28,447 bases of DNA from a virus (taxonomy: Duplodnaviria; Caudoviricetes), in IMG/VR virus record IMGVR_UViG_3300044216_001692, positions 1 to 28,447 of that record, one strand, 5' to 3'. A program made the position numbers and the translations under genes. The notes beneath the pieces are model-generated. The model had not been told where the DNA came from, made no database searches, and saw nothing but the letters and a program-made list of their open reading frames with translations. Below are positions 1-28,447 of this stretch, piece after piece (the first letter of the stretch is position 1; each line of letters begins with the position of its first letter).

Positions 1-1293
1 AGATTCAACAAGGCTACGAAGCTTGGTCATTGTGTTATCAATAATCCTGCGCTCGTCCCCCTCGTGTAGTCCAGATATAACAATACTGAGGTGGTCAAGG
101 ACTACGTATTCAACGTCCATAACCTTAGCCATATAACGTATGTGACCGATAAGGTTGTCGCTATCCAACGAACCCCAATGGTCATACAGGAAGCAACGCC
201 CAGAACCGACGGTAGCTTTAAAGGCTTCGTTGTATTCGTCGGTAGCTTGGAACTCTGGGTCGAGGTGTATAAGCTTCTGCATCTCAAGACCGATAATGGA
301 GTTAGCAGTACGCTCAATGGATTCCTCAAGGGCAATGTACCCTACCTTGTGGTCAGCTTTGAGAAGGTCGTGTGCAATAATCTTACATACATGCGACTTA
401 CCTACCCCAGACCCAGCGGCAAAGGTTACAATCTCTCCACGACGAAGACCGTGAGTTAGACGGTTCAACCCTTTGAAGGGGTAGTTTACGGACTGATTGT
501 CTTTAGGAGTGGTAAGCCTTTCATAGAGGTCAACGCCGTCCGTGATAGCGTCAGGCTTCCAAGGCTTAGCATCCCACATAGCACGAACAATCTCGGTCTG
601 GCGTTTAGCCAACAACAACTCGTTAGGGTCTTTCATAGGAAGACGAGCTATCTTTGTCTTACCTGCTGGCAGTAGATGACTAACTTCCTCTGATGCTTTA
701 CGTCCCTGCTCATCTTCGTCAAACATAAGCACCACTGTCTCAAACTGGTCGAGCCAAGGGAACTGCGCTTTGAAGATAGACTTAGCTGATTGCGCTCCGC
801 TTGGTAGAGATACTACAGGCCATTTACCATCGCCGTTAGCCATCGCCACGGATAGGCAATCAACCTCTCCCTCGGTTACAACGAGCATACGCCCTCCGTT
901 AGGCCATAGATGCTGTCCGAAGAACACACTAGGTGCGCCCTTGCATTGAAAGCGTTTGTCTCTGAATCGTAGCTTCTGTGCTACTAGCTGTCCTTCAAGG
1001 TCTCTGTAGTTTGCTACGTGACAAGTCTCGCCATTATAGGTAGCGACGTGGTATCCATACTTCTTACAAATATCTTTGGTTAAACCACGAGCAGGTATAT
1101 CCAGCGTGTTGCCAGTGAGGAAGCCTGTAGGTTTAGTTTCTTTAGGAGTCACAGTATAAGTATTGCCCTTTCTTGGTGTCCAAGTTCCGCAACTGTAACA
1201 CTTGGTGCTTCCGTCGGTGTTTATTGTTAAGGCATCGCTTGAGCCGCAGTTTTCGCATGGTTGATGTGTTAGTTGTGATGTTAGTGTATCCAT
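1..1293 (-). CDS. gp4: T7-like primase/helicase, 3' end truncated by the window edge
   Basis: Not in the ORF track because it runs off the edge. ATG at 1293 translates MDTLTSQLTHQPCENCGSSDALTINTDGSTKCYSCG (Zn-binding CxxC...CxxC). Walker A AAGSGVGKS lies near 395-420. It directly follows endonuclease I, as in T7. Confidence 0.95.
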   Translation of the reverse strand, partial: MDTLTSQLTHQPCENCGSSDALTINTDGSTKCYSCGTWTPRKGNTYTVTPKETKPTGFLTGNTLDIPARGLTKDICKKYGYHVATYNGETCHVANYRDLEGQLVAQKLRFRDKRFQCKGAPSVFFGQHLWPNGGRMLVVTEGEVDCLSVAMANGDGKWPVVSLPSGAQSAKSIFKAQFPWLDQFETVVLMFDEDEQGRKASEEVSHLLPAGKTKIARLPMKDPNELLLAKRQTEIVRAMWDAKPWKPDAITDGVDLYERLTTPKDNQSVNYPFKGLNRLTHGLRRGEIVTFAAGSGVGKSHVCKIIAHDLLKADHKVGYIALEESIERTANSIIGLEMQKLIHLDPEFQATDEYNEAFKATVGSGRCFLYDHWGSLDSDNLIGHIRYMAKVMDVEYVVLDHLSIVISGLHEGDERRIIDNTMTKLRSLVES

Positions 1294-1685
1294 TCTGTTG
1301 GTATTGTTTTGTGAGCCCACAGAAAGCCGTGCTTGTCGCACCACTCCCCGTATGTGGTCTTGCTCTTTTTGCTGAGTGTGTTGTGTGCGTTCTGAAAGCA
1401 AAATCTAATGTCCAGTTCTGGGTTACAGTCACGCACTCGTAAGTGCTTAGTTCTATCGGCAGGTATCCAGTAACCCTTCGCTTCAATAATAATCCCGTTA
1501 GGCAATATAAAGTCTGGGGTATACGTAGCTTCCTTCGTGTATTTCACCTTCAGACTTTCGTAGTCGAAGGAAGCCCCCACCCGTTCAAGGGTGAGAGCAA
1601 GTTGAGCTTCGAAGCGCGAGCGATATTTAGAAGCCGACGCCCGACGGGGCTTCTTCTTCAAACGCTGTATCCAAGGATTCGCCAT
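1281..1685 (-). CDS. gp3: Endonuclease I / Holliday junction resolvase
   Basis: Motifs YRSRFE, YTPDFILPNGIIIEAKG, DRTKHL and TTYGEWCDKHGF. The start is uncertain: ATG 1685 chosen, the track gives 1730. Confidence 0.93.
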   Translation of the reverse strand: MANPWIQRLKKKPRRASASKYRSRFEAQLALTLERVGASFDYESLKVKYTKEATYTPDFILPNGIIIEAKGYWIPADRTKHLRVRDCNPELDIRFCFQNAHNTLSKKSKTTYGEWCDKHGFLWAHKTIPTEWIH

Positions 1686-2211
1686 CACTAATGAACGAGC
1701 CCTCTTCCTTTCCGAAGACAGAGCCGCCACCTGCGTATTCTATTAGGTCTATTACTTGAACTGCTTTAAGGCGCAGTGTGTAGCCGAAGCCTTGAGTAGG
1801 AGTGAACCATGTGTACACTTCCGTACTTAGCTTGAGGGTTGAACCACTTCCGATGTTGGGAGCCTTGCCTAAGCGTGTGCCACTTGCATCAAAGACAGGA
1901 ACAGTGAACGTTAAAAGTCCTTTAGCTGTCTGGCGTTGAGCGACTTGCTTAGCATATAGCTCATAGTCCCCCTCCTCTGTGATACGGATAGGGCTAGTAG
2001 TAGCACGTTTAAGCTTCTTGCCTTTAATGGCACACTCTGCTTCGTACTCTTTCTCTACGATTTCGGTTACTGTTTTACTAAACACATTGAAGTCATCCTC
2101 ACTTACGTGAAGCTTACAGTGGTAAACTCCGTCAGTGTTAAACTTCGTGTCTGGTTCTGCTATGCGTGGGTACACTGCTGTACCCTTGGGTGTTGTCAGT
2201 ATTTTACTCAT
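1627..2211 (-). CDS. gp2.5: Single-stranded DNA-binding protein
   Basis: LTTPKGTAVYPRIAEPDTKF N-terminus, IGSGS and LRLKAVQVIDL motifs, acidic tail ending in Phe, and position upstream of gp3. Confidence 0.92.
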   Translation of the reverse strand: MSKILTTPKGTAVYPRIAEPDTKFNTDGVYHCKLHVSEDDFNVFSKTVTEIVEKEYEAECAIKGKKLKRATTSPIRITEEGDYELYAKQVAQRQTAKGLLTFTVPVFDASGTRLGKAPNIGSGSTLKLSTEVYTWFTPTQGFGYTLRLKAVQVIDLIEYAGGGSVFGKEEGSFISDGESLDTAFEEEAPSGVGF

Positions 2212-2246
2212 TTGTTTATCTCTATTTTGGTTTTTGGTTGTCTCCG

Positions 2247-4658
2247 TTAGGAGAAGAAATACTTGCTATCCAACACCTCGGAGATGTCGGCGTTGCCGTA
2301 AGCTGGAATGTCTGGGAAATTTATTTCTGGGTTATTCTCAGATAGTTGATGTAAAAGAAGCTCTAACTGGTCAACCTCAAAAACACTTAAATACTGTTCT
2401 CTTAAAGTTTTGTTTAACCTAGGGCAGTTTGTAGAGTGAGTTCCATAGCTATCGTGTATCATGGCAAAATCCCATATTCCTTGTTTATTACATTCAATGA
2501 CTGTTTTTGTCAGGCACGCCGCGTCTAGCGAGTGAACATAGTTAGGGCTGATGCCTGACTTCTGTTTGCGAGGACTGATTGCATCGTCTTCGCTATACCA
2601 TTTTACATAAGTAGCCTGTCCACTGATGTTGGTATTTACATTTTGGCTTGTAGTTTTGTAGTAACTCTGAAGAACAGGAAAGCCTGAAGGAGTAACCCAA
2701 CTTATAGGCTTTCCGTGCTGTGCCAACTTTTTAGCGCAGGACTGCAACCACTGCATACAATCTTTTGGTTTGTCGAGGACTTCGTTAATTGAAGCCCACG
2801 TCAGTTTACTGAGGTAGCCAGTAACTTTGTAACGCTCATCCTCTGTGAACGGGTTGGCGCATCGTGTTTTACGCAAGGTGTCTTGATACCATTCGTCAAC
2901 ATAATCACGGCAGGAGTAGAACGTACCGCCGTAAGGCCACACCATTGTAGGGCGTTTAGCCAGCTTACGGTTGATGCCAAACTTAATCCATTTTTCCGCG
3001 TAAGGGTGAGTATCGCCCTTGAGTTTTGCTAAGATGGAGTCAGAGACAACTCTGTAAATATCTTCAGGTGAATCACTTGTGAGTACATTTGTTGCTTTGG
3101 CTCCATATTCGTCCCGCATCAACATAGATAGGATTTGAAGACCATTGTTTGATGCGTCTAAATTTACAGGAAGCTGTGTCATTAGCTTACCTGTCTTACG
3201 TAGCTGACCCCACTCAAAGCACCACGCAAGGAACTGGAAGGGTTCGTCAGCGTCCATCCATATAAGATTAGTGGTAGGACTCTCGTAGATAGCTATAGCG
3301 TCCTTAGAGAAGCTCTCAGCCCATTCTACACGCTTGTCTAATGTAAGCTTGTCGTTGCCGAAAGTATTTGCACCTTGGATAGCTAACCACTTTACATCCT
3401 CGTCAGCTTTAATGCGTGCTGGTCGGTGAAACTGTAATAAACCACGGCTGATGTCTGGGCCTTGGATGCCAAGAAAGGCAGGTATGTTATAAACACGCCC
3501 ACGGAAATCTACGTGTGATGGATAAAAGAAACGATTACCAGAAAGCTTTTTAGCAACGTAAAGTATCTTCGAAACGAGAAGGCGACGACTGGTATTAGAG
3601 AGCCGTGAGTTATATACTTTAGCCGCCTGCCTTCTCCAAGTGGTGTTGGACTCTTTATTCTCTTTAAAGTCTATTGGGACAGGAGGGAGAGCTTCCTGTT
3701 CACGGCTAGGAAGTCCGTCCACTATGACATTATTTTCCCAACACCACTCCATCGCCTGCATTACCTTGTCATTGATTGCCCAAGGTGTCTGCTGGATTAG
3801 ATTAGTTGCTTCCATCGGCTCAGGCAGTGCGCCCGTGATAGTCCGAAGGTAGTCCATGTTGTTCGTTTTGATAAACGGAACTTTAGGTAGATAGGATTCC
3901 TTGTGGTCGTAACCACCATCCCAAATGTTTGTCCAACGGGCTGGCAGTTCTACTGTAGGTAGCCAGAAGGGTTCTATAAATTCTCTGTGGTCATTAAACT
4001 CCTCAATCCATTGAAGAGTATCTGGAGTGGCACTGATGTAACGTGTAGGGCGCTTACGGCTCTTCTCCAGTATGTAGGTGTATTCGATAAGGTTTGTGGA
4101 CACACGGACAAGCTCAGTCATAATTAACCCCATGTTGAGCTTATCTCTGTGTGACCACGGTTCCCAAGCATCCATCAAACCTTTGTCGGCTTCGTGTTTC
4201 ATTGAGGAACGTATATGCCTAGTCTTGGCGGCTGTGCCTTTGCGTCTTACAGCACCGAGGATGATGCCCTGCCCTTTTTCTTCGTTGTTTTCGATTAGAA
4301 AGCGACAGCGCAATTCATCCTCAATCAACTTGCCTAAAAAGATGGACGCACTGGCTAACGTCTTCTTCTGCGTAATGCAGTCGAGTAGAGCTTTGATTGA
4401 GAGAAAACTTAGAACCTTGGGGTCTAGGTCTTGCGTCTCTATTTGGAATCGTGCTTTATTATCTACTCTTGATAGGGATTCCTGCCAGTTCTTAATAGCT
4501 TTGTTGAGGTCAGGCAAAGCGGCTCTCATCAATCGTTGACCGTAGGGTGTCTGTAGTTCAGCCCCGCGAGCTTTCGCTGACTCAACCTTGGCTCGGTATC
4601 TGCCTACGCCTAGTGTGGTCATGTCCTCGTTTAGCTCCGATTGTGTTAACTCGCTCAT
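2247..4658 (-). CDS. gp1: T7-like single-subunit DNA-directed RNA polymerase (803 aa)
   Basis: DFRGRVY, motif A LDASNNGLQ, motif B RKLAKRPTMVWPYG, PNYVHSLDA, motif C IHDSYGTH, and C-terminal YFFS. Confidence 0.98.
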   Translation of the reverse strand: MSELTQSELNEDMTTLGVGRYRAKVESAKARGAELQTPYGQRLMRAALPDLNKAIKNWQESLSRVDNKARFQIETQDLDPKVLSFLSIKALLDCITQKKTLASASIFLGKLIEDELRCRFLIENNEEKGQGIILGAVRRKGTAAKTRHIRSSMKHEADKGLMDAWEPWSHRDKLNMGLIMTELVRVSTNLIEYTYILEKSRKRPTRYISATPDTLQWIEEFNDHREFIEPFWLPTVELPARWTNIWDGGYDHKESYLPKVPFIKTNNMDYLRTITGALPEPMEATNLIQQTPWAINDKVMQAMEWCWENNVIVDGLPSREQEALPPVPIDFKENKESNTTWRRQAAKVYNSRLSNTSRRLLVSKILYVAKKLSGNRFFYPSHVDFRGRVYNIPAFLGIQGPDISRGLLQFHRPARIKADEDVKWLAIQGANTFGNDKLTLDKRVEWAESFSKDAIAIYESPTTNLIWMDADEPFQFLAWCFEWGQLRKTGKLMTQLPVNLDASNNGLQILSMLMRDEYGAKATNVLTSDSPEDIYRVVSDSILAKLKGDTHPYAEKWIKFGINRKLAKRPTMVWPYGGTFYSCRDYVDEWYQDTLRKTRCANPFTEDERYKVTGYLSKLTWASINEVLDKPKDCMQWLQSCAKKLAQHGKPISWVTPSGFPVLQSYYKTTSQNVNTNISGQATYVKWYSEDDAISPRKQKSGISPNYVHSLDAACLTKTVIECNKQGIWDFAMIHDSYGTHSTNCPRLNKTLREQYLSVFEVDQLELLLHQLSENNPEINFPDIPAYGNADISEVLDSKYFFS

Positions 4659-4693
4659 GCTCAGATATTTGTCAGTGTATTGTCACTACGCAA
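4659..4693 (-). promoter_or_regulatory. Putative sigma70-type promoter for a leaderless RNAP mRNA
   Basis: Minus strand TTGCGT (4693-4688), 17 nt, AAATAT (4670-4665), 6 nt, then the ATG at 4658. No Shine-Dalgarno. Each box matches consensus only 3/6. Confidence 0.35.
4668..4687. repeat. 20-bp direct repeat, copy 1 (probable integrase arm-type site)
   Basis: TTTGTCAGTGTATTGTCACT, identical to 4925-4944. It contains two TTGTCA(G/C)T units. Confidence 0.8.
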
Positions 4694-4743
4694 CAGTAAA
4701 CTGCTGTCAGCAACGGATATGTGTTTGAAATTATTATCTAAAA

Positions 4744-4756
4744 AATCAACGGCTTA
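4744..4756 (+). promoter_or_regulatory. IHF-binding consensus within attP
   Basis: AATCAACGGCTTA matches WATCAANNNNTTR exactly and lies between the arm repeat and the att core. Confidence 0.6.
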
Positions 4757-4778
4757 CGTCGATTCGACTTTTTCGAGA

Positions 4779-4834
4779 GACTGTAACTCCCTCGCGGAGA
4801 CGCACGCTTGGTTCGATTCCAAGGTCGCCCACCA
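4779..4834 (+). mobile_element. attP: attP core: 3' portion of a tRNA-Tyr(GTA) gene
   Basis: GA-CTGTAAC-TCCCT (anticodon GTA at 4783-4785), long variable arm GCG-GAGA-CGC, T-arm CTTGG-TTCGATT-CCAAG, acceptor strand GTCGCCC-A-CCA. There is no 5' acceptor strand or D-arm upstream. It lies just downstream of a tyrosine integrase. Confidence 0.9.
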
Positions 4835-4924
4835 TTTAACTTGCTATTTTTAAAACATAATTTCAGCCTGTCTAATTTTACCTCTTTTTAAGAAATTTGT
4901 CACTAATTGCTACCAGTGACGTAG

Positions 4925-4944
4925 TTTGTCAGTGTATTGTCACT
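4925..4944. repeat. 20-bp direct repeat, copy 2 (probable integrase arm-type site)
   Basis: TTTGTCAGTGTATTGTCACT, identical to 4668-4687. An extra half site TTTGTCACT lies at 4896-4904. Confidence 0.8.
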
Positions 4945-5131
4945 TATTATCTATAATTACACGCTCTTGGAGTCGCGCAATTTTACGTTTTAGACCTTCA
5001 ATGTCTTTAAGTAACTGCTCGTTTTGTTTTGATAATGAATCACACGCTTTTGTCATTGCGTTTAGCCCTCTTGTAAGAACGGCGTCGGCGTCTGGTTTGA
5101 ACAGCGAGTGGTTTACCTGTTTTGATGGCAT
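4940..5131 (-). CDS. Hypothetical 63-aa coiled-coil protein
   Basis: Heptad-like LSKQNEQLLKDIEGLKRKIARLQE. A/C-rich leader like other genes here. Sits between int and attP. Confidence 0.65.
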   Translation of the reverse strand: MPSKQVNHSLFKPDADAVLTRGLNAMTKACDSLSKQNEQLLKDIEGLKRKIARLQERVIIDNK

Positions 5132-5175
5132 GTTTTTTGATTAGTTTAGTTAGTAGTGTTGATGTTCTCATAAAA

Positions 5176-6183
5176 CTAGAGAGCTTGTTCTAATGCGACC
5201 TTAGCGTCAAGAAAATTCCTAGGCGTCAGCTTGGCGTAGCGCAGGGTCATCTCGTAGGTGCGGTGTCCCATCCATTCTTTAACCACATGAAGTGGTACAT
5301 TACGTTGGACTAAGCGTGACGCACAGGTGTGCCGTGTCAAATAGAAGACAAACTCTGGGTCTACATCATTCATAGTCTCACGGACGAACCTCCAGTTCTT
5401 ACGGATGTTACTTTCCGTGAACTGGGCAAAGGGCATAAATTCAGTAGCCGATAAATAAGTGAACGCAAAGTGCGCTCTTTTGGTTAACGGAATGGTACGT
5501 GGGTAAGCGTTCTTGGTCTTACGCAGGTCAATAAGGTAACCTAGCTCTGGGTCTTCACGAAGAGACGCCTGAGACACATTACGAGACTCTATAGGACGCA
5601 TACCTGTGTCGATGCTCCACTCAAGGAAGTAAGCAAAGTGATTACGCCCGTCGGCACGCAAAGCCTCAAGCATTTCATACTCTTCTTCTTCAGTAAAGAA
5701 ACGTAGGCGTTGGTTGCTAACTTTCTTACGCTCAATCTTAGGTCGGCTGTTTATGTAGCCCCTGTCTTGTGCGTAGGTGAGAGCCTTAGAAACCGTTGCA
5801 AGACGTCCGTTGATGGTAGAGGCCGCTAAGCCTTTACGCTCCATTGTTCCTATAAATTCGTCAAGAGAAGATGTGTTTATTTTATCTACTGGCTGGGTAG
5901 CTCCGAAGAACTCATTGATAAGACGAATATTACCTAGCTGTGTGGACTCGTTTGCGGTGTCTTCCCAATAACGCACAAAGGTCTTACTCAGTAACTCATC
6001 AATAGTAATCTTACCGTCTTTGGCGTCGAGTAGCTCTTGATAAGGCATATTAAGTCTAATGCGTTTCTTTAGTTCTGCTTCCCAAGCGTATGCCTCTTCT
6101 GAAGTAGGGAACTGCTTACGATGTCGCACTCCGCTAGACATAAAGTCAGCCATAAACTTGTTGCCGTTTTGTCTTACGCTCAT
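5176..6183 (-). CDS. int: Tyrosine recombinase / phage integrase
   Basis: TGMRPIE (Arg), RKTKN (Lys), YLTRHTCASRL (HxxR box with Tyr in place of His), WMGH, TLRYAKL (Tyr). N-terminal arm-binding-like segment RHRKQFPTSEEA. Confidence 0.96.
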   Translation of the reverse strand: MSVRQNGNKFMADFMSSGVRHRKQFPTSEEAYAWEAELKKRIRLNMPYQELLDAKDGKITIDELLSKTFVRYWEDTANESTQLGNIRLINEFFGATQPVDKINTSSLDEFIGTMERKGLAASTINGRLATVSKALTYAQDRGYINSRPKIERKKVSNQRLRFFTEEEEYEMLEALRADGRNHFAYFLEWSIDTGMRPIESRNVSQASLREDPELGYLIDLRKTKNAYPRTIPLTKRAHFAFTYLSATEFMPFAQFTESNIRKNWRFVRETMNDVDPEFVFYLTRHTCASRLVQRNVPLHVVKEWMGHRTYEMTLRYAKLTPRNFLDAKVALEQAL

Positions 6184-6404
6184 TTTAATCCTTCCTTCTC
6201 AATTAAATCAAAGGAGCCCACTGTATCTTTTGATACCCAAGGCGCTTTCCGATTTCGTTTAGTCCAGAATTCGGCGTAACCAACATCTACGAGCTTTTTG
6301 GTTTCTTTCTCCCATACTTTTTGTGTTGTAAACTTAGTGGCGACAGAAACCGCACGATAAAGGTTGCGATATTGGCTGTTTCTTGTGTGTGTTATTGTAG
6401 TCAT
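6180..6404 (-). CDS. Hypothetical 74-aa basic protein coupled to int
   Basis: Its stop overlaps the int start codon (ATGA, 6180-6183). Confidence 0.6.
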   Translation of the reverse strand: MTTITHTRNSQYRNLYRAVSVATKFTTQKVWEKETKKLVDVGYAEFWTKRNRKAPWVSKDTVGSFDLIEKEGLK

Positions 6405-6412
6405 ACAACACT

Positions 6413-6440
6413 AGAATCACAGGTTTTTAAACGTATGCAA
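6413..6440 (-). promoter_or_regulatory. Putative sigma70-type promoter for the 74-aa ORF/int operon
   Basis: TTGCAT (6440-6435), 16 nt, GATTCT (6418-6413), 8 nt before the ATG at 6404. An AT-rich tract lies upstream. Confidence 0.4.
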
Positions 6441-6622
6441 GAAAAAAGTTTTTAAAAAGACAGCTTCTTTTTGAAACCTTACGTAAAATGTGACGAAGGA
6501 TTTAAAAGCGGGACAAAGGATATATTACAACATTATTGTTGCATAAAAAACAGGCAAACGTGATAGTGGTGGGCAAGACATCGACGAGTGCAAGGGTATA
6601 CCAGGTGTGTTTGGAATAGCAG

Positions 6623-6654
6623 AAAAAAAGCCCAGAGAGAGTATCTCTGAGCTT
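6623..6654 (-). terminator. Intrinsic terminator ending the early operon
   Basis: Minus strand AGCTCAGAGA-TACTC-TCTCTGGGCT followed by a T run. Confidence 0.8.
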
Positions 6655-6660
6655 GTGTGG

Positions 6661-6816
6661 TTATTTAGCCGATAAGTATACTATAATTACAAATAAGCTA
6701 ATGTTAATCGTGATTAGTGTATAAGCTATGATTTTATCAGTATGTTTGTATATATTCCATGTTTTTGTAGGGTTTTGTTTGAGCGAAGTAGAGCCAGCAG
6801 GTGCGGACGCTACCAT
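6661..6816 (-). CDS. Possible 51-aa single-pass membrane protein (not in ORF track)
   Basis: MVASAPAGSTSLKQNPTKTWNIYKHTDKIIAYTLITINISLFVIIVYLSAK. It overlaps the end of the GGCT gene and ends just before the terminator. Start uncertain. Confidence 0.35.
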   Translation of the reverse strand: MVASAPAGSTSLKQNPTKTWNIYKHTDKIIAYTLITINISLFVIIVYLSAK

Positions 6817-7741
6817 CGGTGAGTTCTATGTCGGTTAGTTTACGTTCATAGAAATTTGGGTGAGACTCTAGGTGGTCTAGTGATACTCGGACGTTATCGT
6901 CGTGAACTTCGTAGACTTCTACATTGATTTGGTCACGATGTTCGTGTTCGTATACGTAAGGTATACCTGATTTTTGCATTGCATACTTGCTGACAGTTTT
7001 GCCAACACCGACTAGGCTAGAGTTACCTAGAACTGAATGGTTGCTGAAGCCAGACTTGAGTGTGCCGTAGACAGCTACGAGGTTAACGTCCTGCCAGTCG
7101 TATAGGTCGGCAATAGGTTGGTCGTCATATACGCTGGATGTGTCAGACATGTCATATTGTTCGGTGTATAAGTAGTCGTCATTGTCCCAGTAATCTTCAT
7201 ACGTTTTGTATGTAGGTGTGTAGGTTTTACCATAGTGGTAACCAATGGTGGATTGTCTGGTATGGAAGCAGTTGTTTTTGGAATAGAACACGCCGTCTTT
7301 TTCGTGCCATTTTCCGTAGCGCGATACACTACCGTCTGGATATGTGATAGCGAATCTAGTGTCGGTCATGCTTAGCATAGGTTCCCATGTATCTTGTTTG
7401 AAGGCTTTGAGATAGCCCGCGACAACTGCGGTGTCACAAGTGTCTTTGTCACCAAGGTCGGCAACAGTGCCGTTACTGAACAGACGTATGAGGTCTTGGA
7501 CGTGGTAAGGATGGCAAGTAGCTTTGTCTACTGCGCCGCGTGTGGCGAAACGATAATGAGCAACGAATGGACGTTTGGTTATGACAAGCTCGTGAGCGTG
7601 GTTGTAATCCATAGTGCGGATACATTCGTTGGTGTCAGTGTAAACAATACCAAAGCCGTCTGGATTGATGGATTCTGCATTGTCGAGGATATGTTGCGGT
7701 ATGATAGTGTCCGCGTTTGGTTTGTGTATTATTAAGCACAT
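6737..7741 (-). CDS. Class II (Ntn) glutamine amidotransferase fused to a C-terminal gamma-glutamylcyclotransferase (AIG2/GGCT-like) domain
   Basis: N-terminal nucleophile Cys (MCLII), NPDGFG, AHYRFATRG, CHPY, SNG, DTCDT. After a Tyr/Asp-rich linker come VAVYGTLKSGFSNH, VEVYEV and LDHLESHPNFYER of the GGCT family. Confidence 0.88.
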   Translation of the reverse strand: MCLIIHKPNADTIIPQHILDNAESINPDGFGIVYTDTNECIRTMDYNHAHELVITKRPFVAHYRFATRGAVDKATCHPYHVQDLIRLFSNGTVADLGDKDTCDTAVVAGYLKAFKQDTWEPMLSMTDTRFAITYPDGSVSRYGKWHEKDGVFYSKNNCFHTRQSTIGYHYGKTYTPTYKTYEDYWDNDDYLYTEQYDMSDTSSVYDDQPIADLYDWQDVNLVAVYGTLKSGFSNHSVLGNSSLVGVGKTVSKYAMQKSGIPYVYEHEHRDQINVEVYEVHDDNVRVSLDHLESHPNFYERKLTDIELTDGSVRTCWLYFAQTKPYKNMEYIQTY

Positions 7742-7762
7742 AGTATTGTGTGTATTGTGTGG

Positions 7763-7960
7763 TTAGGATTGGTTAATTTGTTGGTCGGCTCTCCAATCAA
7801 TTTCGGCAGTTGATATTTGAACTTCGATACCTTCACCTACTGAGACGTAAATGCTTCCGTCATCTTCGTTGGCTGGTATATCGTTGTCTTTGAACCATTG
7901 CAGTGCGAGTTTAATATTGCCGTCTAGGAATAATGTTTTTATGTTTTTGTTTTTATCCAT
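7763..7960 (-). CDS. Hypothetical 65-aa protein
   Basis: Tightly packed between the amidoligase and GATase genes on the same strand. Confidence 0.7.
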   Translation of the reverse strand: MDKNKNIKTLFLDGNIKLALQWFKDNDIPANEDDGSIYVSVGEGIEVQISTAEIDWRADQQINQS

Positions 7961-7962
7961 GG

Positions 7963-9621
7963 TTAGTTGATGTAAGAATTAGTTAGTTGTGTGACTGAGT
8001 GTGAAGGTTGTTCTTCGTCGATATAGCTTTGGAAAGCGTATGCGTAAGCTAGAACACGCACGTGGTTTGGTTCTGCATAGCCACCGAATAGCATGTCTTT
8101 TGCTTTTTCTACGAAGAAGCGAGTGCGTGCTTGTGTTGGTGCGCTGATGTTGGATAGAAGCTGTTCGATTTTGATGCACCATGATTTGGCGTCTTCGTCT
8201 GTAGTATCCATCCAGTTAGGTATGCCTTGAATTTTGTCATCGTAAGAAGCAGTCATCCAAGTGAAGTCTTCATTCATGTAGTGTTCTATGCACTCTGCTA
8301 GAGCTTGCATAAGTTTGAAGCGACGTAGGATACATGCGCGGTCTTTGACTCTGTTAGGTAATCGTAGTTCGAACCTAGTGTTGCTACGTAATCTGCCTTT
8401 TTCTACGAGAGCGCCGTAGTGATGGTCAGTGCCACGATATGGATTAAGCTTTTTGTTACAGCTTGCGTATTGATTGGTTAATCGTTTTTTCCACATAGAG
8501 AAGATGAGACCAAGCCAAGGACGGATGTGCCAGTATTGCATTTTGTTTTCGCGGTGTGCGAAGTTGATGTGACCGCCGCATCTATTGTTGGTGTTTAGGT
8601 CTATGTATTTGCTGTCGCAGGCGTCATCGAAGAACTTTTCATAGTTGTCTAGTGAATAGACGTTTGTGATGCCTTCGATACCGCATGAGCTGTCGGTTTC
8701 CCAATGGCTGAATAGTGGTTGTTGCTCAATTAAAGAGCCAGCTTCTTGGTCGCCATTGTCGAGGCAGTCTTTTTCTACTTCGAAACCGATAGTGTATTTA
8801 GATAAAGGTATGGTTTGGTCGAGTGGCAAGCAGTGGTAGTATGGCTCTACGCCGCAGTGATAGTCTTGGATAGTTTGTGTGTGGTCACGGTTTGGTAGAT
8901 TGCCTTCGTAGTAGTAGAACTCTCCGTCTAGGTGACAGTAATAGCAGTCATCTACTAAGGTGTATTGGTCAATATCTATACACCAGCGGACGTTGTCGTC
9001 GTCTGGATGAACATAGTAGTCACGACAGTCGTTGTATTGTAGGATAGAGCCTGCTTCATCTTCGTGATACCAATTGTGGTCACTTTCGCACAAGACAGCG
9101 TGAGAATTACAAATGATTTGGTCATCGTAAGTTGTTCTGACGTCGCCTCTGTATTGATAGATTGGGCGTTCGTCTGCGTTGTCTGGGTCGTCTCCATAAT
9201 GTTGAGGTGAAAGAGTAACGCATTGGTTTTTAGGAAGCCATCTGTTGCAGTAGGTAAGAACCATGTCATCTGGGTGAATAGGGTTATTGTCTTCTGCATG
9301 AAGGCATATCAAATATGAGTTTGGCATGTTTTCAGAAAGACTGCGATGTAGATTGAATCTGAATACTTCTGATTTGTGGATGTAATACCAATCATAGTCA
9401 CGCTCTTGGTTTGCACAAGCGCGAAGTCTGAATAATATAGTATCAAGAAGGGGAACTTTTTGACCAGATTTAGCGCCAAAAGTTACGACGATATCTTCAC
9501 TGTCGGGAGACCAATTTTGTCTATAGTCTTGATAGTCAGTGTGTGGTTTGATGGCTTCTTGAACAGCTGATGGCTTGTAGTGGTAAAGGAACAAGTAATC
9601 TCTTAGTTGTTTTTCGTTCAT
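7963..9621 (-). CDS. Putative amidoligase (glutamine synthetase-like COOH-NH2 ligase) with Cys/Tyr/Asp-rich repeats upstream of the catalytic domain
   Basis: IGFEVE, WETDSSCGIEGIT, CGGHINF and RFELRLP correspond to the ExE, D.S..E, H and E.R motifs of this fold. It neighbours a GATase-II/GGCT gene, as is known for these modules. Confidence 0.8.
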   Translation of the reverse strand: MNEKQLRDYLFLYHYKPSAVQEAIKPHTDYQDYRQNWSPDSEDIVVTFGAKSGQKVPLLDTILFRLRACANQERDYDWYYIHKSEVFRFNLHRSLSENMPNSYLICLHAEDNNPIHPDDMVLTYCNRWLPKNQCVTLSPQHYGDDPDNADERPIYQYRGDVRTTYDDQIICNSHAVLCESDHNWYHEDEAGSILQYNDCRDYYVHPDDDNVRWCIDIDQYTLVDDCYYCHLDGEFYYYEGNLPNRDHTQTIQDYHCGVEPYYHCLPLDQTIPLSKYTIGFEVEKDCLDNGDQEAGSLIEQQPLFSHWETDSSCGIEGITNVYSLDNYEKFFDDACDSKYIDLNTNNRCGGHINFAHRENKMQYWHIRPWLGLIFSMWKKRLTNQYASCNKKLNPYRGTDHHYGALVEKGRLRSNTRFELRLPNRVKDRACILRRFKLMQALAECIEHYMNEDFTWMTASYDDKIQGIPNWMDTTDEDAKSWCIKIEQLLSNISAPTQARTRFFVEKAKDMLFGGYAEPNHVRVLAYAYAFQSYIDEEQPSHSVTQLTNSYIN

Positions 9622-9641
9622 ATGTATACGTGGTTATGTGG

Positions 9642-9929
9642 TTATTTGTTTTTAGTGTATGTGCGTTTGTATCCCATGTTGTTGATGAGAGCGTATATAT
9701 CTGGTATGGTTACCGAGTCTTGCGTTTCATTGCGCGTGTTTTTGATAACTTTGTAGATGTGTTTGGGCTTGTAGCCTTGCTTGATTAGTTTTTCGCATTG
9801 TTTGCCGTATTGCTCAATTAAGCGTTCAGGCTTGTTTTTCTTTGGTAAGAGTTCTTTGATAAAACGCTGAATCTTGCTGAATTGATATGCGTTGCAGGTT
9901 ACTTGTAGTGTGTATGTTTGTTTTTTCAT
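9642..9929 (-). CDS. Hypothetical 95-aa basic early protein
   Basis: In operon order, with the shared AC-rich leader. Confidence 0.7.
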   Translation of the reverse strand: MKKQTYTLQVTCNAYQFSKIQRFIKELLPKKNKPERLIEQYGKQCEKLIKQGYKPKHIYKVIKNTRNETQDSVTIPDIYALINNMGYKRTYTKNK

Positions 9930-9957
9930 GTTTAGTTATGTGTGTGGTTATTATTGG

Positions 9958-10182
9958 TTAGATATATTTGTTTAGTATTGTGTATTCGTCTTTGGTTACT
10001 TCTATTAAGCTCTCTAGTTCAGCTTGTTGTTCCGAGTAGTTGTTTTCTGTGTCGAAGAATTTGGTTATAAAATATTCTGCTGACTTTTCGTCGGCGGCTT
10101 TGAAGCAGTAATTGGTTAGTGTTTCGTAATCTCCGTTACGGATTGCAACAGTGGATATGAAGCATTTTAAGTTTTGTGTCAT
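9958..10182 (-). CDS. Hypothetical 74-aa early protein
   Basis: Track ORF 9958..10239. The likely start is MTQNLK at 10182, which overlaps the stop of the upstream small ORF (ATGA). Confidence 0.7.
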   Translation of the reverse strand: MTQNLKCFISTVAIRNGDYETLTNYCFKAADEKSAEYFITKFFDTENNYSEQQAELESLIEVTKDEYTILNKYI

Positions 10183-10304
10183 GATAGTATTTGGTTGATG
10201 ATTACAATGAATGTGATGAGTTGAACGCCGACGATGCAAGCAAATACTATTTTGGCGGCATCGAACTCACGTTGAGTGGCAACGAGTGGTTTGTTGTTTT
10301 TCAT
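10179..10304 (-). CDS. 41-aa single-pass membrane peptide (not in ORF track)
   Basis: MKNNKPLVATQREFDAAKIVFACIVGVQLITFIVIINQILS. It has a TAACCACAC leader and an ATGA overlap with the next gene. Confidence 0.65.
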   Translation of the reverse strand: MKNNKPLVATQREFDAAKIVFACIVGVQLITFIVIINQILS

Positions 10305-10332
10305 AGTGTGGTTAGTGGCAAGTGGAAAGGAA

Positions 10333-10393
10333 CAACCGCGGGCTCCAAAAAGGGGGATGTAGAGTCCCCACTTGATGGTAGCGTGCGCGGCTG
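10333..10393 (-). promoter_or_regulatory. Long imperfect intergenic hairpin (RNase III site or attenuator candidate)
   Basis: Nested pairings CAGCCGCG/CGCGGTTG, GCT/AGC, CCA/TGG, AAG/CTT and GGGGA/TCCCC around the loop CTCTACA. Confidence 0.55.
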
Positions 10394-10394
10394 G

Positions 10395-10637
10395 TTAGGC
10401 TGGCATAGGACAGAGGCGCTCCTTTTTGTCTGTGCCAATGATTGGGATGAGCTTGACGGACTGTCCAACTTTGAACGGTGGTAGTTGAGATGAGTTCGTC
10501 CAGTGTTCTGGGTAGACTTTGTAGCCACCGTTTGTTTGCGGTTCCGCGAAGTGAACGACGTAAGAGTTTTTGGACTCTACGAAGCCGATGTTGATAACTT
10601 GAGCGGATTTGATTTGTGATTTTGATATTGTATTCAT
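10395..10637 (-). CDS. Hypothetical 80-aa protein, probable first early gene
   Basis: First plausible ORF after the non-coding block, with an AC-rich leader CAACATAACTAACT-ATG. Confidence 0.7.
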   Translation of the reverse strand: MNTISKSQIKSAQVINIGFVESKNSYVVHFAEPQTNGGYKVYPEHWTNSSQLPPFKVGQSVKLIPIIGTDKKERLCPMPA

Positions 10638-11006
10638 AGTTAGTTATGTTGATGACTAGGCTGTCCAACCTACGAATAACCAACCGCTGGCAACTCTCTA
10701 GATAGACTGGATGTTCTAGCTTTATCATCACCCCGTGTTGATGAAGCGACGAACAGCCCGACAAAAAACCCTAGCAAACACAGAGACAGCCGATGGAAAA
10801 CTAAAGAGCTAGCTCAAGTGGTGAGATAGGTGGCGTCGGATATATAGTCCGTCGTTAGGTGAGTGAGTATGCGGCTTAGATAGCACGCGGTAACAAATGG
10901 GTGGCAGGATGATAGTGGGTATGCGGTTGGACGGCGCGTCGAGCAGGTGGTCTAGGGGGGTTTTACAACGCACACATATAGCGAAACCCTTTCACATTTT
11001 TGTGCC

Positions 11007-11047
11007 AAAACAAAAGAGGCCACCCCCTAACCACAAGGAGTGACCTC
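11007..11047 (-). terminator. Intrinsic terminator
   Basis: GAGGTCACTCCTT-GTGGTT-AGGGGGTGGCCTC stem-loop (with G-U pairs) followed by TTTTGTTTT. Confidence 0.75.
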
Positions 11048-11071
11048 ACATACACATAACAAACAAATACA
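11007..11071 (-). ncRNA. Candidate ~64-nt small RNA antisense to early-gene leaders
   Basis: Bounded by a promoter (11105-11078) and an intrinsic terminator (11047-11007). Its GU-rich 5' arm and loop are complementary to the TAACCACA/CACATAAC leader motifs. Confidence 0.5.
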
Positions 11072-11077
11072 AAGTCT

Positions 11078-11105
11078 ATTCTGTCTGATGTAGGATGTCT
11101 GTCAA
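11078..11105 (-). promoter_or_regulatory. Sigma70-type promoter (leftward)
   Basis: TTGACA (11105-11100), 16 nt, CAGAAT (11083-11078). Confidence 0.55.
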
Positions 11106-11130
11106 CATAGAACAGGTCAATATTATAGTC

Positions 11131-11158
11131 TTGACAGGTCTCTGACCCTAATTACAAT
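11131..11158 (+). promoter_or_regulatory. Sigma70-type promoter (rightward, antisense to late genes)
   Basis: TTGACA (11131-11136), 16 nt, TACAAT (11153-11158). Confidence 0.6.
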
Positions 11159-11191
11159 TCACCGCATGGTGATACAAAAGGTTTACCTATA

Positions 11192-11299
11192 GTATACTCT
11201 GAGTATACCTTTATTTGTTATGATATAGTAATCATAGAGATAATCTAATAAGAAATAAGCACTGAGATTACTCTTAGTTAACTCTTAGTATACTTAGAG
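11192..11299. repeat. Palindrome plus short repeats near the genome end
   Basis: GTATACTC-T-GAGTATAC (11192-11208). ACTCTTAGT at 11270-11278 and 11281-11289, with the variant ACTCTGAGT at 11196-11204. Confidence 0.6.
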
Positions 11300-11315
11300 C
11301 CCCCCATATTAGTCC

Positions 11316-11576
11316 TTAATCTTGTTCTTCTTCTTCATCTTCTTCCCAAATCCAAGCTACATTTTCATTATCTATGCCTGCATTGAGGTATGATTTATGG
11401 TAGATGTTCGCACAATCTAGCAAACCATGAGCGGCATAGGGGTCACTAAAGGCTACCTCATAGGAAGTAGAGACATCGTAGTCTTGAGCTATGATAACAT
11501 AGTTCTTGAAGTGTTCGCCTAGGATTGCCTTGGCGCTCTCTAGAGGGCTTAGTGGGGAGTTATCATTTATATCCAT
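11316..11576 (-). CDS. Hypothetical 86-aa acidic protein downstream of terminase
   Basis: Overlaps the terL stop and has an acidic tail EEDEEEEQD. Confidence 0.75.
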   Translation of the reverse strand: MDINDNSPLSPLESAKAILGEHFKNYVIIAQDYDVSTSYEVAFSDPYAAHGLLDCANIYHKSYLNAGIDNENVAWIWEEDEEEEQD

Positions 11577-13228
11577 TGTAACGAGCTATTTGACCCCTTA
11601 GAACGCCTGTAATAGGCATCTGAGAAGTCTTGTAGTTCCTTGTTTATAAGTTCTTCTTTTCTGTCCTTGATTTTAGTGTCCATATCCTGAGCCATTTGTT
11701 CTACCCAGTAGTTCACGCCGATACTTAGCGCATCAAGGCGGTCATCGTGTGTTATAGCACCTCTGTCCTTAGTAATACGGGACATTTGGTACATTAGTTG
11801 GTAGCGCAGTTGTAGCTCTGGTGGGTAGCCCTGCGCTGTTTCAAAGTCTTTTCGGATAACATTAGGGCTAATAATGAGCCTGTGTTGGTTCATTATGGGC
11901 TCTAGGGTGTCAATAATCCGCTTTTCTTTCTGTATATTGTGTCTGACCTCCTCAATAGAGCAAGGGTGTATTTTGGTCAGTACGGGCTTGAATATTTCGT
12001 TAAACATACCGTCACCGAAGTTAGATTCCACTATGACGTAGTTAACAGAGTGGTTCTTAGCAATCATTGCGAGGGTCTTTAGGGTCTCATCGCTGTATCC
12101 TCCCATCAGTCCTCCAGCATCAGGCACAAACAGCATACCGTTAAGCATTTTGACCACTGCGTAGCCTGTTTCGTCCTTACCACGACCACTGGGGTCAATG
12201 GCTAACACTGAGCCTGTAAAGGGTATGTGTTCACCTATGGTTTGGAAGGGTCTGTGGTATCTGTCTCCACCGAAGCCTACGTTAGGAACACTGCCGTCCC
12301 ACACTAGGTCAGGAGCCTGAGCCCATACAAGCTTCTCTGGGGCGACCTCGTTATCAATATCCATTACAATTAGCTCGTTGAGCTTCAATGGGTGTCTATC
12401 GGTGTCACTGAGGCGTGTATCCAGCATGAACTGCATGGCAAACCCTGAGCGACCATAGGACATCTCCCGTTCCAACAGGTCAATATCGGAGAACCGTGTA
12501 GGTTCGGTAGCCTTGCCTTCCTTCTCAGCGTCTACACAGATGCCCTTTACAGCCTCGTTATAGCTCTTGGCGTTCTTTTCAGGGGTAACATACTTAGCAG
12601 GCCATACACGAGCCATATAGCCCCGTTCTTGTAGCTTTGTGTAGATACTGTCTTCAGTCTGAGGTGTGCCTAGGAATATTATCTTGGATTCATCGTTTGG
12701 CTTTATAATGGCGTCAAACTCTTTGACTTGTTCGCTGAGTTTTTCCCGCATGGTCTGGGTAGCACTGTTGTTCGCTACCTCGATGTCATCTGCTACAATG
12801 ATGTCTGCACGGGAACCTGTAAGCTGTGAGGTTATACCCAGCGATTTAACACTAGGTGCGTGAGACGCGGGGGCAGGCCCGACGTCGAAGCTAATCTTAC
12901 TGAACCGCTGTTTATCTGTAGGCTTCAGGTGAGACAGAAAGGGTATCTCGTGTATTAGCCTAAGAGTAAACGTAGAGAAGTCATCAGAACGCGTCTTGGA
13001 CGCAGAGACAACTAAAAAATTCAAAGAGGGGTTTAAGAATAACTGGTGAACCACATAGGCAGAACATATCCAAGACTTACCAACACCACGGAACGCCTCA
13101 ATGATAACACGCTTCTCTTCACCTTGCATGAAGTCAGCTATGTTATACTGAATAGGGGTGGGCTCTGGAAGGTTTAGGTGCTTCCAGACGAGGAACAAGA
13201 AGTTCCTAAAGTCTTTGAGTTCTTCCAT
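11567..13228 (-). CDS. terL: Terminase large subunit (DNA maturase B)
   Basis: EAFRGVGKSWI (Walker A), GSRADIIVADDIE (Walker B), LGTPQT, IDPSGRGKDETG, ESNFGDGMF and HDDRLDAL, all T7 gp19 motifs. Confidence 0.98.
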   Translation of the reverse strand: MEELKDFRNFLFLVWKHLNLPEPTPIQYNIADFMQGEEKRVIIEAFRGVGKSWICSAYVVHQLFLNPSLNFLVVSASKTRSDDFSTFTLRLIHEIPFLSHLKPTDKQRFSKISFDVGPAPASHAPSVKSLGITSQLTGSRADIIVADDIEVANNSATQTMREKLSEQVKEFDAIIKPNDESKIIFLGTPQTEDSIYTKLQERGYMARVWPAKYVTPEKNAKSYNEAVKGICVDAEKEGKATEPTRFSDIDLLEREMSYGRSGFAMQFMLDTRLSDTDRHPLKLNELIVMDIDNEVAPEKLVWAQAPDLVWDGSVPNVGFGGDRYHRPFQTIGEHIPFTGSVLAIDPSGRGKDETGYAVVKMLNGMLFVPDAGGLMGGYSDETLKTLAMIAKNHSVNYVIVESNFGDGMFNEIFKPVLTKIHPCSIEEVRHNIQKEKRIIDTLEPIMNQHRLIISPNVIRKDFETAQGYPPELQLRYQLMYQMSRITKDRGAITHDDRLDALSIGVNYWVEQMAQDMDTKIKDRKEELINKELQDFSDAYYRRSKGSNSSLQWI

Positions 13229-13449
13229 TATTTATTACGGGCGCGGTTCTTTGACTTGCTTTGTATCCGCAAGTTACTGCGACTGTTATTGTGGGGGTTA
13301 CGGTCGCGGTGGTCAACGTCTTTTCCCTGCACTGCTGACTTGCCGTGTGTTTTTACAGCTAGGCGTCTTGCCTTGTTACGGGAGGAACGACGGGCTCTTT
13401 GTGTGGCTGACCCGTGGTAGCTCTTATATTCTTTTTTATAATCTCTCAT
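13228..13449 (-). CDS. Small HNH-family endonuclease-like protein
   Basis: RDYKKEY...GKDVDHRDRNPHNNSRSNLRIQSKSKNRARN (DH...N...NL...N pattern). Lies between terS and terL. Confidence 0.8.
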   Translation of the reverse strand: MRDYKKEYKSYHGSATQRARRSSRNKARRLAVKTHGKSAVQGKDVDHRDRNPHNNSRSNLRIQSKSKNRARNK

Positions 13450-13675
13450 TGGCGGCAAGCTTTACGTGTTCAGAGTCATCTCGGAATGGCAACATATCTA
13501 CGAGGTTACCTAGAGGATTATCGTTGGTAACCTGTGCGTGTATCCCGTTGTCTTTGAGTAACTGACGGGCGGCATTAAGGTCACTAGGTGTTGCCGCACC
13601 TGCTTGAATACGCTCAATAAACTCATTAATAAGCATATCTTGAAGTACATTAAGTTTTTCTGTTTTTTCACTCAT
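13436..13675 (-). CDS. terS: Terminase small subunit (DNA maturase A)
   Basis: TPSDLNAARQLLKDNGI motif typical of T7 gp18 homologues; size and position fit. Confidence 0.88.
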   Translation of the reverse strand: MSEKTEKLNVLQDMLINEFIERIQAGAATPSDLNAARQLLKDNGIHAQVTNDNPLGNLVDMLPFRDDSEHVKLAANERL

Positions 13676-13835
13676 TTGAGTTATCTCCCTTTATTTCTTT
13701 GTAAATTTTAATGCCTAGGTAAATGAGAGTCATAACACCCACAGCTAATCCTACTGCTAGGTTCAAATCTCCTAAGGTGATTGTCCCAAGGAGTCCTGTG
13801 ATGCCTACGGCTGGTGGAATATGTGGAGAGTTCAT
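13668..13835 (-). CDS. 55-aa holin-like membrane protein (not in ORF track)
   Basis: MNSPHIPPAVGITGLLGTITLGDLNLAVGLAVGVMTLIYLGIKIYKEIKGDNSNE: hydrophobic core, charged C-terminus, gp17.5 position between tail fibre and terS. Confidence 0.7.
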   Translation of the reverse strand: MNSPHIPPAVGITGLLGTITLGDLNLAVGLAVGVMTLIYLGIKIYKEIKGDNSNE

Positions 13836-13837
13836 AG

Positions 13838-14605
13838 TTATGCAAAAGCTCGGAAGACTAGCCTCCAGTTAGCTGTGGTAGGGGTAACCGAACTTCTAGT
13901 TGATTTGTGAGCTATTACAATGTTGTTACCCATAACTATACCAACTTGAGTAGCATTAGCGAAAGGAGATATACCTTGACCATTATTGATTTTAATTTCA
14001 TCGTCTACCGAATAGCCTTGGTCAACTGTCTTACATCGAATAACAACTTCAAACAGCTTTGGGACTACATTTAGAGTATGCGTAACGCTTACTGTTCCGT
14101 ATTGGTTAGTAGCAATTAAGTTCTCCTCAGAGCTTTCAAAGCTGTTAGGTAACGCGCCGTCAGCACCGTTAGCACCATTAGCGCCGTTAACTCCATCATT
14201 ACCAGCAGGCCCTTGGATACCCTGTGGCCCCTGTGGGCCGATGCCTTCAACCTCTGTAGAAGCGTTCTCAGAAACTTCCTGAGCCACAAACAGACCTTGT
14301 TGATACGCAGTGTCTAGGTCAGTCTCAGAGAGCCTTGAGCCGTTCTGGAAGTCTACTAGCTGTGCTGTAGAGGTGTTACGCCATACACGTATCTTTGTGT
14401 AGGAGCTAGGAATCGCGCTGAGTTCAACAGTTTTTGCTGTGTTGTCCGTATCGGCGATTGTGAGGTCAGTCCAAGTAGAGCCGTTGTATCCCTTCACGTT
14501 TACATCCGTAATCGCAATGTAGTTAAAAGGTATTTCAAAGACTTTTTGTCCGAGTCCGTTTGTTCCAGTTCCACTGGTAGGGTATTCAACATATGAGTTA
14601 GCCAT
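13838..14605 (-). CDS. gp17: Short tail fibre/adaptor with T7 gp17-like N-terminal domain and collagen-like repeat
   Basis: FEIPFNYI...IRVWRNTS...VDFQNGSRLSETDLD...QGLFVAQE anchor domain, then GPQGPQGIQGPAGNDGVNGANGANGADG. Confidence 0.85.
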   Translation of the reverse strand: MANSYVEYPTSGTGTNGLGQKVFEIPFNYIAITDVNVKGYNGSTWTDLTIADTDNTAKTVELSAIPSSYTKIRVWRNTSTAQLVDFQNGSRLSETDLDTAYQQGLFVAQEVSENASTEVEGIGPQGPQGIQGPAGNDGVNGANGANGADGALPNSFESSEENLIATNQYGTVSVTHTLNVVPKLFEVVIRCKTVDQGYSVDDEIKINNGQGISPFANATQVGIVMGNNIVIAHKSTRSSVTPTTANWRLVFRAFA

Positions 14606-14617
14606 AAATTAGGGGGG

Positions 14618-17600
14618 TTATTGGATTAAGCGATATTGTGATTTTTCTTGTTGGAGTTGAGCGATAGAATCTTTTAGCTCTGGAAACTCTTCAAGCATTT
14701 CAAAGCGAGCCTTGCGACGGTAGGCACGAACTAGGCGTTGTACCGCTTTAATTCTTGGCGATATCTCACCGAGGTCGTCCTCGCTTTCTTTTGGTAGAGC
14801 TTGGTAACCTTTGTCTTTCATCATTTGACGTAAGGACTGACGCATGGTCTTTCCTCCGATTTTAGTTGTGCCTGAAAGCTCCAAGTAACGGTCAAACGCT
14901 TGGCGTCCTTCCGAGTTGTATACGTCGCGCATTTCAAGGGCGTTGTATAGCTTGGTGCTAGGCTGACTAAAGCCGTGCTGTAGTCCAGCTAGTTCTTTGT
15001 CTACAATGTCTTTGCTTTCCTTGTTAAAGTATATCGGATTTAGAACGCCTAACATGTAAGGGCTGTTCTGGTTCTTTATGACTTCACCTAGGAAGTTTCT
15101 GCGCGACGGAAGGGTAGCTTGTGCTATTGGAACTTTCTTGAGCCAGTAGTCAAAGATAGAACGTGTTTCCTTGAGTTCACGCTCATCAGCCATGTTTTGA
15201 ACTTGAGTAAGAAATGTAGGAGCAAAGCCACCAACAATGTTACCAGCAAACGGCTTGAAGTTACCCACTGGGTCACGCACCAACTGAAGCAGTGTATCCA
15301 AGCCCTTAACGTAGGACTTGTTAGTTACGTTCTGCGTTAGTGACAGGACACCTAGAGCAACCATATCTTGACTGATGATGTCTTCTACGTCGTGGTATTG
15401 TTGACCTTCGATGATGTCAGCAAACAAGCCAAGGATTGTAGCAATAGGGTCAGCCCTTTGGTAACTGTAGTAAGTGTCGCCTACTTTGATTGAGTAAGGT
15501 CTCCAGCCTGACATACGCAGGGCTTCAAGTTCGTCTCTGTTAGGTGGCCCACCGCCTGTAATCATACCTTTGTTGGTATTCATGTAGTAAAGTATAGCCG
15601 CAGTTGCCGCCGTGCTGACAGTAAGTTTACCTATAACCTGAGCGCGAACCATTGGGTCTTCACTCGTTAGCTGTTTGGTAAGCTCTGCTCTCTTTGCTTT
15701 GGTTGCTACCATGCCGACACTGCCTAACGGAGTGCGGTCAATAGAGAACTTCAAGATGTTCGTAGGAGTCCGTAAGAAAGGAATAACGAAGTTAAGTGTC
15801 CTCCAAGCTCCTCCTTTGTTCTTCAAAGTATTAAGAGTATTAGACAGCGTTCCAATTACTCCTTCGTTGTTAAGGTCGTTGGTAAACGTTGTCTCCTCAG
15901 CAAAGCCCCTTGCGGCGTCTGCAAGACCACTACGCGTTTCATCAAATGGGTTGTCCTTGAGATACTGGGCAATGAACTCTTCTTGCTCTTTACCAAACTT
16001 TAGTCCTTGGGCTTGTGCCGCGGCGACAGCATCCATGTAGATGCCCTTTTCGTTGTAAGCTCTAGCACCTTTGGTGATAAAGTTGTCGAAGTTCTTGGTT
16101 ACATACTCAGCAATCTCGTCGCCTGACTTGGCTCCCTTTTTCATTGCTTCGTAGGCGAGGTTTGTCTTCACATAAGAACGATAGTTCATTTGCTTGAAGA
16201 ACTCATCACCAAACGCTAGGGCGCGACTAGGAACACGAACGACTGTACCGAGCATATTGATAGCTTTAGCTAAAGTTCCGTCACCGTCTTTTGCAATGGC
16301 TCTAGAGGTCTCCATCCTGTCATCAAAAGCTCTGCTTCCTTGAACAAGTCGAGACTCCCCTGTCATAAATGTTTTTGCGGCGATTTTTACTACATCAACG
16401 ATAGACTCCATATCAAAGGCATACTTCAGCGTTGCTCTGGCTAACTGAGGGTCTCTTATCAATACAGAGCCTACCGTTTGTTCAATAGCCCGTATAGCAA
16501 GAGTTAAACTGTTACCTAACAAGTTGACCACCTGAGTAGTAGGGCCTGAAAGCAAGGAGTTCATCCATACTTCCATAGTGACATCCATAGCTTTACTACC
16601 GAAGGTCTGCTCTGCTAGGTCTGTAGCTTGTTTAATTTTTTCTTTCTTTGCGTTTGCTTTTCCTATGGCGTCAAGTGCCTTTTCTGCATCTTTTTTTGTT
16701 TTGGATTCAGCAAGTAGTTTTACTATCTTTTCAACTGGCATTGTACCAGCACGGTTTTCATTAAGGAACTTGTCATATTCTTTTGGTGTAGCCGTTTTTG
16801 AATCAAATCCAATGCCGCTCTTAATACGATACTTTCCGCTTGGGTCGAGAAGGAACTTACGTTGTACTAGGGTCAGCCCTGCTTCACGTCCCATTAAAGA
16901 CCATATTCGTCCTACCTCTTGCATTTGGTCAAGGGTAGATAGCAACTGTACTTCTAGTTGTTTCTTGTTAAGAGCTGGATTTACTTCGGCATCTCTTGCT
17001 AAGTTTGCGGTGTCAACAACGTCGGCAGTCATTACGTCAATAAGCTTGTAGACCGCAGTCTGTACGTTGCGGTAGTTGCTTAGGTCTATTTGGTCTGTAA
17101 GTCTACCAATAGTAGCCGCGTAGTCTCCTGCGTTGCCTCCTAGTGTATCTATTACATCAGCGTTTTCAGCTATTAACTCTTCAGCACTTACAGGCTTAGC
17201 TGTAGGGGCTTTCTCAAGGTTCTTTGCTATGGCTTGCACTAGGGCAACCGCTTGGGTTGTGTTGCGGATACCTCGTGCAAAGTTAGCTATTGCTCCGTCG
17301 CCGCCTGTCTCAAGGTCATTAGCCATACGAGCAATGCTCTCTTCGATGTTCTGGTCGAGTTGGCGTTGTCCCATCGTAATGTTGTTGCCTGAATTAGTAA
17401 GACCTAATAATTTACTTTCTAAATAAGCAAAAGTTTTGGGGGCTCTACGCGGTAAATCAGCTAGCCCTGTTCCAAGTCCATCTTCAGGAACAACAATAAC
17501 GGCATTGTCTGGTAATTTAGCAAAAGCTTTATCTATAGCGGCTTTATTATCTGCGAGTTCGTCGTCAGTAAAATAAGCTGACTCGTCTCTTCTAGGAGCC

Positions 17601-20557
17601 TTTTTCGTCGGTATTCCTATTGCATTAGGTTCGTCACGAACAATCGCCTGTCCACCCTTTCCTTTTCCTTGTAGGTTATCTCCAAATAAATAAAATTTAT
17701 CTGGGTTCGTCTTTAACACTTCTGGAGAAATTCTTTTTATAGTCTCAACGCGGCGTTGTCCCATCGTAGAGCTATAAGTAAGAAAGTGGATTCTAGACCA
17801 GATAGACTCTGGAGCTTTAGACTGAGAACTAACGTATCTGCCTCTTTCTCGTGCGGCCGTAATTGAGTCAGGCATACCTTGACCTTTTGCTCTTTCAATG
17901 TCTGAGGAACGCTGAGACTTACCTTGTAAACGTATTTTGCCTGTAGTTGGCTCTCCTCTAAGGATTTGTTGGGTCTCAATATACTCCTTTAGGCCCATTG
18001 TGCGGTTCTCTGCTTTACCCCCTCGGCCTCCGCGGTTACGTACGTAACGTGCATAGGCTTCCTTGGGAGTTACTGCGCCTTGGTTGACGGCTTTAAAGTA
18101 ATCCTCAGCATCCTTGTATGGCGCTGTGCCTTCTATCGCACCGTAGGGTCGTGCAGGAGGGATAGACTTAGATTTCGCTTTACCTTTTACTGGCTCTAAA
18201 ACCTCTTCTAAGTTTTGCCGTGATTCGTCTAGTTTACCTTCAAGTGTCTTTCTTTTTGCAGGGGTAAGGTTTTCGTCCTTTAGTTCCTTTTCAAGCTTTC
18301 TGACTATAGACTTAGCTTTTGTTATCATTTTTGGAGTTACTTTTACTTTAGCCTTTGTCGCTTCTTCAAAAGAAACATATGGAGCATAACCCGCTTCAAT
18401 AGCGTTTAGTTCTGCTTGGATGCGGTTCTTTACTCCTGCGGTGAGTGCCTTGTTGTTGTAGCGCATCGCCGCTTTTAGGACGTTAGTAGGTATCTCGGAT
18501 AAGTCCTTACCAAAGAAGTTGCCTCTAACAGGCCACTTAAATGCCCCCATAGTCCTGCCGCGCTCTGGTGTCTGAGTTTTGTCAACTTTCATTTCGCCGA
18601 CTTCTCGTCCAATACGTGGTCTATCTCCAGTATGATAAATAGTGTAATCAGCACCTAGCTCATCTAGCCAATCTATAAATTGACTATCTACGCCAGACAT
18701 ATCGCCAACAACAAACTCCGCACCATTGTCGTGTGCGTTCTTAATAGCTACTTTGGTTTCGCCGCGTAATTCTTTTCCACGAAGTGTTCCATTTCGTGCT
18801 AGCATGATTATCGACGAGTCCTCTGTGGGCGCACCCAGACGGTCTAAAGATGTTTGACTTGAAGATGGCTTAGTTCTTCCTTCTTGAATCTCTACAATAG
18901 CAGAGTCGGCAACGTCGCGCATCGCTTGGTCTTTACCATCTCCCTCACGAGTTCCTTTTCCTCTAGGGTCAAATCCTCCTTCAAACCTCCGTAGCTTTGC
19001 TCCTAAAGTGGGAAGCTCTCGTTGACCCATTGTTCGATTGTTGAGGTCATCAATAGACTTTAGATAATCAAACCCACCATCAAACATAGCATCTTGGTCA
19101 CGAACTAATTCGTCTGTGTACTTAAATACATCGTCTAACAAACTTGCTTGGCTATCGTTTATTCCAAGCATCTTCTTGATGACGTCCATGAACTGGTCAA
19201 ACATCGTTTTGGAAGCCTGATTAGTGCTTGGTATTTCCATTAAGACTCGGCGAAACTCTGGGTTCGTAAAGGCTTCGGAAATGAACTCATCTAAGTTTGT
19301 TAGGCCGTAAGGTTGTCCTACAATTTGTTCTGCTCGCCTAATGTCTTCTTTGGTTCTACCCTTAAATACTGCGTCTTCTACATCAAGAGCCTTTACAGTT
19401 TGCAAAAAGACATCTGCAAACCCTCCGATTGTTTTAAAGGCTTCTTTATTTTGTGCAAATAGTTCTAATTGCTCTTTGTCTGCAAAAGCTAAGCGTGACA
19501 TTTTTACTCCGTCATCGCCTTTTACATTTAAGTCTAATTGTCTACCTATTGATAGAAAATCTTCTTTAATTTTTTGTCCAGTTGCGGCGTGTAGAAGTTC
19601 ATGCACCAAGGTACGCGCTCCTCCTTCATTAAAGTCGATGGCGTGTCTGGAGGGGCTATAAATGGTTCTATCTTTAATGCCTGATTGAGGCCCAAAAGTA
19701 AATTTAGCTGTCTTTAATGATTCACTTCCGTTTTCTATAAGAGCTTCTAGAAGAGGCTTTAACTCACCGCTATATGTACTGTTAAATTGCTTAGCTACTT
19801 CAAGCGCACTAACCTCAGTACCGTCGTCTACAATGCCTTTGCCAAACGCTTTTATAAATGCTTGGTCAACAATATCTCGGAAGTCTTGGCTCGTTTCAAA
19901 GTCTTCGCGGGTTAACTCATCGTCACGAAAGCGGTCATAATTAAGGTCTTTTAGAATGTCCTCGTCGGCTTCTCCAGCACGTTTACGCTTGATGAATTTG
20001 ACACCCATCAATAAGCTGTCTGCTAAGCCACCAATCCCAAGACCTTCTATGGTATTCTTGAAACGTCCTTCTATCTCGCCGTCGTCTTCATCAGCGGCTA
20101 GGAATTCTGTTACTGGATTAGATAGAGAAGGGAACGCCTCTATAAGGTTACTAAGACGTTGCTCTTGTGCTTGGAACACGCTGAAGTCAGCTACCGCTCC
20201 TGCGGCGGCATAACCCTTGAGGTTTAGTGCTTTCTTACCTGCTTTGCCTACCTTGGTAAGTGCGCCTATTCTACCTGCAACACCTGCCACTGGAATGAAC
20301 CCAGTGAGGAACTGTGTGACTCCCTCGCCTAACCCACCTACAAACGTCTGAGAACGCCCTAGAAAGCGTTCGTTGTAGTCTGGCAAGAGGTCGTCCCCTG
20401 TAGCGAAGTCAGCAAGGTCATAGATACCTTGGATAGCTCCTTCAACACCTCTGAAAGGCGAAGCGAGTACATCTAAAAAGAAGTTAGGTTCTTCTTGAGG
20501 ATTAGGGGTAGGCCCCGTGCTACGGGTAGCTGATTTTGCGAGTTCTTCTATTGCCAT
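14618..20557 (-). CDS. gp16: Large internal virion (ejection) protein, gp16-like, with inserted peptidase-like and cargo domains (1979 aa)
   Basis: Position after the gp14/gp15 equivalents and before the tail fibre. The C-terminal half has NSLLSGPTT, DEFFKQ, IPFLRTPTN and GWRPYSIKVGD, typical of large virion proteins of such phages. Confidence 0.85.
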   Translation of the reverse strand: MAIEELAKSATRSTGPTPNPQEEPNFFLDVLASPFRGVEGAIQGIYDLADFATGDDLLPDYNERFLGRSQTFVGGLGEGVTQFLTGFIPVAGVAGRIGALTKVGKAGKKALNLKGYAAAGAVADFSVFQAQEQRLSNLIEAFPSLSNPVTEFLAADEDDGEIEGRFKNTIEGLGIGGLADSLLMGVKFIKRKRAGEADEDILKDLNYDRFRDDELTREDFETSQDFRDIVDQAFIKAFGKGIVDDGTEVSALEVAKQFNSTYSGELKPLLEALIENGSESLKTAKFTFGPQSGIKDRTIYSPSRHAIDFNEGGARTLVHELLHAATGQKIKEDFLSIGRQLDLNVKGDDGVKMSRLAFADKEQLELFAQNKEAFKTIGGFADVFLQTVKALDVEDAVFKGRTKEDIRRAEQIVGQPYGLTNLDEFISEAFTNPEFRRVLMEIPSTNQASKTMFDQFMDVIKKMLGINDSQASLLDDVFKYTDELVRDQDAMFDGGFDYLKSIDDLNNRTMGQRELPTLGAKLRRFEGGFDPRGKGTREGDGKDQAMRDVADSAIVEIQEGRTKPSSSQTSLDRLGAPTEDSSIIMLARNGTLRGKELRGETKVAIKNAHDNGAEFVVGDMSGVDSQFIDWLDELGADYTIYHTGDRPRIGREVGEMKVDKTQTPERGRTMGAFKWPVRGNFFGKDLSEIPTNVLKAAMRYNNKALTAGVKNRIQAELNAIEAGYAPYVSFEEATKAKVKVTPKMITKAKSIVRKLEKELKDENLTPAKRKTLEGKLDESRQNLEEVLEPVKGKAKSKSIPPARPYGAIEGTAPYKDAEDYFKAVNQGAVTPKEAYARYVRNRGGRGGKAENRTMGLKEYIETQQILRGEPTTGKIRLQGKSQRSSDIERAKGQGMPDSITAARERGRYVSSQSKAPESIWSRIHFLTYSSTMGQRRVETIKRISPEVLKTNPDKFYLFGDNLQGKGKGGQAIVRDEPNAIGIPTKKAPRRDESAYFTDDELADNKAAIDKAFAKLPDNAVIVVPEDGLGTGLADLPRRAPKTFAYLESKLLGLTNSGNNITMGQRQLDQNIEESIARMANDLETGGDGAIANFARGIRNTTQAVALVQAIAKNLEKAPTAKPVSAEELIAENADVIDTLGGNAGDYAATIGRLTDQIDLSNYRNVQTAVYKLIDVMTADVVDTANLARDAEVNPALNKKQLEVQLLSTLDQMQEVGRIWSLMGREAGLTLVQRKFLLDPSGKYRIKSGIGFDSKTATPKEYDKFLNENRAGTMPVEKIVKLLAESKTKKDAEKALDAIGKANAKKEKIKQATDLAEQTFGSKAMDVTMEVWMNSLLSGPTTQVVNLLGNSLTLAIRAIEQTVGSVLIRDPQLARATLKYAFDMESIVDVVKIAAKTFMTGESRLVQGSRAFDDRMETSRAIAKDGDGTLAKAINMLGTVVRVPSRALAFGDEFFKQMNYRSYVKTNLAYEAMKKGAKSGDEIAEYVTKNFDNFITKGARAYNEKGIYMDAVAAAQAQGLKFGKEQEEFIAQYLKDNPFDETRSGLADAARGFAEETTFTNDLNNEGVIGTLSNTLNTLKNKGGAWRTLNFVIPFLRTPTNILKFSIDRTPLGSVGMVATKAKRAELTKQLTSEDPMVRAQVIGKLTVSTAATAAILYYMNTNKGMITGGGPPNRDELEALRMSGWRPYSIKVGDTYYSYQRADPIATILGLFADIIEGQQYHDVEDIISQDMVALGVLSLTQNVTNKSYVKGLDTLLQLVRDPVGNFKPFAGNIVGGFAPTFLTQVQNMADERELKETRSIFDYWLKKVPIAQATLPSRRNFLGEVIKNQNSPYMLGVLNPIYFNKESKDIVDKELAGLQHGFSQPSTKLYNALEMRDVYNSEGRQAFDRYLELSGTTKIGGKTMRQSLRQMMKDKGYQALPKESEDDLGEISPRIKAVQRLVRAYRRKARFEMLEEFPELKDSIAQLQQEKSQYRLIQ

Positions 20558-20559
20558 AA

Positions 20560-22902
20560 TTATTTACTGATAAAATTGTTGGTTGTTAGATAAGTGCGTA
20601 TCTGCCCCAGCATAACGTCTACGGTTATGCCATAGACAGCGGCGGCTTTTTGTGCCTCTTCAGGTATAAATGCGTTGTCTTTGTCTGAAAAATAAGCTTC
20701 TACAAGGTTTATTGTATTGGTTATGCTCCCGTCAATTAATATAGGAGTGGTAAGAAATGGCCCTTGAGACCCATAAACACCAGACAACATAATAGGTTTA
20801 TTCAAGCCTCCTCTGCGGTTATAGAGAGGGTCATTAGTAGCATAGCTGTCATTAGCCACTTCATCTAAAGAGACGCCATATAATGAAAGGGACTCTCTGA
20901 CGTTGGCGTTTTTCTCGCTTCTTTGTAGAACAGTATCTTCGTTTGGAAAGTTAACCCTTGCATTATATGCATGTACTAAACTGTTTTTAGGTGCTTGGTT
21001 TACGCCGTCCCTTGCATTAAAAGTGTTATACACTAAGTCTAAGCCTTTTGATTGCTCTTCGCTGTCTTTAAAGAAGCCATTATCTATCGCTTTCTTATAA
21101 GGTATCGCGGGGTCTATTTTGAATATAGGATACATTCGCCCCTGTGTTTTTAGTTCTCTGCTACCGTCCTCGCCTGTTATAAATATCTGTGCTTCCTGTT
21201 TAGCCCTCTTTAGAGCTAGATAATCTTCTTGAGATGCTTGGACTTCTTCTGGTGTAAGAGCTGTATTTGTAGCTATAGCATCGAACGCTTGTTTTTCTTC
21301 AGGACTGAGCCCAGCATCAGCCGCCTGCGTTTGAACTGCTGTTGCTTCAGGGACTATACTTTCTAACCTTGTGTCTAGCCATTTTTGCATTGGAAGGAAA
21401 ACAGCGTCAACGTATTCTTCGTTATACTTATCTATTTTATCAGCTTCAGGTGAAGAAGCATACTTGTCGTGTAGGGCAAACTTTAATCTGGTAAGTTCAG
21501 TTTCAAACTCAGACTCTAATTGGGAACCTAGCTCAGTTGTAGCGAGTACTTCCCTTCCTAACTGAAACTCTTCTGTCCCAATAAGACTAAAGTTGTTTCC
21601 TAATTTACTTTTTAAATTAGAAACAGATAGTAATTCACGGATAGGCCTATCTTTTTGTCCTGTGTGTTGGTTAATAAAATCTTGCTTAGCACTTAGCTCA
21701 AAGACTTTAGAGTTTTCCGCAAACGCTTGCATAAAGTTGTCTAGTGCCGCTACTTCCAGCGGGTCGCTATATTCTTCGCCTTCTAGTTCAAGACTTCGAT
21801 TTACTCGGAGGTCTTCTAGGGTTTTTGTCAGCAAGGCCATTCCTGCCTCTTCGCCCTCTTTAGCTACGACTTGAAGGATGTTACCTTGAAGCGTTGCAAT
21901 AGCTATTTTTGCTCGGTTTTCTTTAAGTGTTAGGCTTCTTGCGCTTTCATTCTCTATAGCGTCTTGTATTGTCTCAATGCGACCACGGGCTTCTGCCGTG
22001 TTAAATATTTCTACGTTTCCTGCTCCAAACTTTCGTCTACCTTGCATACCGTAATTAGCTTTTTCAGTTGAGTCTACGGCGTCTAACAGGTCTTGCGCTT
22101 CGGCGTGTTTTCCTTCTTTTACCAGTAGTTCAACATAATCAAGGTAAGATTTAGTTACGATTGCGGAAGCATCTGTCTTATTACCTACTTCAGCCGTTAC
22201 CGACCCAAGCAGTTGGTCAACGGTATCTTTTATATTTCCTAAATCCTCTAGCTCACTGAAAGCTTTAAAGGCTACATCTGATTGTATTTTCCGTGTAATC
22301 TCAGGAAGCTTATTTATAAAGACTGCGTTTTGTTTTTCAACGAAGTCAGCCTTGGTAGCACTCTTCAGTGCGTTGTTAGCTTGCTCTCCAAATACGTTGC
22401 CTCCTAGTAACTCATCAGCTTCATCATAGGCTTCGTTGACTGCCGCGATAGCCGCCTGTGCAAACTCATCAGGAGTCTTGTACTTATAGGGGTCTTTGTG
22501 AAGCTCTGCGGCGATAGCTTGGAGCTTCGTAGGCATCTCTTCTGCGTAGTATTTCTTGGCTAACGCTTGGTTGTACGCCTTGGTGTAACCAAAGATATTA
22601 AGGCTTTCTTTATCTAAGCCCTCGGTGAGGAACTTATCGAAGTCTTCCTCAGACATAGTTTCTACGTCTGTTGCGGCTTTGTCTTGGGCAATGTTTACTG
22701 CCTGACCATATAAGCCGACGCCTTGCCTCAGTGCGTCAGCTAATTGTAACGCAGAGTTTGTCTTAGGGGTGTCCTGTACCGCTACACGGTAGTTACCTCC
22801 GCTACGTATTGTGGGCTGTAGGGCTACAGGGTTAAGGTTAAGCTCTACCTGCTCGCGCTCATCTGAGGAGCCAAGTAATGATTTTAAAGTTTGTTTAGCC
22901 AT
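20560..22902 (-). CDS. Internal virion protein, gp15-like (780 aa)
   Basis: Size, helical composition and synteny. Confidence 0.7.
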   Translation of the reverse strand: MAKQTLKSLLGSSDEREQVELNLNPVALQPTIRSGGNYRVAVQDTPKTNSALQLADALRQGVGLYGQAVNIAQDKAATDVETMSEEDFDKFLTEGLDKESLNIFGYTKAYNQALAKKYYAEEMPTKLQAIAAELHKDPYKYKTPDEFAQAAIAAVNEAYDEADELLGGNVFGEQANNALKSATKADFVEKQNAVFINKLPEITRKIQSDVAFKAFSELEDLGNIKDTVDQLLGSVTAEVGNKTDASAIVTKSYLDYVELLVKEGKHAEAQDLLDAVDSTEKANYGMQGRRKFGAGNVEIFNTAEARGRIETIQDAIENESARSLTLKENRAKIAIATLQGNILQVVAKEGEEAGMALLTKTLEDLRVNRSLELEGEEYSDPLEVAALDNFMQAFAENSKVFELSAKQDFINQHTGQKDRPIRELLSVSNLKSKLGNNFSLIGTEEFQLGREVLATTELGSQLESEFETELTRLKFALHDKYASSPEADKIDKYNEEYVDAVFLPMQKWLDTRLESIVPEATAVQTQAADAGLSPEEKQAFDAIATNTALTPEEVQASQEDYLALKRAKQEAQIFITGEDGSRELKTQGRMYPIFKIDPAIPYKKAIDNGFFKDSEEQSKGLDLVYNTFNARDGVNQAPKNSLVHAYNARVNFPNEDTVLQRSEKNANVRESLSLYGVSLDEVANDSYATNDPLYNRRGGLNKPIMLSGVYGSQGPFLTTPILIDGSITNTINLVEAYFSDKDNAFIPEEAQKAAAVYGITVDVMLGQIRTYLTTNNFISK

Positions 22903-23507
22903 TAGTTAAATGTGGGGCCTTTATATAGGCTGTTATCAATAGGAACGTTTGGTGTACCAGCGGCGGCTGTGCCTCCTTGGAATAAACCTGCTTGATTAAA
23001 TGCACTGTAAGCACTGAGTCCTGTTTGGGCTCCAGAAAGAGCCGCTCCAAGGTAGTTAGGTTGGGCTATAGGCTTGTTAATCCTCAAAAGATTCATACGA
23101 GAGCGGTTAGCACTGTCTTCAAATCCAAGCTGACGATTCATATTAGCGAATTGCATTTGTTGTTGAACAGAGAAGCTGTACTCTGCTTCTTTACGTGTAA
23201 GGTCGTTAATTAAAGCGTCTACGCTAAGCCCTGCTACTCCTGACTCCCCAGCACTCACACGAGCCGTTGCACGGGCTTCACGGGCTTTTGTGGTAGACTG
23301 TTGGATACGTTGTGCCGCCGCTACCTTCTCTTGTCTTTCCCTGAGACGGGAAGCTGATACCTCAGATAAATAACGCTGTTGCTCAGCAATCGTGGCGTTG
23401 CGCTGGACTTGCTCTTGGGTTTTTGCTTGTTGGCGTTGCCCTTGAATAGTCATGCCTGCTTGGGCTGTACCAAGGGCGATAGCGGCTATTGTTGCTGGTT
23501 CACACAT
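22902..23507 (-). CDS. Internal virion protein, gp14-like (201 aa)
   Basis: MCEP N-terminus, Ala/Gln-rich, GESGVAGLSVDAL motif, synteny. Confidence 0.85.
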   Translation of the reverse strand: MCEPATIAAIALGTAQAGMTIQGQRQQAKTQEQVQRNATIAEQQRYLSEVSASRLRERQEKVAAAQRIQQSTTKAREARATARVSAGESGVAGLSVDALINDLTRKEAEYSFSVQQQMQFANMNRQLGFEDSANRSRMNLLRINKPIAQPNYLGAALSGAQTGLSAYSAFNQAGLFQGGTAAAGTPNVPIDNSLYKGPTFN

Positions 23508-23508
23508 A

Positions 23509-23979
23509 TTATTTAGAAGTAATTACAAATTCAAAAAAGGGATAATTGTTAAAGTCGAGTTTACGGGTGAACTTAGCACCACAAAATTTAAGCCATTTGA
23601 TAGCCAATTTATTCTCCTCGTGTACAAAGTTAAAGGTTGCGCCATAAGGCTTGGTGAGTATTTGTGTCCACTTACGGGACGATTTAATAAAGTCGTATTT
23701 GTGGTCGTTCACAATATCTGTGCCTAACCACCAAATGTACGCTAGGTTGCCTACCTGTCCGACACCAAACATCCCTGCGGGGACGCCATCTGGGTCGAGG
23801 GCGGTAAGGGTAACGTCATCATTAGCAAAGCCGTTCTCTAGGGCTTCCTTGGGAGTATGTCCCATACAGGCTACCTCTATCTGGTCAGCTTTACGCATAA
23901 ACGGATATATCTGTTCTATGTGTTCCTTGGTAGCTTCTACAACAGAACATCTACCAGCCTGTACGTTTAGTTTAGCCAT
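23509..23979 (-). CDS. gp13-like protein (acetyltransferase-like fold)
   Basis: MRKADQIE, GMFGV, IWWLGTD, NFVHEENKLAIKWLKFCGAKF. Likely start MAKLNV at 23979, overlapping the gp12 stop. Confidence 0.82.
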   Translation of the reverse strand: MAKLNVQAGRCSVVEATKEHIEQIYPFMRKADQIEVACMGHTPKEALENGFANDDVTLTALDPDGVPAGMFGVGQVGNLAYIWWLGTDIVNDHKYDFIKSSRKWTQILTKPYGATFNFVHEENKLAIKWLKFCGAKFTRKLDFNNYPFFEFVITSK

Positions 23980-26941
23980 ACCTATTTGAGCGCGAGTGTA
24001 GGAAAGATTCAAACTCAGCACTCTGGAAGTTACTGGGTAACGCACTCTCGTTCTCAATCGTGATAGTCGTGTCTTGGGATTTGGTAAACACAGGGAAACG
24101 ATAGAACCCGCTGTCGAGGTCTAGGGAGCCCAGTGTAGATGAACCCACTATATCAGGCGTAAAGACATTCTCGGTTGTGTCGCGGTGCTTAGGAGTCACC
24201 TTGACCTTAAAGAAAGCTGTCTTGTCAAAGTATATTGAACCATTACGAACCATTAGCTTGGCGGCATTAGAAGGACTGCTTCCTTGACCAGCTCTAGCTT
24301 TGAATAATTGCTCTGAAAAGGTGTACTTCATGGTGTAGGGGATGCCTACGAATACAGGGGTATCTGCTGACACCGCTTGTGCTAGAATAACAGTAGCTCC
24401 TGAGTTAGTGCAGTTAAGCTTGAGTCCGTCTGTGGTGTAAACCTCTACAGAGTTGTTTGCTGGAGTGTAAGGCAGAGTTATTTGATTATTACCGTTGGTG
24501 ACTGTAGATGCTACTCGCATATCTAGGTGAGTAACAAAGCCAGCGGCATCCGTAAGACCAGACTCTAGGGGCATCTCAACGAGGTTAGTTTCGCTTCCAT
24601 TAGTAATGACTGCATATAGAGTGGACTCAATAAACTCAATGCCTCGTATTTCACCCGTAAAGGTAAACTTAGACCAAGCACTGAGAACTTTCTGGTTGTT
24701 GTTCCAGAAGTAATTGTAGATATATAGAGAACCTTTTTCGTCTCCACTCAGTAACACAATCATGTCCTCTGAGGTAGTCCCTGCCATGTCGATAATGTTC
24801 TTAGGGATATATGCAGGAACGTGTTCAGTTATTTCTACAGAGTCGTAGACATCCGTAGAGGCATTTACGGTGAACTCCCGCATACCCGTAAAAGCTCCGC
24901 GAGTGAATGGGAAGTAGATATATGAACCTAGAGGTAATGGGTCTACTTGGTCTTCAAAGTTGAAGTTAGTAATAGGAGTGATGCTGACTGTCTTAGGTGT
25001 AAGAACATCTCCACCTTTAAGAACAAACTGTCCATTCTCCGAGAACAATATAAGGTTCTCTTGGAAGCCCTTGGCTGATTTAAGATTAGTAACTCGACTA
25101 CTTGATACTGATACATCGATTGGGTCTGAGTCTAATAGCGTTGTAACTGAAGTGCGTCCAAAATTAAATACTAAGTCACCAGAAGCGTCTAATCCCCCCA
25201 GACCGCTTTCTGAAATTATTACGTTTTCGTTTGATAAAAATCCCAGCCTATTCTTAAAAAAGAAAATATTCTTAATTGTTTGAGATACAAAAGAAGGAAG
25301 AGGATTGCTATTATCGTCCCCAACCAGCCTTTCAGAAATTTGAGTCTCTTGAAGAGTAAAAGTATTTACACCTGTGCTTATAAGAGAAACAGGAAGAGTT
25401 GAGCTTGATACGCCTGAGCTAATCGAAGGAGCAACAGTTTCTACCCAACTGCCTTTACCAACCTTACTATTCACACCCCCACTGTTTGTAGATATACCTG
25501 TATTGGTTTCAAATTTAACATAGTAATCGTCCTCGCTTAACTCAACATCTCCTCTAACTTTTACAACAAAACCATCTGGAGCGAATGTAGGTAAATCAGA
25601 TATAGAATTAACTTCTTTATAAATAACGCCTAAACCTTCATTGGCTAACCCATCAAATCCAGATATTTGAAAATCAGTGCCGTCTTTGCGAACCATCTCT
25701 ATGAGATTATTAGTCCTCTTTATGTGAAATGCGGCACTGAATTTTGTGTCAATATCGGTAAGTCCTCCGTTGTCGTGTAATTTATCTATTATAGTTTCTG
25801 TTGATAGCTGAGTTCCAGTGGCATTAGACGAACTAGCAGAGGTTATTACTGCTTCCACAGTTGAGCCAGCACCAGCTACATTAGCATCAACAATGTTTGC
25901 CTCATATCCGCTTGCAGTAGAAGGGGCGAGGTAACCACTGTATGTTCGCATGTTGCCATAATAAGTAGACCCAGAGCTATATGTTCCTACTCCTGTAAAC
26001 AACCCCTCATTAGTGACCGTTGCGACGCCACTAGCCGAACCGCCACTAACTGAAAAAGTTACATCTTGTGCTGTCAGAGTTGTTACTCCTGTGAGTTGAA
26101 GGGTTGGGGTTCCAGAATAGTCTTGCCCTCCGTTTTGAACAGATGCACTAGCTATATACCAGTCGCGCCTATAAATTTTTGAACCTCTCCCTCCCCCAGT
26201 CTGTACGTCATTATAAGCCCAAGTTACATTAGCTGTTGCGCCACTACCAATAGTTATAGTTGAGGCACTACTTGAAGTTATCTTAATACCATACTCTTTT
26301 TCGTAGTCAGCTTGTTTGATGAATATCAAAGCCTTCTTTTCTAAGGCAGGAGTGGTCTTTACCTGATTATTAGTGTCATTTTTTAAGCTGACAGTTTTTA
26401 AAGTATTAAGCAAAAAAGTTCTATCAGCTATCGTTAAAGCCTTTAAAGAGTCTTTTGGGTTTTCTGTGTGTAGATAAGGAGTGTTGGAATCATCAAGGAT
26501 ATAAGATGTATTGGATTTAGTAGCGTCGGCATTTATTTCCGATTGTGTGTAGTTAGCACCCGTATCTGGATTTACCATACTCAAGAAAGAAGCATTATAT
26601 TCTACGCCTCCGAATTTGATACTAGCTTCAGTTCCGTCTACTACATTGAAAGCTCGCATCTTACAGCCTGTGTGAGCATTGTTAGAGTCATACTCTTTAT
26701 ATACAATAACAACGTATTTTTCTGTATCACTTCGATTGATGAAGTGAACAAAGCTATTATCATCAATAGCCGTTGTAAGTAACCTAGCAATGTGCCTAGT
26801 ATTAGGACGCTTCTTCAGTCCATCTGCGATAGAGCTAAGAGCGTTTTCCTGCTCCTCACACTGACCAGCAAAGCGTGTTGCATCAGATTGCTGAGAGACA
26901 CCTTGGATAAGGTTAGGAACCGCAGTGTTAATTAGAGGCAT
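23972..26941 (-). CDS. gp12: Tail tubular protein B (nozzle), 989 aa
   Basis: PNLIQGVSQQ, GLKKRP, RLVGDDNSNPLPSFV, FFFKNRLGFLS, DSDPID, ITEHVPAYIP, SAWSKF. Confidence 0.95.
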   Translation of the reverse strand: MPLINTAVPNLIQGVSQQSDATRFAGQCEEQENALSSIADGLKKRPNTRHIARLLTTAIDDNSFVHFINRSDTEKYVVIVYKEYDSNNAHTGCKMRAFNVVDGTEASIKFGGVEYNASFLSMVNPDTGANYTQSEINADATKSNTSYILDDSNTPYLHTENPKDSLKALTIADRTFLLNTLKTVSLKNDTNNQVKTTPALEKKALIFIKQADYEKEYGIKITSSSASTITIGSGATANVTWAYNDVQTGGGRGSKIYRRDWYIASASVQNGGQDYSGTPTLQLTGVTTLTAQDVTFSVSGGSASGVATVTNEGLFTGVGTYSSGSTYYGNMRTYSGYLAPSTASGYEANIVDANVAGAGSTVEAVITSASSSNATGTQLSTETIIDKLHDNGGLTDIDTKFSAAFHIKRTNNLIEMVRKDGTDFQISGFDGLANEGLGVIYKEVNSISDLPTFAPDGFVVKVRGDVELSEDDYYVKFETNTGISTNSGGVNSKVGKGSWVETVAPSISSGVSSSTLPVSLISTGVNTFTLQETQISERLVGDDNSNPLPSFVSQTIKNIFFFKNRLGFLSNENVIISESGLGGLDASGDLVFNFGRTSVTTLLDSDPIDVSVSSSRVTNLKSAKGFQENLILFSENGQFVLKGGDVLTPKTVSITPITNFNFEDQVDPLPLGSYIYFPFTRGAFTGMREFTVNASTDVYDSVEITEHVPAYIPKNIIDMAGTTSEDMIVLLSGDEKGSLYIYNYFWNNNQKVLSAWSKFTFTGEIRGIEFIESTLYAVITNGSETNLVEMPLESGLTDAAGFVTHLDMRVASTVTNGNNQITLPYTPANNSVEVYTTDGLKLNCTNSGATVILAQAVSADTPVFVGIPYTMKYTFSEQLFKARAGQGSSPSNAAKLMVRNGSIYFDKTAFFKVKVTPKHRDTTENVFTPDIVGSSTLGSLDLDSGFYRFPVFTKSQDTTITIENESALPSNFQSAEFESFLHSRSNRYG

Positions 26942-27534
26942 TAGGAGAGGTCGTAGTTACGGTTGATACCAATTCTGGAGGCTACATTGTAGCTGTCAAA
27001 TATAGTCCTGTCAGAGTTATTACCTTCCGTATCCATAAGGTCAGCCCGTGCGTTGTATTCATCACGAGCAATAAGAGCTTCTAGCTCACGAGAGCCAACA
27101 ATACGTCCTTGAAATACCCTTGAGGCACGTAGGGTTATATAGCGTCTCGCGGCTTCTGGAAGGCTTGTAAAGTCCAGCAGGCGTGTAAGGTTAACCTCTA
27201 GGTCTTTGGAAAACACTGAAGTGTTATTAGAGCGGTCAAACAAACTGAGACCACGTTGGGCGATGTCGATAGAGGTATCTATTGTGTCTACCTCCAAGAT
27301 GTCGTCCGATAAAGTTATTGTGCCATCCCCAGCAGGGCTCAGGGTGACTTTGAGTTCTGTGTTAAAGTGCCACCCTTCAGCTTGAACGGAACGACTTACC
27401 TCGTCCAGTACGGAGATAGCAGTAGCGGCAGAGATAGGAAGCGCGTTGGTGTCACTAATACTATTCACAGGGCTCTCGCCGATATGTCCTAGCATTGAGT
27501 TAACAGCTTCTAGCTTTGATGTAAGTGTGGGCAT
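26941..27534 (-). CDS. gp11: Tail tubular protein A (gatekeeper)
   Basis: LEAVNSMLGHIGESPVNS, VQAEGWHFNTE, LPEAARRYITLRASRVFQ. Confidence 0.95.
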   Translation of the reverse strand: MPTLTSKLEAVNSMLGHIGESPVNSISDTNALPISAATAISVLDEVSRSVQAEGWHFNTELKVTLSPAGDGTITLSDDILEVDTIDTSIDIAQRGLSLFDRSNNTSVFSKDLEVNLTRLLDFTSLPEAARRYITLRASRVFQGRIVGSRELEALIARDEYNARADLMDTEGNNSDRTIFDSYNVASRIGINRNYDLS

Positions 27535-27554
27535 ATTATATAAATTTAAAAGTT

Positions 27555-27592
27555 AAAAAAGAGCCCCCAAAGGAATTAACCAAAGGGGGCTC
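27555..27592 (-). terminator. T-phi-like terminator after the capsid gene
   Basis: GAGCCCCC...GGGGGCTC stem followed by TTTTTT on the minus strand. Confidence 0.9.
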
Positions 27593-27601
27593 AGAATTAA
27601 T

Positions 27602-28447
27602 TTAGCGTACTTCTACAGCACACTCTGGACGCAAGACGCCGTGTCCCATTGCATATTTAGCAACGAACAACGTACCTTGACGTTCGATTTGGTACTCGGA
27701 CTCTGTAGCGAGGTCGAGAAGCTTAACTGTACCGATAGCTTCCTTAGTACCTGCAAGGATGCGGGTAGAAGAAAGGTCAGCATTGTAGCCAGTTCCGCTA
27801 GCACCGAAGACATCATTATTGACGGCATCGTCATTTTGGTCTTGGTTAGCTTCAGTCACTTTAATAGCGGATAGGTGGTTGCTCTTTACGAGGTTTATAC
27901 CAGCTACTTGACTGATTGTACCAGTTGCGATGTTACCAACACCACCAGCGTCACGATTAGACGCAAGCGACACTGCGCTGTTGTCTGCTGTGATTAGGGT
28001 GTAGTAGTCAGCAGGAGTTAGGATAGCGAAACGACCTTCGTCGCTTACATCCTTACTGTCGAGAGACTCAGCAACGCCATAGAGAGCGTCGATAAGTTCA
28101 GCCGCAGTTGCGTTAGCACCAGCGAACAACGAAGACGAAGAACCAAGAATAGTTCCGCTGTCTCCACCGATTTCTGAAGAGCCACGAGCGGCGGCGGCGA
28201 GAGTCTTCATCGTAGCGATGTCGAAACGTTTTGCGAGTGCCTTACCGAGTTCCTTAGCGTAGATGCTACGGACATCGTAGTGGTTCTTTAGTTCGTCGAT
28301 GTTTGCGATGAACGTGGATGAAATGAGTACGTCGTCAATAGAGATGACGCGCTCAGCGTGTTTGATTGCGCTCAGGTAGCTGTTACCGCTGTCAGCGATG
28401 TTCTCGCCAGCAGTGTGGTATTTCGCACTTGCGATACCAGTAACAGG
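27602..28447 (-). CDS. gp10: Major capsid protein, 5' end outside the window
   Basis: The frame is open to the window edge: ...VISIDDVLIS...DELKNHYDVRSIYAKELGKALAKRFD...KYAMGHGVLRPECAVEVR. Confidence 0.96.
   Translation of the reverse strand, partial: PVTGIASAKYHTAGENIADSGNSYLSAIKHAERVISIDDVLISSTFIANIDELKNHYDVRSIYAKELGKALAKRFDIATMKTLAAAARGSSEIGGDSGTILGSSSSLFAGANATAAELIDALYGVAESLDSKDVSDEGRFAILTPADYYTLITADNSAVSLASNRDAGGVGNIATGTISQVAGINLVKSNHLSAIKVTEANQDQNDDAVNNDVFGASGTGYNADLSSTRILAGTKEAIGTVKLLDLATESEYQIERQGTLFVAKYAMGHGVLRPECAVEVR

Follow-up and report, generated by a model that had tools for sequence, protein, structure and literature searches.

Does a phage ejection protein that carries its own peptidase cut itself, and if so at which sites? 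The question is raised by one long gene in the 28,447-nucleotide stretch of viral DNA analyzed here, hereafter the window (IMG/VR record IMGVR_UViG_3300044216_001692, Caudoviricetes). Annotation searches show that the window comes from a T7-like phage; its genes include those for RNA polymerase, integrase, terminase, tail and internal virion proteins. The gene (14618..20557, minus strand) encodes a 1979-aa protein that matches phrog_6651, an internal virion protein family (E 4e-50), and sits between the gp15-position gene and the tail fibre gene; the resulting order, gp13-gp14-gp15, 1979-aa ORF, tail fibre, in a phage with a T7-type RNA polymerase, places it at the gp16 position. The gp15-position ORF has no family match and is itself assigned by position. 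Both ends of the 1979-aa protein match “internal virion protein D” of pelagi-, roseo- and cyanophages in tblastn, and the C-terminal part has profile matches to the solved internal virion/ejection proteins 9sfn_G and 8vb2_A (PDB; E 2e-5 and 1e-4). On the basis of ORF, profile match and gene position we classify it as a polyvalent internal virion (ejection) protein, and gene position together with homology suggests that it is packaged in the virion and ejected. As in internal virion protein D (gp16) of the marine Autographiviridae HTVC119P, CRP-114 and Syn5, it occupies the same position and has both scaffold halves (21-32% identity). In the top cultured gp16 matches, however, the halves lie within about 3.2-3.4 kb, with no room for the window's block of peptidase and cargo (~860 aa). 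Since the cultured phages match the two ends only, we read the protein as a gp16 scaffold with an inserted block.

Three further features of the surroundings were recorded. A tyrosine integrase gene (window 5176-6183, minus strand) lies directly upstream of the RNA polymerase gene, and this adjacency suggests that the T7-like phage is temperate. Within window 6737-9621 (minus strand), a 552-aa ORF with no Pfam, PHROG or NCBIfam match adjoins a GATase-like and gamma-glutamyl cyclotransferase fusion; from its motifs it is presumably amidoligase-like, as in phage amidoligase-GATase-GGACT clusters. A 95% identical relative (P0002, also L001) is labelled as coming from an Idiomarina MAG; it is probably a phage contig binned into that MAG, so the label is unreliable as to host.

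Of the 208 proteins that a homologue search with aa 1060-1979 returned, 120 were listed, the window's own among them, and the clade counts below refer to these listed matches. Their alignment resolves the protein into two scaffold halves and what lies between them. The N-terminal half (aa 1-200; 19958..20557, minus strand) is glycine-rich, has mildly hydrophobic stretches by hydropathy, and is conserved among the listed matches in relatives both with and without a peptidase; the C-terminal scaffold (aa 1062-1979; 14618..17374, minus strand) is defined by the homologue search and by the phrog, tblastn and PDB profile matches. As judged from these alignments, the order of the inserted block is peptidase, optional modules, a conserved middle core (about aa 670-925; 17783..18550, minus strand) that accepts further inserts in relatives, and further optional modules. 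Listed relatives that are 86-92% identical in aa 1060-1979 range in total length from about 1650 to 2270 aa, and this variation is confined between the peptidase and the C-terminal part. An NCBIfam search of 13 proteins gave no useful match. Several unrelated, variable domains are combined in one large virion-region polypeptide, as in the phage polyvalent proteins of Iyer et al. 2017 (PMC5512222), which likewise combine an HExxH peptidase with unrelated effector-like domains; relatives of the window's protein carry ART-PolyVal and LPD37. Unlike the proteins described there, those studied here have as their base a T7-like gp16 scaffold divided into two halves.

The block opens with a predicted zincin-like metallopeptidase domain (about aa 209-509; 19031..19933, minus strand). 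Its HExxH motif, HELLH (aa 319-323; 19589..19603, minus strand), stands where the original prediction placed it. In an AF2 model of aa 200-526 (pLDDT 82.6), three strands are followed by the HExxH helix, and the last helix ends at aa 509. Downstream of HELLH, YGLTNLDEF begins at aa 417, and a helix in this region (19250..19309, minus strand) contains E424 and E428, either of which is the likely third zinc ligand by analogy with the zincin description in PMC5512222. H319, E320, H323, E424 and E428 are invariant in 33/33 aligned sequences, and a three-stranded sheet, an HExxH helix and a downstream helix with a conserved Glu together make up a zincin-like MPTase topology. The zincin assignment rests on motif and topology, since a Foldseek search with the peptidase model returned nothing significant (best zincin-type rows, E 0.5-1.4); a Pfam scan of the domain gave no match. 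When decayed peptidases were sought in 36 peptidase-less or partial proteins, a single fragment was recovered, at the start of one partial protein. At the boundary between N-terminal scaffold and peptidase (about aa 205-215), P0023, P0024 and P0028-P0043 share a YNQ[QA] motif, absent from the window, which may be a further site.

The protein first drew attention through five copies of Thr-Met-Gly, taken to delimit four cargo segments. TMG does occur exactly five times, with Met at residues 510, 670, 854, 932 and 1062 (nt 19030, 18550, 17998, 17764 and 17374) and with the flanks and codons first described. Composition predicts 0.26 copies (Poisson P about 8e-6); 7 of 500 shuffles yielded any trimer as enriched, and TMG is absent from the 11 other window proteins tested. 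To judge by the homologues, though, the conserved linker is not TMG, or the xTMG(QR) originally proposed as the site, but [M/L/F/Y]-G-Q-x (phi-G-Q-x), which takes in three of the five copies: Met510, Met932 and Met1062. The first, site A (MGQR, aa 510-513; 19019..19030, minus strand), directly follows the last peptidase helix in the model and the clade alignment. Site D-left (MGQR, aa 932-935) and site C (MGQR, aa 1062-1065), the latter opening the C-terminal scaffold, each lie in one copy of a 17-nt direct repeat (17752..17768 and 17362..17378, minus strand). In the AF2 models sites A and C are both in coil at domain edges: pLDDT is below 50 from aa 510 on in the model of aa 200-526, and site C directly precedes a long helix in that of aa 510-1136, a poor model (pLDDT 50.5).

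The window's clade comprises 43 of the listed proteins (the window's own and P0002-P0043; one anchor was shifted by hand by one residue). Site C reads phi-G-Q in all 43 (F 22, M 13, L 7, Y 1), against a background of 3 occurrences in 38,264 scaffold residues. At site A a looser related motif, searched for in the 60 residues after the peptidase, is found in 39 of 41 members, and in 33/39 it agrees with site C in the fourth residue; by lineage, in a grouping of our own into six, the match holds in four (R/R, D/D, Q/Q, A/A) and fails in the P0022 and P0042 groups. None of the next eight proteins (P0044-P0051) has phi-G-Q at site C, where they read phi-E-[NAS]; seven are complete, and catalytic residues are intact in the five aligned. 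The original prediction offered an alternative, that each Met is an internal translation start, and ATG is indeed present at all five sites in this genome. Yet Met1062 is replaced by F, L or Y in 30/43 relatives, TTC and TTA codons among them, and no consistent purine-rich site lies upstream of the copies, though the true start lacks one too. Because site C is Met in so few of the 43, we give internal starts practically no weight.

The two remaining copies fall outside the linker. At Met854 (17993..18001, minus strand), TMG is a private R-to-G substitution, one base from the form in relatives (ATG GGC vs ATG CGC): 12/12 close relatives read TMRL or SMRL, and TMG occurs in 0/28 matched relatives. 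TMG at Met670 (18545..18553, minus strand) is shared by 10/11 close relatives and by 0/27 of the more distant ones matched, and in the poor model of aa 510-1136 the confident part begins at aa 671, where it opens a folded core domain. Alignment and model indicate that Met670 is probably not a linker, although it could conceivably serve as a minor site.

These assignments change the picture of the cargo. The 184-aa and 78-aa segments between TMG copies are conserved core, and the notion of four cargo segments fails here, Met670 to Met932 being a single core that itself takes inserts. That recognisable domains lie between motifs holds for DUF7831 (aa 941-1047; 17417..17737, minus strand; Pfam E 1e-35), which is placed between two MGQR and is the only inter-TMG segment with a Pfam match. 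DUF7831 occurs in 102 phage records, as a single small CDS in the two that were opened; the stand-alone gene product is ~138 aa. It has no PDB sequence relative, and a viral structure search with the aa 510-1136 model returned DUF7831 proteins only. In 9 relatives it directly follows site A and its C-terminal end lacks the motif, so that homologues keeping a domain without the motif, named at the outset as evidence against cleavage, do in part exist. For the remaining segment, an optional SLOG-like cargo (about aa 514-655; 18593..19018, minus strand), the identification is a lead: Atlas feature matches to DprA/YAcAr/YpsA clusters score 0.83-0.87, under the 0.9 bar, with a low-confidence model, and searches gave no Pfam and no cultured-phage match. 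The segment is present or absent among relatives, stands in place of a ~20-aa loop of the empty allele, and has no phi-G-Q at its C-terminal end. A DUF3820-like identity proposed for aa 670-730 from resemblance found no support.

Among the modules of the relatives, matches to ART-PolyVal and LPD37 are the stronger, those to DUF4326 and to a SLOG-related family weak. For viral SLOG and DUF4326 domains, PMC9503650 describes a link to the processing of ADP-ribose signals, and by analogy the cargo may act on nucleotide or ADP-ribose defence signals. Inserts are not always bounded by motifs: the SLOG-like and DUF4326-like modules enter loops with no flanking motif of their own, and site D, filled in 27 of the 43 clade members, empty in 15 and unanchored in 1 (at a 60-residue threshold, with two short inserts scored empty), has a left copy in 15 of its 27 filled alleles, an internal copy only in 3 and none in 9. 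Scaffolds that share only about 50-58% identity can bear cargos 79-89% identical to one another, with the linker of the host lineage; in P0021, nine residues separate a donor-type linker from a host-type one. Two lineages have site D filled by a cargo of 340-430 aa that contains an EIQSD motif (P0006, aa 984-1366; P0012, P0014, P0016, P0017, P0020), with no Pfam match in the five scanned.

Repeated linkers could be maintained as peptides or as DNA, and the copies differ in this respect. Between sites A and C, 10 of 25 comparable codons are common to both where codon usage predicts 10.5, and in the FGQD lineage three of the four codons differ; codon sharing being no higher than codon usage predicts, the match between A and C is kept as peptide. 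Around site-D cargos, the left and right copies have 19/21 codons the same (8.3 expected), with identical runs of 17, 21, 22 and 30 nt in 4/8 pairs examined and of 6-8 nt in the others. Copies of a second motif, FADMP, in a more distant clade also share more codons than chance (53/71, expected 36.8); all these codon counts, drawn from related genes, lack independence. Such comparisons show that cargo gain often duplicates the linker at the DNA level. The earlier argument from codon variation to peptide selection fails for the last two TMG copies, an identical 17-nt repeat. The same runs and shared codons, the many motif-less cargos and the partial DNA similarity of FADMP copies would fit an account in which the repeats are scars of recombination, with cargo entering by duplication of a short target, the motif capping the scaffold structurally and the protein never being cut. 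We consider this unlikely: site A matches site C as peptide and not as DNA, target duplication would copy the scaffold's own sequence regardless of the insert, and, as described next, near-identical scaffolds carry different junction motifs according to their peptidase while inserts in peptidase-less proteins come without duplication.

This natural swap series consists of 60 of the listed proteins, from P0054 onwards, whose scaffold is 40% or more identical to that of P0059; excluded were P0120, which lacks an N-terminal anchor, and, as more distant, P0052, P0053, P0064, P0080 and P0116-P0119. HELWH-type peptidases are accompanied by F[AS][DE][ML]P at the C junction in 25/25 and at the N junction in 23/25, the HExTH type by [DE][FY][AS]PE at the C junction in 4/5 and by pattern at no N junction, and the HExLHGVT type by [GD]LAS[VI] in 3/4 at each end. 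None of the 26 peptidase-less proteins has any of these motifs, and no motif crosses peptidase types. The types are interleaved on the scaffold tree (both our trees are quick trees), and pairs with different types, or with a peptidase in one member and none in the other, are 94-98% identical in the scaffold. Because these patterns were drawn after inspection of the data, from related sequences, a motif-blind repeat test was also run, a pass being p 0.05 or less in 60 shuffles. Among P0052-P0119 it was passed by 21/36 peptidase-bearing and 0/32 peptidase-less proteins, 22 of the latter holding at least 136 aa between the scaffold halves. In the window's clade 10 of 46 rows passed, two of them off the motif, a low rate that is expected since the motif has only 3-4 residues. 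Four proteins (P0086, P0068, P0116, P0117) have a peptidase and a C junction with no matching motif. An exact-trimer scan of other large peptidase-bearing proteins found an obvious repeated motif in only a few and was mostly uninformative; the giant peptidase-bearing proteins P0123 and P0208 each have QLT eight times, another candidate linker code. In P0096, P0104 and P0109 a cargo that by eye resembles a SAM-dependent methyltransferase follows the peptidase, its right edge a GLASV-type motif.

Peptidase and motifs could be inherited together as one recombination block, which weakens the case, but such inheritance does not, on the sequences compared, account for the type-specific match between the two ends of a block. 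Cutting at the linkers by a host or separate phage protease, for which hydrophobic-small motifs would suit many enzymes, seems very improbable when on the same scaffold the motif changes with the embedded peptidase and vanishes without it. The co-variation is explained equally well by docking: the HExxH domain would bind the motif as an uncut peptide, for autoinhibition, capsid-core packing or translocation order, and its own target might be a host protein or peptidoglycan. Packaging without processing is described for N4 vRNAP (PMC5512222), and the phi24B and phi14:2 preprints suggest a peptidoglycan role for such domains. We regard docking as improbable: motif copies lie exactly at domain edges, and newly gained cargos, which elsewhere function as free proteins, acquire a copy at each end.

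We favor, with a probability of about 0.6, a polyvalent gp16 whose predicted zincin would cut at the phi-G-Q-x linkers, freeing the scaffold halves and cargo blocks. What upholds the idea of a polyprotein with its own peptidase is a recurrent junction motif at domain boundaries, kept as peptide, changing with peptidase type and absent without a peptidase. Cargos with no motif, the eight relatives lacking phi-G-Q at site C and the purification of N4 vRNAP, with its HExxH, as a whole protein all speak against cleavage. Thermolysin-like enzymes prefer a hydrophobic residue at P1', and for this reason the cut is proposed to fall N-terminal to the hydrophobic residue. Cleavage at the Met510, Met932 and Met1062 linkers would yield four products, namely N-terminal scaffold with peptidase, SLOG-like cargo with core, DUF7831, and C-terminal scaffold, perhaps on or after cell entry. 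The invariant cut would free the C-terminal scaffold; if the essential cuts are those that free scaffold, a cargo could do without a site on one of its sides.

Parts of this scheme have precedents. Autoproteolytic release by a zincin-like MPTase was proposed for phage polyvalent proteins by Iyer et al. (PMC5512222), whose accessible text names no cleavage motif, with 0 matches to “linker” and “gp16” in the main text. N4 vRNAP gp50 and gp65-gp67 of the crAss-like phi14:2 are, as the window's protein would be, giant ejected proteins with a zincin-like HExxH domain, and cleavage has been proposed for fused crAss-like forms; these proteins carry RNA polymerase and not a variable cassette, and the accessible text names no site motif (PMC13434306, PMC13492108, 10.1101/2020.03.07.982082). 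N4 vRNAP, unlike what is proposed for the window, purifies uncut (PMC13492108, PMC13434306). P1 DdrB and phi24B gp47 are virion-packaged MPTase proteins, as the window's presumably is; DdrB is reported to be processed to 76 kDa, the accessible text names neither site nor enzyme, and as far as tested the two are not gp16 homologues (PMC5512222, PMC9024508, 10.64898/2026.04.10.717836). Timing also differs among these systems, P1 DdrB being reportedly cut before packaging and N4 vRNAP packaged whole (PMC5512222). The literature searched, which covered main texts and few subscription papers, contained no candidate site motif and no gp16-based cassette. As far as these sources go, the polyvalent class and the autoproteolysis idea are already known (PMC5512222; 10.1101/2020.03.07.982082), and the candidate site code is apparently new.

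In the gp16 group the sites can be named, a point mutant can serve as control, and nature supplies a swap series of near-identical scaffolds with three peptidase types or none, which reduces the question of autoproteolysis to a simple expression experiment. More broadly, and at somewhat less than even odds, the gp16 loop of marine T7-like phages may be an expandable injected cassette with a protease-and-site code, in which no fewer than four zincin types would be interchangeable, each cutting the ejected protein at a site of 3-6 residues peculiar to it, in which enzymes that counter defences would be released before the phage expresses any gene, and in which cargo would be captured by site duplication, the same few bases serving as recombination target and protease site. 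If so, the protease-and-site rule may extend to polyvalent proteins generally, making their products predictable from sequence and helping to delimit cargo and to discover new counter-defence proteins, and small podophages would deliver several ready-made enzymes together with their ejection machinery.
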